DNA of 64,000 nt. Origin: a virus (lineage: Duplodnaviria; Caudoviricetes). Under the pieces are notes generated by a model. It ran no database searches, was not told the DNA's origin, and worked only from the letters and a program-made list of their open reading frames with translations. The stretch covers positions 128,001 to 192,000 of IMG/VR virus record IMGVR_UViG_3300043754_000129. The stretch is one strand, 5' to 3'. Below, in pieces: positions 1 to 64,000 of the stretch (position 1 is its first letter; each line of letters starts with the position of its first letter). The translations under genes were made by a program, and so were the position numbers.

Positions 1-3000
1 TACCCACAGCCACGTCACCCGTGATGTAGATCTTGATCGCCGCAGTATCGAGCAGCAGAGGATTGCCATCGACGCGGAAGCCTTCGTCCACACTACCCGT
101 GTAGCCCTTGTGTCCAACCGAGCGGCTCTTCTTCAAGAACAGTCGATCCGACTCAACGGCCAGAGCACGCAGGCTCTCGCTCATGTCTTCGAGTTCACCG
201 TGGTAGAACACCTCGATGCGCTCGATGAAACCCTTGGACTTCGCCTTGGGAGTCTGAGCCGACAGGATACGCAGTGTGTCGAGCGATTGCTCGTCAAACA
301 GGCGATTGCCCGCGGTGACGGCGTCCTCAATGACGCATAAAATATCCTCGCTTTCCACCCCCGTGCCCACTTTCAACAGCTTGTGGACCTGTTGGTCGAA
401 GTTCACCACGATGGTACGCGTCTTGGTAAGCTTCGTCGACAGCAGCTCGGCTGTCTTCTTGGAAATCGCCGAGGAGTCTTCCAGCGTCGTCATTGCTTCC
501 ATCAGAACCGTCTTCACCGTGATGGTGTTCTTCATCATCACGCCGCCCGGGTTCAGAGGATCCTTGGTGAAGAAGCCATCGTTGTAACAGATGAGTTCGC
601 CCGGCATGAAGGTGTGACCTGCCTTCATGTCCGACTTCACCAGGTGCGGGACCGTCAGGCCAGCAGCGTCACCAAAGCGGCGACCCAGCTCAAAGCCCTT
701 GACCTCGCCGTCGTCATACTGCACGACGATCCCGTGTTCATTCGCCGACACCACCTTGCCGCCCTTCTTCGCCGTCATGGCAAAGAGGTCGCCGGTACGG
801 TGCGCGATCACCTGTTCATAGCCCGTGCGCACCTGAGCCGGTTGGTAACCCTTACAGGCCAGCAAGTGCGAGTTCTGAATCGAGGTGAAGTTCGTCCGCT
901 TCGGGTCATCCCGATCCAGACCCGGACCGAGCAATGCCGAGGAGGACAGCAGAGGTGTTGCACCCTGCTCCTCAAACTTGTACGTCTTGGACAGTCCACG
1001 CAACGACGTGAACTGCGGATCCGCCGACGTGTACGTGTTGATTGCCACGTCCGAGGAGTCCACCGTTGCTTCCGAGATCGTGCCCATGTCGTTCTTATGG
1101 TAGACACGCGTGGCCTTCGTCATGGAGCGCCCACCACGACCACCCGTACCTGCATAGGTGACCGCTTCAATCTCCTTCAAGTTCTGAATCGGATTGATTT
1201 CGCTGATCTGGACTTTCGCCGGATCCTGCGTGATGTTCTTCCAGACTTGGAACGGGTTCAGGTCGATCGGCGTACGGCTCTTACCAATCTTGCCGTTGTG
1301 CACCCGAATCGAGCGCACGATTTCCGAGTAGACGGCACCCGCCATCCGTTCGTAACCCTTGATGCGCATCCACTTCGAGTCGAGCTCGTCGGGGTGCGTT
1401 TCCACGAGCAACATGTCGCAGGCGCGCATGAGCAAGCCTTGGTAGTCCGTCGGCTCCTTCATGTCCTCGAGCAGTTCCTTCGTGATCGGATCGATGAACA
1501 GCTGATACTGCAAATCGATCTCACGCAGGTAGCGCTGGCTTGCACCACCGCCTTCGAGAATGTTCAGGTACACGCCACGCTTGTCGAACTCATGCACCGG
1601 ATACAGACGAATCTGACGATGATACTCATTGAAGCCCGCGAGCACCATCGAAGCAAACGCATCCGTGCGCTTGAAGACGAGCGTTTCGTCTTGGAAGACG
1701 ATCGCGTACTCATCCGGACCCAGACCCACACGCATGCCAGCCGGCACCCGACGCGGCTCCACACGCAAGAGCTTCACGAGCTTGGAGATACCCATCTCGT
1801 AACCGAGCACCACGGCGAGCGGCACGTCGCGACCGAGGATCTTCACTTGCGCGAATTCCACCGGCGCCTTCTCAGGCGGCAGGTTGAGCAGGTGCTCCAT
1901 CGGACCCAAAGCGATCAGCGGATTCTGCAACTTCATGCCGCCAACCATCGGACCATCGGCCAGCACGTAGACCGTACCCATCTTGTCCATGAGCACTGCC
2001 CGGTTGGCATTGTCCCGACCGCAGACTGTCATGCCGTCCTTTTCCCACTTCTTGATGACTGCCGGCCCCACGAGCGCTTCACGCTGCGTGTGATCGAAGT
2101 TGAAGTGCAGGGCGAGCGCACCGGTCGTGCGCGGATACGTCGTCGGCGTGATCACGAACTCCTTAAAGCTCATGGCCAGCGTCGAGTACATCTTCGGAGC
2201 CGGGAACAGATTGTCAAAGACATCGGCCGTGTGCATGTCGGTGACGAGACCATCTGCACGGTCCAGACCCATCGACATGATGTTGTTGGTGACCCACGCA
2301 CCGTAGTCGTTCACCTTCTTGGTCGAACGCGACACGAACACCTTACCGTAGTAAGAGGTCAGTGCCACACGGTCTGGGGCGATCTTGCGAATCGGCAAGT
2401 CACCACGTTGCTTACGCACCCGATACTTCACGCCGTTGCTCGTGAAGGTACCGTCGTCGTTGATCACCGGCAGGCGGAAGCGCAGCGTCGAGCTCGCACC
2501 ATCGACCGGAGTGACCCGTGCCGTATAGATGCGGTACTGACCCATGATGTCATCCACGTCTTCCACATCGTAGTCCGTGAGACACAGACCCGCCTGTTGA
2601 AGGTTGAGCACCATGCTCGCCACGTCCTTCTGCATGACCTTCTTGATGTAGTCCGAATCGAACGTCAAGAGCGTCGACTTGAGCATCGACTTATCGGTCA
2701 CGCCTTTGATGTCGCCAATCGCAGGCGACTCAGCAATCTGCACGTCTTCCTTCGCCACTTTCACGAAGTTCTCGAGCGTGCTCTGACCATCCGGAGCCAC
2801 GATCCGCTTGTAGGCCTGCGAGAGGTTCTGATAGCGACGGTGTTCACCGGCTGAGAGCAGACCGTCTTGTGCCAAGCGATCGCAGATCTTCATGACCGCT
2901 TGATCCGGCGGCAGTGCCACAGGCGCTTCGACGATCACTTCATGCAGCTGGTCTTCTTCCGGCGCAGCCAGATTCGCGATGTGCTCCAGGCGCTCCAGGT

Positions 3001-4201
3001 CGGCATCGAGTTGCTTCTCGAGTTCATGGTTGCGCTTGATGTCGGCACCGCGTTCTTCCGGCATCGCCATGGCGGCGGCAATCGTCGCAGCGTCCACGTG
3101 TTGCTTGATCGAGTCCTGGAAGAGCTCCTCGTGCATGCCCACGATGTCCATGTGGTCCGCTTCCACCTTGGATCCCACTTCCTTCGCACCGATCACCGGA
3201 TCCTGGAACGGCTGTTGCACCGTCGTGGAACCATCCGGATTCTGGATGACGTTCGGCGGCGTCTGCGGCGTAGCAATGCTCGGCTCGTCGCCATCCGTGC
3301 TTTGCGCTTCGACTTCCGGCGCGGCAGCCGTACGCACTTCCATCACGCTCATCAGGAGCTTGAGGAAATACTTCTGGATGATCTTCGGCTCCAACCCGTG
3401 CTGGTTCGCCAGCGGGTTCAGCGCCACTTCCGCCGCAGTCGCCACACGCCAGCTATTCAGGAGGCCCAGGTTCAGGACCGCAAAGCGACCCGCTTCCTCG
3501 ATCAGGATGTTCACCCGACCCAGACGATCGTCGGAGATGTGGCTGAGCATCGAACTCTGACGGTTTTCCCCGAGCCACTTCCAGATCTCCAGGATCATCA
3601 GCGATTCATGCGTCGTGAACCGCTTGACCGTGCGCGGGGTCATCGTGTTCAGTTCTGCGGTTTGCAGATCGATCAGCGACGGCAGCACCTTCGGCAGGTT
3701 CAGCGCGAGGAACTGGTGACGATGGCTGTCGTGCGTGAGACTCGACACCTTGCCCCAGAGCGTCTCGGCGATGTTGTGCCACTGATTCAGGTTCGCAAAG
3801 AGCGAACGCGGATAACGGTACAGGCGCCAGAGGAACGCGTAGTTAAAGACGATCATGATCGTCTCGTCACGCGAACCCGTATCGAAGTTGATGAGCTTCT
3901 TGTAGCGACGGTTCTTCTGGAACCATTGCGACGTGAGTGCTTGTGTCGACGTGATGGCAGGGCGTGGGTTGCCAAGGCTCACCGTTTGCTGCATCACGTG
4001 ACTCACCAGGATCGGCTTGGTGATTGCATGGAATTCGGCCTGACGAGCATCAGGTCCCGAATCGATCGGACTGTTCCCCATGAAGTGGAAGATCGACCCG
4101 CGCGGCAGCACGATGTCATTCATCCCCGACAGGAGAGGGCGGATCAGCTGCGACGTGCGTCGAATGCCGAACCGCTTGTAAAACTGATCGAACAGAATCA
4201 T
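1..4201 (-). CDS. rpoB: Virion RNA polymerase beta subunit, N-terminal part (phiKZ gp178-like); 3' end runs off the left edge
   Basis: ATG at 4201 (MILFDQFYKRFGIRRTSQLIRP...). The same frame reads ...KIYITGDVAVG at positions 2-34. It is absent from the ORF track, consistent with no in-frame stop inside the window (about 1400 codons). It lies directly downstream of the DFDGD-containing beta' gene, as in phiKZ gp178/gp180. Confidence 0.9.
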   Translation of the reverse strand, partial: MILFDQFYKRFGIRRTSQLIRPLLSGMNDIVLPRGSIFHFMGNSPIDSGPDARQAEFHAITKPILVSHVMQQTVSLGNPRPAITSTQALTSQWFQKNRRYKKLINFDTGSRDETIMIVFNYAFLWRLYRYPRSLFANLNQWHNIAETLWGKVSSLTHDSHRHQFLALNLPKVLPSLIDLQTAELNTMTPRTVKRFTTHESLMILEIWKWLGENRQSSMLSHISDDRLGRVNILIEEAGRFAVLNLGLLNSWRVATAAEVALNPLANQHGLEPKIIQKYFLKLLMSVMEVRTAAAPEVEAQSTDGDEPSIATPQTPPNVIQNPDGSTTVQQPFQDPVIGAKEVGSKVEADHMDIVGMHEELFQDSIKQHVDAATIAAAMAMPEERGADIKRNHELEKQLDADLERLEHIANLAAPEEDQLHEVIVEAPVALPPDQAVMKICDRLAQDGLLSAGEHRRYQNLSQAYKRIVAPDGQSTLENFVKVAKEDVQIAESPAIGDIKGVTDKSMLKSTLLTFDSDYIKKVMQKDVASMVLNLQQAGLCLTDYDVEDVDDIMGQYRIYTARVTPVDGASSTLRFRLPVINDDGTFTSNGVKYRVRKQRGDLPIRKIAPDRVALTSYYGKVFVSRSTKKVNDYGAWVTNNIMSMGLDRADGLVTDMHTADVFDNLFPAPKMYSTLAMSFKEFVITPTTYPRTTGALALHFNFDHTQREALVGPAVIKKWEKDGMTVCGRDNANRAVLMDKMGTVYVLADGPMVGGMKLQNPLIALGPMEHLLNLPPEKAPVEFAQVKILGRDVPLAVVLGYEMGISKLVKLLRVEPRRVPAGMRVGLGPDEYAIVFQDETLVFKRTDAFASMVLAGFNEYHRQIRLYPVHEFDKRGVYLNILEGGGASQRYLREIDLQYQLFIDPITKELLEDMKEPTDYQGLLMRACDMLLVETHPDELDSKWMRIKGYERMAGAVYSEIVRSIRVHNGKIGKSRTPIDLNPFQVWKNITQDPAKVQISEINPIQNLKEIEAVTYAGTGGRGGRSMTKATRVYHKNDMGTISEATVDSSDVAINTYTSADPQFTSLRGLSKTYKFEEQGATPLLSSSALLGPGLDRDDPKRTNFTSIQNSHLLACKGYQPAQVRTGYEQVIAHRTGDLFAMTAKKGGKVVSANEHGIVVQYDDGEVKGFELGRRFGDAAGLTVPHLVKSDMKAGHTFMPGELICYNDGFFTKDPLNPGGVMMKNTITVKTVLMEAMTTLEDSSAISKKTAELLSTKLTKTRTIVVNFDQQVHKLLKVGTGVESEDILCVIEDAVTAGNRLFDEQSLDTLRILSAQTPKAKSKGFIERIEVFYHGELEDMSESLRALAVESDRLFLKKSRSVGHKGYTGSVDEGFRVDGNPLLLDTAAIKIYITGDVAVG

Positions 4202-4211
4202 GTTTTTCTCG

Positions 4212-5834
4212 TTAGGAAGTCATATTGAAGAGCACGAGATTGACCGTGTCGATAGCGACGCTGGCGAGAGGACGACCATCGGTCCCCACGTAGGCGCGCT
4301 TCGAAGCGAGGAACTCATCGACCTCACGCACCGACTCGTCCGTGTACGTCACGGTAAAGCTGGACGTGTCACCGTCAAAGTCAGCCCCGAGGCGTGCAAG
4401 CTTCGAGGTGTGCGGGCTGATGGAGTTGACGAACTCGCCCCCAGTGATCGGGAACTCATAGGCCACATAGTCTTCCCCGAGCGGACTCCAGTCCGGACCG
4501 AGTTCCTTGCGCACTTCGCGCCGGATCGTGGTCTTCACCTTCATCTTGCTTGGCACGATCGAGCCCACACCCGTAATCGGGTAACGCGTCACAAACGCGG
4601 GGAGCTTGTCCAGTTCCCGGTAGACCGACAGATACAGCAGCTGACAGAACGTGAGCGGCGAGAGATCCTTGGGATCCCGGTCAGCGGGCAACTCATCCAC
4701 GTCCTGCACGAAACGGAACGTACCGTCCGGGCCCTTATACATCAGACCGAGCCAGCGACCGTCAATCTCGAGCGGCTTGTGTCGCATGTCTTCTTCGCTG
4801 AACGCCGTGAGCAACTTCTCGATGCCCTCGTTGGTCATCCAGCGATCGTAGTACTCGGGACGCAGATCGACCGACTCCGCATGCAGGGTCTTCTTGTTCA
4901 CGAGTTTCACCGCACTGCTCGGACCATTGAAGACCTTCGAGAGAAAGCCGTTCTTGATGTGGTAGACGGCTACCGGGCGGGCAGCTTTAACTGCCTGATA
5001 CAAACCGGTCACGGAACTGTTGTAGCCCACGTTACCGGGTGAGCCCAGGTAGTCGCTCGACGTGTTCATCGCCGTGATCACGTTACGCGTGCCGTCGAAG
5101 ATACGTCGGGCTGCCCACTTACTCATGATCAGCTTGCGCTTACCTTCCACCATCGACTCGAGCAAGTCGTAGAGTTGGTTGAAAGTGTTCTGCAAATGCC
5201 AGCGCACCGTGTTCACCATCTCGGGTGTCGTCTTGAGCACTTGCTCGGTGACGGCGTTGCTCTTGGCGATGAGCGAGCGGTAGATCGTGTTGATCTCGTC
5301 TTCGCGCATCCGGCCGTCCGGACCGTACTCCAAGTCACGCATCCCCGCGGGCATCACGAGGATCTTGCTGGTGAGTGCCTTGTCCTTGTACTTCTTGATC
5401 ATGAGGATGTTCTGCTCACGCGTGTCACTCTTCGTGTCCGCGTAGGCGATCTCCTTCCAGTGGCTCACGAAGAACTGAAAGCCCGTGTGACCGTTGATCA
5501 CATCGCTGCGTTCAAAGTCCTTGATCTCGGGGTTCCACGTGGCGTACTGCGTGCCGTTCATGATGTCGGCGTAGAGGCGCTTCAGGGCAACCAGTGCCCG
5601 GAAGATCACCGGGTGAAACACCGGCACCTTGATGTTGATGTAACTGAATCGCCGCATGCGAGCCTCGTCACCGACCTTGCCAAAGATCTCGGTGGAGAAG
5701 AGGCCATTCGGATGCGGCTGCGTGCTGCTGCCTTCCAGAAAATCCAAACTGGTGACCGGCCGCATGTGGGCGACCTTCGCATTAGTCAAGTCCAACAGAC
5801 TGATGTTAAAGGGAATGGCCTGACGCTCGGGCAT
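4212..5834 (-). CDS. rpoC: Virion RNA polymerase beta' subunit, catalytic part (phiKZ gp180-like), 540 aa
   Basis: Catalytic motif LARLGADFDGD (variant of NADFDGD), plus RYP and NGLFSTEIFG motifs typical of beta'. Confidence 0.95.
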   Translation of the reverse strand: MPERQAIPFNISLLDLTNAKVAHMRPVTSLDFLEGSSTQPHPNGLFSTEIFGKVGDEARMRRFSYINIKVPVFHPVIFRALVALKRLYADIMNGTQYATWNPEIKDFERSDVINGHTGFQFFVSHWKEIAYADTKSDTREQNILMIKKYKDKALTSKILVMPAGMRDLEYGPDGRMREDEINTIYRSLIAKSNAVTEQVLKTTPEMVNTVRWHLQNTFNQLYDLLESMVEGKRKLIMSKWAARRIFDGTRNVITAMNTSSDYLGSPGNVGYNSSVTGLYQAVKAARPVAVYHIKNGFLSKVFNGPSSAVKLVNKKTLHAESVDLRPEYYDRWMTNEGIEKLLTAFSEEDMRHKPLEIDGRWLGLMYKGPDGTFRFVQDVDELPADRDPKDLSPLTFCQLLYLSVYRELDKLPAFVTRYPITGVGSIVPSKMKVKTTIRREVRKELGPDWSPLGEDYVAYEFPITGGEFVNSISPHTSKLARLGADFDGDTSSFTVTYTDESVREVDEFLASKRAYVGTDGRPLASVAIDTVNLVLFNMTS

Positions 5835-5911
5835 GTTTCATTCCTTTTACAAGAAAAAAAGCCAAAATCTATGAGGGGTGGTGTACCACTCAAACTTTAG
5901 GTGGGAGCCAT

Positions 5912-8900
5912 ATGGCTAAAGAGTTGAAATTCAAAGATGACAATGACATCGGATTCGACTCCGACCTCAAGATCCCCAGTTTCAGCATGCGCGAGGGGAA
6001 GGTCGGTAAAGATCGAAACCCGGTGCTCAAGGGCATCAAGGATGCTGGCGAAGGCGTGGTAACAGGCATCTGGGATGCCGCTACGTCCGAGAGCTTCATC
6101 AAAAAGGTTCTGAAGCAAGCCCTGCCGGATGGCTATGGGGCTGCTATCGATACCTTCGATTTGGCTGGCCAGAATCTGAAGAAGCTATACGATTCTTCGG
6201 AAAAACAGTTCAAGCCGCTCACGAACGACATCAAGCGCACCGTCGCACGCCTTCTGCCGCAACAAAACAAGGTGATGCCCAAGTCGCTGTACGACGGGCT
6301 TAAGCGCTGGTCGGATTCGGCCGAGGGTTCCTCGACCGGGATGTCGCAGTCGCAGATGCGGGAGAACAACCTCACGGGCACGCTCGGTGAGGTCTTCAAG
6401 TATCAGATCGAAACGGACGCGAAGAACCGCGCCGAAGATCAAGCACGGGCGAACATCAAGGAACAGATTGATACGAACCGGGCCTCCTTCAATATGGAAG
6501 CCCTGAACAGTATCAAGTTCAGCCTGCAACGTCTGGTGGACTACCAAGACAAGGTGACGATCAACTACCAGCGCCGGTCGCTGGAGCTCCAGTATCGTCA
6601 GTACTTCGTGCAACTCGATGCGTTCCAGCATCAGCGCGAAACGAGCATGCAAACGCGTCAGCTGCTCGAAGGCATTCAGAAGAACACAGGTCTGCCCGAC
6701 ATCCGTAAGATCCAGGGTCTCGGGGATTACAAGGACCTGATTCGCAACAAGTTCTTCAACAACATCGGCGGGATGATGTTTGGCGAGCGCTCGATGTTCA
6801 TGCAGCGGATCGTCGAGAACATCCAGAAGGCGTTGGCGGAAAACGTGACGGGCTTCATCAACACGGCCCGCACCAGCATCGCCGGTGCCAACGAGATGGC
6901 GGAGTTCGCCAAGAGCTCGGGGGACATGGGTGGTCCGTCGGGTGCCAACCTCGCCGGTAACATGGCAGGGGACCTGGTCTTCTCGAACCTGGGTGAGAAG
7001 CTCGGCTACAAGGCCTATCAGCACATCCAGAAGATGCCGCAAGCCAAGCACATCAACAAGCTCGGTAAGTGGCTCGACTATCACTTCGGCAATGGTCCGC
7101 AACATCTGACGGAGCTCGCGCACTCGAAGAAGGGTGACGACCTGCCGATGGGTCTGGGCTGGATGGTTCAGTTCGCCAAGCAGATGGTGCACCAGTCGAA
7201 TGTGGTCGACACGGGTCTGCGTCAGGATGACATCCGCAACCTGCAAGAGCCGGCGGTGTTTAACGGCATGGCGCGCAAGTCGCTGACCGAGATCATCCCG
7301 GGCTACCTCGCTCGCATCTATCAGGAACTCCAGATCATCCGCACGGGTGATGCGAAGACGGACCTGATGCTCTTTGACCCGACGAGCAATCGCTTCAAGT
7401 CGGCCAAGGAGACGAGCCTCGGTATCCACAAGCTTCTCTTCAAGAAAGAAGAGATGGCAGCCAACAAGAAGAATCAAGACGACCTGATCACCGAGCTTCA
7501 AAAGAAGAGCGGCATCGAGATCACGCCTGAGATGCGTAAGGACGTGATTGGTCACTTGATGAATCTGAACTTCCAGAACCGTTTGGGCACGCCGAAGAAC
7601 CTGGCGGACCGTTACGCGTACATGGGCGTGAAGGGTGTCAGCAATCCGGGTGCGATGGCGGACATGTTCGCTAAGTACTTTGGCTCGAAGCCGACGCAGG
7701 ACCAGCTGGCGAAGTTCCAGCGCATGATGAATGGTCTCTCTTACGGGATGACCGACAATCGCGGCACGGTGCAGGGTCTGCTCAACATGGGCTACGGGAG
7801 CAATCTCGAAGCCATGGGCATGCTCACGCCGAAGGGGAACTTCAACCTTGATCAGTTCGGCAAGTACTATCAGGGTACGACGTTCGATCCGCAGGGGATG
7901 TACGCGCAAGGTGCGCTCAATACACATCTGGGTCGTGGCAAGACCAAGGTCACGATCAACCGTAACAACTCCACGACGCACAACACGTCGAATACGACCA
8001 ACAACTCGACGGTCAACAACAACATCGAGAATGTGGTCCACAACATCGCGACCGAGATCGCAGCGCGTTTGCATCAGGAATTCACGGTGCAGCCGCCTTC
8101 GGCTCCGAGTTCGATTCCGCCGGTAGCGGCTGCTGTCCACGCCATTCGTCGCAAGAAGTTCCAGACGAGTGCATTGGCGCGTCAGCCGAAGGCAAGTGAG
8201 CACATCACGACGCTCACGGGTCGTCAGATCCATAAGGACCATAACGACGCGTACGTGGCCGCACAAGCGCGTGTACACCGTCTGGCCAATTCTGGCTTTG
8301 GTCGAGCTGCACTCAAGAAGCGTTATCCGGATTGGATGCCGGGCCTCGAACAGTTCCCGCACGCTGCGGTGGACGACGAGTTCCATAAGGCGACGGGTCT
8401 GGATCACCAGAGTGCGATGCATCCGAAGGGATTCGTTGCGTCCGCATTTGGTGCTGGTGCTGTTCCGCGTGGGGATACGATCGGCATGTCGCGTCTGGAG
8501 CAGGCTATTAAGGCTGCAAGCTCCAAGAGTGTGGCAGAACAGATCCTGGAAGAGCTTAAGAAGCTCTCCAGCGGGATCAAGAGCGGCAAGGGTGTCCAAG
8601 TATTCCAGATCAACGGCGAGGACGTTGGAGACCTTCTCCAGCGGTCTGCGCGTCGTGGCACGAACTTCATGGATCAGTCGCTGCGCAATTTCGGCACGGA
8701 CATGGTGAACAACACCGTCAATGTCGGGAAGTGGATCCTGGGTCGCCCCGCTGCGATGGGTCGCATGGCCATGGGTGCCTGGAAGGGTACAAAGGGGCTG
8801 CGTGACAACATCAAGCTCTTCGGTAAGAAGACGGGTGAAGCTGCGCTGAAGGTCGCGTCGCGCTGGGATGACGTGTATCTGCCGGGCGTGGATGAGCCGG

Positions 8901-11900
8901 TGCTCGAAGCGTGGAAGCTGCGTGCTGGCTACTACATCAACGAGAAGGGCGACGCGATCCGTTCGTGGAAGGACATCAACGGCACGATTCGCGATACGAG
9001 CGAGAATAGTGAAGTGCGCCTCTCGGGCTCACAGATCGATCGCGCTTATATCCGCAGCCAAGTCGGTCCGAAGATGCTCAAGGCACTCGGTTCGGTGTGG
9101 AGCTTCGGCTGGAAGAACCTCATGCGCATGAAGCGCGGGATCTTCTCGGTCGTTCCCATGGCTGTCACGATGGCCAAGAAGGGCTGGAACCTCACCAAGA
9201 ACTTGCTGGATCAACCCCAAGACATCTACGTCAAGGGTAAGAGCGATCCGGTGATGAATGCGCGCACGATGCGTGCAGGCTTGTATCGCTCGGCACGGGA
9301 TCTGAATAAGGTCATCCACCGTCCGGGTGATATCGACGGTCCAGTCATTGACACGTCGGTGAATCCGCCGGTGATTGCTCTGACGCGCGAAGATCTGCAA
9401 AACGGGATCTACGATGCGATGGGTAAGCCGATCAAAACGCCGATGCAGAAGATCCTGGGTGCCGCGATGGCCCCACTGCGTTGGTTGAAGAACACGACCA
9501 AGTTTGGGTTTGAGTTCGCCATGGGACTGCTCAAGAAGCCGTTCCAGTATATCGGTCAGTTCTTCACGAACTGGTTTGGTCCGGATGGCCTCGTGATTGC
9601 TGGTTCCAAGACCATCATCACACGCTTGACGGAAATCCGTGACGTGTTGAAGGATCGCCTACCCAATCCGAAGAAGATTCGTCGGGGCTCCTGGGAAGAT
9701 CTGGAGTCGAAGGCGAAGAAGACTGTTGGCGCTGGCTCGAAGGCCTCAGGGCCTAACGTGGACAAGGGCTTCCTCGGCAAGGCTGAGGGCGTCGCTGGGA
9801 ACATGGCCACGGGTCTGCTCGAAAAGCTCGGTCTCATCAAGAAGCAAAAGAAGCCGGGTGAGAAGAGCTGGTGGGATAAGACCGTCGACTGGGGGAAGGA
9901 CAAGGTCGAAGAAGGGGTGAAGGGCTGGGCCTGGGAGAAGGGTGCCGAGAAGGCGAAGGACGTCGGTGGCCGTGTGAAGGACAGCGTCTGGAACCGTATC
10001 AAGAACCGCGGCAAGGCTGCGGCAGGCGATGTGGTTGAAGGCGTGGAGCACGGTGGCAAGAAGGGCTTCTTCCGAGGCGCACTGCATGGTGCCAAGGATC
10101 TGGTGTTTGGTCCGTCGGGTGCAAGCGGCATTGCGGGTAAGGTGGGCGACACGTCGTCGAGCATCTATAAGGCAGTCCGTGAAGGTGTGGCGGACGGCAT
10201 GCAAGATGCGAACGGTGGTGGTATTGGTGACGCCATCAAGAACAAGCTCGAAGACAAGATGCTTGACAAGTTCGGTAAGTTCCGAAAGGCCGGGAAGCTG
10301 GCCCGTCAAGCGCGTACGGCTGGTAAGGTCGTACGGACTGCGCGTGCCGTGGGTACCGCAGCCGAAGTCGCCGAAGCAGGTCTTGGGGCAGCCGAAGTCG
10401 CGGGTGGTGTTGCCGGTGGTGCGGGGCTAGCCACGGGCGCGGGTGGGTTGCTGGCTGAGATGGGCCTGACTGCTGCGGCAGCGGGTGCTGGTATCGGCGG
10501 CACACTCCTGACTGGCGTGACGCTTGCAGCTGGTGTGGCAGCGTCGCTGGGTACGGCAGCACTGGGTATCCTTGCGTCGCCGGTGGTGATCACAGCGGGT
10601 CTGATTGCGGGTGGGATGTATCTCGCGAACAAGGCTCACAATGGCTTGAAGAGTTTCATGCTGCATCGCAAGCTCGGCAAGCTCGGTTTCATGCGGATGG
10701 CGCAGTACGGCTTTACCGAAGATGATACCGATCACATCCGCACCATCCTGGAGTTTGAGCAGACGTTGATGGAGCACGTGACCTACGACGCAGGTGGTCG
10801 CGCACAGCTTGATCACAAGAAGCTCAACTTCAAGGAAGCCCTCGAGCCGTTCGGTATTGATGCAAAGAACCAAGACGATCTGAAGAGCTGGCTCGTTTGG
10901 TTTGCGCAGCGCTTCCGTCCGGTCTTCTTGAACAGCTTGAACGCACTGCGTCAAGTCGACAAGAAGAAGAAGCTCATCGATGTCGACGACCTGAAGAAGG
11001 AAGACAAGGCAGAGTACTTCAAGACTGCCTCGTTCGCAGGGGGTCCGTATCGGATCAACCTGAGTCCTTTCCATCGCTCGAAGTTCCTCTTCATCCACTT
11101 TGGTAGCGACAAGTTGCAAGCCGGTCCGAAGGAAGTTGCCGCAGCAGTCGCGGCCGCTCACAAGGAAGTCGGCGATCCGGATCCGAAGAAGTTGGCAGAG
11201 AAGCAAAAGAAGCTGGCAGCAGCCGGCGTGACTGCTACGGCCTCCGCGATCAACAAGAAGGATGGCAAGAAGGAAGAGCCGCATTCGTTCCTCGGCAAGA
11301 TCGGGGCGAAGGTAGGTTCGGGTCTCGCGATGATTGGCGGGGCCATGCTGGGAGGCGGTCTTGCAGCCATGGCAGGCAAGTGGCTCAAGAACGAGTGGGG
11401 GAAGATTTCGAACAACGCGGACACCAAGGGCATGAGCTTCGGTGACAAACTCGCGGTGTTTCTCTCGCCCTCGCTGCATCACCTGATGACGGGTACGAAG
11501 CTGCATCCGTTCCAGGCGTTGCGCTACCAGGCGTACGGTCTGCACGACTATGACCAAGATAAGGTTGCTGCGCTCGCCGCGCTGGAAGGTCACCTCGGTA
11601 CTCGCCTGAAGTTCTCGGGTGAGGGTGACAAGTCCAAGGTGGAGTTCGTGGGTGACCCGATGGATGTGCTGATGCACTTTGGCGCATCCTTCGATCCGTC
11701 GAATGTGAGTGAGAAGGGTAACAGCAACGCGCATGAATGGTTGGAGTGGTTCATCCGTCGCTTCTTGCCAGTCTACCTCACGTACCGTGGCTCGTTCATG
11801 AAGATCGCCGGTTTCGTCAACTCGGTTGGCGGGGAACCGAACGATGCTCAGGCAGCGCAGCTCGCACCGCTCGTCAATGCGGCTAAGGGTCAAGATGGCG

Positions 11901-13552
11901 TGTCGGCTTGGAAGATCAAGTCGAGCCCGTGGCCGAAGTATCACCTGAATACGGATCCGGATTCGGTGAGCGCAATCCTTGCCTTCATCAAGGAGAAAGC
12001 CAAGACGAAGAAGTTGTCGGATGGCGTAACCAAGAAGAAGGAAGGTGACGGCGGGAAGGGTTGGACGGATATCTTCTCGGGTAAGTCTCTCAAGGAAAAG
12101 GTCGATCAGATCAAGGACTGGGGGAAGAAGACCTGGGATAAGGTTGAGTCGGGTGTGAGCCATGCGTGGTCTGCTACGAAGGATGCGGCAGGCAAGGCGT
12201 GGACCGCGGCGAAGAACACCAAGGTGGGGAAGGCGATCACCGGGGTGGCAGACCGCGTGGGTGACTCCATGAAGGGCTTTGGCGCGTCACTGGGTAAGGG
12301 TTATAAGGCTGTCGTAGGCGATGCGAAGAAGGTGAAGGATGCAGCGCTTGCAGCACTCAAGGGTGCCGGCATTACGAACCCCACGGAAGTGGCGATGTTC
12401 ATGGCGCAAATGGACACGGAGTCGGGTGGTTTCAAATCCCTCTCCGAGAACCTGAAGTACAGTGCTGCGACACTGATGAAGCTCTTTGGTAAGAAGCTGT
12501 CGGGTGGGATGCAACAAGCCCAGCAGATTGCAAGCCAAGGCGCCGAAGCAGTGGCGAACTTCATCTACGGTAACCGCATGGGTAACAGCGCACCGGACGA
12601 TGGGTTCAAGTACCGTGGCCGCGGGATCATCCAGTTGACGGGTAAGGATAACTACACGAAGTACGGGAAGATGTTGGGTCTCGACCTTGTGAACAATCCG
12701 GACCTGGCAGCAGATCCGAAGGTAGCAGCGCAGATCGCAGTGGCGTACTGGAAGACGCGGGTTTCGAGCTCGGCCGCACAAGCAGGTAATGTGCAACAGG
12801 TCACGCAAGAAATCAACGGCGGACAGAACGGCTTGGCATCGCGCCAGCAGAACTTCCAGAAGTACATGCAAGAAGCGAAGTCTGGTCAACTCCAGCCTTC
12901 GGACGCAAGCCCTGATGACAAGAAAGCGCAGCAGACTGCGGCGTCAGGTGCAGGCGGTTCAGGTGTGGGTGCTGCCACGCCGAGTAAGGCGACAGCCGGT
13001 GCATTGCCTACGGGTGGTGCCAACTCGGTGGTAGCAGGTGCTACGGCTCCGGCTAGCGGTAAGGATTCGAGCGCACCAACCGTCGCGTCGATGGGGTCAG
13101 CCCAACCGACTCCAAGTGTCACGAGCACGGCGTCGTCGATCAACAAGGTCTCGACGTCGGATGTGGCTGCGGCAGCATCGCAGCCGAGTGGTGGTGGAGC
13201 CAGCCCGTTTGGCTTTAACATGGCTTCGGCCAAGAGCACCACGCCTCCTGCCAAGAACATCCTGGCAGTGCAACAGGCACAGCACGAGGAAAAGATGAAC
13301 GCGATGGGCAACCATAGCGATCTCATGCAGCAGTCGCTGGACGTTCAAACGGACGCCCGTGACATCCTCAAGACGATCCTCTCGACCGTTCAAGAACTCC
13401 AGAAGAAAGGAGGGGACGGTAGCGATGGGTCGACGCCTTCGAGTAACGGGGCAGGTGGCAATCAGGTATCAGCAGGCGCGCCGAAGTCTTCGCTTCGTGG
13501 ACAGCGCCAGCCGATGCCGACGCCACCCGTGTCGATGCTCAACGAGGTTTAA
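5912..13552 (+). CDS. Tail tape-measure / virion peptidoglycan hydrolase (phiKZ gp181-like), 2546 aa, with a GH19 lysozyme domain near the C-terminus
   Basis: Very long Ala/Gly/Lys-rich protein divergent from the gp180-like gene, with hydrophobic Ala/Gly stretches. About 12350-12870 encodes MFMAQMDTESGGFKSLSENLKYS...GNRMGN...DGFKYRGRGIIQLTGKDNY...NPDLAADP...TQEINGGQNGL, the signature of phage GH19 lysozymes. RBS GGAG upstream. Confidence 0.9.
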   Translation: MAKELKFKDDNDIGFDSDLKIPSFSMREGKVGKDRNPVLKGIKDAGEGVVTGIWDAATSESFIKKVLKQALPDGYGAAIDTFDLAGQNLKKLYDSSEKQFKPLTNDIKRTVARLLPQQNKVMPKSLYDGLKRWSDSAEGSSTGMSQSQMRENNLTGTLGEVFKYQIETDAKNRAEDQARANIKEQIDTNRASFNMEALNSIKFSLQRLVDYQDKVTINYQRRSLELQYRQYFVQLDAFQHQRETSMQTRQLLEGIQKNTGLPDIRKIQGLGDYKDLIRNKFFNNIGGMMFGERSMFMQRIVENIQKALAENVTGFINTARTSIAGANEMAEFAKSSGDMGGPSGANLAGNMAGDLVFSNLGEKLGYKAYQHIQKMPQAKHINKLGKWLDYHFGNGPQHLTELAHSKKGDDLPMGLGWMVQFAKQMVHQSNVVDTGLRQDDIRNLQEPAVFNGMARKSLTEIIPGYLARIYQELQIIRTGDAKTDLMLFDPTSNRFKSAKETSLGIHKLLFKKEEMAANKKNQDDLITELQKKSGIEITPEMRKDVIGHLMNLNFQNRLGTPKNLADRYAYMGVKGVSNPGAMADMFAKYFGSKPTQDQLAKFQRMMNGLSYGMTDNRGTVQGLLNMGYGSNLEAMGMLTPKGNFNLDQFGKYYQGTTFDPQGMYAQGALNTHLGRGKTKVTINRNNSTTHNTSNTTNNSTVNNNIENVVHNIATEIAARLHQEFTVQPPSAPSSIPPVAAAVHAIRRKKFQTSALARQPKASEHITTLTGRQIHKDHNDAYVAAQARVHRLANSGFGRAALKKRYPDWMPGLEQFPHAAVDDEFHKATGLDHQSAMHPKGFVASAFGAGAVPRGDTIGMSRLEQAIKAASSKSVAEQILEELKKLSSGIKSGKGVQVFQINGEDVGDLLQRSARRGTNFMDQSLRNFGTDMVNNTVNVGKWILGRPAAMGRMAMGAWKGTKGLRDNIKLFGKKTGEAALKVASRWDDVYLPGVDEPVLEAWKLRAGYYINEKGDAIRSWKDINGTIRDTSENSEVRLSGSQIDRAYIRSQVGPKMLKALGSVWSFGWKNLMRMKRGIFSVVPMAVTMAKKGWNLTKNLLDQPQDIYVKGKSDPVMNARTMRAGLYRSARDLNKVIHRPGDIDGPVIDTSVNPPVIALTREDLQNGIYDAMGKPIKTPMQKILGAAMAPLRWLKNTTKFGFEFAMGLLKKPFQYIGQFFTNWFGPDGLVIAGSKTIITRLTEIRDVLKDRLPNPKKIRRGSWEDLESKAKKTVGAGSKASGPNVDKGFLGKAEGVAGNMATGLLEKLGLIKKQKKPGEKSWWDKTVDWGKDKVEEGVKGWAWEKGAEKAKDVGGRVKDSVWNRIKNRGKAAAGDVVEGVEHGGKKGFFRGALHGAKDLVFGPSGASGIAGKVGDTSSSIYKAVREGVADGMQDANGGGIGDAIKNKLEDKMLDKFGKFRKAGKLARQARTAGKVVRTARAVGTAAEVAEAGLGAAEVAGGVAGGAGLATGAGGLLAEMGLTAAAAGAGIGGTLLTGVTLAAGVAASLGTAALGILASPVVITAGLIAGGMYLANKAHNGLKSFMLHRKLGKLGFMRMAQYGFTEDDTDHIRTILEFEQTLMEHVTYDAGGRAQLDHKKLNFKEALEPFGIDAKNQDDLKSWLVWFAQRFRPVFLNSLNALRQVDKKKKLIDVDDLKKEDKAEYFKTASFAGGPYRINLSPFHRSKFLFIHFGSDKLQAGPKEVAAAVAAAHKEVGDPDPKKLAEKQKKLAAAGVTATASAINKKDGKKEEPHSFLGKIGAKVGSGLAMIGGAMLGGGLAAMAGKWLKNEWGKISNNADTKGMSFGDKLAVFLSPSLHHLMTGTKLHPFQALRYQAYGLHDYDQDKVAALAALEGHLGTRLKFSGEGDKSKVEFVGDPMDVLMHFGASFDPSNVSEKGNSNAHEWLEWFIRRFLPVYLTYRGSFMKIAGFVNSVGGEPNDAQAAQLAPLVNAAKGQDGVSAWKIKSSPWPKYHLNTDPDSVSAILAFIKEKAKTKKLSDGVTKKKEGDGGKGWTDIFSGKSLKEKVDQIKDWGKKTWDKVESGVSHAWSATKDAAGKAWTAAKNTKVGKAITGVADRVGDSMKGFGASLGKGYKAVVGDAKKVKDAALAALKGAGITNPTEVAMFMAQMDTESGGFKSLSENLKYSAATLMKLFGKKLSGGMQQAQQIASQGAEAVANFIYGNRMGNSAPDDGFKYRGRGIIQLTGKDNYTKYGKMLGLDLVNNPDLAADPKVAAQIAVAYWKTRVSSSAAQAGNVQQVTQEINGGQNGLASRQQNFQKYMQEAKSGQLQPSDASPDDKKAQQTAASGAGGSGVGAATPSKATAGALPTGGANSVVAGATAPASGKDSSAPTVASMGSAQPTPSVTSTASSINKVSTSDVAAAASQPSGGGASPFGFNMASAKSTTPPAKNILAVQQAQHEEKMNAMGNHSDLMQQSLDVQTDARDILKTILSTVQELQKKGGDGSDGSTPSSNGAGGNQVSAGAPKSSLRGQRQPMPTPPVSMLNEV

Positions 13553-13564
13553 TGTTGTAGTTCG

Positions 13565-13602
13565 GGCAAGTGGGGGCCTACGGGTTCCTCACTTGCCTTT
13601 TT
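13565..13602 (+). terminator. Rho-independent terminator after the tape-measure gene
   Basis: GGCAAGTG...CACTTGCC stem with an inner GG/CC-TACG hairpin, followed by a T-run. Confidence 0.7.
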
Positions 13603-13630
13603 ATTTTGCGTGAGACAAGGAGTCTGTGCA

Positions 13631-15823
13631 ATGAGCACACCGGCTACCGGTAACTTAACGAATAACCCGAACTTGACACCGTCCTGGGTCAAGCAGTCGT
13701 TCCTGTTGCATTCGAAAGATCTCGCAGCCATCGATCAACAGAATCGTTTCTTCACGAGCGCGTCGCTCAAGTACACGGATACCACACCGGGTGGTAACCA
13801 CTGCATTAACCCGCCGCCCCAGTTCACGCGCTTTGCCGACCCGAAAGCGGGTTCGCGTTTTGCGGGCAGCAAGGGTCTGGGTATCTATTACTCGGAAGCC
13901 ATCGACGACAACTCGCAGCTCATCCACATGAGCTTTGGAGTGCCGCAGTTCAACTCGATGACGCAGTTCTTCACGAACTTCTACAACACGGGTGCCGCCA
14001 CCCTCGCTCGAACCGGTCGTGATCCGAACGGGATTATGTACATGATCGGGCGCGCAGCGTTTGCGGTGGTGGCAGTCGCCTTCTGGCCTCTGGCCGCGAT
14101 TCACATCGCCGGTATGGCGTTGCGCTTCCTGAGTGAGAAGCCCTCGACGAAGTACTACTACCTCAAGCGCACGATGCCGGTGTACTGGCAGGTGGTGACC
14201 ACGATCGTCAACCAGATCGCCGTCAACAAGGGGATCATCCAACGTCAGATCTCCCAACCGGTCGCAACGGGCGTGGACCCGATCAACGCAGCAACGGGTG
14301 GCGATCCGAACTACAACGACGGTGCGGATCTTGCCAACGGCTACCAGTTCGACGCCAAGGGTATTCAGGCGATGAACAACCTGGCCATGCAGATGCAGCT
14401 GCCGGACATCTTCATGCCGGGTGGCGGTATCGACGTGTTCGCGATGGCGAATCGCGCCAAGCGGCTGGAGCAGCAACAGATCAAGCAGTACTACCAAGCG
14501 TTGAATGACACGCAGGGTAACCTCGATCTGGGTGCCAAGATTCAGCAGATCTTCAGCCCGAGCAACATGCTTCAGGATACGACCAAGATTAACTTCTTGC
14601 AGTATCTGGACAAGTGGCGTCAGACGCCCGCTGGTGTGGCAGCCTCCAACGAGACGGCCATTGCAGGTGACGCGAACAACGACAGCACCACGGAAGGCAT
14701 TGACCCGAGCCAAGCCAATGCAACGCAACTCGGTAACTTCTTCCAGGCGGAAATGGATGACGGTAGCGCGTACGTGACGTTCCGCGTGAATGCTACCGGT
14801 GCCGTGACCGATAGCTTCCAGAACTCGGCCGCGGACTCCGAACTCGCCAACCAGATTAACAGCATGTCGAGCCAGTCGCGCTCCACGCGCTTCGACCTGG
14901 AAGACGGGGACATCTCGGACTCGGGTATCGCCAAGGTCGCCGGTCACCTGGCTAAGGGTCTGTCGGACATCGTGTCGGGCTTTGCTGCTGGTTTCGGTCT
15001 GTCGGGTATTGCAGCGCTCGGTGGTTCCGCTTTCGTGGATATCCCCAAGCACTGGCAGTCGGCTACGGCCAACCTGTCGCGCTCGACGTACACCATGAAT
15101 TTGGTGTGTCCGTACGGCAATCCGATCTCGCAGCTGATCAACCTCTACATCCCGGTGGCGATGCTGGTCGCAGGCACGTTGCCGCTCGCTACGGGCCAAC
15201 AGTCGTACACCTCGCCGTTCATCTGCGAACTGTACGACCGGGGCCGCTGCCAGATTCGTCTGGGTATGATCGACAGCCTCCAGATCACACGCGGCACGAG
15301 CAATCTGCCGTTTGACCGCGAAGGCAATGCATTGGCGATTGACGTGACGTTCACGGTGCTCGATCTCTCGAACCTCGTGTACCTGCCGATCTCCCAAGGC
15401 ATGACGAGCGCAGCTTCGTCGCTCTTGGCGTCCATTGGCATGACGGGTGGTGTCGTCGCAGGTGTGGCGAACTACGTGTCGGGCAATGAAGGCAGCCTCG
15501 CGAGCAACATCAGCGATCAAGCGGCTTCCAGTGGTGCAGCTGCTGCGGACGTTGGTGCAGTCCCGGATGGTATTGCGAATCTGGTGACGTCGCTGAACGG
15601 TCTGTTCGACGGTGACAATCCGTTCTCGGACTACATGGCAGTCTTGGGTGGTCTGGGTCTGGCCGATCAGATCTACGTGCTGCGTCGCTTTAAGCTGAAC
15701 CTGACCATGCAGATGCAGCAGTGGCGTAGCTGGCGCTCGCCGTCGCGTTACGCGAGCATGATGGGTGACGTGTTGCCTGCCCGCCTGATCAAGGGCTTCT
15801 TCGCAGGTGTCGATAACAACTAA
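13631..15823 (+). CDS. Virion tail/baseplate protein (phiKZ gp182-like)
   Basis: AAGGAG RBS before ATG 13631. About 730 aa, directly after the gp181-like gene. Motifs such as GGNHCINPPPQFTRFAD, YSEAIDDNSQLIHMSFGVPQFNS and GMIDSLQITRGTSNLPF resemble this conserved family from memory. Confidence 0.75.
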   Translation: MSTPATGNLTNNPNLTPSWVKQSFLLHSKDLAAIDQQNRFFTSASLKYTDTTPGGNHCINPPPQFTRFADPKAGSRFAGSKGLGIYYSEAIDDNSQLIHMSFGVPQFNSMTQFFTNFYNTGAATLARTGRDPNGIMYMIGRAAFAVVAVAFWPLAAIHIAGMALRFLSEKPSTKYYYLKRTMPVYWQVVTTIVNQIAVNKGIIQRQISQPVATGVDPINAATGGDPNYNDGADLANGYQFDAKGIQAMNNLAMQMQLPDIFMPGGGIDVFAMANRAKRLEQQQIKQYYQALNDTQGNLDLGAKIQQIFSPSNMLQDTTKINFLQYLDKWRQTPAGVAASNETAIAGDANNDSTTEGIDPSQANATQLGNFFQAEMDDGSAYVTFRVNATGAVTDSFQNSAADSELANQINSMSSQSRSTRFDLEDGDISDSGIAKVAGHLAKGLSDIVSGFAAGFGLSGIAALGGSAFVDIPKHWQSATANLSRSTYTMNLVCPYGNPISQLINLYIPVAMLVAGTLPLATGQQSYTSPFICELYDRGRCQIRLGMIDSLQITRGTSNLPFDREGNALAIDVTFTVLDLSNLVYLPISQGMTSAASSLLASIGMTGGVVAGVANYVSGNEGSLASNISDQAASSGAAAADVGAVPDGIANLVTSLNGLFDGDNPFSDYMAVLGGLGLADQIYVLRRFKLNLTMQMQQWRSWRSPSRYASMMGDVLPARLIKGFFAGVDNN

Positions 15824-15833
15824 AAAAAGAAGA

Positions 15834-15873
15834 CGGCATAAAGGCCCGGCGTAATGCCGGGCTTCTATGCTGC
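15834..15873. terminator. GGCATA/TATGC-family extended hairpin between convergent genes
   Basis: CGGCATA-AAG-GCCCGGC-GTAAT-GCCGGGC-TTC-TATGCTG. An A-run on the left gives a U-tail on the minus strand. Confidence 0.75.
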
Positions 15874-17394
15874 TTAGTGCACAACCTGCAAGGTGTTGGG
15901 GTCGACTGGCTGATAGAAGTTCTTGCCGTCGCTGTACTCCACCCCGTAGCCCCAGTTGATGGCCGTACTCGTGGCTTCCACACCCGAGTTCGTTTCCGTC
16001 ACGAGATATGTTTCCGTGCCACCAAAGCCGTTGGGCTTGGTCATGTACGTCTTGCCACCCACGGTCTTATAGGTAGCGGGATTCGGCGTTTCCGACACCG
16101 GATCGTTCTTCGCCGGTGGATCCCACACCATCATGCCGTCGTTGTAGCCATTATCCAGATTGGCTTGGTGCTCCGCCGAGGTCTCAAAGCCACTGGGCAT
16201 GCTGGTGCTGCTGGGCGTCTGTTGGATCGCCGTGGCACTGGTGGCAGCACTCACGACCGACGAGGTATCCGTTTGCAGCTGTGTTGGCTGAACCGGCGTG
16301 GCGGTCGAGCGCAATGCAGGATCGATGTACGTGTTCGGGTACATGTCCTTCAACTGTTGATCCGGGTCAACCGAATCGTAGACCGGCCCCAGTGCATAGA
16401 AGGGCGTGGTCGTATCTGTCGGCGGTTGCGAAGGATCGGTTTGAGCCGAAGCAAACACACCGGCCGTCAGTGCGCTATTGAAATCGTCCGTCCCACTTTG
16501 CAGCGAGGTCAGATCAATCGTGGAGTCGCCCACATAACGCGACACGTTGTTCCAGCCCGGGTTGGCGGCATCGTAGCAATCGATGATCGATTGGTAGTTA
16601 TCCGCATCGCTCGACGGCAGCGCCTGCTGCGCATTACCCGACGCCGACCGACTGTAGTTCTGCGTGATTGACAAACAGATCGACGGATTGATCGCGCGCA
16701 GATTCCCGGTTGCCACAGCCCCGGCGATCGCACTGAGACTGTTGATGTCACTCACCGACACCAGACCCGGCATCGTCTGTTGCACAATCCCGTTCAGGAT
16801 GTACGGGCTCGTGATCCCCTTGACCATCGCATTGAAGGCGCCCGAGACGCCATAACGCGAGGCTTGGTTGATGACACCTGCCGCCATGCTGATGAGTGCC
16901 TGGTTGTCCACCATCATGAACTCAGCGGAGCCCGCAAAGCCATTGATCAGCGAACCCAAAGCTTGGATGTCGTTGACTGCGCCATTGGCAATCGTGGAGA
17001 CCACACCACCCACCGTGGCGGTCACATCCCCCAGAATCTGCCCACCGGCAGCGATCGCACTCTGAACACCGTCAGAGAGGCTATTAAACAGCCCGCCAAG
17101 GCTCGTGCCGTTCGCGGCTGCTACCAAGGTATTACTTGCTGTCAGAATCCGTGCAATCGCGTTTGCGGGGTTCATAAGCAGTCGACCGTTGGCGATCCCT
17201 TCCACCACCGGCAGCACCTGGGCGGCTGCGGCACCGGCACGCAACATCCCAATCAAATCGACGTCGTACTGCGAGGCCAGCGAAGAGATCGAATTAACGA
17301 TACCAGACGAAGTACCACTGAACACGTCAATGGTAATCAGCGCATCATTCGGGCCCGTGACAAAACTTGGTTTCGCTAATACATTCGACCCCAT
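15874..17394 (-). CDS. Putative virion structural protein, 506 aa
   Basis: Ala/Ser/Thr/Gly/Asn-rich composition. The N-terminus LAKPSFVTGPNDALITIDVF resembles conserved phiKZ-like structural proteins. C-terminal Thr/Pro-rich extension. Confidence 0.6.
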   Translation of the reverse strand: MGSNVLAKPSFVTGPNDALITIDVFSGTSSGIVNSISSLASQYDVDLIGMLRAGAAAAQVLPVVEGIANGRLLMNPANAIARILTASNTLVAAANGTSLGGLFNSLSDGVQSAIAAGGQILGDVTATVGGVVSTIANGAVNDIQALGSLINGFAGSAEFMMVDNQALISMAAGVINQASRYGVSGAFNAMVKGITSPYILNGIVQQTMPGLVSVSDINSLSAIAGAVATGNLRAINPSICLSITQNYSRSASGNAQQALPSSDADNYQSIIDCYDAANPGWNNVSRYVGDSTIDLTSLQSGTDDFNSALTAGVFASAQTDPSQPPTDTTTPFYALGPVYDSVDPDQQLKDMYPNTYIDPALRSTATPVQPTQLQTDTSSVVSAATSATAIQQTPSSTSMPSGFETSAEHQANLDNGYNDGMMVWDPPAKNDPVSETPNPATYKTVGGKTYMTKPNGFGGTETYLVTETNSGVEATSTAINWGYGVEYSDGKNFYQPVDPNTLQVVH

Positions 17395-17410
17395 TGTTCA
17401 TCCTTGAGAC

Positions 17411-17439
17411 AAAAAAAAAGAGAGGGCGACTGCCCTCTC
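17411..17439 (-). terminator. Rho-independent terminator
   Basis: GAGAGGGC-GACT-GCCCTCTC stem with a 9-A run on + (U-tail on -), just after the stop of 17457..18017. Confidence 0.75.
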
Positions 17440-17456
17440 GATTTTGCGGTTGTGGT

Positions 17457-18017
17457 TTAGCGCGGACGGAACCACTCTTCTGCGCGTTGCGTGAAGTCCA
17501 CGATAGGTTGGGCTTCCACACGCTGGCCTGCCTTCAAGGCACGACGAATTTCTTCGAAGATGGAGCACAACCACGGCGCGTGCTGCGGCGTGATACGAAT
17601 CTGCTCCGGACCATACAGGTAGTAGTACTCGAACGGCAGCGTCGAGGCAATCATCAATTCCTTCAGACCGTGCGTCTGCTCGATCTTGTGGAAGTTCGCT
17701 TCCTTGATGATGTTGATGAAGTTCGGACGCTTCACCGTGCGCTTGGTCTTCGCGTAGGCTTTCGCCTTGCCACCCGTCATCGACCGGAATGCATCGTCCG
17801 GGTCTTCCGACTTGATGTAGTGCCAGAAGCCTTCCATCGTCTTGAAGTGGCCGTAGATCGGATGGATGAACGGCGTGAACGCGAAGTGCGTCAGTTGTCG
17901 ACCAAGCTCGGTTGCCCCCGTCGAGGAGATGTTGATGTGCGTCTTGCCGTCTTCATCCGGATTCGCCGGAGCGCGAGGAGTCAGGAGGGCCGGGAGTTTC
18001 TCGATAGTGCTGGTCAT
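17457..18017 (-). CDS. NADAR-like protein (T4 gp30.3-like), 186 aa
   Basis: HINISSTGATELGRQLTHFAFTPFIHPIYGHFKTMEGFWHYIKS aligns by eye with the NADAR/gp30.3 core LSNFxxxPF...FxxxEGFxQxxK. Confidence 0.55.
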   Translation of the reverse strand: MTSTIEKLPALLTPRAPANPDEDGKTHINISSTGATELGRQLTHFAFTPFIHPIYGHFKTMEGFWHYIKSEDPDDAFRSMTGGKAKAYAKTKRTVKRPNFINIIKEANFHKIEQTHGLKELMIASTLPFEYYYLYGPEQIRITPQHAPWLCSIFEEIRRALKAGQRVEAQPIVDFTQRAEEWFRPR

Positions 18018-18022
18018 AATTG

Positions 18023-18733
18023 CTAAACCTGTTGTTGTGTGTCGGCCAGGTACTGATCGTAGACGCGCTTCCCTAAGTAGCTGCCTGCGAAATCTTCCGT
18101 CCCGGCCTCAAAACCCCGGGAAGGCTGTCCCTCCTCCCAGGGTGGTGCTTTGGTGGTTGTTTCAAGTTCAAACGGTTCCGAATACGGATTGCACAACTCG
18201 TAGATGAGACCACGAACATGCGAGTCGTCTTCCAGCTCCGTGTAGACCGGCGTCTCCAAGGGAGCCGCTGCCGCGAGTTGGGCGAGGGCTGCCAGCTGAA
18301 GCATGCTCGGCTCTTGACGGATCTCCTGAATGAAGTTCGGCTTCACAGGCGCAGGCGCCGGCGTACCAAAGTTCACAGGCGTGCTGTGGACGCTACGCTT
18401 GCCACTGAGATAGTTGCACTCAATAGCAATCGTCATATCAGACACACCCAAAAAGCGCTGTGCCTTCATGAAGACTTTCCATGTCATCTGCGGTCGTGCC
18501 AATTCCTTGACGAGGTTCCCACGCGCACTTTGCTGATCACGCTTATTAGCAGGATAGCCGTTACGGGGATCGGTCACGAACGTGTACATCAAATCGTTCC
18601 AGCGCTGGATATTAATTCCCAGATCTTTGAGTTGTTGGCGCCAGAGACGAGAAAGCACTCCGCCTGCCCCGCTAGTGCCAGAGGCACCTTTGTCGGCTTG
18701 GCTGAGCAAACGCATAACCTGATTGCGTGCCAT
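18023..18733 (-). CDS. Conserved phiKZ-like hypothetical protein, 236 aa
   Basis: Tightly spaced in a minus-strand operon. Motif GGVLSRLWR...WNDLM..FVTDPRN...RGNLVKEL....MTWKVFMKA resembles a phiKZ-like family. Confidence 0.65.
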   Translation of the reverse strand: MARNQVMRLLSQADKGASGTSGAGGVLSRLWRQQLKDLGINIQRWNDLMYTFVTDPRNGYPANKRDQQSARGNLVKELARPQMTWKVFMKAQRFLGVSDMTIAIECNYLSGKRSVHSTPVNFGTPAPAPVKPNFIQEIRQEPSMLQLAALAQLAAAAPLETPVYTELEDDSHVRGLIYELCNPYSEPFELETTTKAPPWEEGQPSRGFEAGTEDFAGSYLGKRVYDQYLADTQQQV

Positions 18734-18774
18734 GATTCGTTTCCTTGGTTTTCACTTGTTTCATTGGTTATAAC

Positions 18775-19335
18775 CTAGGCCTGCGGGGACAGGTCCAGGC
18801 TGACTGCAATCAACGATTGCAAGATGCTCTCGAGGCTAAAGACAAACCGCGTGAGCATACGACGATTGTGTTCTTGCACACCGAACTTTGCATGTTCGAT
18901 TTGTTGAAGCTGTGCGGCAAACACAAGCGCATCGTTCTTGAAAGCTTGCACCGATTCAAACACATCGATGTAAAAGCCATCGGCCGAGGTGAGGAAGTCC
19001 GCAATCGCCATGATGCGACTGTCGCGACCGGCCCACTCGTGGGTGATCATCTGCTCGTTCATGATGCGGGTTCCCACCAGCTTCATTTCCTTGCAGTAGG
19101 CGTCGATGCACGGGAAGAGTGCGGTGATCTCGATTCCCATGACCGCGTCTTTCTTGTAGTGACGGAAGGCTTCGGGCTCCAGGGTGCGTGCCAGCACTTC
19201 GAGGCGGCTGCGCTCCATGTTCTCGTCAATGCGCTTCATCACTGCTTCTTTGATCTTATCCCGGGTGTGGATGCCACTGAATACCCGGCTGATCCATGCT
19301 CTCATAAACCACTCCTTCGTTTCGTTGGTTATCAT
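18775..19335 (-). CDS. Hypothetical protein, 186 aa
   Basis: Protein-like helical ORF co-oriented with its neighbours. Confidence 0.6.
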   Translation of the reverse strand: MITNETKEWFMRAWISRVFSGIHTRDKIKEAVMKRIDENMERSRLEVLARTLEPEAFRHYKKDAVMGIEITALFPCIDAYCKEMKLVGTRIMNEQMITHEWAGRDSRIMAIADFLTSADGFYIDVFESVQAFKNDALVFAAQLQQIEHAKFGVQEHNRRMLTRFVFSLESILQSLIAVSLDLSPQA

Positions 19336-19416
19336 TCGTTATCGAGAAGGCCATTTTTATTGGGCTCTCAAGAACATGATATGTCACTCAAAATATCTAC
19401 TTTCCGGAGGGTCCCC

Positions 19417-19920
19417 ATGGACGAGTATGATAACTTCCCGCCTATCGAGCCACCCAAGGGTGGTAGCGTCCTTCGTAACGACGGCAATCCCCCTCAAAAT
19501 ATTGAGGTGCAAGTCATCGAGAAGGAAGATGATGTTCTTCTCTTTACCCAGAAAGCACGACAGCAAATCGTCAAGTCGCTCATGGGCAAGGATCTCAACG
19601 ATCTGAATTCGGCACAGATCAGTCTTCTCGCTGGTATGCTCGACGGCATGGATCGCTCGGCGCTGGGCCGCAAGCGTCTGCAAACCGATGAGAAGATGGG
19701 CGCGAATAATGCAGTCGCCGCTGCGCTTATCGCCAAGGTGCTCGCAACGCCGGGTGCATTGACGGCAGGTCAAGTCGATGTGGCAGTAACGCCGCGCAAG
19801 GCCATTCCCATGTTGCCGGATGTGGGTGAACCCGCAACTGTTCCGGGTGAAATGGAATCCGATGCGCGGCAAATGAACTACGACACCTTCATGACCCAGA
19901 CGTCCGGTGAGAGCGTCTGA
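19417..19920 (+). CDS. Conserved hypothetical protein (about 167 aa)
   Basis: GGAGG RBS at 19406-19410 before ATG 19417 (MDEYDNFPP...). It is the C-terminal part of the 18745..19920 track ORF and is followed by a hairpin. Confidence 0.65.
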   Translation: MDEYDNFPPIEPPKGGSVLRNDGNPPQNIEVQVIEKEDDVLLFTQKARQQIVKSLMGKDLNDLNSAQISLLAGMLDGMDRSALGRKRLQTDEKMGANNAVAAALIAKVLATPGALTAGQVDVAVTPRKAIPMLPDVGEPATVPGEMESDARQMNYDTFMTQTSGESV

Positions 19921-20013
19921 GTCATTGCCAACACGTAGCGCACTCAATGCAATTTACTCCCTGCCCTTCTAGCCTGCCCACGGATATGGGTTTGGCTAGA
20001 GGGGGTGGGCGTT

Positions 20014-20775
20014 TTATGCCGTCGCTGTGTTGGTGGTGCTTGTGGGTACTGCTTGCGAGTCGAAGTGGGGAGGTGCCACAACGCTGAAATACTTAACGTC
20101 AACGAGGTCTAAGCCAATGAATTGTCCTGCAACCATCATGGTCGCTTGGAACGGGTGTGCAGCTTCACGGATCATCTCCTCAAGAGACTTTTCATCCGGT
20201 TTCTCGTTGAAGTACAGGGCGGGCGCGATGAGGTGAACCTCAGTGCAACGAATCGTGTCCAACGCCTTGGTGTGGTGTTTCCACCACGCGCCATAGTCGT
20301 ACATGACCATAGCAGCAAACTTCTCTTTCACGAACATCGGGCTCAGATGTTCCGGCGGGATATTAATCAGCTCCACGGGGACGAATCCACCGCACCATGC
20401 CGATATCGCTTGCCGTATTTCCGAGAGCACCGACTCGTTGAGTCGATACGGATATACGTTCACCGCAATCTTGACCCCGTCGTACTCGGGTCGCGCGACT
20501 GCGAACTCGCTCAGAAGCTGCGTGAGATTCTGAAGGCGAGGCACGAAAGCCGTAATGGCCGAGTATTGCAGAGTTTCCTCATCCCGGTCATTGTACATCT
20601 GCTTGAACTGCTCAGGGTCTACGCCCGCGAACTTGTCTTCGTCACGCTGAATGTAATCAGGTGAGAACACTTTGTCCGCCAGCTCGGCGCCCATTTTCCG
20701 GATTGTGCCAAGACGGGTATCGAGCAGGGCATCCAGCTCGAAGTAAACCGTCTCGATGATAGCACTGGTAGACAT
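20014..20775 (-). CDS. Conserved phiKZ-like hypothetical protein, 253 aa
   Basis: N-terminal VYFELDALLDTRLGT (degenerate HAD-motif-I-like). The stop overlaps a GGCATAA terminator motif. Confidence 0.65.
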   Translation of the reverse strand: MSTSAIIETVYFELDALLDTRLGTIRKMGAELADKVFSPDYIQRDEDKFAGVDPEQFKQMYNDRDEETLQYSAITAFVPRLQNLTQLLSEFAVARPEYDGVKIAVNVYPYRLNESVLSEIRQAISAWCGGFVPVELINIPPEHLSPMFVKEKFAAMVMYDYGAWWKHHTKALDTIRCTEVHLIAPALYFNEKPDEKSLEEMIREAAHPFQATMMVAGQFIGLDLVDVKYFSVVAPPHFDSQAVPTSTTNTATA

Positions 20776-20802
20776 TGTTAGAGTTTGTTAAGTCTGTCGA
20801 CT

Positions 20803-20818
20803 CGGGGCCGAAGCCCCG
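20803..20818 (-). terminator. UUCG-loop hairpin, possible terminator
   Basis: CGGGGC-TTCG-GCCCCG on the minus strand in the intergenic gap. No clear U-tail. Confidence 0.4.
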
Positions 20819-20873
20819 GAGGCCTTTCTTACTGCTACTGCTGTGAGTCCCCTACTACAACAACAACGAAAGA

Positions 20874-21419
20874 CTACTGAACCACAGGGAGAGGAGCAGC
20901 CTGATTACGACGGCTGTTCTTCGCCGGTGCCTTGAGGTCCGGCATCGCCACAACCAGCTGAAGCAGGAGGATGATGACAATCCACTTGTTAGCCAGCAGC
21001 GTAGGCCGAACTGTTTCGGACGACGCCATGTCGTCCTGGACCTGAGGTGGAATCCCCGACTGATACGGCAGAGCCGTGTTCGAAGCGGGAGGTCCGTCGA
21101 CGCTTACGGCAAACGCCAACGTATCCACCAGGTGGAGAAACTTCTCGTTGGTAGTACCCCAACGAGAGTAGAAGTGATAAGTGAGCGACAAAACAAAGTC
21201 GCGCAGAATCTCATCACCAAAGACCATCTCGATCGCGCTCTTCACACCTTGCGGCGTCACGAGCATGTAAGGCTTCTTGTAGAAGGCTTCCACATAGACG
21301 AATCGTTGAATCCGATCCTGGGTCGCCTGCTCCAAGGCCTGTGCGTTTCGAAGGACGTGTTCGAGACTGTCCTTAAAGACTTGCCCGAGTTCAATCCAAT
21401 CACCAACTTCCAAAGCCAT
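20874..21419 (-). CDS. Hypothetical protein, 181 aa, with a C-terminal hydrophobic segment
   Basis: In operon with the gp149-like gene. Segment WIVIILLLQLVVAM. Confidence 0.6.
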   Translation of the reverse strand: MALEVGDWIELGQVFKDSLEHVLRNAQALEQATQDRIQRFVYVEAFYKKPYMLVTPQGVKSAIEMVFGDEILRDFVLSLTYHFYSRWGTTNEKFLHLVDTLAFAVSVDGPPASNTALPYQSGIPPQVQDDMASSETVRPTLLANKWIVIILLLQLVVAMPDLKAPAKNSRRNQAAPLPVVQ

Positions 21420-21439
21420 CGTTCGATCCGAATTGGTTG

Positions 21440-22132
21440 TTATTGTGTCAGCGTGTTGCTCAAGTGCATCGAGAGCAGGATGGTGTGCAAAGTCTGCGTG
21501 GAGCGCACCCCACCAGCCAAATGCTTGATCGCTTCTTGCGACGCACCACCAGTCTTCGCGAAGCTGTCGTTCATGGCGTTAAAGCCTTGCGTATCCCCGC
21601 CGCGATACTTCAGCAGCTCGTTCAACGTCTTGTCCAGATTCAGTGCAGCCAGAATCTGGGTTTCCGGATACGAAATCTTCGCCGCTTCCGATTTGCCCGA
21701 CGGCTGACCCGTCAGATCGTCCACGCTCTGATTGTCCTCCGGAATGGAGATCTTCTTCACCAGCACCTGAGCCTGACGGCGCAGCGGCAAATCCATCACC
21801 AGGTACTCCTTGGGCGTGAGATAAGCCGGCGAGTTATCGTCGGGCTTGATCCACAGACGCTCAAAGAAGTTGTGCCCCAACTCCTTAGCCAACGCCAGGT
21901 TGTTCTCGACCGTCAACTGCACCTTCGAGAAGTTCGGTGCGATGATCGACAGCGTCACCTCACCTCGGTCGAGCTCTTCCATAAACTGCTTGAAAGCCGC
22001 GTCATCCATGGAGGCAAAGAGATCCTGATAGAGCTTGGTGTTTTCACTACCAGGCATCAGTTTCTCGATGTACTCCAGGATGTAAGCTTCAGCTGCTTGG
22101 CGGTTGCCAGTTTTCTTCTCGGCCATTGTCAT
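21440..22132 (-). CDS. rpoB: Virion RNA polymerase beta subunit, C-terminal part (phiKZ gp149-like), 230 aa
   Basis: RRQAQVLVKKISIP...DDLTGQPSGKSEAAKISYPETQIL corresponds to the beta C-terminal region ([20 protein letters not shown] in bacteria). Size matches the small vRNAP subunit. Confidence 0.85.
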   Translation of the reverse strand: MTMAEKKTGNRQAAEAYILEYIEKLMPGSENTKLYQDLFASMDDAAFKQFMEELDRGEVTLSIIAPNFSKVQLTVENNLALAKELGHNFFERLWIKPDDNSPAYLTPKEYLVMDLPLRRQAQVLVKKISIPEDNQSVDDLTGQPSGKSEAAKISYPETQILAALNLDKTLNELLKYRGGDTQGFNAMNDSFAKTGGASQEAIKHLAGGVRSTQTLHTILLSMHLSNTLTQ

Positions 22133-22622
22133 TGCCCCATTTCCGTTTATCGATGTTCAGATCACGGTTCACGAGGATAACCTTGGGAACGATGCCCTGC
22201 TTCTCAGCTTCGTCGATCATGTTCTTCGTACCGGGTGAACTGCAATCCCAGAAACAAAGCACATGTGACCCCGCTTCAGCCATCTTTGCATTACGCATGT
22301 GGCCGGCTCGAGCGTTGTACTTCACGCCCAAACGGTTGGTCTTAACGAAAGCACCCGGAGCAGAGATATCGTCCCAGTCGGCCTTGAACTCTGTCCAGGC
22401 ACGACCGTTCTCGCGACACCAACGAATGATCATATCATCCGGGCCTTTCTTGGCCTTACCGGAAATGAAGATGATCGACTCTTTCGGAAAGTACTCGATG
22501 ATGTACTGCTCGAGCTGATCCCGAAATTGGTCGTAATCGTTGTAGTCACGAGAACCGGCGACTACGAGCGCGATGTCGAAGTCGCCGATGGCGTCATGCG
22601 AGAGAGCTTGGTGCCCAATCAA
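22089..22622 (-). CDS. SLOG-superfamily protein (DUF2493/YspA-like)
   Basis: VVAGSRDY...IISGKAKKGPD...ADWD...AGHMRNAKMA...LCFWDCSSPGTKNMI is the DUF2493/SLOG pattern. Probable TTG start overlapping the upstream TGA (TTGA). Confidence 0.8.
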   Translation of the reverse strand: MIGHQALSHDAIGDFDIALVVAGSRDYNDYDQFRDQLEQYIIEYFPKESIIFISGKAKKGPDDMIIRWCRENGRAWTEFKADWDDISAPGAFVKTNRLGVKYNARAGHMRNAKMAEAGSHVLCFWDCSSPGTKNMIDEAEKQGIVPKVILVNRDLNIDKRKWGNDNGREENWQPPSS

Positions 22623-22981
22623 CGACTGAGCGGGAGTTGATGCTTGATGATGCACGGCAGCGCTCCTTTCTCGAACGCTTCTTTCCAGTTGACAACCGGA
22701 CACTTGTCGATGAGCGAGTACCGCACATCCATCGACTCTTCCGCGTTGAGCATCTCCTTGCCGATCGTCTCAGCAATGGCGTTGCGCCACGCGCGGTTGA
22801 TCTCGAAGGCTTGATAGTCGGGATCGGGCAGACCCGCGATACCAGGCTTCAGCAGACGCAACCAAGCTTCCGGTGCCGAGTGGCCATTCGAAGCGAGCAG
22901 ACCCGTGACCCAATTCACCAAATCTTCCGGTTGTTCGGGCTGTTGATCTGCGTTGTTATTTACATCCAGAGTATGATCCAT
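22619..22981 (-). CDS. Hypothetical protein, 120 aa
   Basis: Co-oriented ORF whose stop overlaps the next start. Confidence 0.6.
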   Translation of the reverse strand: MDHTLDVNNNADQQPEQPEDLVNWVTGLLASNGHSAPEAWLRLLKPGIAGLPDPDYQAFEINRAWRNAIAETIGKEMLNAEESMDVRYSLIDKCPVVNWKEAFEKGALPCIIKHQLPLSR

Positions 22982-23024
22982 GGTAATAAGTTTTTACTGC
23001 AATCTTATTCAGAGCGTTGATTGA

Positions 23025-23384
23025 TCAGGCTTTTTGCAGCCAAGCGTCGTAGTTGCCAGGGGTGTTCAGCCATGCAATAGCGGCACCCGGCTCGGCCTCT
23101 TCGAAGCGTCCGTCTTCCATCTCCGCCTGGGAGCGCACACAGGTGCGACCATCAGGCATGAGGTAGGCGTAGGCCGGTTCCCGAGTCGCTTCAATCACGA
23201 ACTCATGGGGCGTACCCGTAATGAGGTAGATGCCGCCACTCTTGATGTGGCGGACCTCGGTACCCTCAAGAAACTTGAAGGTACGGCACTGAAGCGAGCA
23301 AGCCCGCTCCAGCTGTTTCTGGATGAAAGGATGAACGTTAGCAATCGCGTTCATCCGCTCCAAGAAGTCCTTGGGATCGCTCAC
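23025..23384 (-). CDS. DUF1653-like protein, 119 aa
   Basis: VRHIKSGGIYLITG...EATREPAYAY...CVRSQAEM resembles the DUF1653 RHxKGGxY...ETxExxVVY...WVRP pattern. GTGA overlap with the uvsX-like gene. Confidence 0.55.
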   Translation of the reverse strand: MSDPKDFLERMNAIANVHPFIQKQLERACSLQCRTFKFLEGTEVRHIKSGGIYLITGTPHEFVIEATREPAYAYLMPDGRTCVRSQAEMEDGRFEEAEPGAAIAWLNTPGNYDAWLQKA

Positions 23385-24952
23385 TCGGCCTCCAATTCCG
23401 TCATGGCGTAGGGGTTGGGTTCGGCAATCTTGCCGCCCTTTGCTTTCTTGATCACCGCCGCGGCTTGCACCTTGGCTTCTTCGACCAGCTCAGCCATCTC
23501 GTACGGATTGGACTGACGGTATTCGACCTTCACGGTCTTCTTATCGTCTTCCAGCCAGTACGGGTGGTACAGACCCTTGCGCATACGCAGCAAGTCCATC
23601 GTCGACAAGAATGGCAGTTCGTCCTTCTCGCCGAGCATGTGCGTCCACCAGCCGCGCGACTCGAGCAGCACGTCCCAGTCGTAGCCGAGCTCCTTCAGGT
23701 CGTCGTAGAGTTCCTTCGGCGTGCACAGCAGACCTTCTTGGAGCGTGTGCCACAGGTAGGACATCTGGCACATTTCCGACGTGATGTTCAACGCACGGCG
23801 CAGCTTCGGATCAGCGTCGATCTTCGAGCGTACCGTCGTACGGCCGAGCTTGACTTCCGGACGCAGCGACAGGCTGTAGGAGACGTTCGAGCCTTCCATG
23901 CCGTACTTGTCGTTGTCCTTGATGTGGTGGAATTCCGTGAGCGACGGAAGCACACCTTCTTGCTGCGACACGATGAGCGTGAGCGCCATGCCCGACGCAC
24001 CCGACTTCGAACGCAGATTGCGGATGAGCACCGTGTTCAGGTCCGTGTCGAGCAGCAGATCGTCTTCCGAGTTGCGCGGGTATTCCGGCGCCTTCGTCGA
24101 CTGGTTGATCAGCGGGCTTGCGTTGAATGCGTGCCAGCAGTTGTGGGTGACGAACGTGAACTTGTCGGTCGTACCCTTGATCTTGTCGCCGTTCTTCAGA
24201 TGCTTGAGCTTGGTGATCGGTACCGAGCCAGCCGGACCAGCGTTCTGCATCGTCGTTTCCTTGCCCAAGTGCGCGGTCATGAGCAGGTAGTCGTAGACCG
24301 AACCGTGGATGCGCGGCGCTTCCATCAGGATACGGGTCTTTTGCAGACCTTGACGCATGTGGATGGTGTTCGCACCCGACTCGCCCAGACTGTTCTTGTC
24401 TTGCATCTCGACCACGTCCGACGTTTCGAATTCCGAGAAGGAATCGATTTCGGTCATCGTCGGCACCATCATGGTCATCGCGGCCGAACGCTCGCGGTTC
24501 CAGAACGGCGTATCGACGATCACGTCCTTGCGCTTGCCCTTTTCCTCGAGCTCCTTCTTGTGCGCATCGTACCACTCGTCGCCGATGTACATCGTCTTGT
24601 CGGTAATCGACCAGCGTTGCGTTTGCAGCACGTCTTCGCCGTGGAAGGCTTCGGTGCGCGACACGATGTTGGCCAAGTGCCACTCGTGAATGTTCACTTC
24701 GGTATCGTACGTCTTGCCGGCCGAGTACTTCATGCGACTCATGGCCATCAAGGTCATGAAGTGCATCAGAGTCGACTTGAAGTTGTTACCGATACCCACG
24801 ATCCCGGTGAGCGGTGCAAGACCACCAACCAGAATCATTTCACCCCGCTTGCCTTCGACGTAATGCCCCGTCGGAATGTCCAGCAGCGCACCCAGGTTGA
24901 TCAGCAACTTGATGTGTGGCGCAGGAGTCATCTTAGTTCTCAAATCAATCAT
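23381..24952 (-). CDS. uvsX: UvsX/RecA-like recombinase (phiKZ gp152-like), 523 aa
   Basis: Walker A variant GIVGIGNNFKST, Walker B-like TEIDSFSEF, LLMTAHLG. Size and context match. Confidence 0.85.
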   Translation of the reverse strand: MIDLRTKMTPAPHIKLLINLGALLDIPTGHYVEGKRGEMILVGGLAPLTGIVGIGNNFKSTLMHFMTLMAMSRMKYSAGKTYDTEVNIHEWHLANIVSRTEAFHGEDVLQTQRWSITDKTMYIGDEWYDAHKKELEEKGKRKDVIVDTPFWNRERSAAMTMMVPTMTEIDSFSEFETSDVVEMQDKNSLGESGANTIHMRQGLQKTRILMEAPRIHGSVYDYLLMTAHLGKETTMQNAGPAGSVPITKLKHLKNGDKIKGTTDKFTFVTHNCWHAFNASPLINQSTKAPEYPRNSEDDLLLDTDLNTVLIRNLRSKSGASGMALTLIVSQQEGVLPSLTEFHHIKDNDKYGMEGSNVSYSLSLRPEVKLGRTTVRSKIDADPKLRRALNITSEMCQMSYLWHTLQEGLLCTPKELYDDLKELGYDWDVLLESRGWWTHMLGEKDELPFLSTMDLLRMRKGLYHPYWLEDDKKTVKVEYRQSNPYEMAELVEEAKVQAAAVIKKAKGGKIAEPNPYAMTELEAE

Positions 24953-25071
24953 GACTTCGTTCCGTTCCTTCGAATTATCTTGATTAGTTATGCCCTACCA
25001 AAGGATGCTTGATGGGCGTACAATTTTATAGCAACCATTTCTTTCACGCCCCAGTGCTACAGGAAACGCTT

Positions 25072-25902
25072 ATGACTACGTTTGACATTACCGAATTGGA
25101 AGCCCAGCGCACCATTGCACTGGAGTCCATGATTCTGCCCAACGCGTTCGAACGCCTCACGAGCTTGCTGCCGATCGCTGTGAAGTCGTTCCAGAGCATG
25201 ATGGGCCTGATGTCCACCGATGCTCCCGCGGCTAACCCGCTCACGTCGGCTCAAGCCAAGTTCACGAAGACCGTGGCGAACCGTAACTACCTCAATCTGT
25301 CGCAGATGCCGGCCCGTGTCCCCGAAGGCATGAAGGGTACGTATCTGGCGTACCTGCACATCCTCTCGGAGGCTAGCACCCATGCCAGCCAGATTGTGGA
25401 CAAACTCTCGGCCTACACCCTCTTTTTGGGAACGCTCATTAACGAGCACGGCGCAGAGCTCAACACCAAGTTCAACCGCAGCATGTACAGCGGCATGGCC
25501 GCGGAGCGCGACGACCGCACCCGCATGCTCGGCACTGTCCACCAGCCCGGCTCGACCAAAGCCGACACCGTCTACAGCGCTGTGGTCGAACGCAACGCCG
25601 ACTGGCAAGCAATCTTCGAAGCCCTCAATCTGGTGACGAGCCAGATCAACGGCGTGAACAAGCGCACGATCAACAAGAAGGTCGAGGAAGCCTCGCACTA
25701 CTTGCAGATCATCGAGACGAAGGTCTCGCGTGGCGAGCTCGCCCACATCTCCCCGCAGATGGTTGCCGAGCTCGCCGACGGCGCCTTCCAGATGGGCAAG
25801 GAAGTCGAGTACTTCGTCGCCATCTGGTACAAGGTGCAAGCGATTACCGAAGCGATCAACGCCACGGTGACGACGCTCAACAGCGTCTACGAAGAACGTT
25901 AA
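25072..25902 (+). CDS. Putative virion head protein (phiKZ gp153-like), about 276 aa
   Basis: AGGA RBS before ATG 25072. N-terminal IALES matches the A/S/G-x-E prohead-protease cleavage motif of phiKZ-like head proteins. Helical. Confidence 0.65.
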   Translation: MTTFDITELEAQRTIALESMILPNAFERLTSLLPIAVKSFQSMMGLMSTDAPAANPLTSAQAKFTKTVANRNYLNLSQMPARVPEGMKGTYLAYLHILSEASTHASQIVDKLSAYTLFLGTLINEHGAELNTKFNRSMYSGMAAERDDRTRMLGTVHQPGSTKADTVYSAVVERNADWQAIFEALNLVTSQINGVNKRTINKKVEEASHYLQIIETKVSRGELAHISPQMVAELADGAFQMGKEVEYFVAIWYKVQAITEAINATVTTLNSVYEER

Positions 25903-25915
25903 AATCCCCGAGAGG

Positions 25916-25964
25916 GGCATAAGGGCCACTGAGCGCTTCGTGGGCGCTCAGTGGCTTGTATGAC
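25916..25964. terminator. GGCATA/TATG-family hairpin between convergent genes
   Basis: GGCATA-AGG-GCCACTGAGCGC-loop-GCGCTCAGTGGC-TTG-TATGAC. Confidence 0.7.
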
Positions 25965-25971
25965 GTCTTGT

Positions 25972-26397
25972 TTAGACGCCCACGTTTGCCAGTTCCGGCT
26001 GGTGCAAGTTGTGAAGAAGGTCCTCGACATCTTGCGACATCTTGGCTTCCTCATCATAGCGCAGCCACTCCGGCATAGCGGCGATAACCTTGCGTGCAAC
26101 CGCATGTGCGCGATCCCGAACGGCTTCGGTCTTGAGCGAGAGCTTGACCCCGGGTTCCAGAGGACGATTTCGCCAAATCGCGTGGGACAAGTGCACCGGG
26201 AACTTCAGCGCATTGTCGTCCGCGCTCAACGAAAGTACCTTGTTGAGCTTGTGCAGCAACTCGCGATTGATCTCCTTGGGATCTTTCAGTTGGGCGCTGA
26301 ATGAAGCCAAGAACATGAGCCGCTTGGTGCGCACGGGTAGGTACTTTGTCGCAAGACTCGCCATACTACCCGTAATCACGTCAGTGACAGGTTTCAT
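25972..26397 (-). CDS. Hypothetical protein, 141 aa
   Basis: GGAG RBS before ATG 26397 (MKPVTDVITG...). C-terminal part of track ORF 25972..26547, downstream of RNase H. Confidence 0.6.
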   Translation of the reverse strand: MKPVTDVITGSMASLATKYLPVRTKRLMFLASFSAQLKDPKEINRELLHKLNKVLSLSADDNALKFPVHLSHAIWRNRPLEPGVKLSLKTEAVRDRAHAVARKVIAAMPEWLRYDEEAKMSQDVEDLLHNLHQPELANVGV

Positions 26398-26473
26398 TAA
26401 AGAAAACTCCGTAGAGCCGCCGAATCCGAAGAATGGGCGGCTGCGGTGGACTGATTGCGCTACTTGCCGTGCG

Positions 26474-28006
26474 TTAGATGACACGCAGGTTCGAGTACTC
26501 GCTGATCCAGATACCGATGTCTTCCCCTGCCTCGACGACCGTGGCATAGCGAAACGCGCGCGGTGATTCGAGCCACGTGATCAGCGTCACCTTAGGTGAC
26601 TGCTTTTCAAGTCGCTTGAGGCTATTGCGATGAAGCATGTCCATACCGAGAACAAGAGTCACAGGAACTTGCGCCACGCCACCTTCCGTCTGGTAGTTGG
26701 CCTGTACTTCAAGTTTTGCAAACCCGACCCCGTACTGCTCGCGCAGCTCCGTGGTCAAGACGACGTCGCCCTTCTTACCGATGGGCTTCTCCTTCGTCTC
26801 ATAAAGTATCGGTGTAAGATCGGTGCGCACGAACTCCGGTTTGTTGTCTTCGAACGCATTCAAGCGCTCGATCAACGCAGAGATCGATTCCACTGCTCGC
26901 ATCGCCAGACGGGCCGGTTCGAAGTGACGCGTAAGCGGTTTGCGCACACCCTTGGCTGCCGGATCGAACTGCAACGAGTTCAGGTCCAGCTTGTAGGCGT
27001 TCGCCCGCGGCATCGCAATCGAGCCATAGGTGATGACGTCGTTGTGCGTCTCGCTGTTGTACAGCTGGTTCAGACGGATCATGATGATCGTGTCCAGTCC
27101 TTCTGCCAAGACGGTCGAGTAGTCGCGCACGATTTCGATCGCTTCTTCTTCCTTCTTCAGGCGCACCACCGCATAGCAACCATCGGCCATGCGCTTGCCC
27201 AGCATGTCGTCTTCCGTACCGTGGTTGCCCAGGTAGTATTCGCCACGCGTTTGGTAGCCCTTCATCGTGTTGAAGTAGCAGCTCGGCAGCGAGATAAACG
27301 GATGCTTCTCGTTGTCGTACTTCCAGTAGCCTTCGGAGACCTTGGTGTTGATCTCCGCACGCACCGTGCCTTGGCCCGACGTCAGACTGCCGATGCCCGC
27401 GAGCTTATCAGCGATCTCGTTACCCAGGTGAGCGTCGTGCCCCTTCACCCAGCTGAACTTGACCTCGATGCCCTTGTCGGTCAGAAAGCGCCGCGTCTTC
27501 AGGAAGTGCTGCCAGCTTTGCATGTTCTTCGGCTCCACCCCGGTCGAGGTGAGCCAGCCCGCTGCTTCCCATTTCTCCACCCGACCATCGGCGTTGTCGC
27601 ACACGTACTTGCTGTCGGTGCGGATGTGCAACGTCTTGATCGCGTAGTTACCTGCGTGCTCCATCGCGGCAATCGCGCCATGGAGTTCACCCAGGTTGTT
27701 CGTTCCGATTCCCGGCAACGCCCCGTATCCATCCACATAGTGAACAGGTGTGACTTCGCCCAGGCTACCCTTCTGACTCGGGTGAGTCTTCTCGATGTAA
27801 CCCTTGGCGGTGAGGTTCCAGTTTGAATTACCGGTTCCTTTCTTCGGCTTCACGTTTGCATACAGAAAGCCGTGCATGCCCCAGCCGGACGGACCCGGAT
27901 TCGTGGGTGCAGCGGAGCCGTCTGCGTAGATCATCATGCCGTGTTCAACTTCGGCTGCAACCTCAGCGACTGCTTCCTTCACGACTTCTTTGATTTGTTC
28001 TTCCAT
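26474..28006 (-). CDS. rnhA: Ribonuclease HI with a C-terminal extension (phiKZ gp155-like), 510 aa
   Basis: IYADGSAAPTNPGPSGWG, TNNLGELHGAIAAME, IRTDSKYV and WVKGHDAHLGNEIADKLA give all the RNase HI catalytic motifs. Confidence 0.93.
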   Translation of the reverse strand: MEEQIKEVVKEAVAEVAAEVEHGMMIYADGSAAPTNPGPSGWGMHGFLYANVKPKKGTGNSNWNLTAKGYIEKTHPSQKGSLGEVTPVHYVDGYGALPGIGTNNLGELHGAIAAMEHAGNYAIKTLHIRTDSKYVCDNADGRVEKWEAAGWLTSTGVEPKNMQSWQHFLKTRRFLTDKGIEVKFSWVKGHDAHLGNEIADKLAGIGSLTSGQGTVRAEINTKVSEGYWKYDNEKHPFISLPSCYFNTMKGYQTRGEYYLGNHGTEDDMLGKRMADGCYAVVRLKKEEEAIEIVRDYSTVLAEGLDTIIMIRLNQLYNSETHNDVITYGSIAMPRANAYKLDLNSLQFDPAAKGVRKPLTRHFEPARLAMRAVESISALIERLNAFEDNKPEFVRTDLTPILYETKEKPIGKKGDVVLTTELREQYGVGFAKLEVQANYQTEGGVAQVPVTLVLGMDMLHRNSLKRLEKQSPKVTLITWLESPRAFRYATVVEAGEDIGIWISEYSNLRVI

Positions 28007-28042
28007 GTCCTGTCCTGGTTAGACTTGTACTAGAGGATGACT

Positions 28043-28546
28043 CTAGCCAGTCTTTTTTGCCGGCCGACGTTGCTCACGCTCGCAGTTGGTGATATAGTCC
28101 TTGTACGACTTGGCGAGCGTCGCCTGACTGGTCGCAATGTACTGGTGGAGTTCCTGAATATGGTTCCGGGTCAGCGCATCGATTTGAGCGGTGTCTGTGG
28201 GCTTCAGTTGACTGAGCTTGTCCAAGGGTGCTGCGGGCGGTGCCGGCAGCGTAGGCGGCCTGTAGACCGGGCAGAAGCCCTTTGGCACGCGTTCGATAAT
28301 CTTGGGCTCGTCTGCCGAGGCCGGAGGTTGCTTCACGAGCTTCGGATCCACGGGCGCCGGCACGATCTCAGTCGTTCCCGAGACCACGATCTTGGCCATG
28401 ACCGGTTCCCCGGACTTGGTGCGGTCCGTCACCAGTTCACTGGCGGTGGGCACCTGCACGTAGGTGATGTTGCGGTTCACACAAGACGAGGACACCACAG
28501 CCAACAGCACGAGCACAACGGCCCGGCGAAAGAAACGGTTCATCAT
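28043..28546 (-). CDS. Putative lipoprotein, o-spanin candidate, 167 aa
   Basis: Signal RFFRRAVVLVLLAVVSSS-C (lipobox-like), Pro-rich middle, an extra Cys and a helical C-terminus. Confidence 0.55.
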   Translation of the reverse strand: MMNRFFRRAVVLVLLAVVSSSCVNRNITYVQVPTASELVTDRTKSGEPVMAKIVVSGTTEIVPAPVDPKLVKQPPASADEPKIIERVPKGFCPVYRPPTLPAPPAAPLDKLSQLKPTDTAQIDALTRNHIQELHQYIATSQATLAKSYKDYITNCEREQRRPAKKTG

Positions 28547-28568
28547 GATAAGGTTCTCAAAAGGGAAA

Positions 28569-28588
28569 AGGGGAGCCGAAGCTCCCCC
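28569..28588 (-). terminator. UUCG-loop terminator
   Basis: GGGGAGC-TTCG-GCTCCCC followed by TTTTCCCTTTT on the minus strand. Confidence 0.6.
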
Positions 28589-28597
28589 TACGGGTCA

Positions 28598-29008
28598 TCA
28601 GTGCGAGTTCACGTTGGAGAACGTGTTCTTTAGGAGGTTGTAGTCAGTCGTGCTGACTTCCTCCACACCGCTTGTTTCCACCGTTGCACTGGCAGCCACA
28701 GGGGCCACGACAATGGGCGGCTTGCAGCTGCTGGTGACCAGCTGCGTCTTAAGGTTGTCATCGCTCGCCTTGAGCGCCTTGTAGTCCTTCTGCAACGCCA
28801 CATACGACATCAGGAGCCGGACCATCCGGGTGTCTGCGCCGATGTTGACGATATTGAAGAAGAAGCTTGCCATGATGGCAATGCCAAACAGCGCCCTACG
28901 CCGGTTGAACACCAGCGCGTGTTTGAGAGTGTGCCCTTCGAGCACCATCTCTTTCACGAAAGGCCAAGCGCTCCACAACAACTTGACTACGAACTCAATG
29001 GGATTCAC
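28598..29008 (-). CDS. Membrane protein with a coiled coil, i-spanin candidate (about 136 aa)
   Basis: GAGGA RBS then GTG 29008. TM segment ALFGIAIMASFFFNIVNIG, then the heptad stretch YVALQKDYKALKASDDNLKTQL. Confidence 0.55.
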   Translation of the reverse strand: MNPIEFVVKLLWSAWPFVKEMVLEGHTLKHALVFNRRRALFGIAIMASFFFNIVNIGADTRMVRLLMSYVALQKDYKALKASDDNLKTQLVTSSCKPPIVVAPVAASATVETSGVEEVSTTDYNLLKNTFSNVNSH

Positions 29009-29113
29009 AATGGTCCTCGTGGTTAATTTTATAGTTAGCGTTTTACCGACATAAAGGGTAACTGTCAAGCCCTTTGTGTAGGTTTATTTTCATGCCCCGT
29101 TAGTGAGGACACG

Positions 29114-31213
29114 ATGTCAGTTACGACGTACGTCTTAAAAGGGTTCATCGAGAACAACGCCTTCCTGGACGCTACACCTGGTGCGGTGTCCACGATCGGT
29201 GAGCTCTCGACGCTGTCGAGCACGTACTCGACGACCAAGGCGGAATACTTCCAGGAAAGCATTTCGCCCGACCTTACCCTGACCACCTTTACCAGCAACG
29301 ATTCGAGCACGGGTAACGTTCAGGTCCCCCAGAACCTGGTGACCCAGATTCTCGAAATCGCTGCTTGGGTGTTCGCTCAAACTCAAGCGATCCCCAATCC
29401 TGGCAAAATTGCGGCCGCGACGATCACTGCCGGTCTCTTGGCGCAATTCGAGACCAGTGCACAGAATTTCACGTGTGGCAACATGGTCACCGACGGAACC
29501 TACTGGGTTCCCGAGTGGGTGCAGTGGGAAAACACCACCGACAGCACCTACGGCTCGATCTCGACGGGCAAGGCCAACATCATCAAGATCTGGTTTGACG
29601 ACGCCTCGTTCAAGACCGAGTACGACGGCTACCAGATCGTGGTGATCCCGCCGATCACGCCGCTGGACAACTTCTTCACGACGTCCGCGAACGTGCTGGC
29701 CCTGATTGATGGTGTCTCGTATATCGAGAACATCAACAACATCCAGGCCGCAAAGAACGGCAACCCGGAAACCGTGCTCGTGGGTGAGACCTACGATTAC
29801 GTGGATCCGACCAATCAGACGAACCTGATCCCGACGAACTGGTCGCTCCTGATCTACGGGCCGGCCGGTAACAACATCGACGCGATCCAGAACGCGCTGA
29901 TCAACTACATCCTCGCGAACAGCTCGCACACGCAAGCTGAGTGGACGAACATTCTGCCGAGTCTTTTCAAGCAGACTGAGTTCACGCTGATCCCGATGTG
30001 GGACCAGTACGCGATCCCGAACCGCAACCAGGTCACGGGCATCTACTCGCCGCAGGCTAACGCCTCGCGCGCATTGTCGATGATGAATAGCGTCGCGCAA
30101 GCCTACCCGGCCGCACACATCGCCAGCAACACGGTGGTGCAGTCGTTCCCGTACAACTGCGTGGCGCTCGTCTCGTGCGGCTCGCCGAACAACTCGGGCA
30201 ACAACTTCCAGCTGGAAGACGTGTACCTGGATCTGCTCTCGGTGCCGTCGACCAATGTGAACTTCTCGAAGATGTCGCAGGCCACGCAGACGTTCTTCCT
30301 GATGCTCGACCAGATGTTGATCGCCGCGGAATCGCTGACCGAGTACGGTAACGTGCCGGTGGGGATGTCGACGCTCATGCGTGACGGCATCTTCTATCTG
30401 GTGTCGACGCTGAACAACATCAACTACCTGATGGTCTGCAAGTCGAACTTCCCGCTCGCCAATGTGAATGGCTTCGGTTCGGACGGCGTGTGGTCTTCGG
30501 GCAGCACGGGCAGCGATGGCTCGTCGGGTTCGGGCAGTGACGGTAGCTCGGGCAGCTCCGGTAGCGGCGTGACCAATACGCTCAACCCGGATCGTCTGGG
30601 CAACAACGGCACGCTCACGAACAACAACCTCTCGCTCTCGACGTCGGGCAGCAGCTGGACGGCAGCGCAATCGCTCCTCGGGGCGAAGACGGGTCAGTTC
30701 TACGTGGAAGCCACGGTGAACAAGATCGGTGCAGGTGTGGCGCTGGGTCTGTGCAACGGCGTGGAAAGCATGAATGCGTTCATCGGCAATGATCCTTCGG
30801 GTATCGTCGCCTACGACGAAGTCATCACGTCCGTCAACAGCGGGGTGTTCACCAACGGCGCGTTTGTCTCGGCTGGCACGACGGCCACGGAAGGTCACTT
30901 CCAGATGGTCGCGGGTGACGTGATCGGGATTGCAGTGAACCTGACCGAACAACTCGTGTGGTTCTACAACGCGCAAACGGGCCTGTGGAATAACGACGTG
31001 CTGGCGAACCAGAACCCGGTCGGCAACATCGGCGGTATCAGTATCCAGTCGCTCGTGAACGCGGGCTACCAGGACATCGTCTATCTGGCTGTGGGCGTCA
31101 TGAGCGGCAACGACCAGATCACCGTGAACCTGGGCGCGACGACGTTCGCACACACGCAGCCTTCGGGTTACGCGTCGTGGGCAGACACCTCGGGCCAGGT
31201 GGTGACGAGCTAA
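29114..31213 (+). CDS. Virion structural protein (phiKZ gp157-like N-terminal body) plus Gly/Ser linker plus SPRY-like domain, 699 aa
   Basis: GAGG RBS. N-terminus YVLKGFIE...IGELSTLSSTYS resembles the gp157 family. GS-rich linker about 30470-30575. C-terminal beta-sandwich ...GQFYVEAT...GDVIGIAVN...LVWFYN. Confidence 0.75.
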   Translation: MSVTTYVLKGFIENNAFLDATPGAVSTIGELSTLSSTYSTTKAEYFQESISPDLTLTTFTSNDSSTGNVQVPQNLVTQILEIAAWVFAQTQAIPNPGKIAAATITAGLLAQFETSAQNFTCGNMVTDGTYWVPEWVQWENTTDSTYGSISTGKANIIKIWFDDASFKTEYDGYQIVVIPPITPLDNFFTTSANVLALIDGVSYIENINNIQAAKNGNPETVLVGETYDYVDPTNQTNLIPTNWSLLIYGPAGNNIDAIQNALINYILANSSHTQAEWTNILPSLFKQTEFTLIPMWDQYAIPNRNQVTGIYSPQANASRALSMMNSVAQAYPAAHIASNTVVQSFPYNCVALVSCGSPNNSGNNFQLEDVYLDLLSVPSTNVNFSKMSQATQTFFLMLDQMLIAAESLTEYGNVPVGMSTLMRDGIFYLVSTLNNINYLMVCKSNFPLANVNGFGSDGVWSSGSTGSDGSSGSGSDGSSGSSGSGVTNTLNPDRLGNNGTLTNNNLSLSTSGSSWTAAQSLLGAKTGQFYVEATVNKIGAGVALGLCNGVESMNAFIGNDPSGIVAYDEVITSVNSGVFTNGAFVSAGTTATEGHFQMVAGDVIGIAVNLTEQLVWFYNAQTGLWNNDVLANQNPVGNIGGISIQSLVNAGYQDIVYLAVGVMSGNDQITVNLGATTFAHTQPSGYASWADTSGQVVTS

Positions 31214-31230
31214 ACAAGGAGAAGTAACGC

Positions 31231-32541
31231 ATGGCTTCGGTCCTCAATCCGAACATTGGGGCGAAGGGTGTGTGGACGTTGAACGCACCCTTCAATGCCG
31301 CAGTGCAAGCGAATGTGTCCTACACGTGTATGGCCATTCGCAAGCTGAGCGACATCATTGCGGCGGGAGGTGATCCATTCACCACGTACTACTCGCCCAA
31401 TTCGCTTACGCAAGCGCAGTACCAAGCGGACGTGCAGGCCGGAGCCTCCATCGTTTCGCTGCAAGCCTCGGGTAGCAGCTGGCTGTATGTGCCGAATACG
31501 TACATCGCCCAGATGCCCAATCCGAACAACATCCCGTATCGCTCCATTGTGCTCGGTGCGATGCTCGGACCCCTGCCTGATAACTACGACCTGTCGTATG
31601 TGAAGTCGCAGGTGGCGCTGGCCATTAAGGATGCGGTGGGTATTGCCAATCCAGTGATCAATTCGATTGCGGTCTCCCCGCAGTTGATGATCAGTGCCAC
31701 GGAAGACACCTCACTGAAAGCGGCGCGTGCCGCAGTGGTGAGCGCAGCCGGTACGCCCACGGCGCAACTCATCGCGCTGCAAGCCAAGTACGACGCGCTG
31801 CAACAACAGATGCAAACGCTCGTCACGTGGCTGCAAGGTGAGATCGGCTCCGGTGCGATTGTGATCACCAATCCGGGCGGTGGCTCCGATGGTGGTACAG
31901 GTCCGATTACGGTCACGGTCAACTCGACCTTCAACCCGGCAACGCTGCCAGGTGGCCTGGAGTTGGCGAACACCAACATGAAGGTGATTGCGACCGCCAA
32001 CGAATGGCAAACGGCACGTACGACGTATGGTCAATCCGCAGGGCTCTTGTACTGCGAGTTCACGATCAATCGTCTCACGGGTGCGGTGGGCTTCGGTATC
32101 TGTAACCAGCTGGAAGCACCGAACGGTGAACTGGGTGCCGATGCGAACGGCATCATGATGTACACGAATTTGGCCAACGCCACGTCGGGTATCTTCTATC
32201 TGGGTGGCACGATCGGGGCGATTGGTTCGCAAGCACCAAGCCAAGGCAGCACGGTTGGTATCGCCGTCAACATCCCGCTCGGTCTGATCTGGTTCTACAA
32301 CCCGATCACCCAACAGTGGAATGGCGATGTCCCGTCCAAGCAGAATCCGTCGGGCAACATCGGAGGCATCAGCATCTCGAGCATCACCAAGCAAAACGAC
32401 TTGGCCGCTCAAGTGTTCCCGGCTGCTTCGCTCTGGCAGGTGGCCGATGCGGTCACGTTCAACGCAGGCGCTACCGCTTTCGTGAATACGATCCCGGCTG
32501 GCTACCAAGCCTGGAATACGGAGCAAACCTCGACTACGTAA
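31231..32541 (+). CDS. Virion structural protein plus SPRY-like domain, 436 aa
   Basis: AAGGAG RBS. N-terminal PNIGAKGVWTLNAPF...YTCMAIRKLSD domain, a coiled coil, a GGGSDGG linker, then an SPRY-like C-terminal domain. Confidence 0.75.
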   Translation: MASVLNPNIGAKGVWTLNAPFNAAVQANVSYTCMAIRKLSDIIAAGGDPFTTYYSPNSLTQAQYQADVQAGASIVSLQASGSSWLYVPNTYIAQMPNPNNIPYRSIVLGAMLGPLPDNYDLSYVKSQVALAIKDAVGIANPVINSIAVSPQLMISATEDTSLKAARAAVVSAAGTPTAQLIALQAKYDALQQQMQTLVTWLQGEIGSGAIVITNPGGGSDGGTGPITVTVNSTFNPATLPGGLELANTNMKVIATANEWQTARTTYGQSAGLLYCEFTINRLTGAVGFGICNQLEAPNGELGADANGIMMYTNLANATSGIFYLGGTIGAIGSQAPSQGSTVGIAVNIPLGLIWFYNPITQQWNGDVPSKQNPSGNIGGISISSITKQNDLAAQVFPAASLWQVADAVTFNAGATAFVNTIPAGYQAWNTEQTSTT

Positions 32542-32544
32542 GTA

Positions 32545-32587
32545 GGCGGCATAAAGGCCCGGCATTGCGCCGGGCTCATATGCCGTC
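32545..32587. terminator. GGCATA/TATGCC-family hairpin between convergent genes
   Basis: GGCGGCATA-AAG-GCCCGGC-ATTGC-GCCGGGC-TCA-TATGCCGTC. Confidence 0.75.
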
Positions 32588-32590
32588 AGG

Positions 32591-32749
32591 TTACTTCTTG
32601 AACATGTTCCATGCCGCAGCCCCAAGAGCAGCCAGCATGAGGACCAGCCCCGCGATCAGAATCCAGAGCGTGACTTCCAGATCACCCTGACTCATACCCG
32701 AGGTCGTGATCGCATGGGGCAGAAGCACCACAGGTGCCGCCATGACCAT
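32591..32749 (-). CDS. Small single-pass membrane protein, 52 aa
   Basis: GGAG RBS overlapping the upstream stop. TM LWILIAGLVLMLAALGAAAW followed by KK. Confidence 0.6.
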   Translation of the reverse strand: MVMAAPVVLLPHAITTSGMSQGDLEVTLWILIAGLVLMLAALGAAAWNMFKK

Positions 32750-32750
32750 C

Positions 32751-33278
32751 TTACTCTCCGATGTATTGCGTGAGCATCTTGAACCCGTCATTCAGATCGC
32801 CGAGGATTTCCGCTTTGATCTGATGCGGCGTGATGTCAAATGAGCGCAGACCCAACTGATCACCGTAGTAATCGATCATGATCTTGCCCTCGTTATCCGG
32901 CAGGCCTTCATAAAGAATGGCACCCACGCCCAGGTTCAGGAACAGCTGCTCTTGGCCACCCTTACCGAAGTTGTAGAAGCCGCTCTTGATTTCACCGATC
33001 GGCATGTACTTCGCAAACCGGTGGAAGTCATCCTCGAAGGTCGGCAGGTAGTCCTTGTTCGGACGCACCACACCCTTACCCCCCAAGATCATCTTGCTGT
33101 CCAGATAACGACAGAAGATGCCCCACTCACCAAAGAAGGGCAGCTTCAGATTCGTCTGCGGCTGCACCTCAGGCGCTTGCTGATTCATCGGAACGAACTG
33201 TGCATCGGGGACTTCCGACACCGGCTTGAACGCAATCGTGCCATCCGGCTCACGGGTGTACATCTTCATCTGCCCCAT
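32751..33278 (-). CDS. Hypothetical protein (about 175 aa; start uncertain, 33296 possible)
   Basis: Protein-like ORF in a minus-strand operon. Confidence 0.6.
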   Translation of the reverse strand: MGQMKMYTREPDGTIAFKPVSEVPDAQFVPMNQQAPEVQPQTNLKLPFFGEWGIFCRYLDSKMILGGKGVVRPNKDYLPTFEDDFHRFAKYMPIGEIKSGFYNFGKGGQEQLFLNLGVGAILYEGLPDNEGKIMIDYYGDQLGLRSFDITPHQIKAEILGDLNDGFKMLTQYIGE

Positions 33279-33307
33279 GGCCGGCGGCGGCGTCAAATCA
33301 ACCGGCG

Positions 33308-34402
33308 TTACTTTTTTTTTAGTCCCACCAGCGTGTCGGAGGTCTTGGCGTGGATGAGCTTCTGCTCGTTGAGCGAGTAGTCACCGATGTCCTTCCAGCC
33401 GTCCATGCCGTAGAAGATCACCTTGACGGGCGAGACTTCCGAAGGCAGGGCCGTGAGGAGCAGTGCGAACTGATCCGTGTTCACGAGGAACTGGAGTTGC
33501 TTGGTGTCGCGATCCAGGTAGAAGCCCACCGGCCACTTGCGCAGGTTGCGCTCTTCCGTCCAGTACGCGTCGTTCTCGAAGCGCTTCAGTGGCTTGCCAT
33601 CGGGCAGCTCGTAGCCAGCCTGGAGTTCGCCGCACGCACCGAAGAGCATACTCGAATGCAGGTGGTCCATGAAGATGCTGCCGCGACCGATGAACGCCGA
33701 CAGAATGCCTTGGGCGACTTCCGCTTCAGCCTGCGCTTCCGTGGGTTGCGTCGGAGCGGCTTCCGTCGGTTGCTCGATCTTGCGATCGGCTTCCGGCACG
33801 ACGAAGTCTGCACCCGAGACCGTCGGGGCTTTCTTCGACAGATGGTCGACCGTCACCTGATCGATCAGGGCAATCGTCGCTTCCGGCAGCCCAGCGTTGG
33901 TCATCGCTTGCTTGAGCAGGCTTTGTGCCGAGGCGAGGGCTGCTTCGATCGGCGACTTGGGAGCCGGCGTTTCCGGAGCAGCATGCGAGAGTTGCCAGAC
34001 GTGGGCGACCTTCGGCTGGGTCGTGTGACCATCGACGAGCACACCGTCGTTCGGATGCGGTGCCGCCACGCGTGCTTGCGCGATGGCTGCGGAGACAGCT
34101 TGTTCGGGATTCTCGCCCTCCGGCACCACTACTTTCAGCAACGTGCGTTCGGCTGGCAACTGCATGCCTTGCTTTTGCATCGTGGCTTCGATAGCCGCCA
34201 GTCCTTCGCCATTTCCCCCGACCTTCGTCGCGAGCGCGTGAGCCGCAAGCAGCTCCTGCGACGTGAACTCGCCCCGCATCGGCGGGACGTCTTGCATGTT
34301 CTGCACCTTGAGCGTGAGCGCGAGCATCTTGCGCGTCATGTCGTTCTGTTGCTGGTGAAGTTCACGCAGCTCGTTCAGAAGGTCTTGTTTCGTGATAGCC
34401 AT
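33308..34402 (-). CDS. Hypothetical protein, 364 aa
   Basis: N-terminal coiled coil, Ala/Pro/Glu-rich middle and globular aromatic-rich C-terminus. Directly downstream of the SbcC-like gene. Confidence 0.65.
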   Translation of the reverse strand: MAITKQDLLNELRELHQQQNDMTRKMLALTLKVQNMQDVPPMRGEFTSQELLAAHALATKVGGNGEGLAAIEATMQKQGMQLPAERTLLKVVVPEGENPEQAVSAAIAQARVAAPHPNDGVLVDGHTTQPKVAHVWQLSHAAPETPAPKSPIEAALASAQSLLKQAMTNAGLPEATIALIDQVTVDHLSKKAPTVSGADFVVPEADRKIEQPTEAAPTQPTEAQAEAEVAQGILSAFIGRGSIFMDHLHSSMLFGACGELQAGYELPDGKPLKRFENDAYWTEERNLRKWPVGFYLDRDTKQLQFLVNTDQFALLLTALPSEVSPVKVIFYGMDGWKDIGDYSLNEQKLIHAKTSDTLVGLKKK

Positions 34403-34415
34403 TTGTTCTGCCTAC

Positions 34416-36944
34416 TTAGTTGGTGATGACAACGTGTTGGTTATACACCTTGGGGGTGGCGATGTTGCGCGCATCCAGTACACAGACCTGCGCATTCGTA
34501 AAGGCACCGTAGTGACTCTCGTAGTGCGAGATCATGTAAAGTTGCGTAAAGGGCTTGGTTTCCATTAGCGTCTTGATTGCCATGACCGCTGCGGTCCGGT
34601 GTTCCAAGTCCAGGGTCTTACCAAACTCGTCGAGCTTGAGCACGCCGTGTTCCAGATGCAGATACTTCAGGGACACAACCTTCCATGCCAGGTCAACGAT
34701 TTCCTGCATGCCGCTTGAGCCACGCGAGACGTCTGGCACGATGTTATCGCGGGTGCCGACCATCATCGGGAACTTGTAATCCAGCTCCGCTCCCTTTTCA
34801 TTGGCGACGCCACACGGCTGCACTTCCAGTTTGTACGCCCAGATCTTGCGAATGAGTTGGTTCATCTCCATCGTGAAATGGCGAATGAAACCGAACATGC
34901 CTTCCGCGATCAATCCATCCTTGGGCGACAGGGCCTTCAGCGTAGCCTTGAGGGCTTGCTCTTCTTTCTGACGCGCCGCAATCGTCGTCTTCAAATGCTC
35001 AACGATCGCCTTTTGCTGGCGCAGTTGACTGAGCGTCTCTTCCTTACGAGCCAGAGAGCTCTGCACGTGCTGGATACACTGTTGGATCATCTGCAAACGC
35101 ATGGTTTCCACCACGTCGTTTGTGAGCATATCAAGACGCTCGATGTATTCCTTTACTCGTGCCTCCAAGCTGATCGCCGTTTCCAGTTGCTTGCGATACA
35201 CGTAGAACTCATTCAAGTCCTTACGGGCATTCGTGAGCGCCTTGGTCATCTGCTCGATCTCAACGGTGCAGTAGTTCAGCTTCTCCACTGCGTCGTTGAT
35301 GTTCTGGTCCCCGAGTTGCTCTGACTGAGCCAAGAGCTTCTTGAGGTCCTCGATCTCTGCATCGCCGATCTTCGCTTTCACCTCACAGCCCAGATCGTGT
35401 TCAAAGACCTGGAGGGCGGAAAGAATGGAACGCGGCGCTTCGACAACGGCGTTGCGATCCGTGATGTGATCCCAGAACGCAAAGAGAGAAGGCGTGGCCC
35501 GAGTGATCTGGATGAACTGACGGAAAAGCGCACCGTAGCTTTCCTGCTCGGCAATCTTGGCTTCCACTGCCTTCAGGTTCGCTTCCTGCGTTGCGATCTC
35601 TTGCTCGGCCTGCTTGATGAAGTTCTTGAGCGCTTCGTACTGCTGGTCGCTCAAGCCCATGTGGAACTTGTGGTTACACTTGGGGCAGGTGACAGAGCCG
35701 TTCTCCCGGTGTTCGTCGGCGTGTTGCTTGCGTGCTTGGGCCTGAGCCAAATCCCGCGTCTTCTGCTGGATGAGTTCTCGCACCTTCTGGTGATTAGCCT
35801 TGAGCTCTTGCAAGACCGCTGAACCAAAGTACTTGCTTTCGTTGCTCGGGAGTTCTGACAGCACAGCCGTCAAGTCGTGACGAATCGACTCGACCGTGCG
35901 AAGCGCATCCGTCGGATCAGCACTCACCAGTTCCAGCTTCAGCCGGCGTTCCTTCAGATGGTTCAGGCGCGTCTCAGCAGTCGCCGCAATCTTCTTGCGC
36001 ACCGACTCGATCCCGTCTGCCCCTTGCTTCTTCAGGATGTCCACGGTCTCTTTCAACTTCCCATGGTCGCCCACCATCTTCGCAAGCACTGCCTCTTGCG
36101 CCGTGATGTGTTCCTTGATGTCTTCGATGTAGTTCTGCACATCGTCAATCGAGTTAAACGTCACGTGTTGCAGCTGACCCCAGTCATCGCGATAGAGGTG
36201 CGCCGGCGACTCGATCTTCATGTGCAACAGTTGCTCAGAGATCGACTTCAGTTGCGTTTCTGTGCGTTCCCGTTCCGACTGCACTTCTTGCAACGGCCGC
36301 TTAATGGGAGCGCGCATCTCGAAGAGGCTCGAGAGTTCCGTATGCAGTTGCTTGACTTCAGCGATGAGGATGTGCTGCTCTTCTTCCGTGATGATCTTGT
36401 TCTGCTCAATCACCAGCGAACGCTTATCCAGATCGAGCGCCCCCACGACACTGCGATGCTCTTTGCTGAGCTTATCGAATACACTGATCGCGTAGTCAAA
36501 GGAGACGTCGTTGAGCAGCGTGAACCATTCGCGGCGCGCGCCCGGTCCCAGATCCGTCAGTCGCACGAGCCCCAGTTCCAGCTCATGGATGTCCGGCGTG
36601 ATACCGAAGTGCTGACGCACCAGTTCCTTTTGCACCGCAGCCGTGCCACCCGGGTTCAGTTCCTCGCCGTCCTTCTGGAAGCTATGGATCTGCTTGCGGG
36701 AGAAGTCGCTGGTCAAAATGTAGGTAAAACCGCGATCAACAATATGAATCTCTTTGCAGCCGTCTTTGAGGTAATCGGCCGGATTCGCAGGTAGGGGCGT
36801 CAACTCCTGCAACAAGGAGGACTTCCCGCTACCGTTGGTGCCCAGAACCATCTGAATCTGTTCTGTGGGCCGAATTTCAAAGCGCAACACTTGGTTCAAT
36901 GCGAACCGCTTAAAGCCTTTCAAAATCAGGGCAGTGTAGCGCAT
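34416..36944 (-). CDS. sbcC: SbcC/Rad50-like SMC ATPase (phiKZ gp165-like), 842 aa
   Basis: Walker A GTNGSGKSS, long coiled coils with a central CPKC zinc hook, signature SRGSSGMQE and Walker B LKLDEFGKTLD. Confidence 0.93.
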   Translation of the reverse strand: MRYTALILKGFKRFALNQVLRFEIRPTEQIQMVLGTNGSGKSSLLQELTPLPANPADYLKDGCKEIHIVDRGFTYILTSDFSRKQIHSFQKDGEELNPGGTAAVQKELVRQHFGITPDIHELELGLVRLTDLGPGARREWFTLLNDVSFDYAISVFDKLSKEHRSVVGALDLDKRSLVIEQNKIITEEEQHILIAEVKQLHTELSSLFEMRAPIKRPLQEVQSERERTETQLKSISEQLLHMKIESPAHLYRDDWGQLQHVTFNSIDDVQNYIEDIKEHITAQEAVLAKMVGDHGKLKETVDILKKQGADGIESVRKKIAATAETRLNHLKERRLKLELVSADPTDALRTVESIRHDLTAVLSELPSNESKYFGSAVLQELKANHQKVRELIQQKTRDLAQAQARKQHADEHRENGSVTCPKCNHKFHMGLSDQQYEALKNFIKQAEQEIATQEANLKAVEAKIAEQESYGALFRQFIQITRATPSLFAFWDHITDRNAVVEAPRSILSALQVFEHDLGCEVKAKIGDAEIEDLKKLLAQSEQLGDQNINDAVEKLNYCTVEIEQMTKALTNARKDLNEFYVYRKQLETAISLEARVKEYIERLDMLTNDVVETMRLQMIQQCIQHVQSSLARKEETLSQLRQQKAIVEHLKTTIAARQKEEQALKATLKALSPKDGLIAEGMFGFIRHFTMEMNQLIRKIWAYKLEVQPCGVANEKGAELDYKFPMMVGTRDNIVPDVSRGSSGMQEIVDLAWKVVSLKYLHLEHGVLKLDEFGKTLDLEHRTAAVMAIKTLMETKPFTQLYMISHYESHYGAFTNAQVCVLDARNIATPKVYNQHVVITN

Positions 36945-37011
36945 GTTAGTATCCTGGTAGTATCTTCACAAACCATTCCGGTGCGTGATATCTTTTTTCA
37001 CGAGCGAACGA

Positions 37012-38028
37012 ATGTCGACAAAACCCAACAGTTCGCCGCATCCACAGAGCTCTATGCTGCGCTTTTACAGCATGGGGATTGTGGCGGCCAACAAGGCGCT
37101 CTCCAGCAAAATCATTGAAGTGACGCCCATTGAGCACCTGCCGTTTGTCAACGGTCAGCTCACCAACACTGGGACCACGGTAACCGCGCAAGGCACCGAT
37201 GCAAACGGGGCTTCTTACAGCACGCAGGTGGCCACCAGTGTAACCATTCAAGCCGAGTGGACCCCAGAGGGAGAGAGCAATCGCCAAACGGCACCGGATG
37301 TCCGGCGCGGCGAGTACGTCAAGCTCTACCAGTTTGCCGATGCGGACAAGTACTACTGGACGACCAGTGGCCTGCCTGCCCAGCGCAAGCTCGAAACCGT
37401 CGTGCATGCCTACAGTGGCACGGCCGATGAAAGCGCGGACATGGACCACACGAATTCCTATTACAAGGAAATCTCCACGCACCAGGGTCTCGTTCACTGG
37501 CACACCTCCGCCGCTAACGGCGAGTTCACCGAATACGACATCCAGCTCAACGCCAAGGACGGTTACTTCCGCTTCCAAGACGGCAAGGGCAACGTGATGA
37601 TCATCGATTCAACGCAGAACATGTTCCAGTACACGAATGCGACTGGCTCCATGTTGCAAATCCTGCAAGACACGATGAGCTTCGTGATCCCGAAGTCGAT
37701 CTCCATGAAGACGAAGGACATGACGATCGAAGCGTCCAACTCGTTGTCGATCACGACGCAAACGAACACGCTCAAGGCGACGACCAACAACATGACGGCG
37801 CAGACTACCCACAATGGGAACTTCACCGAGAACGGGGCGTTCGGTCTGAATGGCGACATGACGACGGCTTCGGGTGGCGGTGGCTCGTCCGGTGGTACGG
37901 CAGGTACGGGTAAGATCACAATCGCTGGCAACATGCACCTCGAAGGCAGCGCGCAGATCGATGGGGACATGCAGGCCAACACGATCGAGGGCCAGAACAT
38001 CACGGCTCCCAATCTGAAATACAACTAA
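37012..38028 (+). CDS. Tail central spike / baseplate protein (phiKZ gp164-like)
   Basis: N-terminal OB-fold-like region (YSMGIVAANK...IEVTP...AEW...APDVRRGEYV), then Thr/Asn-rich beta-helix repeats. Divergent from sbcC as in phiKZ gp164/gp165. Confidence 0.75.
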   Translation: MSTKPNSSPHPQSSMLRFYSMGIVAANKALSSKIIEVTPIEHLPFVNGQLTNTGTTVTAQGTDANGASYSTQVATSVTIQAEWTPEGESNRQTAPDVRRGEYVKLYQFADADKYYWTTSGLPAQRKLETVVHAYSGTADESADMDHTNSYYKEISTHQGLVHWHTSAANGEFTEYDIQLNAKDGYFRFQDGKGNVMIIDSTQNMFQYTNATGSMLQILQDTMSFVIPKSISMKTKDMTIEASNSLSITTQTNTLKATTNNMTAQTTHNGNFTENGAFGLNGDMTTASGGGGSSGGTAGTGKITIAGNMHLEGSAQIDGDMQANTIEGQNITAPNLKYN

Positions 38029-38029
38029 A

Positions 38030-38068
38030 CGGCATAAGGGGAGGGCGCAATGCCCTCCCGTCTGTGCC
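38030..38068. terminator. GGCATA/TGTGCC-family hairpin between convergent genes
   Basis: CGGCATA-AG-GGGAGGGC-GCAAT-GCCCTCCC-GTC-TGTGCC. Confidence 0.7.
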
Positions 38069-38176
38069 TTAGTGCCACATGTGCAGACAGAACTTCTGAA
38101 CCATCAGCGTTGCTTCGATGCCGACAACAATGCCAGCAATGAAGAGCATCAGGCGTTGGATTTCTTCACCACGCAT
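38069..38176 (-). CDS. Small membrane protein, 35 aa (below the ORF-track cutoff)
   Basis: GAGGTG RBS. MRGEEIQRLMLFIAGIVVGIEATLMVQKFCLHMWH*. It fills the gap between the upstream stop and the terminator. Confidence 0.55.
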   Translation of the reverse strand: MRGEEIQRLMLFIAGIVVGIEATLMVQKFCLHMWH

Positions 38177-38185
38177 GTTCACCTC

Positions 38186-39442
38186 TTAAGAGAAGACGAT
38201 GTCCGAGCGGATCTGCATGTAGTAGCCAGCGCTGATGTTGCGCGGGTTCATCGGATCGGCTTGGTTCGTGACCGTCGGTTGAGTCCGCGGATTGGGGACC
38301 GTGTTGAAGATGTAGTTGTCCTTGAGGTTGTCCGCACACTTCAGGGCGTAGCGCGGCTTCTCGTAGACCCACCAGTATTCGTTCAGCTTGCCATAGCCCG
38401 TGATGAGTGGGTAGACGGGCGTGACGTAACTGGCGTAGCAACCCGGCCAGCGCATCTGTTCGAGTTGCACGAAGTCCACCGAGACATCGGTGTTATTGAG
38501 CAGCACAATAAACGACTGGCTGAGTGTGAGCAGCGCCGTGATCGCTGCATCGCTCGTGATCTCTTCGACCGAGATGGCATCGGTGTTCGTCGACATCACC
38601 GACAGGTTCAGATTCGACAGATCGATGTAGTCCTTCGACTCGTAGTAGCGCTCCAGCAGCGGGTAGTTGTTGAAGTCGATCATCAGCGACTGCGTACCCA
38701 CGAGCTTGAAGGTCTTCGTGTCGAGCAGATGCAAGTAGCCGCCAATCACCACCATCACGGTCGTGTTGGTCAAGTCCTGTCCCACGTTGATGTAGGCGTG
38801 GTTCGACAGGGACTGCTTGGTGTTCTGCTTGTAGATCATGTCCGCGGTAATCGGGATGATCGTGAGCGTGCCGATATCCTGGAAGTCCAGAATACCGATC
38901 TTGTTCTTCTTCGAGTGGATGCACGACTTCATGCCGTTCACCACCCACACGCCCGTTTCCTTATCGGTGTCGGTCATGTGGATAAAGCCGTTGATGCTCA
39001 CCAGACAGTTCTGGTAGAACGACTCGTAGTCCGTGTTGGCGCGCTGGAGCACCACGTGCGGCTTATCCGCAATCGGCAGCTTGCTGTCGAGGGCTGCGAT
39101 GGAGGCGATCGGTGTGACACTGTAGCCCGCTTGGAACGCGTTCATGTAGCGGCAGTACGACGGCTGCACCGAAGGCAGGCTGCTCGATGTGGGCAGCGCC
39201 GTATTACCCAAAGACGCCAGATACGCATTGAACGTCAGCGACTGGCTGTTAAAGATGTTGGGCAGAATCGTCGAGAGATCGAGACTCACCTGACCCGTGA
39301 TGAACGGGTTCGTCAAGATCGCGTAGACCTTGGAATAGTTGTCGATCACTTGGGCAAACGTCATGTTACCCAGGTCAATCGAACTCCATTCCTGCCCGCC
39401 CGTGAGGCTCTTACCCAGAGCCGAGACTAGCGTGTAAGCCAT
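38186..39442 (-). CDS. Virion structural protein (phiKZ gp130-like), 418 aa
   Basis: Size, the motif NCLVSINGFIH and the position divergent from the tail-fibre cluster. Confidence 0.65.
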   Translation of the reverse strand: MAYTLVSALGKSLTGGQEWSSIDLGNMTFAQVIDNYSKVYAILTNPFITGQVSLDLSTILPNIFNSQSLTFNAYLASLGNTALPTSSSLPSVQPSYCRYMNAFQAGYSVTPIASIAALDSKLPIADKPHVVLQRANTDYESFYQNCLVSINGFIHMTDTDKETGVWVVNGMKSCIHSKKNKIGILDFQDIGTLTIIPITADMIYKQNTKQSLSNHAYINVGQDLTNTTVMVVIGGYLHLLDTKTFKLVGTQSLMIDFNNYPLLERYYESKDYIDLSNLNLSVMSTNTDAISVEEITSDAAITALLTLSQSFIVLLNNTDVSVDFVQLEQMRWPGCYASYVTPVYPLITGYGKLNEYWWVYEKPRYALKCADNLKDNYIFNTVPNPRTQPTVTNQADPMNPRNISAGYYMQIRSDIVFS

Positions 39443-39535
39443 GATTTAGTCGCCTTTTTGATCGTACATCGTATAGTCAGATTCGATTTACTCAATCGTC
39501 TATACGATGAACTTGCCGGTTAACCGGGAGCATTT

Positions 39536-42415
39536 ATGTCCACAACTTGCACCACACTGACGTACCCGTTTGACCCGACGGGTTCGTTGGTGTCGAACCT
39601 GATTCAAGGGGAGCAGCAGCAACTGGTTGCGCAGAACTTCCGTAACCAGCACTTCATCGTTCCGAAGGCAGCGCCGTTCTTCGCCGATACGCTGACCATC
39701 TCCTATCAGGATACCTCGGGTACGATTTCCACGCTCCAGGAAGGCGTGGATTACTACGTCACGCATTGGTTCATCAGCGCAAGCCGTGCTTGTGCCATGC
39801 GCGTGTACGGTTCGATCAGCTTCATCAATACCGCCTTGGCCGGTATCGTCTCGCTCTCCTACCAAACGGTCGGTGGCGAATGGACGGTGTCCGCCCAGCA
39901 GATCGCCACGATCATGGCGGATGTGGTGGACAACCCGCGCATCACGTCGTGGGAAGAAGTCAGTGGTACGCCCTATGCGTTCCCGCCCGAAGCACACGCT
40001 TGGGATGTGAACGACATGGTCGGTATGGATAGCGTGGTGACCGCCATCGGCGCCGTGACGTCTGCTCTGCAATCGAGTGGCAGCACGGGTCTGGCAGCGC
40101 ACATTGCAAACCATAACAACCCACACGTGGTGACCGCTGCGCAAGTCGGGCTGGGCAATGTCCAGAACTATGCGATGGCGCAGAATTCGGATGCTGTGGC
40201 CGGTACGTCGACGACGCTCTATATGTCGCCGGCTACGACCGCTGCGGCCATCCAGTCGCTCTCGCTCGCGCCGCTCACGGCTCACATTGCCAATCACAAC
40301 AACCCGCACGTTGTCACCGCGGCCCAAGTGGGTCTCGGCAACGTCGCCAATTACGCGCCGGCCCAGAACACCGATGCGCAAGCGGGTACGAGCACCACGC
40401 TGTACATGACCCCGGCCACCACCATGGTCGCGATCAACAGCACGGTTGGCTCGGCGTTGAACGCTCACATCTTGAACACCAACAACCCGCACCAAACCAG
40501 TGCGGCACAGGTCGGTCTCGGGAACGTGGCAAACTTCGGTGTCGCACAAAACAGCGACGCTATCGCCGGTACGGCTAACAACCTGTACATGACGCCGGCA
40601 GCCACGGCTGCGGCCATCGCCAACCAAGGTTCGAATGCGGTCCTCCAGGCTCACATTACGAACTACAGCAACCCTCACCAAGTGACGGCAGCTCAGGTTG
40701 GTGCGTACACCACGACGCAGGTCAATAACCTGCTCACGGGTTACGTGACGACGACGGGTACGGCAGCCAACTCGACCGAACTGGCAGGCTTGACGGTGGC
40801 GCAGCTCACTGCGCAAATCCTGCAAGGTACGGCGGCGAACGCAACGGAGTTTGGTGGCCTGACGCCGGCTCAGTGGCAAGCAGCGTTGCAAGGTGGTACG
40901 GCAAGTGACTCGCAGATGTTCGGTGGCATGACCCCGACGCAGTGGGACCAGTACATCGCCAACGCCACGGTCGCGAACGCGCTCGAACTGAATGGCCTCA
41001 CGGTCTGCCAGTTGACGGCTCAGATCCTCTCGGGCACCGCAGCCAATGCGACGCTGGCATACGGTGAAACGAAAGCGCAGCTGACCGCTGACATCCTGGC
41101 GGGTACGGCAGCCAACGCTACGCTCGCTTATGGACTGACGCAGGCACAGCTGACCACGGCGATTCTCGCTGGGACGGCATCGAACGCCAGCGCAGTCTAC
41201 GGCATGACGCAAGCGCAGTTGACGACGGCCATCACGACCGCAGTCAACAACCAGTTGCAGGGCAGTGAACTCGTGCTCGCGCAGGAGAACATTCCGGCCG
41301 CGACTGACACGACGGATCCGACGCTCTGGACGCCGATTGCCCAGATGTTCTTGCCGGGTACGACGGGGCTGTCGACCTTCCCGGACATGCAGCTGATTGT
41401 CACGGGTGGTGATGCAACGACGGGTACCGATTCCGGCACGTGGTTCATCCGCATGACGGCACGGGAAACGGGTCAAGCGCACAACGTGAGTGTGCAGGTC
41501 ATCAGCTTCACGGGTGAGCTCGTGGGCACGACGCAGTTTGGCTGGACGGTCGACACGACCACCTTTGCCAATGCGCCGTTTGCAACGCTCTGGGCAGAAA
41601 CGCCGGGCGCTGCGAACCAGATGTCGGTCAATGTGCTCTCGGGCTACAACGACAACTTCATCACGGCCATCGCAGTGCAGAACACCGCACCGGCTGGCAT
41701 TACGTACGCTACGGCTGACACCTTCGCCACGGTGTCGGAGATGAACAACATGGTCAGCCAACTGACCACGGCGTTCCAGGCAGTGGTGAATGCAGTCCAG
41801 GGTGCCGCCGGTACGTCGTTCAATGCGAACGCCGCTCCGAGCCAACTCACGCTCTCGAACAGCAACTTGACGCTGACGGGTACGGCCACGGGCTGGTACG
41901 ACGACACGGCCAACATCGGTCTCACGTCCGGTAAGGGTTACTTCGAAGTCACGGCCAACACGCTCGCCCATGGCGCAGCGATCGGTATCGCGAATTCGAC
42001 GGAAGCACTGACGGCGGAAATCGGTAGCGACACCAACGGCATCGCGCTCGTGAACAACATCACGGCCGGCACGAAGGGCATCTACTACAACGGTGCTTAC
42101 GTGAAGACGTCGGCTTCGGGCTTCGCTCAGGGCTCGACGGTGGGCGTGGCAGTGGACATGACCAACAAGCTGATCTGGTTCTACAACCCGACGACGGGCA
42201 AGTGGAACGAAGACGTGATCGCCAACCAGAACCCGGCAACGGGCACGGGCGGTATCTCGATCGCGACGATCATGACCTCCGGTAGCAATACGGTGGACGT
42301 GTATCCGGCAGCTGGTGTGGACGCAAGCGGTGAATCGCTCACCTTGAACGGTGGTGCTTCGACGTTCGTCAACGCGATCCCCTCGGGCTTCTCGAGCTGG
42401 AACTCGCTGGCATAA
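39536..42415 (+). CDS. Tail fibre protein 1 (phiKZ gp131-family N-terminus, NPH repeats, C-terminal SPRY-like domain), 959 aa
   Basis: N-terminal YPFDPTGSLVSNLIQGE anchor. Four HxxNxxNPHxxTAAQVG repeats, about seven tandem 23-aa A(A)NxTxxxGLTxAQLTAxILxGT repeats, and an SPRY-like domain from about 41819. Confidence 0.85.
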   Translation: MSTTCTTLTYPFDPTGSLVSNLIQGEQQQLVAQNFRNQHFIVPKAAPFFADTLTISYQDTSGTISTLQEGVDYYVTHWFISASRACAMRVYGSISFINTALAGIVSLSYQTVGGEWTVSAQQIATIMADVVDNPRITSWEEVSGTPYAFPPEAHAWDVNDMVGMDSVVTAIGAVTSALQSSGSTGLAAHIANHNNPHVVTAAQVGLGNVQNYAMAQNSDAVAGTSTTLYMSPATTAAAIQSLSLAPLTAHIANHNNPHVVTAAQVGLGNVANYAPAQNTDAQAGTSTTLYMTPATTMVAINSTVGSALNAHILNTNNPHQTSAAQVGLGNVANFGVAQNSDAIAGTANNLYMTPAATAAAIANQGSNAVLQAHITNYSNPHQVTAAQVGAYTTTQVNNLLTGYVTTTGTAANSTELAGLTVAQLTAQILQGTAANATEFGGLTPAQWQAALQGGTASDSQMFGGMTPTQWDQYIANATVANALELNGLTVCQLTAQILSGTAANATLAYGETKAQLTADILAGTAANATLAYGLTQAQLTTAILAGTASNASAVYGMTQAQLTTAITTAVNNQLQGSELVLAQENIPAATDTTDPTLWTPIAQMFLPGTTGLSTFPDMQLIVTGGDATTGTDSGTWFIRMTARETGQAHNVSVQVISFTGELVGTTQFGWTVDTTTFANAPFATLWAETPGAANQMSVNVLSGYNDNFITAIAVQNTAPAGITYATADTFATVSEMNNMVSQLTTAFQAVVNAVQGAAGTSFNANAAPSQLTLSNSNLTLTGTATGWYDDTANIGLTSGKGYFEVTANTLAHGAAIGIANSTEALTAEIGSDTNGIALVNNITAGTKGIYYNGAYVKTSASGFAQGSTVGVAVDMTNKLIWFYNPTTGKWNEDVIANQNPATGTGGISIATIMTSGSNTVDVYPAAGVDASGESLTLNGGASTFVNAIPSGFSSWNSLA

Positions 42416-42438
42416 CAACAAGTAGTTGACTTCCTTTT

Positions 42439-42497
42439 AGAGGCCCAAGGCTATCCGCTAAGCAATTTTATGCTTAGTGGGGCCTTGGGCCTCTTTT
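42439..42497 (+). terminator. Long hairpin terminator/attenuator between tail fibre genes 1 and 2
   Basis: AGAGGCCCAAGGC...GCCTTGGGCCTCT outer stem, CTAAGCA/TGCTTAG inner stem, then TTT. Confidence 0.6.
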
Positions 42498-42519
42498 GCT
42501 GGTTACTCAGGAATTAACA

Positions 42520-43992
42520 ATGAGCACATCGAACTTAACGCTTCCGCTGGATCCGACGGGTTCGGCGTCTGCGAACTTGATTCAAAACGAAGCCCATGCA
42601 ATCGGGGCGACGGGCACGCGGGCATTCCCCGTGCATTACGGTCTGTTCTTCCGCGACTCGGTGTCCGTGGTCGACGTGGCAACAGGCAAGACCCTCACGG
42701 AAGGTACGCAGTACTACCCGACTCAGATGGACCTGGCAGCGTCCCTCCAGTACGGGCAAGAGTTGGATTCGGTCATCATCATCACCGACACCACGGTCTC
42801 GGCCAATGTGACGGTTTCGTACCAAGCGCTTGGTGGTGTGAACAGTCTGAACTCGCAAGAAGCGCAGACTGAGATCAACGCGCTGAATATCGACGACGCC
42901 GTCGTGGCGTGGGCGGACGTGACGAATAAGCCCAAGGACTATCCGCCGGGCGCGCACTATCACCAAGCCGGTGACGTGTTTGGCCTCGAGTACATCGTGG
43001 CGGCTATCAATCGCTTGGCGGCTGCAATCACGGAAGGCCAGGGCGCTGCACAAAACGCACTGATGCAGTATGCGGAAGATGTCGTGGCGGAGATGGCAGG
43101 GATCGTGGCAACGGGGCAGGCAACGCTGAATGCCCACTTCACGGACTACACGAATCCGCACAAGACCACCGCAGCTCAGATCGGAGCATACACGACTGAG
43201 CAAACGACGGCAGCGATCTCCGCGGAAACGCTGAGCCGTCAGCAAGCGGACACGGCGATTACGTCCACGCTCAATACGCACATCGCCAACCACAACAACC
43301 CTCACCAGCTCACGCCAGCTCAGGTGGGTGGGATGACGCAGGCTCAGTCCGATGCGGCAATGGCTGCAATGTCGGCGGCACTGGAAGTGAACATCCAGGC
43401 CAACGAGACGACTCAGAACGCGCACATCACGAACTACAGTAACCCGCACCAGGTGACTGCTGCCCAAATCGGCACGTGGACGGTCTCGCAGATTACCGCG
43501 GCGATCTCGAACTCGGTCGGCACCATCCAGAACCAGGTCAATGCGTACGAAGCGCTGCTCGACTCGCACCTGGCCAACACGAGTAATCCCCACAAGGATA
43601 CCGTGACCAACATTGGTACCTGGACGCAGACGGCCATCCAGTCGGGGATCGTGAATCCGTACACGGCACACGTGACGAATACGGCCAACCCGCACCAGGA
43701 CGTGTACTCGAACATCGTGACGTCGAACGTGGATAGCTCGGGCGTCTATAGCGCCACGACCATGAGTACGGCGATTACGAACGCGTACAACAGCATCATC
43801 GCGCAGATCTCCTCGCTGAACAGCACGGTGTCAAGCCACACGGGTAACTTCAATAACCCGCACGGCGATAACGTCTCGAACACGGGTGGTGCCTACACGG
43901 CCGGCCAGCTGGCTTACGCGATCAGTCTCTTGCAGGGTCCGGGTGGGAGCGCGGCGAACGCGATCAACTACCTGGCGAGCATCCACAACTAA
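42520..43992 (+). CDS. Tail fibre protein 2 (paralog; six NPH repeats, no evident C-terminal head)
   Basis: AGGA RBS. LPLDPTGSASANLIQNE N-terminus. Six HxxxxxNPH repeats. Confidence 0.8.
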   Translation: MSTSNLTLPLDPTGSASANLIQNEAHAIGATGTRAFPVHYGLFFRDSVSVVDVATGKTLTEGTQYYPTQMDLAASLQYGQELDSVIIITDTTVSANVTVSYQALGGVNSLNSQEAQTEINALNIDDAVVAWADVTNKPKDYPPGAHYHQAGDVFGLEYIVAAINRLAAAITEGQGAAQNALMQYAEDVVAEMAGIVATGQATLNAHFTDYTNPHKTTAAQIGAYTTEQTTAAISAETLSRQQADTAITSTLNTHIANHNNPHQLTPAQVGGMTQAQSDAAMAAMSAALEVNIQANETTQNAHITNYSNPHQVTAAQIGTWTVSQITAAISNSVGTIQNQVNAYEALLDSHLANTSNPHKDTVTNIGTWTQTAIQSGIVNPYTAHVTNTANPHQDVYSNIVTSNVDSSGVYSATTMSTAITNAYNSIIAQISSLNSTVSSHTGNFNNPHGDNVSNTGGAYTAGQLAYAISLLQGPGGSAANAINYLASIHN

Positions 43993-44003
43993 GAGTAGCT
44001 GAC

Positions 44004-45410
44004 ATGATTCCAAACATCTATCGTTACCCGCTGGATTTGACGGGTACCAGTCGGAGCAATTACGTCACCGGGGAGAACCAGAGCATCGGCACGTCCACGG
44101 TGCGCGCAATTGCGCCGAACGCAGGTGCCTTCTTCGGGAAGTCGATTCAGATTCTGGATCGGGCCTCGAACCTGACGCTGAACGATACGCAGTACTCGTT
44201 CCAGTTTCTGCATGAAGAGCTTACCATCAAGTCGGGTCTGGAAGTGTGGGGCATCTTGCTCATCACGGATCCGTCGGTGTCGGCCAATATCTCGCTGTCT
44301 TATCAGGCCGTGGGTGGACCGATCGCGGGCAACTACTCGACGATGGCGGCTGAGATTGCCACGCTCCAGTTGGATTCGCGTGCGGTGGCGTTTCGCAACA
44401 TCACGGGCTTTCCGGATACGGTCAAGCCGGTGCCGCACATGCACTGGGTGGGCGACACGTACGACTGGGACTACATCGTCAATGCGCTGGAGCTCTGCCT
44501 GAACGCGATGACGCTCTCGGAAGCCGCGTCGTACGACACGGTGCTCACGTACATCGATCAGCAGAAGGGTCTGTACACGACCCAGATCGCAGGCTTGGCG
44601 GCGCAGCTTGCCGCGCACATTGCCAACTACAACAATCCGCACCAGACGACGCTTCTTCAGGTCGACGCGTATTCGAGCAGCCAGGTCGATAGCCTGATTG
44701 CCACCGAGACGACGAACCGGATTGCGGCAGATGCGGTGGTGAACAATGCAATCCAGGCGCATGCAACGTGTTACCACAACCCGCACGTGGATACGGCTGA
44801 CGACATCGGCGGCTACAGCACGAGCGAAACGGACGCGAACCTGAATGCAGTGAAGGCCGCACTCAATGCGCAGATGACGTCGGATGCCAATGCGATGGCG
44901 GCCCACATCGGCAACACGAACAACCCGCACAAGGTCACGCTCGATCAGCTGAATGGTTACACCACGCAGCAGATCAACACCGCGATCTCGAACGGCGTGT
45001 CGCCTGTGGCTACGCAGCTGGCCAATGACACCACGCAGATGAACGCGCACATTGCCAATACGAACAATCCTCACCAAACGACGATTGCCCAGATTGGTGC
45101 ATGGGACAATGCGAGCATCAACACGCTCAACACGAACGTGGCGAATCACATCGTGAACACGAGCAACCCACACGGCGTAACGGCCGCGCAGGCGAGCACG
45201 TGGACGTCGGCCCAGATCTCGGCCCAGATCGCCAACGCGTACACCACGCCGGTGACGACTGCGCTCAATAGCCAAGCCAACGTGATCAACGGCCACATCG
45301 GCAACCGGAGCAATCCGCACAATGTGACCGTGGCACAAATCGGTGGGTGGACGTATGCGCAGTGGCTGGCCACGGGTCAGGCTCAGCAGAACGCGAACTC
45401 GTACCACTAA
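44004..45410 (+). CDS. Tail fibre protein 3 (paralog; six NPH repeats, no evident C-terminal head), 468 aa
   Basis: YPLDLTGTSRSNYVTGE N-terminus. Six NPH repeats; the ORF ends shortly after the last one. Confidence 0.8.
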   Translation: MIPNIYRYPLDLTGTSRSNYVTGENQSIGTSTVRAIAPNAGAFFGKSIQILDRASNLTLNDTQYSFQFLHEELTIKSGLEVWGILLITDPSVSANISLSYQAVGGPIAGNYSTMAAEIATLQLDSRAVAFRNITGFPDTVKPVPHMHWVGDTYDWDYIVNALELCLNAMTLSEAASYDTVLTYIDQQKGLYTTQIAGLAAQLAAHIANYNNPHQTTLLQVDAYSSSQVDSLIATETTNRIAADAVVNNAIQAHATCYHNPHVDTADDIGGYSTSETDANLNAVKAALNAQMTSDANAMAAHIGNTNNPHKVTLDQLNGYTTQQINTAISNGVSPVATQLANDTTQMNAHIANTNNPHQTTIAQIGAWDNASINTLNTNVANHIVNTSNPHGVTAAQASTWTSAQISAQIANAYTTPVTTALNSQANVINGHIGNRSNPHNVTVAQIGGWTYAQWLATGQAQQNANSYH

Positions 45411-45425
45411 AGGAAGAAGAGAAAC

Positions 45426-47912
45426 ATGTCAACCTTGACTTTGCCGCTTGACCCCACAGGGAAGGCGACAACGAACGACATCACGGGGGAGCTCCAGAAC
45501 ATCGGAACCAACCCGGTACGAGCGTTTGCCACGAACTATGGCGCGTTCTTCGCCTCGAGCCTGGTCCTGGTGGATACGGCTTCGGGGAAGACCCTGACGT
45601 CGAGCCAGTACTTCACGGCGGTGGTCTATGACTTGGCGACGGCAAAGTACGGCGTCGCAGTCAACGACACGATCGTGGGGATTGTGGTCATCACCGATGC
45701 AACGGTCGGCAATACGATCCGCGCCAGCTATCAGGCGTTGGGTGGTGGCTATCAGACGTCGCTCAGCGCGCTCGCCAATGACCTGATTGGTTATGAGCCG
45801 GCATCGCGTCCGACGGCGTGGCCGAGTGTGATCGACGCACTCTCGACGACCCCGGCTTCGCAGGCCCTGCACGACGCGGGTCAGGCAGGCATGATCACGT
45901 TTGAATACGTGGTGCATGCGATCGACCGGCTCATGCAGTTGGCGATCATGGGCGACCCGATCTCGCAGATGGCGGTGCAGGCCTACGCGAATGCGATGGA
46001 GACGAATCAGCTGGCAGGTTTGAACGCCGTGCTGGCCAATCTCTACACGCACGAAGCGAACCAGGCCAATCCGCACCGGGTGACGGCAGCGCAACTGGGT
46101 GCTTATACCACGGCCCAGCAAGATGCCGCGATCCAGGTCGAAGCCACCAATCGCACGACGGAAGACAACCAGCTGACGGCGACGCTTACCGCCCACACGA
46201 CGAACTACAACAACCCCCACCAGGTCACACTGGCGGAGCTGGGGATGTACTCGTCGGCGACGGTGAACAGCAACATCACGGCCGCGCAAACCGCGCTTCA
46301 GGCGACGTTGGCGACCAATGCTGCTGCGGTCGGTACGCACATCAACAACTTCAACAATCCCCACAACGACACCACGACGAACCTGGGGACGTTGACGGTT
46401 TCGCAGATCCAGACGGCCATCGCTAATGCCACCACGGCGGTTGCGAATAACGCCACGACTGCGAACACGACGTTGAGCTCGCACACGGGCAACTTCAACA
46501 ATCCGCATGCGGTCACGCCGGCGCAGATTGGTACGTGGACGGCGAGTGCTCTGACGACGTTGCAGACGACGCTCACCAACCACATCTCGAATTACAGCAA
46601 TCCGCACCATGTGAACATCTCGCAGATTGCGGGCCTGACGGTGAACCAGTTCAACGCAGCTTTGTCGGCAGCCCAGACGAGCATGCAGAACTACTACAAC
46701 AGCAACTACAGCGCCATTGTCAACCACATCAACAACGGGAATAACCCTCACGGGGATTCCGCGCAGGCGATGGGGGCACTGGGGCCGTGGAACCTGGGGA
46801 CACTCGAAAACGATTTGAACTCGTGGCAGACGTCGATCAACAACTCGGGCTATCCGTACTCCGAGCGCGGTACGCAGTACTTCGACGTGAACTACACGGG
46901 CGCGATTCAGGCGAACTTCCAGCGCGACGTCTTGATCTATCGGGGCACCTCCCCAACGATCACGGGCGGGTGCTACACCTGTACCGGTGCCTTCCAGCAA
47001 GCCGGTGCACCTGGTGGTGGGGTGATCATCGGCTTCTTCCGTTCGGGCAATGTGCTCACGCTCATTATCCACAACGGCTCGCTCGATGGCACGACCTTCT
47101 CGACGAGTAACGGCGATAACGTCACGCTCTCGAATGGTTGGTCGGACAGTTGGTTTGGTTCGGCAGGCAACCTGTACACGGCGTACGGGGCCAACAGTCA
47201 GTTGGGCCAGGCATCACGTGATGGTTACTGGCACGCCACGGGCTTCTCGGGTCAGGGTCAACCGCCGGCCGGTTACGTGAACGGCGCGGCTCCGCCTCCG
47301 CCGACTTCGGGCGGTGGTCAAACTTGCCACAACATCAGCTGCTTCATTGCGGGCACCAAGGTCCTGATGGCGGACTACAGCTGGAAGGAAATCCAGTTGC
47401 TCGAACCGGGTGACATGCTCATGTCGCCGACGGGTCCGGCGAAGATGCTGCGCCTGCACCAGGCTATCCTGGGTACGGGTCGCGCGATGCTGACCATGAA
47501 GGAAGATCCGTCCACGCAGTGGGTGGCCGATCACCCACTCTGGTCGCGTAACGCAGAAGGCAAGCAATGGTGGTGGTCGGGTGACGCACCGTACATGCGT
47601 TCGGAAGTCGATCAGGGCTTGACCGCGGGTCTGAAGGACATCCACTCGGTGTTCGAAGACGAAGTGGAATACGCTCACCTCGATGGCTTCGTGAAGCGTA
47701 CGATCGTCGAGACGCCAGCCGATCCGAACACACCGGTGTACATTCCGGTGCTCGAAGGTCCGCCGTGTATCGTCAACGGCTATGTGGCTGCGGCGTTCTT
47801 CAACGAGTGGGAGTACGACTACACCCAACTCGATTGGCTCAAGCACGCTCAGGCTCACAAGGCTGGTGCGCTCATTGCCAACGCAGAACTCCGGGCGATT
47901 GCGCCTAAGTAA
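45426..47912 (+). CDS. Tail fibre protein 4 with a putative receptor-binding region and a C-terminal Hint domain, 828 aa
   Basis: LPLDPTGKATTNDITGE N-terminus, six NPH repeats, an aromatic/Gly-rich domain, a PPPPTSGGG linker, then CFIAGTKVLMADYSWKEIQLLEPGDMLMS (Hint block A) starting at 47340. Confidence 0.85.
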   Translation: MSTLTLPLDPTGKATTNDITGELQNIGTNPVRAFATNYGAFFASSLVLVDTASGKTLTSSQYFTAVVYDLATAKYGVAVNDTIVGIVVITDATVGNTIRASYQALGGGYQTSLSALANDLIGYEPASRPTAWPSVIDALSTTPASQALHDAGQAGMITFEYVVHAIDRLMQLAIMGDPISQMAVQAYANAMETNQLAGLNAVLANLYTHEANQANPHRVTAAQLGAYTTAQQDAAIQVEATNRTTEDNQLTATLTAHTTNYNNPHQVTLAELGMYSSATVNSNITAAQTALQATLATNAAAVGTHINNFNNPHNDTTTNLGTLTVSQIQTAIANATTAVANNATTANTTLSSHTGNFNNPHAVTPAQIGTWTASALTTLQTTLTNHISNYSNPHHVNISQIAGLTVNQFNAALSAAQTSMQNYYNSNYSAIVNHINNGNNPHGDSAQAMGALGPWNLGTLENDLNSWQTSINNSGYPYSERGTQYFDVNYTGAIQANFQRDVLIYRGTSPTITGGCYTCTGAFQQAGAPGGGVIIGFFRSGNVLTLIIHNGSLDGTTFSTSNGDNVTLSNGWSDSWFGSAGNLYTAYGANSQLGQASRDGYWHATGFSGQGQPPAGYVNGAAPPPPTSGGGQTCHNISCFIAGTKVLMADYSWKEIQLLEPGDMLMSPTGPAKMLRLHQAILGTGRAMLTMKEDPSTQWVADHPLWSRNAEGKQWWWSGDAPYMRSEVDQGLTAGLKDIHSVFEDEVEYAHLDGFVKRTIVETPADPNTPVYIPVLEGPPCIVNGYVAAAFFNEWEYDYTQLDWLKHAQAHKAGALIANAELRAIAPK

Positions 47913-47916
47913 GTTG

Positions 47917-47946
47917 AGCCAGGGGGCAACCCCTGGCTTTTATTTT
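47917..47946 (+). terminator. Rho-independent terminator after the tail-fibre cluster
   Basis: AGCCAGGGG-GCAA-CCCCTGGCT followed by TTTATTTT. Confidence 0.8.
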
Positions 47947-47955
47947 GGACACGCC

Positions 47956-48723
47956 ATGAGCTCCCCAACCATCGAAGAGATTCGCATGACCTTCTTCAAT
48001 TACGATAAGCCCTCGAAGCAGATCCTGAGCGATCTGATCTTTGCCTCGAATGGCTTTCGACTTCCCAGCACGGGAGTCACTTACGGTACGCCTGTCGCAG
48101 TCCCGGGTCCCTCGGGCTACTACAGCTACCTGAATACCGGGATCGAGGTGTCGATTCCCTACGCTCCGGGCGTGCAGAACTACGGCAAGCAGACATTCTT
48201 CTACAGCCGGCTGAACCTGGGTAATGCGGCACCCGTGGCGAACGCGGTTCCGATTGTGGTGACAGCCTACCCGACGGACACCTACACGCTGCTCCCCCAG
48301 ATCAATGCCTACTACGGCTTGCAACTGGGTCAGGACGATGTGGTCAATGTCACGTATGCGGACAACACGGCGGACTTCCTCGTGACCGCTGCGGCAGGAT
48401 CGCTTGTCTGGACGCCAGCAACGGCCTTGGACGTCACGACGGTGGTCAGTGGTGCCACAGGTGCTGGTGGTCACGGCACAGGCACACAGGTCGGCTGGAC
48501 GGGTCTGGGACAGGGTTCCAGTGGCGTCGCACCGAGCGATGGAACCTCGGGCGGCGGCAGTGGCTCCGACGGTACGGGTTCCGGTGGCTCGGGCAGTGGG
48601 GGTTCTGGCTCCGGCTCGGGTGGCTCGGGTTCGGACGGCACCGATCCCATCCTCGGCGTGGAGTGGATTCCCAACGGCGAGTCGGGTGTGCAAGACCTCT
48701 CGATTACCACCGACGGCAGTTAA
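47956..48723 (+). CDS. Putative virion protein with a Gly/Ser-rich C-terminal tail (start 47956 or 47986)
   Basis: YSRLNLG...TYTLLPQINAYYGLQLGQDDV resembles a small-domain family common in phiKZ-like virion proteins. It ends in a GSGG repeat tail. Confidence 0.65.
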   Translation: MSSPTIEEIRMTFFNYDKPSKQILSDLIFASNGFRLPSTGVTYGTPVAVPGPSGYYSYLNTGIEVSIPYAPGVQNYGKQTFFYSRLNLGNAAPVANAVPIVVTAYPTDTYTLLPQINAYYGLQLGQDDVVNVTYADNTADFLVTAAAGSLVWTPATALDVTTVVSGATGAGGHGTGTQVGWTGLGQGSSGVAPSDGTSGGGSGSDGTGSGGSGSGGSGSGSGGSGSDGTDPILGVEWIPNGESGVQDLSITTDGS

Positions 48724-48728
48724 GCACG

Positions 48729-48766
48729 CGGCATAAAGGCCCGGGGTGACCCGGGCTCCTATGCCG
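48729..48766. terminator. GGCATA/TATGCC-family hairpin between convergent genes
   Basis: CGGCATA-AAG-GCCCGGG-GTGA-CCCGGGC-TCC-TATGCCG. Confidence 0.75.
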
Positions 48767-48772
48767 TCAACT

Positions 48773-48943
48773 TCAGTGGCAGTACGTTACGTCGAACCAG
48801 CAGTACAACACGATCGAGATAACCGAAAGGATCACTGTCATTTCAGCGAACTCCTCGGCCGAGATAGCGCGATGGGAAAACGGATCCTCAGGATTCTCTT
48901 TCGCCATCCACCAGTCACAAAAACGTACGTAGGCTTTCCACAT
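48773..48943 (-). CDS. Small membrane protein, 56 aa (below the ORF-track cutoff)
   Basis: MWKAYVRFCDWWMAKENPEDPFSHRAISAEEFAEMTVILSVISIVLYCWFDVTYCH*. It starts 1 nt after the upstream stop and ends next to the terminator. Confidence 0.5.
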   Translation of the reverse strand: MWKAYVRFCDWWMAKENPEDPFSHRAISAEEFAEMTVILSVISIVLYCWFDVTYCH

Positions 48944-48944
48944 G

Positions 48945-50150
48945 TCAGAAGGTTACCTGGTCAGGACAGATCACGGGATGCGTGAACTGGAAGCCCATGC
49001 CCATGATGTTCGAGCCTTGAGCCGGGTTGTTCACGAAGTAGTACTGGGAGCCATACGGGCCACCCTGTGCAATCGGAATCATCTTCGGGGACTTCTCACC
49101 AGCAGCCGCGAGTTGGTTGAGTTCCGCACCGGTCAGGTAGCCGCGACCAATCGAGAGGTGCAGAAGGCGCACACCCATCGTCTTAGCCAACTGCTCGACC
49201 TTGGAGTTAAACTCCTGGATCTCTTCCACACCTACCACCAGCTTGCTCTCGTCCGGTTCACTGCGCACTTCCCCGTCCTTCGTGGGTGCGTAGATCTCGT
49301 CCGAGGGCACCATGTCCGGATGGAGTGGCACGCCACCCAATTCCGGCCACGCAGCCGTCCACTCCTTGTTGCTCTCGGTAGCAGGCTTCGTACCCGTCAC
49401 GTCGCCATCCGGCTTCGCCCCGTCGACCTTCTGTTCGGGATCCGGCTTCTGCGAGTCACGGATGTCGTCTTTCGCTGCACCCGAAGTCTTCATCGTGTTC
49501 ACGGCACCCGGGTTCTTGGTGAGGAACATCGTCTCGTACAGTTCACGCAGCTTCGCTTCTTCAGCGGGCAGGCGCTCTCCGTTCTGAGCCTTGATCCATT
49601 CTTCACCTTCGATCGGGAATTCCGGAATGCCGATGTCACGCGGAGCATCAGCAGGGATTTCCAAATCGAGCTTGACCCATGGATGGTAGCCACCACCGGG
49701 TTTCAAGAACGCGTCCACTTCCCACTTCAGGTCAGAGCCCGGAATGGAATACGTGTAGCGGTCCTTAATCATGCCGCTTTCAGCCAAGCGCTTGAAGTGC
49801 TCGAACTGATCGGCCGACGACGGGATAGGCACTTCATCATCGCCCTCGCCATCGTTACGCACCTTGGTGGTGAGCACGTACTCGGTCTGACCCAAGTCAC
49901 CGTGATCAAACAGATCCGTCTTGCGAACCCGGATGTCCCCGCGCGCAGCGTTGTTATCCGACTTCGCAATCTTGATCGTCCACTGCTCCTGCCGTTCCTT
50001 GTTATCGGTAGGCGGGAACTCGTAGCCCTCTTTGATACGAGCGTAGAACACGAACTCGCGTTCTTTCAGCGCGGCACCGTCGCTACGTTCTTCGAGAGCG
50101 GGACTCAGTGTCCGGTTCTCGAGTGCCATTGAAAGCAAACAAGGTTCCAT
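48945..50150 (-). CDS. CYTH / triphosphate-tunnel-like domain protein with a C-terminal extension, 401 aa
   Basis: KEREFVF (ExE strand), RIRVRK-like DIRVRK, YVLTTK, IKDRY, WEVDAF and KLDLE follow the CYTH motif order. N-terminal MALE and PALE motifs. Confidence 0.6.
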   Translation of the reverse strand: MEPCLLSMALENRTLSPALEERSDGAALKEREFVFYARIKEGYEFPPTDNKERQEQWTIKIAKSDNNAARGDIRVRKTDLFDHGDLGQTEYVLTTKVRNDGEGDDEVPIPSSADQFEHFKRLAESGMIKDRYTYSIPGSDLKWEVDAFLKPGGGYHPWVKLDLEIPADAPRDIGIPEFPIEGEEWIKAQNGERLPAEEAKLRELYETMFLTKNPGAVNTMKTSGAAKDDIRDSQKPDPEQKVDGAKPDGDVTGTKPATESNKEWTAAWPELGGVPLHPDMVPSDEIYAPTKDGEVRSEPDESKLVVGVEEIQEFNSKVEQLAKTMGVRLLHLSIGRGYLTGAELNQLAAAGEKSPKMIPIAQGGPYGSQYYFVNNPAQGSNIMGMGFQFTHPVICPDQVTF

Positions 50151-50153
50151 GTC

Positions 50154-50651
50154 CTAACCTGTTTCGATGTTGATAAACGCCTCGACACAATCCTTCGCGG
50201 TCTCCAGCAGATTGTGAATCGCTTCGCCTTCCGTGATGACGTTCATGTGGACGGCGGTGACGATAATCACGCCCACGAGAACTGCCAGCATAAAAAACAG
50301 TACGAAGCCCACGAGCCAATAGACCCCAGTGACAAGACTCTTGCTCTGCGTCTTGAGCACGTCGGGATCGTACTCGGTTGGGCTGTCTAAATCTTTGGTC
50401 GCATGCGCGTACCGATTAAGCAGAGAAACCTGCATGACTGGATCGAGTAAAGCGATCGCATCTTTCAGTTCTCGGCCCGTGCTGTCATTGTTGACTTTGG
50501 GGAGGCGATCATCTCGTCCACACTGAAACTGATAGGCTTTCAGCAGTTCGTTGAACGGAGACGGCCCAGCAGGATGCGCACCCATGGTTAGAGTATCGCT
50601 AATTCCCGCCAGAACCGCCTCTAAGAGGTCGCCGTGTTTCGGACGACTCAT
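50154..50651 (-). CDS. Membrane protein, 165 aa (possible lysis-associated)
   Basis: Long TM LVTGVYWLVGFVLFFMLAVLVGVIIVTAV. ATGA overlap with the upstream lipoprotein. Confidence 0.6.
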   Translation of the reverse strand: MSRPKHGDLLEAVLAGISDTLTMGAHPAGPSPFNELLKAYQFQCGRDDRLPKVNNDSTGRELKDAIALLDPVMQVSLLNRYAHATKDLDSPTEYDPDVLKTQSKSLVTGVYWLVGFVLFFMLAVLVGVIIVTAVHMNVITEGEAIHNLLETAKDCVEAFINIETG

Positions 50652-51007
50652 TGCTTAGCCTGTGCTCCGGAAGCCGCCACAGGCGCGCTAGCGCCGTTGG
50701 CTGCGGCAACAGCCGCGGATTGCTGTTCGTACCAGCCGTTGATGTTGTCCTTGTCGATGTTGCAGGTCAACACGTTCTGGGTCTGTTGCTGCCATGCCTG
50801 ACGCCACATGGTCTTTTGCTGGTCGCTGGAAGCGGCCATATAAGTGTCTTTGTCCGGAGGCGGGGACACCGTGGTGTGCGCGGTCAGAAGGCTCGGGAAA
50901 ACCGGCAGGTACATCTGATCGTGATTCACGACCTGGGGCGCGGTTCCGCAAGCGGACAAAGCAAGAGCGGCGCCGGCCAGCACCGCCAAACGAATTACTT
51001 GTTTCAT
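50648..51007 (-). CDS. Outer-membrane lipoprotein, o-spanin candidate, 119 aa
   Basis: MKQVIRLAVLAGAALALSA-C lipobox, Pro-rich segment and a second Cys. Confidence 0.7.
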   Translation of the reverse strand: MKQVIRLAVLAGAALALSACGTAPQVVNHDQMYLPVFPSLLTAHTTVSPPPDKDTYMAASSDQQKTMWRQAWQQQTQNVLTCNIDKDNINGWYEQQSAAVAAANGASAPVAASGAQAKQ

Positions 51008-51056
51008 GATTGTTTCCCCGAGGTCTTCGTTCGTCTTATTCGTAGACTTAAGAAGC

Positions 51057-51626
51057 CTAGTTGTTGGACGCTACCGGGCCGACCACAGCGTCGGTCGACG
51101 AGGCAGCCTTTGCAGGTGCTGCTTTGGCCGGCACTTGCGCGCAGGCTTTCTCGGTCGGAACAGCTGCGCAGAAGGTTTGCCATGCGCCGTCGATATTGGC
51201 TTCATCGAGGTCACGGCTTTCTTGCGTCTGTTGCGCCGGGGTAATCACTTGCGAAGGACCTTGCGGCTGGTACTTCTTGATGATCGTGTTCACGGTATTG
51301 TCGGTGGACGTGGCAATCGCATTGGTCGCATTGGTCGCGTCTTGCTTTTGCTGGACGTCGGTACTCGACACCGTGTTGTTAATCTGCCCCGACTTTTGCA
51401 GCAGATCGTTTTGCTTCTGCAACTTGTCGTTGGCGTCTTTCAGGCCTTGGATCTGCGTGGCGTCACTACCCACGGTTTGTTCCAGGCTGGCGATGTGCTT
51501 GTACTCGAGGTAGGCAGCGGTGCCCAACCCTGCAAAAGCCAAAGCCGCCACGATCCAGATTACGGCTGTCATCGACAGCTTGATCTGGCCGAGACCCGGG
51601 ATCAAATCAACGAGCTTAGACCACAT
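51057..51626 (-). CDS. i-spanin candidate, 189 aa
   Basis: N-terminal TM (AVIWIVAALAFAGLGTAAY), long coiled coil, two C-terminal Cys. Immediately upstream of the lipoprotein. Confidence 0.7.
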   Translation of the reverse strand: MWSKLVDLIPGLGQIKLSMTAVIWIVAALAFAGLGTAAYLEYKHIASLEQTVGSDATQIQGLKDANDKLQKQNDLLQKSGQINNTVSSTDVQQKQDATNATNAIATSTDNTVNTIIKKYQPQGPSQVITPAQQTQESRDLDEANIDGAWQTFCAAVPTEKACAQVPAKAAPAKAASSTDAVVGPVASNN

Positions 51627-52206
51627 AGTTCATTTCCTCCAGATAAGCACGCCACTTACCGTACGCTACGGCAAGTGCGTCTACGCTGTGTTCGTCCAAC
51701 ATTGCCAGAGGAACTTCCCCCTGGTAATTCAAATCAGGCAGACGCAAAAGCGCTTGCTTCACCATGTTCTTGTCGGCATTGCCGGGAGCGCCCACCTTCT
51801 TTTTGACAGTCGGCGGGTCAACACGGTAAAGCGGTTTCCATGGATCGTACGCGAGCATTGCTTCCATGATGCCGCACATGACTTCTGTGAGTGCACCGTA
51901 CGCTTGCGGTTGACGCATGCTGATAAAAGGGGCTTCGCTTACGACCATGAACGGTTGCACGCGGTGGAACAAGTCCACCAATGCGCCCGAGATGGCCGCA
52001 ATGCGTGAGAACCGGTCGCCGTGAAGCTGCCCCAGCCAGGACTCCCCATCTTGGAGTCGATCACCGCGGAACGTCTTGGCATAAGACGAAACAATCCGCA
52101 TGGTGTTTAAGTCAATCCAGAGCACGGATGTCCCGAGGGTCGTCGTGCCTGGATCGATGCCTACTATCGAGATGAGGTGTCCAGCATCTGCTGGGAGCCT
52201 TAGCAT
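51616..52206 (-). CDS. ruvC: RuvC-like Holliday junction resolvase, 196 aa
   Basis: IVGIDPGTTTLG, VVSEAPF, VKKKVG..GNADKNMV and DEHSVDALAVAY give the RuvC D-E-D catalytic set. Confidence 0.85.
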   Translation of the reverse strand: MLRLPADAGHLISIVGIDPGTTTLGTSVLWIDLNTMRIVSSYAKTFRGDRLQDGESWLGQLHGDRFSRIAAISGALVDLFHRVQPFMVVSEAPFISMRQPQAYGALTEVMCGIMEAMLAYDPWKPLYRVDPPTVKKKVGAPGNADKNMVKQALLRLPDLNYQGEVPLAMLDEHSVDALAVAYGKWRAYLEEMNYVV

Positions 52207-52224
52207 CTCACCTCCAGTTCGTTG

Positions 52225-53097
52225 TTATTGCGTCGTACCGTTCGACGAGCTGCCCGAGCTCGAAAGCTGGAAGAGCGGTTCGGTCGAACCGACGTTCAGG
52301 TTGATGTCGGTACCGTCGTTCATGTAGTTCATCGGAATGAACGTGTTGATGAACGAGTTGATCTGTGCTGCGATCACTTCATTCATGTTGAACGAACCAG
52401 ACGTAGCCGGCACGTTCACCACTTGATCGACGCCCGAGACGAGGCCGATCTCCGAGATGATGGCGTAGCGCGGATCACCATAGATGATGTTCGCGCAGTT
52501 CACCAGTTCGGTGGCGTCTTGCTCGCTGAACGAGAGCGCCAAGACGGCAGCGGCCGTGATGTAGTCGCCCGAAACCGTCGAAGCCGAGGAGCTCGACGTC
52601 GCAGGCGGCGTCGGATTCAGGTTCGCAGCATTCGCCACGTACGGCGTGGTCGTGGTCGTGCCGTTCGCCACCGTGTTCATCTGGATCTGTGCGGCGACGT
52701 TCGTGAAGTCGATGCGGCGCAGGTAGTAGCAGGCGTAGGACACGCCATTGAACTGCTGCACCACACGCATTGCGTACTGCGCCATCTGGCTAGCCGACAG
52801 GTCGCTCGACACCGGCCGCATGATGAAGGGCAGGTGGTTGAACAGTGCCGCGTCGGTGGCCAAGTGTTGCAGGGGCGAGGGTGCCGTGAGGCCGTCTGCG
52901 CCGACGGTCATCGTGTGGCCGCCGTTGCCGATGCAGTAATAACGCTGCGTCGGGATCACGTTGGCTGCGGGATTGACGCCCGCGTTCACGTTGAATTTCT
53001 CGTTGAGCGTGGTGTCGGTCATCATCGCGTACGTCAGATCGAGCAGCAGGCAAGTCTGAAGATACGAGCCCCACGCGGTGCGAGTTGTTTGTTCCAT
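52225..53097 (-). CDS. Virion/baseplate structural protein (phiKZ gp127-like), 290 aa
   Basis: TTLNEKF...RYYCIGNGGH...HLATDAALFNHLPF...ISEIGLVSGVD motifs. Size and adjacency to the gp128/gp129-like genes. Confidence 0.7.
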   Translation of the reverse strand: MEQTTRTAWGSYLQTCLLLDLTYAMMTDTTLNEKFNVNAGVNPAANVIPTQRYYCIGNGGHTMTVGADGLTAPSPLQHLATDAALFNHLPFIMRPVSSDLSASQMAQYAMRVVQQFNGVSYACYYLRRIDFTNVAAQIQMNTVANGTTTTTPYVANAANLNPTPPATSSSSASTVSGDYITAAAVLALSFSEQDATELVNCANIIYGDPRYAIISEIGLVSGVDQVVNVPATSGSFNMNEVIAAQINSFINTFIPMNYMNDGTDINLNVGSTEPLFQLSSSGSSSNGTTQ

Positions 53098-53145
53098 TTC
53101 TCGTCCTAATCCAAAAGAAGTCTACACAGGATAAAAAAATACAGC

Positions 53146-55455
53146 TTAACTAGCAGGCGGCGTGTACGTCAGGTCCGGAAGAACGGTCACTTTCCACACG
53201 CTGTTCATCTGCGGAATCGGAGCACTCGGCGAGTTGTTCCAGTTTTCCGTGTAGATGCTTACCAGCGATTCGTCTTGCAGGCTCGGCGACATCGCCAGCC
53301 AATCGTCGAGACCAATCACCGGAATGATGCCCCGGCTGTTTTCCGTCAGCGGCGTGGCAGAGGTCGGCTTCGTGCTCGCCACCTTCACGTCCTTACGGAT
53401 CACCATCGCGTGATTACCCAACCACGTCTTGGTGCTCACCTTCTCATGCTTCTTGATCTCGCAGTGCGCATCGATGACTTCGGTGAAGGGTGCGCCCACA
53501 TCGAACTCGGTGGATGTGCTGCCCGAGACGTTCTCGTTAAAGACGCCCAGATTCTCTTCGTCGTAGATACTCGACGCCGCGTCCATGGTAATCTGCCCCA
53601 CGCGCACTGCCGGCCAGTCGATGTCCTTAATCTCCCCATCGTTGATTTCATACAGATACTGGACCGAGTAGCTCGAGAGCTTCTCCATGATGCCAATCAT
53701 GGCCTTCTGGAGATTCGCCATCGACTGCGTGTTCGTCAGGTTCAGACCGGTTGCCGCTTGCACGAGCGACGTGTACATCAGACCGTAGTCGTCCGCCGAG
53801 AAGTTGCTGATGTCGATGTTGCGCGAGTTAAACCACTGGGCAAAGGTCTGCCCCGTGTAATCGCCCAGCTGGATCATGTTGTCCGACCAGATCCGCTCGA
53901 CCATCCCGTAGGTCATGCCCCGCACGAGGTAATCCTCTTGCATCGAGACGTAACCGCGCTGGTAGTTCGCTGCCTGCCAGAGGGCCGTGCCTGTGGCGTT
54001 AAATGCCGTGATCGAAATCATCGGTGCAATCGCCGGCATGTAGCTGAGCACGTCATTGGCCATCTGCGTGGTGACTTGCTTCGTGTCGACCACACTCATG
54101 ATGTCCGCTACACTCGGCTGCGGAAAACGCACCACACGGGTCGCTTGCACGGCCGGAATCGCCACTTGCGTGAGATCGATCCCAATGCTCATCGAGTAGC
54201 AGTACCACATGAAGACGAAGCCATCCTTGGCATTCATCGGCACGATCGGCTCACCCGTCACCGGATTGTCCACGACCAAGAAGGCCGTGTAGTAATCCAT
54301 CTGGCCAAAGTACAGCCAGTGATTGACGAGGATGTTCTCAAGTGTGTAAGGCGTCGAGTCCGTCTCATCGATCATGGCACTGTTCAGTACCTTGGTCAGC
54401 AACGTATTGGAGAGCGAATTCTCCATCGCTTGCGTGATGTCCGCTTCCACGTCCGGCTGGATCTCAGCGTTCATGGTGGCGAGCGGCTGCTCGGTGTTGA
54501 GCATCGTGTCCATCGTCCACGAGGTCGACGCCACCAGGTTCTCACCCAGGTTCAGCGGATCGGACTCGAAGAAGACCGTGGGCGACGTTTGCAGCGGCAT
54601 GCCCGACACATCGTGGCGCATGGTGTATGCAGCCAGCGGAATGTCACGCACCGTCAAGATGTTCGCAATCAGCGTCTCGAACGTCGACTTCTTACCAACG
54701 TTGCGCTGAATGTAGTTGATGTTGCGACACAACCAGATGATCTGCGGCAGACTCAGCTGAGTCATGTACTGATCCAGTCCCTGGTGCGAGGCCAGAAACT
54801 GCTGCTGGTGGAAGCTATGCATCTCGTTGCCTCGGCTCGCTTCCTCACGAAACGACACAATTGCCTGGAAGATGGCGAGATACATATTGGCCAGTTGCAC
54901 CATGAAGTACAACTCGTCGCTGATCCCGTATTGCGGGTTAAACCAGCGCTGCTTAAAGCCGTAGATGAAGTCCTGCAACTTCTCGATGAGCGTGTACTCA
55001 TTGTCCTCGACGTACTTTTGCGGGTAGCCGAGAATCTGTCCGTCCTTGGCCGCAATGGCCTTGGTCATGTCGACCGGATACAGGATCCCGAGGATGAGAT
55101 TGACCTGCTTCGGATACTGATCGACGAGCGCCTGGTAGTACGAAGTCCCGAATACATATGCAGCAGCGGTTGCCGTGTGGACCTGAAGGTTCGCCACGGT
55201 GAACTCGATTTGCTCCATGGTATCCAGGGAGATGACCGTCATCATCGTGTCCGTGAAATGGTACTGACCGGACAGGTTCATGTAGTACTTCCAGGTCGTC
55301 GGATCCGTTTCGTCGACCTTTGAAGCACCGTAGTTATCGATGACGTACTGGTTGAGACCTTGCTCGGTCTCCTGGCTTTTTACGACAATCGTTTGAGCAA
55401 GAGCTACGCACGACTGTAAGTACAGTGTGAAGTAGTTGTTTGAATTTGTGGACAC
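53146..55455 (-). CDS. Virion structural protein (phiKZ gp128-like), 769 aa
   Basis: DPTTWKYYMNLSGQYH..D..MTVISLDT motif typical of large-phage baseplate wedge-like proteins. Divergent from the portal. Confidence 0.7.
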   Translation of the reverse strand: MSTNSNNYFTLYLQSCVALAQTIVVKSQETEQGLNQYVIDNYGASKVDETDPTTWKYYMNLSGQYHFTDTMMTVISLDTMEQIEFTVANLQVHTATAAAYVFGTSYYQALVDQYPKQVNLILGILYPVDMTKAIAAKDGQILGYPQKYVEDNEYTLIEKLQDFIYGFKQRWFNPQYGISDELYFMVQLANMYLAIFQAIVSFREEASRGNEMHSFHQQQFLASHQGLDQYMTQLSLPQIIWLCRNINYIQRNVGKKSTFETLIANILTVRDIPLAAYTMRHDVSGMPLQTSPTVFFESDPLNLGENLVASTSWTMDTMLNTEQPLATMNAEIQPDVEADITQAMENSLSNTLLTKVLNSAMIDETDSTPYTLENILVNHWLYFGQMDYYTAFLVVDNPVTGEPIVPMNAKDGFVFMWYCYSMSIGIDLTQVAIPAVQATRVVRFPQPSVADIMSVVDTKQVTTQMANDVLSYMPAIAPMISITAFNATGTALWQAANYQRGYVSMQEDYLVRGMTYGMVERIWSDNMIQLGDYTGQTFAQWFNSRNIDISNFSADDYGLMYTSLVQAATGLNLTNTQSMANLQKAMIGIMEKLSSYSVQYLYEINDGEIKDIDWPAVRVGQITMDAASSIYDEENLGVFNENVSGSTSTEFDVGAPFTEVIDAHCEIKKHEKVSTKTWLGNHAMVIRKDVKVASTKPTSATPLTENSRGIIPVIGLDDWLAMSPSLQDESLVSIYTENWNNSPSAPIPQMNSVWKVTVLPDLTYTPPAS

Positions 55456-55487
55456 GGGTTAATCCCCAATAAAACAAAGAGGCATCA

Positions 55488-58400
55488 ATGTCAAGTGGAT
55501 ATCAGAAAGCCATTGAGCTGGCCGGTAGTGGCAAGAAGTTTCCCGTCATGCAGCTGGTCCGTCAGGACCCCACGATGGCGGCCACCCTGGCTAAGCTGAT
55601 TCCATCTCAGCACCCTGTGGAACATGGGGACGATGGTAATCGCAAACCGGCGACTCCGAATCTGTACAGCTTCCGGAACGCCGCTGAGCAGACAGCACAA
55701 AATGTCAATGACGCCGAAACCGTGATGCAGCTGCTGCCAGACATGGAGCTGGCACAGCAGATCTTGGTCTCGTCGGTGGGTTCGCCCAAGGACATGATGT
55801 CGCTGGAGCTGACCTACACAGCTCCCGAAGGACTCACAGCGCCTGACGTCAGTAGCGCCATGATTGACCGGTATCGTCAGCATTTCGAACAGGTCCATAA
55901 GATTAAACCGCTCATCCCCAAGATCTTGCGGGATATGCTGTTCCGGACTGGCTCCTATTCGCTGGCCGTCATCCCGGAAAACTCCGTGGACGAGGTGATC
56001 AACGGGCAAGTGCGTCCGTCGATGGAAAACCTCTCCGAGCACATCAATCCGGATGGCAGTGTGCGTCCGATTGGTATTCTCGGACCGTCAAGCCGCACCA
56101 TGCCGACGGAAGAATCGTCGCGCCGCCCCGGTCTCGCGGTCGAGTCGTTTAACGACTACAACTTCAATGCGGATCCGACCCAGGGTCTCATGCGCTTTGA
56201 GCACGGTCTGTCGAAGGCTCTCGAAGCGGACGACGTGTTCGTCACGGTGACGGACAACCCGACCGTTCTGAAGATCCCTCAGATCAATCAGAAGCTGCGT
56301 GAACAACGCATCTTCAGCGCCATGGGCAGCCGCGCCATGGAGTCGCTCGGCATGACGGATAAGAATCCGCTGCACGCGATGAACGACCGTGAGCTCACGG
56401 GTCAACTCTACCGCAACCGCAAGTACGGCTACCAGCCGGTGGCGTCGCTTAAGACGCAAGACCAGCTGAACCGTCGCACCGTCGGTAACCCGATGGTCAT
56501 GCACATTCCGTCGGAGTCGGTGATTCCGGTGCACGTGCCGGGTACGCCGCAAAACCAGATCGGCTTCTTTGTCCTCCTGGATGAAGACGGTCACCCGATC
56601 GTGCGTCAGCAGATCACGGACCACTACCAGCAAATGGCGCAGCGCATGTCGACGTCGGGCAACTTCCCGTCGGCCATGCTGAACAAGGTGAAGACCCAGA
56701 TGAACGGGTTCGACATCTATAACCGCGACCACCTGGACTACAGTGCCCGTGTGTACGGCGACATGGTCGAGCAGGATCTGCTCTCCCGTCTGCGCAATGG
56801 CGCCTACGGTAACAGCGTCGAGATTGGCAAGAACGAAGAGATCTACCGCATCATGTTCTCGCGTGCTCTGGCACGTCAGCACACGCAGCTGCTCTTCATC
56901 CCCGCAGAGTTCATGACGTACTTTGCGATGCGCTACAACCAAGACGGTATTGGTGAGTCGCTGCTCGACGAGATGAAGATCCTGAACAGCCTGCGCTCGA
57001 TGCTGCTGTTCGCCAACGTGATGGCCGGTATCAAGAACTCGATCGGCCGCACGGAAGTGAAGGTGAAGTTCGACGAAGATGATCCGAACCCGGAGAAGAC
57101 GCTCGAAACGTCGATCCACGAGATCATCCGTAGCCGCCAGAACTTCTTGCCGCTGGGTGTGAATTCGCCGGCTGAAGTGATGGACTTTATCACGCGCGCG
57201 GGTTACGAGTTCACCTACGAAGGTCACCCGGGTATGCCGGACGTGGCCATCGACTTCGGTGAGAAGAACAGCAACTACACGAAGCCGGACACGGAACTGG
57301 AAGACAACCTGCGCAAGCGGGCGATCATGAAGACGGGTGTCCCGCCGGAAACGATCGATGCTGCCTACCAGCCGGAACTGGCGACGTCGGTGGTGACGAA
57401 CAACATCCTGCTCAGCAAGCGCGTCATGCAGATTCAGGATGAGTTCCACCCGCTCCTGGCCCAGCACATGCGTCAGCACGCCATGAATTCGCAAGACCTC
57501 ATGGGCGACCTGCGTGACATCCTGCGCGAGAACTTCAAGAAGATTGTGCTCGAGAAGGAAGACAAGCAGGACGCGCGCATCAACGAAACGTCGCACCGCG
57601 CACGCTACATGCGTGACGGCACGCCGATTCTCGATGAAAGCATGCCGGCACATGGCAAGGGCAAGGGCAAGGATGACTCGTCGTCCAAGCTCAGCGAGCA
57701 GGAGAAGGAATACATCATCAACCAGGTGCTTATCGACTTCATCATGAACATCGAAGTGAGCTTGCCGCGTCCGAATTCCTCGACGCTTGCAAACCAGTTC
57801 GAAGCCATGAAGAACTATTCGGAAGCGCTGGACCAGGGTCTCGAAGCCTGGGTGAGCGACACGTTCTTCACGCCGGATACGGCGGGTGACGTGGCCGAGA
57901 AGATCAACACGATGAAGGGGGTGGCCAAGGCCTACTTCCTGCGTAAGTGGATGGCCGACAACGGCATGCTCAACGAGCTCGCACAGCTCACCACGACCGA
58001 CGAAGAAGGTAAGCCGGTTATCGACATCTTCAAGCTGCAAGCCGACCACATCGAAACGCTTCAGAAGACCTTTAACGAGTTCTTCAAGGGTCTCGTATCG
58101 ATCACCAATAAGGAGAACGATACGTACCAGGCCACGATGAAGGAAAGCAACACGCAGGCTGAAGGCAGCAACACGAGCTTTGGTGACAATGGCTCGAGCG
58201 ATCTGGGCGGCGGTGGTATGGGCGACCTGGGTGGTGGCGGTGGTGATAGCGGTGGCCTGGGTGACTTGGGCGGACCTGACTTGGGCGGTGCTCCGGACCT
58301 CGGGACGGGCGGCGGTGAAGGCGGTTCTGACTTGAGCAGCTTGGGTGGCACGAGCAACGGCAGCACGCAAGAACTCGATCAAATGGGTGAAGGCCCGGAT

Positions 58401-58700
58401 CTGAGCGAAGGTGCACAAGCCGTGGACGACGTGGGTAAGAACGGTCTGGGTGGATCGGGTCCGACGGAGAACGCAGTGGAAGCTCCGGAAGGTCCTGACG
58501 AAGCCGAGCATCCCGATCTGGCTCCGCGGCCGGGTCCGGACGAGATGACTCATGCTGGTGACATCACGGGCGACACGCCTCAAGCCCCGAAGGAAACGCA
58601 GGGTGAGAGCGCCAACGCCAATGAGAAGAAGGAAGGCGAAAAGAAGGACGAAGAGGATAAGGACAAGAAGGATAAGTCTGCACCCTCGGGCGGCTTCTAA
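55488..58700 (+). CDS. Portal protein (phiKZ gp129-like) with a long low-complexity C-terminal tail, 1070 aa
   Basis: Motifs LPDMELAQQILVSS..SPKDM, GNPMVMHIPSESVIPVHVPG...IGFFVLLDEDG and IKNSIGRTEV recalled from gp129-family portals. Gly/Asp/Glu tail from about 58170. Confidence 0.75.
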   Translation: MSSGYQKAIELAGSGKKFPVMQLVRQDPTMAATLAKLIPSQHPVEHGDDGNRKPATPNLYSFRNAAEQTAQNVNDAETVMQLLPDMELAQQILVSSVGSPKDMMSLELTYTAPEGLTAPDVSSAMIDRYRQHFEQVHKIKPLIPKILRDMLFRTGSYSLAVIPENSVDEVINGQVRPSMENLSEHINPDGSVRPIGILGPSSRTMPTEESSRRPGLAVESFNDYNFNADPTQGLMRFEHGLSKALEADDVFVTVTDNPTVLKIPQINQKLREQRIFSAMGSRAMESLGMTDKNPLHAMNDRELTGQLYRNRKYGYQPVASLKTQDQLNRRTVGNPMVMHIPSESVIPVHVPGTPQNQIGFFVLLDEDGHPIVRQQITDHYQQMAQRMSTSGNFPSAMLNKVKTQMNGFDIYNRDHLDYSARVYGDMVEQDLLSRLRNGAYGNSVEIGKNEEIYRIMFSRALARQHTQLLFIPAEFMTYFAMRYNQDGIGESLLDEMKILNSLRSMLLFANVMAGIKNSIGRTEVKVKFDEDDPNPEKTLETSIHEIIRSRQNFLPLGVNSPAEVMDFITRAGYEFTYEGHPGMPDVAIDFGEKNSNYTKPDTELEDNLRKRAIMKTGVPPETIDAAYQPELATSVVTNNILLSKRVMQIQDEFHPLLAQHMRQHAMNSQDLMGDLRDILRENFKKIVLEKEDKQDARINETSHRARYMRDGTPILDESMPAHGKGKGKDDSSSKLSEQEKEYIINQVLIDFIMNIEVSLPRPNSSTLANQFEAMKNYSEALDQGLEAWVSDTFFTPDTAGDVAEKINTMKGVAKAYFLRKWMADNGMLNELAQLTTTDEEGKPVIDIFKLQADHIETLQKTFNEFFKGLVSITNKENDTYQATMKESNTQAEGSNTSFGDNGSSDLGGGGMGDLGGGGGDSGGLGDLGGPDLGGAPDLGTGGGEGGSDLSSLGGTSNGSTQELDQMGEGPDLSEGAQAVDDVGKNGLGGSGPTENAVEAPEGPDEAEHPDLAPRPGPDEMTHAGDITGDTPQAPKETQGESANANEKKEGEKKDEEDKDKKDKSAPSGGF

Positions 58701-58717
58701 AGCAAAAAAGAAGTAAG

Positions 58718-58755
58718 CGGCATACGGCCCCGGGGAGACCCGGGGCTTTATGCTG
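58718..58755 (-). terminator. GGCATA/TATGC-family terminator
   Basis: CGGCATA-CG-GCCCCGGG-GAGA-CCCGGGGC-TT-TATGCTG. An A-run at 58704-58709 gives a U-tail on the minus strand. Confidence 0.75.
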
Positions 58756-58762
58756 TCAGCTT

Positions 58763-59341
58763 TTACGCCTTGTCGTGCGGATGCTGGCGCAGCTCTTCAC
58801 GCGGCCGACGGTTGTAGTTCACGCGGTAAGCGTTCAGATCGTAGCCGACGACCTTGATCTCGTAGTCGGTGTCGCCATCGGCGATGACCGTGAAGTAGGC
58901 TTCCGTGTCACCCAGTTCGAGATTGACGGAGCCGCCTGCCTGAATGCCGATCGATAGTGCCTTACCACCGAGGCTCAGGTCCAGCTGCGTGCGGTAGTTC
59001 AGCTGGATCACGCGGTAGTTGCCTTCGGGCTTGGCCACGAAGTTCGCCAGCGGCGTCGCTTCGGTATCGTGGTAATACAGCAGACCGGTTTCGCCTTCCT
59101 TCGAGAAGCGCAGGAGCATGCCCGCGAGGCTCACGTTCGGGTCGATCGCATCCGTGCAATCGAGCAGACCGGTCTCCAGCAGCGCTTCCGTCTGGCTGAT
59201 GCCCAGCAGGCTGAAGCGCTTGCCCGGACGCAGCTGCGTCGTATTGAACGAGGTGAAGCCAGCGCGCACGAGCGTCGGGAAACCGTGCTCGCTGAAGTAG
59301 TGCTTGCTTTCGTCACGCAAAACGGGAATGATTTTCTTCAT
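58763..59341 (-). CDS. Stand-alone paralog of an internal region of the phiKZ-type major capsid protein, 192 aa
   Basis: GKRFSLLGISQTEALLETGLLDCTDAID, EGNYRVIQL, GSVNLELGDT and VVGYDLNAYRVNYNRR match, in order, motifs recalled from the middle of phiKZ-like major head proteins. Confidence 0.65.
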   Translation of the reverse strand: MKKIIPVLRDESKHYFSEHGFPTLVRAGFTSFNTTQLRPGKRFSLLGISQTEALLETGLLDCTDAIDPNVSLAGMLLRFSKEGETGLLYYHDTEATPLANFVAKPEGNYRVIQLNYRTQLDLSLGGKALSIGIQAGGSVNLELGDTEAYFTVIADGDTDYEIKVVGYDLNAYRVNYNRRPREELRQHPHDKA

Positions 59342-59417
59342 TAGTTATCTCTGTTGGTTATGGGCAGATATTTATTGCACCATAAGACAACGAGCAGAAA
59401 TAAAAAAAGAAAGCATG

Positions 59418-59455
59418 CGGCATATAGCCCGGGCACGTGCCCGGGCCTTATGTTG
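59418..59455 (-). terminator. GGCATA/TATG-family terminator
   Basis: CGGCATA-TA-GCCCGGGC-ACGT-GCCCGGGC-CT-TATGTTG with an A-run at 59402-59408, after the stop of 59473..59880. Confidence 0.75.
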
Positions 59456-59472
59456 TCGCCTACTTGAGTAGG

Positions 59473-59880
59473 TTAGTAGGGTGCGTCTTCTTCGAGTTCG
59501 GCGGGAACGTCGTCGCTCTCGATGTAGACCGCTGCGGCTTCGGCCACCACAGCTTCGTCGAGTGCACCGCTGAACACGGTATTGGCAATGGCTGCTGCCA
59601 CCGAGTCGCCGTTCGCGAGATTGGCGATCTGGTCCGCCGAGGCCACTTGCGTGATCTTGATCGGCGTATCGAACATGCTCGGGTTCTTCGCACGCACGAG
59701 GTCGAGCAAGGTCGGCACTTGGGCGGTGTCGACCGAAGCATCGCCATGCACCGAACTCACGGAGAGATCCGTGAAGCCGGCTTCATCGAGCGCATTTTGC
59801 ACGACGCCGTAGACGAGCGTATTGACTTCTGCGCTGCCGCCGGCAACCGTGACTTCAAGCGGATCGTAAACGAGTGACAT
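59473..59880 (-). CDS. Acidic hypothetical protein (about 135 aa)
   Basis: AAGGA RBS before ATG 59880 (MSLVYDPLEV...). Acidic, Ala/Val-rich. Confidence 0.6.
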   Translation of the reverse strand: MSLVYDPLEVTVAGGSAEVNTLVYGVVQNALDEAGFTDLSVSSVHGDASVDTAQVPTLLDLVRAKNPSMFDTPIKITQVASADQIANLANGDSVAAAIANTVFSGALDEAVVAEAAAVYIESDDVPAELEEDAPY

Positions 59881-60063
59881 TGCTGTCTTCCTTGGATTTA
59901 GAATAACACACAGGCGGCATTGGGGAAACCGCCCTCTCACAACAAGACTAGGGAATCAAGCCTTCCATGGGAATCCGCGCGACCAGTTCCCACTTCTCGA
60001 CTCTCCTCCCCAATCCAATCCTTCACTCTAGGCGAGCGGCAAGAGTGCCCGCCTACAGCTGAT

Positions 60064-62094
60064 TTACTTCACGAGCCGGATGAGATACGATTCTTCGCCG
60101 AGGAAGCCCGTATCGATTTCCAGGATCTTCCCATCGAGGGTCTGGATGTAGTGGTTCGCGAACGTGGTCTCCTGAACCGCATTCGTTTCCTCGATGATGC
60201 CCTTGGCGATGTCGTACATCACCGGCGTCAAGGCTTGCGTGAGCAGTGCGCCCGCCGTCCCGTTCATTTCCAGACGCAGTTCATGCGACAGGCAATTCAG
60301 GAACGTGAAGGACGCGGCCTTGATGAGGTGCGTGAACACCGGCTTGACCTTTTCCGGATCGTGCTCGGCGTTCGGATCGTCTTCCGTGAGGAACAGGCTT
60401 TCAAGCGACGCGATTTCATCGTCAGCCAGCACCGTTTCGAACACGGAGTGGATCAGATAGCTTTCGTTGTTCTTGAATGCCTTCAGGATGACTTCGCCGT
60501 ACTTCTCGCGCAGCACGTTGATCAGGTCCGGCAGATCGTCCGCGTAGCTGTCGATCGTCGTCGTGAGCGACAGGTTGAAGGTCAGCACACGGTTCACGAG
60601 TTCCGTCATGCGCTGGTTGATGCGGATCCACAGCGGCACCGACATCGTGGCCTTGAGCTCGTTGAGCACCTTCCAGAACCCTTCCCACGTACGCGTTTCG
60701 CGCAGCGTTTCGATCAGGTTGTCTTCCGAGATCTGGCCGACGATGAGTTCCACCACGTAGCCGTAGCGACGATAGATGTCCGCCTTCTTGCCGTTCTTGG
60801 TCGACTCGAGCCAGCCGCAGCCCGCCTTGATCCAGACCAGTTCTTCCATCAGGTCCACCGCGAACACCGGATTGACGTGCGTCGGGAATGCCGGTTGCGG
60901 ATTGTCCTGACCATCGACTGCCTTGTCGCGGAATTCTGCTTCGGCTTCGATGTTGGCCAGACCGATCTGAATTGCTTCGACACGGTCCTTGACTTGTGCG
61001 ACGTCCAGTGCGCGGTAAGGCGCGCCGAAGACGCTCTGGATTTTGTGACGTTCGTAGTCCACGGTGCTCTTTTCGGGGTTCTTGACCTGGACGATGACAG
61101 TGCCATCAGCCAGTTCTTGGAGGAAGAGGTTCTGCTTGTCCGGGTTCCAAGCCGGGAAGAACGGCTGCTTCTCGCTGCGCTTCCACTTCAGGCGAGTCGA
61201 ATAGATCGGCTCGAGTTCACCGTGTTGCACTTGTTGAGTTTGCACGGGCATCTCCTGGGCTTGTTGGACTTCTTGTTGTTGCGCCGAGACCATCGTGGGC
61301 ACCGGCGAGCTGGGAGCGACGTTGACCGACGTGGTCTTCACGCCACCCGTGTTGCTGCCACCGATCTTCACGACGTGGGGAGCCGGCTGATCGTCCGAGA
61401 CGAGCTTTGCACTGCCCCAGCGCGTTGCCATGCTGTTGCCTTGCGAAGTCATCGGGGCGTTGCCTTGCGGCGGCTGATGCGTGAGGAACGACGGCTGATT
61501 GCCACCGGCGAGCGAAACGCCAGCGCCACCCAGACGCGGATCAACACGGCTTTGGAAACCCTGCTGTTGCGCCGGGTAACCATAGCCACCACCTTGCGGC
61601 ATGCGCGAACGCAGTTGCTGGATCTGCTGCTTCACGCCATCGAACACTTGAATCTGCTGCCAGACGATCCCTTGCGTCTGCTGATTCAGATAACCACCGA
61701 GCGGCGGGAACAGGCGCACGAGGTTCGAGACGAACATCTCGATGGTCTGCACCACGGCCTTTTCCATCAGTTGCTGCGGAGCCGCATTGGGGTTTTGGCT
61801 CCAGACCAGTTCCAGATAGTCGGCGATGGCTTGCACGAGCGACGCGAACTCTTCATTCGCGAAGTTGTTCATGCCATACATGTTGAAGAAGAAACGACGC
61901 AGGGGATTTGTCTCTGCCTGTTGCTGGATTTCCGCCGCAGCCCAGCCAGCAAGACCCGGCACGAGCTGCATGACCTGGGGATGGCCCTGAATGCCCTGCG
62001 GCACGAACGGCGGATTGTTCGCGTTGATGTTGGGCAGATAGGGCCGCTGCACTTGATCCGGGCTGAAGGGCAGCTGGTTCTGGTTCGGGTACAT
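60064..62094 (-). CDS. Conserved phiKZ-like protein (gp122-like), 676 aa, with a Gln/Pro/Gly-rich low-complexity segment
   Basis: AAGGA RBS. Lies next to the gp123-like RNAP gene. N-terminal FFNMYGMNNFANEEF and C-terminal TLDGKILEIDTGFL motifs. Confidence 0.7.
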   Translation of the reverse strand: MYPNQNQLPFSPDQVQRPYLPNINANNPPFVPQGIQGHPQVMQLVPGLAGWAAAEIQQQAETNPLRRFFFNMYGMNNFANEEFASLVQAIADYLELVWSQNPNAAPQQLMEKAVVQTIEMFVSNLVRLFPPLGGYLNQQTQGIVWQQIQVFDGVKQQIQQLRSRMPQGGGYGYPAQQQGFQSRVDPRLGGAGVSLAGGNQPSFLTHQPPQGNAPMTSQGNSMATRWGSAKLVSDDQPAPHVVKIGGSNTGGVKTTSVNVAPSSPVPTMVSAQQQEVQQAQEMPVQTQQVQHGELEPIYSTRLKWKRSEKQPFFPAWNPDKQNLFLQELADGTVIVQVKNPEKSTVDYERHKIQSVFGAPYRALDVAQVKDRVEAIQIGLANIEAEAEFRDKAVDGQDNPQPAFPTHVNPVFAVDLMEELVWIKAGCGWLESTKNGKKADIYRRYGYVVELIVGQISEDNLIETLRETRTWEGFWKVLNELKATMSVPLWIRINQRMTELVNRVLTFNLSLTTTIDSYADDLPDLINVLREKYGEVILKAFKNNESYLIHSVFETVLADDEIASLESLFLTEDDPNAEHDPEKVKPVFTHLIKAASFTFLNCLSHELRLEMNGTAGALLTQALTPVMYDIAKGIIEETNAVQETTFANHYIQTLDGKILEIDTGFLGEESYLIRLVK

Positions 62095-62160
62095 GTTCTT
62101 TCGTTTCCTTGGTTATTAGAATGGGCGCATCGCTGCGCCCGATTTGGACAATTATCCTTG

Positions 62161-63816
62161 TTACTGCCGCTGGACCTTCGCCTGGAAGTCTTCCATGAGA
62201 TCGTAGAAGCGCGGATCGCGCAACACAAGCCCATTCGGATTCGTTTTCACCCAGGGGTTGATCCGTGCATGGCCGATCGGATCAGACTTCGGCTGGTTGG
62301 AGTAACCGCCGATTTCCACGAACGAGGCGTGCAGGAAGATCGCGGGATCGTCCACCACCACCTGATCGCGAGAGCGCGTCTGCTTCGAGCTGCCGGACTG
62401 CGGAATCAGACTGATCGTCATCTTGAGCGCCATGTTGTCGCCCGAGCTGGAAACCGTCGTGACTTCGGGGTGCTGCCGGGTAATGCTGAAGATCTTCCCC
62501 GAGCTGATGGTTTTATTCATCCGCTCGTTGATGTCATTCTTCGTGAGCTCCTTCTTGCTCGCGGCCTTCAGCTTGAAGTACATCTTGAAGATCTCGCTCG
62601 TGATATCCTTCATCACGAAGTAGATCACCGACAGTTCCTTGTCGTACATGCTGTTGACGCGACCCTTCGCCTTGAACAGCATATCGCTGATGTTCTCAAC
62701 GATGTATGCCATGATCTGGTAGATGTCGGTCATCGGCAGGTTGATTTCCTGCAACTTCTTGAGCACGATGTTATCCACGTACTCGTCGAGGCTTCGCAGA
62801 TGCGACTCGATCTTGTCACGCAGCACGCCTTCGTGGATATGATCCCCAAAGAGTGCGGTGCCCATCAACGAGATCCACGTCGAGCGGTTCTCCATATACC
62901 GCTTGTCCGTATCGTTGATGTACTCGGGCTTGATGAGGCCCGGGAAATGATCGACCACATAGAAGAAGCCGGCGATAAGATTTTTCACGATGCCACGCTC
63001 GTAATCGTCTTTTCGCACGATCAGCTTGATCTTGCTGGGCTCGTACAGGCCCTTGCCACAGCCCTTCGGCTTGAGTTGCGTCGAAGTACAGATCGTCCAC
63101 TGATCGGACGGATAGTCTTCATCACGCAGCTCCGGTCCGCCGATGATCGGCTTGCACGTCGCGAACTTCTCGAACGCCTTCATCAGGCCATAGCGGCAGA
63201 AGAGGTAGTGCGCCATGGTCGTCACCATCTTGACCGGCAGGCGCGCCTTCTTGTCCTTTGCGTCTTTGTGGTAGATGAGCGCGTGAGCCACGTTCAGCTG
63301 CTCACGACGGCCATTGGCCACGATGTTGTACATCAGGCGCTCGAACGTGATCACGTCACGTTGGAGACGCACGAAGACGCTGCTCATGCCGATGCTGATC
63401 ACCCGATCGGAGAGCACCGGCGAGATGTGGAAATGCGATCCACTCATCTTGATCGTCCCGCCCGGACCTACAAAGGGCAGATAGATGAAGCGGATGATTT
63501 CCTCGCCCTTGTACTTGAAGAGGTACTTCATCAGGAACACGTGCGACTCTGCCACATCCAGCGTGCGCTTGTTGTTCCCTTTCTTCTTGGTGGCTTCGTT
63601 GAATTCTTCCAGTGGCGTACAGGGGCGGCATCCCTCGTACGTCAGGCCTTCCGGAAAGTCTGCGGCTGCCGAACGGAACACGCGATCGATATATCGCGCA
63701 GCTTCGCCATCCTGGGTCGAATTAGCACCCATTTGGTACGAGGCATATCCGTTACAGATGTCCGGATTCAGTTTCGGTTGATTCGCGTCAATGACGCGAC
63801 ACAATTCTGCGTCCAC
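62161..63816 (-). CDS. rpoB: Non-virion RNA polymerase beta subunit, N-terminal part (phiKZ gp123-like), 551 aa
   Basis: AAGGAG RBS plus GTG start. Motifs YIDRVFRSAA..FPEGLTYEG, FIYLPFVGPGG.I..SGS.F.ISPVLSDRVIS and LHASFVEIGGY...PKSDP.G..RINP. Size matches. Confidence 0.85.
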   Translation of the reverse strand: MDAELCRVIDANQPKLNPDICNGYASYQMGANSTQDGEAARYIDRVFRSAAADFPEGLTYEGCRPCTPLEEFNEATKKKGNNKRTLDVAESHVFLMKYLFKYKGEEIIRFIYLPFVGPGGTIKMSGSHFHISPVLSDRVISIGMSSVFVRLQRDVITFERLMYNIVANGRREQLNVAHALIYHKDAKDKKARLPVKMVTTMAHYLFCRYGLMKAFEKFATCKPIIGGPELRDEDYPSDQWTICTSTQLKPKGCGKGLYEPSKIKLIVRKDDYERGIVKNLIAGFFYVVDHFPGLIKPEYINDTDKRYMENRSTWISLMGTALFGDHIHEGVLRDKIESHLRSLDEYVDNIVLKKLQEINLPMTDIYQIMAYIVENISDMLFKAKGRVNSMYDKELSVIYFVMKDITSEIFKMYFKLKAASKKELTKNDINERMNKTISSGKIFSITRQHPEVTTVSSSGDNMALKMTISLIPQSGSSKQTRSRDQVVVDDPAIFLHASFVEIGGYSNQPKSDPIGHARINPWVKTNPNGLVLRDPRFYDLMEDFQAKVQRQ

Positions 63817-63849
63817 TGGTTCTTACTCCTTGGTTCGAGTTAGTTCTCT

Positions 63850-63999
63850 TTACTTGTCACGCTTACTAGCATACTTGGCGGTCTGATAACTCAACCACGC
63901 TACGCCCAAAGCACCGAGGATCGCTGGAATCTGTTTCATCCACTCGGAGGTTTCCTTTCGGCGTTCCGATGACGACTTCATATCAAGCATCTGTCGCTC
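63850..63999 (-). CDS. 3' end of an upstream gene with a C-terminal hydrophobic segment (partial)
   Basis: ...ERQMLDMKSSSERRKETSEWMKQIPAILGALGVAWLSYQTAKYASKRDK*. The 5' part lies outside the window. Confidence 0.55.
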   Translation of the reverse strand, partial: ERQMLDMKSSSERRKETSEWMKQIPAILGALGVAWLSYQTAKYASKRDK

Positions 64000-64000
64000 G

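What the first reader, a model, noticed from the sequence alone, without database searches (positions are those of the whole stretch)
47340..47912. Tail fibre ends in a Hint (intein/hedgehog-type) autoprocessing domain that cannot splice
Seen in sequence: Cys639 of tail fibre 4 starts CFIAGTKVLMADYSWKEIQLLEPGDMLMSPTG (Hint block A) right after a PPPPTSGGG linker. A block-B-like ADHPLW follows, then a block F/G-like VYIPVLEGPPCIVNGYVA, but the terminal His-Asn needed for splicing is missing, and a 35-40 aa tail follows. Established: Hint domains with Cys1 and block-B His but no C-terminal Asn (hedgehog, some BIL domains) perform only the N-terminal thioester step, which leads to cleavage or ligation to another molecule. 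Inference: the fibre either sheds this domain as an intramolecular folding/trimerisation chaperone (the role S74 peptidases play in other fibres) or becomes covalently modified at its new C-terminus. The tail after the Hint would then act like hedgehog's adduct-recognition region. This could be a covalent tailoring route for a receptor-binding protein.
Basis: partly seen in the sequence, partly recalled or inferred. Interest (0 to 1): 0.72.

Follow-up and report, generated by a model that had tools for sequence, protein, structure and literature searches.

The report
Self-processing Hint cap on phage fibre
One tail fibre of this giant phage really does end in an intein/Hedgehog-type (Hint) domain that keeps the residues for the first, bond-breaking step but not those for splicing, and it belongs to a large, unnamed family that caps many unrelated phage fibres; whether it simply cuts itself off or couples the fibre end to something is not yet known.

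Summary
Confirmed. Residues 639-790 of the 828-aa fibre (window 45426-47912) are a Hint fold. The AlphaFold2 model has pLDDT 95, and VIA-align gives Z 15.7 to a Tetrahymena BIL domain, Z 12-13 to inteins and Z 11.6-12 to Hedgehog. Cys639 superposes on intein residue 1. Ala789-Ala790 take the place of the splicing His-Asn.

The domain belongs to an uncurated family: 336 cluster representatives at 50% identity, E <= 1e-3. In it, Cys1 (125/128), the block-B His (124/128) and a 14-residue extension (to W804) are conserved. Homology starts exactly at Cys1, and the domain nearly always sits at the extreme C-terminus of diverse phage tail-fibre scaffolds.

The last 24 residues are variable and absent from most members, so a Hedgehog-style adduct-recognition tail is not supported.

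Most likely (about 0.55), an N-S acyl shift at Ser638|Cys639 is followed by release of the roughly 190-aa domain, making it a self-removing maturation module. Ligation or cross-linking, and a retained non-cleaving domain, remain open. This clade has Val where the block-B Thr/Ser normally sits.

No paper on such fibre caps was found. Earlier notes of this scan report Hint-capped fibres on other DNA. A sub-family pairs the cap with Cys-rich repeats and a radical SAM maturase.

The parts
45426..47912 (+). Tail-fibre gene 'fibre 4' (828 aa plus stop), a paralogue of three upstream fibre genes
   Evidence: ORF. PHROG tail-fibre and virion-structural hits on residues 4-412. N-terminal 27-43% identity to jumbo-phage fibre proteins. 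Paralogy with 39536-42415, 42496-43992 and 44004-45410.
45426..46760 (+). Conserved N-terminal anchor (aa 1-195) and shaft with six H-x-x-N-x-x-NPH motifs (aa 196-445)
   Evidence: phrog_2163 E 2e-56. NPH spacing 48, 48, 48, 33, 48, shared with fibres 2 and 3. 64-68% identity among orthologues.
46761..47270 (+). Distal 'tip' region (aa 446-615), the most variable folded part and the probable receptor-binding part
   Evidence: 51% mean identity with indels among 10 orthologues. Shared together with the Hint domain by the 422-aa protein P0012. No fold assigned.
47271..47339 (+). Pro/Gly linker and junction (aa 616-638, GYVNGAAPPPPTSGGGQTCHNIS), ending in Ser638 at the -1 position
   Evidence: Sequence. 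The -1 residue is S, T or C in 115 of 128 family members, and there is no conservation further upstream.
47337..47342 (+). Predicted scissile bond Ser638|Cys639
   Evidence: Cys639 superposes on intein or Hedgehog residue 1. Cys is present in 125 of 128 members. Homology among family members starts exactly here.
47340..47795 (+). Hint-fold core (aa 639-790): block A CFIAGTKVLMAD, block B WVADH703PLW, block F/G-like VYIPVLEGPPCIVNGYVAAA
   Evidence: AF2 pLDDT 95.4. Foldseek and VIA-align hits to BIL, inteins and Hedgehog. Profile hits to PDB inteins. Pfam Hint-clan hits in 90 of 105 members.
47532..47534 (+). His703, the block-B histidine
   Evidence: Conserved in 124 of 128 members. Aligned to the HHPYW of the 8w20 Hint region.
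47523..47525 (+). Val700 at the Thr position of the TxxH motif (family Ser 107, Thr 13, Val 8)
   Evidence: Orthologue alignment.
47790..47795 (+). Ala789-Ala790 at the position of the intein penultimate His and terminal Asn
   Evidence: Model residue 158 aligns to the last intein residue in many chains. Codons checked.
47796..47837 (+). Family-specific 14-residue extension FFNEWEYDYTQLDW (aa 791-804)
   Evidence: N793/E794, D798, Y799 and W804 are conserved (W804 in 120 of 128). It lies beyond the range aligned to any Hint structure.
47838..47909 (+). Variable C-terminal tail (aa 805-828), predicted helix
   Evidence: 27% identity among orthologues. Absent from most family members. Helix 173-193 of the model, pLDDT 80-89.
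47916..47939 (+). Intrinsic-terminator-like hairpin plus T-run directly after the fibre stop codon
   Evidence: 10-pair stem, 7 GC. Sequence.
47953..48723 (+). Downstream DUF7941 gene, which travels with the tip+Hint cassette
   Evidence: Pfam DUF7941 E 2e-19. The same family follows P0012 in L005 and lies on the orthologues' contigs. The N-terminal domain resembles a phiKZ outer-baseplate chain, 9xqd_0, Z 8.4.

Best explanation
The last 190 residues of fibre 4 are a C-terminal Hint autoprocessing domain from a distinct, unnamed family.

Shown here:
- The Hint fold.
- Cys639 at the position of the intein or Hedgehog nucleophile, and the conserved block-B His703.
- No His-Asn and no +1 nucleophile, so no splicing and no C-terminal cleavage by Asn cyclisation.
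- A strictly C-terminal position on many unrelated phage fibre scaffolds, with homology starting at Cys1.

Inferred mechanism:
1. After translation, the Ser638-Cys639 peptide bond undergoes an N-to-S acyl shift, helped by His703.
2. The resulting thioester is resolved, most simply by water or a thiol in the reducing cytoplasm.
3. This releases the roughly 21-kDa Hint fragment and leaves a 638-residue mature fibre that ends ...GGGQTCHNIS, just behind the variable tip.

Inferred role: a self-removing maturation module. It would act as a folding or assembly aid, or as a temporary cap for the fibre tip. That makes it functionally analogous, but not homologous, to Peptidase_S74 intramolecular chaperones.
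For: Fold: AF2 pLDDT 95.4. VIA-align Z 15.7 (BIL2, 6y75), 13.0 (C. thermocellum BIL, 2lwy), 12-13 (mini-inteins) and 11.6-12.0 (Hedgehog 1at0/6tyy), with model residues 7..158 matching intein residues 1..last. Foldseek E 5e-6. Profile against PDB: PI-SceI 2.9e-9, 8w20 3.2e-9.

Catalytic residues under selection: Cys1 in 125/128, His in 124/128, Ser/Thr of TxxH in 120/128. Cys639 and His703 are invariant in 10 orthologues of 53-80% identity.

Module boundary at the scissile bond: nothing is conserved upstream of position -3, and conservation is strong from Cys1 onwards.

Position: among 128 full-domain matches, a median of about 8 residues follows the domain.

Carriers are phage fibres:
- PHROG tail-fibre families, collagen, GP38, Collar and GpJ N-termini.
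- A gene after the tail-tip protein in Achromobacter phages JWF and 2-1.
- A gene beside an S74-capped T7-type fibre in Providencia phage PSTNGR1.

Conservation pattern resembles that of cleaved chaperone modules: tip 51% identity, Hint 66%.

Established knowledge (my own): Hint domains with Cys1 and the block-B His but no terminal Asn carry out only the N-terminal thioester step. Examples are Hedgehog and pre-toxin HINT.
Against: No experiment or proteome shows cleavage for any member. Only three cultured phages in the 50,697-record collection carry the family, and I found no virion mass spectrometry for them.

This protein and its close orthologues have Val at the TxxH Thr/Ser position, which may slow the acyl shift.

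Hedgehog-type Hint domains hydrolyse poorly without their nucleophile (my own knowledge), so simple hydrolysis is an assumption.

A flexible Pro/Gly linker separates the tip from the Hint domain, which does not look like a tightly coupled folding template.

Fibres 2, 3 and 4 share one repeat register. phiKZ fibres are hetero-oligomers of such paralogues (PMC13250141). The tip may therefore not be a homotrimer that needs a trimerising chaperone.

Stand-alone Hint ORFs with only 5-12 residues before Cys1 exist. These hint at a role beyond cis-removal.
Confidence: 0.55

Rival explanations
1. Ligation rather than disposal. The Cys639 thioester is attacked by a specific nucleophile, so that the new fibre C-terminus (Ser638) becomes covalently joined to something and the Hint domain leaves. 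Candidate targets are a Lys or Cys of a neighbouring fibre chain or another virion protein (for example the DUF7941 protein), a small molecule or lipid, or a group on the host surface.
For: Precedents among the nearest structural neighbours: Hedgehog transfers its N-terminal part to cholesterol, and the top hit is a Tetrahymena BIL domain from a ubiquitin-like BUBL locus (the BUBL conjugation role is from my own memory).

The family keeps more conserved polar residues than a minimal Hint needs (R686, D694, E727, H751, D798). It also keeps a conserved 14-residue extension lying where a C-extein or adduct-recognition region would sit.

A Cys lies 1-5 residues upstream of Cys1 in this clade, and Cys occupies the -1 or -2 position in about a sixth of family members each (21 and 18 of 128).

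The tip+Hint cassette moves together with a DUF7941 gene.
Against: No acceptor has been identified.

The partner genes differ across the family (DUF7941 in two contexts, radical SAM in others, none in many), so there is no universal acceptor protein.

The extension is short and the last 24 residues are not conserved.

An intrinsic terminator separates the fibre gene from the DUF7941 gene.
Confidence: 0.17
2. Retained domain. The Hint fold stays on the mature fibre as its distal structural or binding domain. Cys639 and His703 would be conserved for another reason, such as a disulfide or metal site with the nearby Cys634/His635, or a latent thioester that is armed but not resolved during assembly.
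For: Val700 replaces the TxxH Ser/Thr in this clade.

AXH and other Hint-like folds serve as binding modules. AXH appears among the weak hits.

Stand-alone Hint ORFs exist.

The domain is the very end of a fibre, which is where receptor contact is expected.
Against: The Hint domain is better conserved than the tip before it (66% against 51%). The same domain caps unrelated fibres from phages with very different genome sizes (contigs from about 8 to 282 kb) and gene contexts. Neither fits a receptor-specific binding domain.

Near-absolute conservation of the N-terminal Cys and the block-B His exactly at the module boundary is the signature of catalysis.
Confidence: 0.18
3. Self-cleaving 'follower' for enzymatic tailoring. 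The Hint domain serves as the handle by which a modifying enzyme recognises the fibre end, and then removes itself, as leader or follower peptides do in RiPP pathways.
For: In 7 loci the Hint cap is directly preceded by (Asn-Cys)n or CxC-rich stretches. It is followed within 0-1 genes by a radical SAM/SPASM peptide-maturase-like gene.
Against: This phage has no radical SAM gene at all. Its pre-Hint stretch has a single Cys (C634), five residues before Cys1, and no repeat. At best this applies to a sub-family, not to this fibre.
Confidence: 0.05
4. Decayed intein, split-intein half or pre-toxin HINT. A selfish element remnant, an N-intein awaiting a partner, or a releaser of a C-terminal toxin.
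For: The best Pfam hit is the intein-associated Hom_end_hint. 8w20, a protein with a Hint region before its C-terminal part, is a top sequence hit.
Against: The fold is complete from block A to the block G position, so it is not a split half.

No homing endonuclease and no C-extein are present.

Only 38 residues follow, which is too few for a toxin domain.

336 diverged cluster representatives (E <= 1e-3) keep the same architecture, with conserved catalytic residues in the 128 full-domain matches examined. This means selection for a function, not decay.
Confidence: 0.03

Closest known systems
Bacterial intein-like (BIL) domains (structures: C. thermocellum BIL 2lwy; Tetrahymena BUBL BIL2 6y75/6tmm)
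   Same: Best structural matches (Z 15.7 and 13.0). Both are Hint folds without an endonuclease. Both sit in variable surface or secreted proteins rather than in conserved enzymes. Both have Cys1 and the block-B His, and autoprocess rather than act as a mobile element.
   Different: Only 12-15% sequence identity. The BIL structures matched here carry a C-terminal Asn (6y75 is a C1A-N143A mutant), whereas this family has Ala/Gly/Ser-Ala at those positions. This family also has its own 14-residue extension and is strictly the last domain of phage fibres. No Pfam or NCBIfam model covers it.
Hedgehog/Hog C-terminal autoprocessing domain (1at0, 6tyy)
   Same: A C-terminal Hint module that starts with Cys-Phe, has the block-B His and lacks the terminal Asn. 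It performs only the N-terminal thioester step, and extra residues follow the Hint fold (Z 11.6-12.0).
   Different: There is no roughly 60-70-aa sterol/adduct-recognition region. Only 14 conserved residues follow the fold, then a dispensable tail. The -1 residue is Ser/Thr/Cys, not Gly. No equivalent of the Hedgehog general-base Asp could be assigned. The carrier is a phage virion protein.
Peptidase_S74 intramolecular chaperone of endosialidases and tail fibres (K1F, T5 pb1)
   Same: A C-terminal module of phage fibres and spikes that is thought, or known, to be removed autocatalytically after assembly. It is conserved while the receptor-binding part varies. In PSTNGR1 the two kinds of cap sit on adjacent genes.
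   Different: Unrelated fold and chemistry: S74 uses a Ser-Lys dyad in a helical trimer, whereas this is a Cys thioester in a Hint beta-fold. There is no S74 hit in this protein. This is a functional analogy only, and it is untested.
Pre-toxin HINT (PF07591) of polymorphic toxins (for example the Hint region of 8w20)
   Same: The sequence profile hit covers blocks A and B (E 3e-9). Both are Hint domains used as single-turnover peptidases in long extracellular filaments (PMC3482391).
   Different: PT-HINT sits before a toxin domain that it releases. Here nothing but a 38-residue tail follows. There is no PF07591 hit for this protein.
Inteins (class 1-3)
   Same: Same fold. Cys1 and the block-B His align residue for residue.
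   Different: There is no C-extein, no His-Asn and no +1 Cys/Ser/Thr, and no homing endonuclease. It is not inserted in a conserved host-protein site and cannot splice.

Membership tests
Hint superfamily (Hedgehog/intein fold) | Hint beta-fold | tested here: met
   AF2 model pLDDT 95.4. VIA-align Z 15.7 to 10.4 against BIL, intein and Hedgehog chains, covering model residues 7-158. Foldseek prob 1.0.
Hint superfamily (Hedgehog/intein fold) | Nucleophilic Cys/Ser as first residue of the domain | tested here: met
   Cys639 aligns to intein and Hedgehog residue 1. Cys is present in 125 of 128 family members.
Hint superfamily (Hedgehog/intein fold) | Block-B TxxH motif | tested here: inconclusive
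   His703 is present and conserved (124/128). The Thr/Ser position is Val700 in this protein and its close orthologues, against Ser/Thr in 120/128 members.
Inteins (protein splicing) | C-terminal Asn (usually His-Asn) for succinimide formation | tested here: not met
   Ala789-Ala790 occupy these positions. The family has G/S/A then A/G/S.
Inteins (protein splicing) | Cys/Ser/Thr at +1 of a C-extein that continues the host protein | tested here: not met
   Residue +1 is Phe791. Only 38 residues follow, and 24 of them are not conserved.
Hedgehog/Hog autoprocessing domain | Hint module followed by a sterol/adduct-recognition region of about 60-70 aa | tested here: not met
   Only a 14-residue conserved extension follows, then a variable 24-residue helix. 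The median family tail after W804 is about 8 residues.
Hedgehog/Hog autoprocessing domain | General-base Asp that activates the incoming nucleophile | not testable with these tools
The conserved acidic residues (D694, E/D702, E727, D798) could not be placed relative to Cys639.
Bacterial intein-like domains, type A | Hint fold in a variable surface or secreted protein, with C-terminal His-Asn but no +1 nucleophile (definition from my own memory of Amitai 2003 and Dassa 2004) | tested here: not met
   Fold and context fit, but His-Asn is absent.
Pre-toxin HINT (PF07591) | Hint domain immediately upstream of a C-terminal toxin domain | tested here: not met
   No domain follows. No PF07591 hit at E <= 10.
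Peptidase_S74 intramolecular chaperone | S74 sequence family with a Ser-Lys dyad | tested here: not met
   No PF13884 hit in this protein. The fold is Hint, not the S74 helical trimer. The analogy is functional only.
Autoprocessing (any Hint) | Cys1-dependent cleavage of the upstream peptide bond | not testable with these tools
   Needs expression of wild type against C639A/H703A, or virion mass spectrometry.

The most novel reading that the evidence does not exclude
The Hint cap is a covalent-coupling device, not a disposable chaperone. It would deliver the fibre's new C-terminus as a thioester that is captured by a defined nucleophile. That capture would staple the fibre chains or another virion protein together, or, most radically, stay armed on the virion and form a covalent bond with a host-surface amine or hydroxyl on adsorption. 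This would be a phage use of Hedgehog/BUBL-type chemistry.
Probability: 0.12. Interest if true: 0.88.

Novelty: new variant of a known kind. Interest (0 to 1): 0.6.

Why it matters
Receptor-binding fibres decide phage host range and are the main target of phage engineering. The only well-known self-removing fibre module is the S74 chaperone.

A second, chemically different and widespread cap would change three things:
- How fibre genes are annotated: the mature protein would be 190 residues shorter.
- How recombinant fibres are designed.
- How fibre ends are interpreted in cryo-EM maps.

The family comprises 336 clusters at 50% identity. It is almost all metagenomic, with only three cultured phages.

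Because the chemistry passes through a thioester, it also opens the possibility of natural protein ligation or cross-linking on virions, and of new compact self-cleaving tags.

The sub-family that joins the cap to Cys-rich repeats and a radical SAM maturase points to enzyme-crosslinked fibre ends.

Tried and rejected
1. Homotrimer test of the Hint domain (complex prediction, 3 copies, alignment A1): score 0.00, verdict 'no answer'. This is neither support for nor evidence against a trimerising-chaperone role.
2. The search for related loci with the full 105-row alignment failed because no stretch was conserved enough. It was repeated with a 10-row sub-alignment.
3. Literature: seven full-text searches combining Hint, intein-like or hedgehog with tail fibre, phage or tailspike found no paper on a Hint domain ending a phage fibre. 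The hits concerned inteins in terminases, RNR or helicases, or polymorphic toxins. The Achromobacter phage papers held in the library contain no proteomics of the JWF or 2-1 protein.
4. A conserved partner gene as a universal acceptor or chaperone: rejected. The JWF downstream ORF is unrelated to DUF7941, and downstream genes differ among loci.
5. Radical SAM tailoring of this fibre: rejected, since the genome has no radical SAM gene.
6. A second copy of the domain in the genome: none.
7. Atlas search with the tip region (aa 446-632): no usable hit. No solved relative of aa 1-640 by sequence.
8. Source names for family members: all 'hypothetical protein'. UniProt-derived names in BFVD say only 'Hint domain containing protein'.
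9. Placing conserved residues around Cys639 in three dimensions: not possible, because model coordinates are not exposed to scripts.
Full report

The + strand ORF 45426-47912 encodes an 828-residue protein. Cys639 is the TGC codon at 47340-47342 and begins CFIAGTKVLMADYSWKEIQLLEPGDMLMSPTG.

On its own the sequence gives only weak, sub-threshold Pfam hits: Hom_end_hint E 0.002 on the first 35 residues and Vint E 0.14. So the case had to be made with relatives and structure.

**A large family**

An exhaustive HMMER search with residues 625-828 found 336 cluster representatives at E <= 1e-3, of which 158 are at E <= 1e-10. I looked at 128 full-domain matches.

| Position | Residue in family (of 128) | This protein |
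|---|---|---|
| First residue of the domain | Cys 125 | Cys639 |
| Next residue | Phe 123 | Phe640 |
| Block B His | His 124 | His703 |
| Three residues after the His | Trp 127 | Trp706 |
| TxxH Thr position | Ser 107, Thr 13, Val 8 | Val700 |

The Val is shared with this protein's close orthologues. Other conserved positions are R686, D694, E727, G785-Y786, D798-Y799 and W804.

Nothing is conserved upstream of position -3, and the -1 residue is Ser, Thr or Cys. The homologous module therefore begins exactly at the predicted scissile bond. The domain is nearly always the end of the protein, with a median of about 8 residues after W804.

**The fold**

- A profile of 105 members hits PI-SceI (2.9e-9), the Hint region of 8w20 (3.2e-9), the Prp8 intein over its whole length (3e-4), a bacterial intein-like domain and Hedgehog.
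- Scanned one by one, 90 of 105 members hit Hom_end_hint, 58 Hint, 30 Vint and 20 Hint_2.
- AlphaFold2 with this alignment gives pLDDT 95.4 and pTM 0.90.
- Foldseek against the PDB returns mostly Hint structures at the top.
- VIA-align gives Z 15.7 (rmsd 2.3, 137 aligned) to Tetrahymena BIL2, 13.0 to the C. thermocellum BIL domain, 12-13 to mini-inteins and 11.6-12.0 to Hedgehog.

Model residues 7..158 align to intein residues 1..last in many chains. So Cys639 is Cys1, and Ala790 sits where the terminal Asn would be. Residues 789-790 are Ala-Ala and residue +1 is Phe.

**The tail**

The 38 residues beyond the fold are of two kinds:
- FFNEWEYDYTQLDW (791-804) is conserved across the family.
- Residues 805-828, a predicted helix, are only 27% identical among ten orthologues and are missing from most members.

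A Hedgehog-like adduct-recognition region of the whole tail is not supported. A role for the short conserved extension is not excluded.

**Who carries it**

The parts before the Hint domain in 88 members match many different PHROG tail-fibre families, collagen repeats, GP38 adhesin, Collar, GpJ and Shufflon_N.

Only three cultured phages in the 50,697-record collection carry the domain:
- In Achromobacter phages JWF and 2-1 it ends the protein encoded two genes after the tail-tip (J/Tal-type) protein. GenBank already calls the JWF protein a 'Hom_end-associated Hint family protein'.
- In the T7-like Providencia phage PSTNGR1 it ends a 317-aa protein encoded next to the gp17-type fibre, and that fibre itself ends in a Peptidase_S74 chaperone.

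IMG/VR contigs from about 8 to 282 kb carry it, and one contig carries it twice. This genome has one copy.

**Local context**

The window is part of a 324-kb jumbo-phage record. Its fibre N-termini resemble those of phiKZ-like and other jumbo phages.

- Four consecutive paralogous fibre genes share the N-terminal anchor and a shaft of H-x-x-N-x-x-NPH motifs.
- Fibres 2, 3 and 4 share the same motif register.
- In phiKZ such paralogues (gp131, 133, 134, 135) form hetero-hexameric fibre bases (PMC13250141).

The oligomeric state of the tip that precedes the Hint domain is therefore uncertain.

Among ten orthologues the tip (aa 446-615) is the most variable folded part at 51% identity with indels. 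The Hint domain is 66% identical, like the structural N-terminus at 68%.

A 422-aa protein from a 35-kb contig shares tip, linker and Hint (42% identity over aa 475-810), and also the downstream DUF7941 gene.

The N-domain of the DUF7941 protein resembles a 150-residue chain of the phiKZ outer baseplate. The match to 9xqd_0 has Z 8.4, which is borderline on this scale, but it covers 138 of 150 residues and is far above the next hit at 4.8. The protein also has a Gly/Ser linker and a conserved C-terminal motif. A strong terminator separates it from the fibre gene.

**Mechanism**

The sequence and fold show a Hint domain equipped for the N-S acyl shift and for nothing after it.

I infer that the Ser638-Cys639 bond is converted to a thioester and resolved, and that the domain leaves a 638-residue fibre. 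The module-boundary conservation, the strictly terminal position, the spread over unrelated fibres and the juxtaposition with S74 caps fit a self-removing maturation module. I put this at about 0.55.

Against it:
- No cleavage has been observed.
- Val700 is present in this clade.
- A floppy linker separates tip and cap.
- The need for a trimerising chaperone is uncertain.
- Stand-alone Hint ORFs exist with only 5-12 residues before Cys1.

The rivals are:

| Rival | Confidence |
|---|---|
| Ligation or cross-linking through the thioester | 0.17 |
| A retained, non-cleaving or latent domain | 0.18 |
| A follower handle for tailoring enzymes (no radical SAM in this genome) | 0.05 |
| An intein remnant, split half or pre-toxin HINT (contradicted) | 0.03 |

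A homotrimer prediction gave no answer.

**Comparison and novelty**

By fold this is a member of the Hint superfamily. It is not an intein, not a type-A BIL, not PT-HINT and not a Hedgehog Hog domain by their defining features (see the membership table). It works most like Hedgehog or BIL N-terminal autoprocessing, and may serve like an S74 chaperone.

No Pfam or NCBIfam model covers it. Source names are 'hypothetical' or 'Hint domain containing'. I found no paper on Hint caps of phage fibres.

Earlier notes of this scan report Hint-capped phage fibres on other DNA, in 45 notes. The follow-ups shown describe modules of about 130-160 residues likened to type-A BIL domains. I did not test whether those are the same family as this 166-residue module without His-Asn.

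I class it as a new variant of a known kind, with interest 0.6.

**Side finding**

In seven loci the 20-45 residues before Cys1 are (Asn-Cys)n or CxC-rich, with 4-12 Cys. A radical SAM/SPASM gene lies zero or one gene downstream. Its SPASM domain scores above cut-off in the four of the six enzymes where it was reported, and its best, sub-threshold matches are thioether-forming peptide maturases (PapB, QhpD, SCIFF and CcpM types).

Loci with no or a single Cys before Cys1 have no such gene nearby. Three loci with short Asn-Cys runs (L015, L017, L020) also lack one among the ORFs examined.

This suggests enzyme-crosslinked fibre ends next to a self-removing cap. It does not apply to this phage.

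Noticed in passing
L007:601-2965; L013:4335-7570; L016:4530-6907; L019:1646-3999; L021:4083-7586; L022 (= Achromobacter phage JWF, L001:5077-8598); L023:1760-4037: In these Hint-capped fibre genes the 20-45 residues before Hint Cys1 are (Asn-Cys)n or CxC-rich (4-12 Cys, for example NCNCDCNCNCS|CFPAG). A radical SAM/SPASM peptide-maturase-like gene lies zero or one gene downstream; its best sub-threshold hits are PapB, QhpD, SCIFF and CcpM maturases. Loci with no or a single Cys before Cys1 lack it, and three loci with short Asn-Cys runs (L015, L017, L020) show none among the ORFs examined. This looks like a RiPP-style thioether cross-linking of fibre ends. It differs from the CXXX-repeat system noted earlier in this scan.
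   Followed up: partly
window 47953-48723 (+): DUF7941 protein. Its roughly 150-aa N-domain resembles a chain of the phiKZ outer baseplate (9xqd_0, Z 8.4). A long Gly/Ser-rich disordered linker follows, then a conserved C-terminal motif DGTDP...(D)WEPNGESG. The gene follows the tip+Hint cassette here, in the orthologues and in an unrelated 35-kb contig (L005). In the Atlas, DUF7941 is also found fused to GP38 adhesin domains.
   Followed up: partly
window 39536-47912 (+): Four consecutive paralogous fibre genes (959, 498, 468 and 828 aa). Fibres 2-4 share six H-x-x-N-x-x-NPH motifs at identical spacing (48, 48, 48, 33/34, then 48-56), while fibre 1 has a 61-62 residue spacing and a SPRY-like end. 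This recalls the phiKZ gp131/133/134/135 hetero-hexameric fibre base and suggests a heteromeric shaft in which only some chains carry distal domains.
   Followed up: partly
L002:3684-6516 (Providencia phage PSTNGR1): A T7-type fibre ending in a Peptidase_S74 chaperone is followed directly by a 317-aa protein ending in the Hint cap. Two chemically different C-terminal caps therefore sit in one host-recognition module.
   Followed up: partly
L033:157-723; L034:1930-2469: Stand-alone ORFs of the same Hint family with only 12 and 5 residues before Cys1 (MSAIEKTDIFGT|CF and MNCNT|CF) and stop codons upstream in frame. In L035 the called 199-aa gene is really the end of a longer open frame that lies after a Shufflon_N gene.
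   Followed up: partly
L013 and L016 (same 109-kb IMG/VR contig): One phage contig carries two different Hint-capped, Cys-rich fibre genes, each with its own radical SAM gene.
   Followed up: no
window 47916-47939 (+): A strong intrinsic-terminator-like hairpin (10-bp stem, T-run) lies four bases after the fibre stop codon. It closes the fibre operon before the DUF7941 gene.
   Followed up: no
L001:5077-6528 and several family members: Shufflon_N (PilV constant region) matches occur in the part before the Hint cap of some fibres. This raises the possibility that some of these ends are exchanged by site-specific inversion.
   Followed up: no
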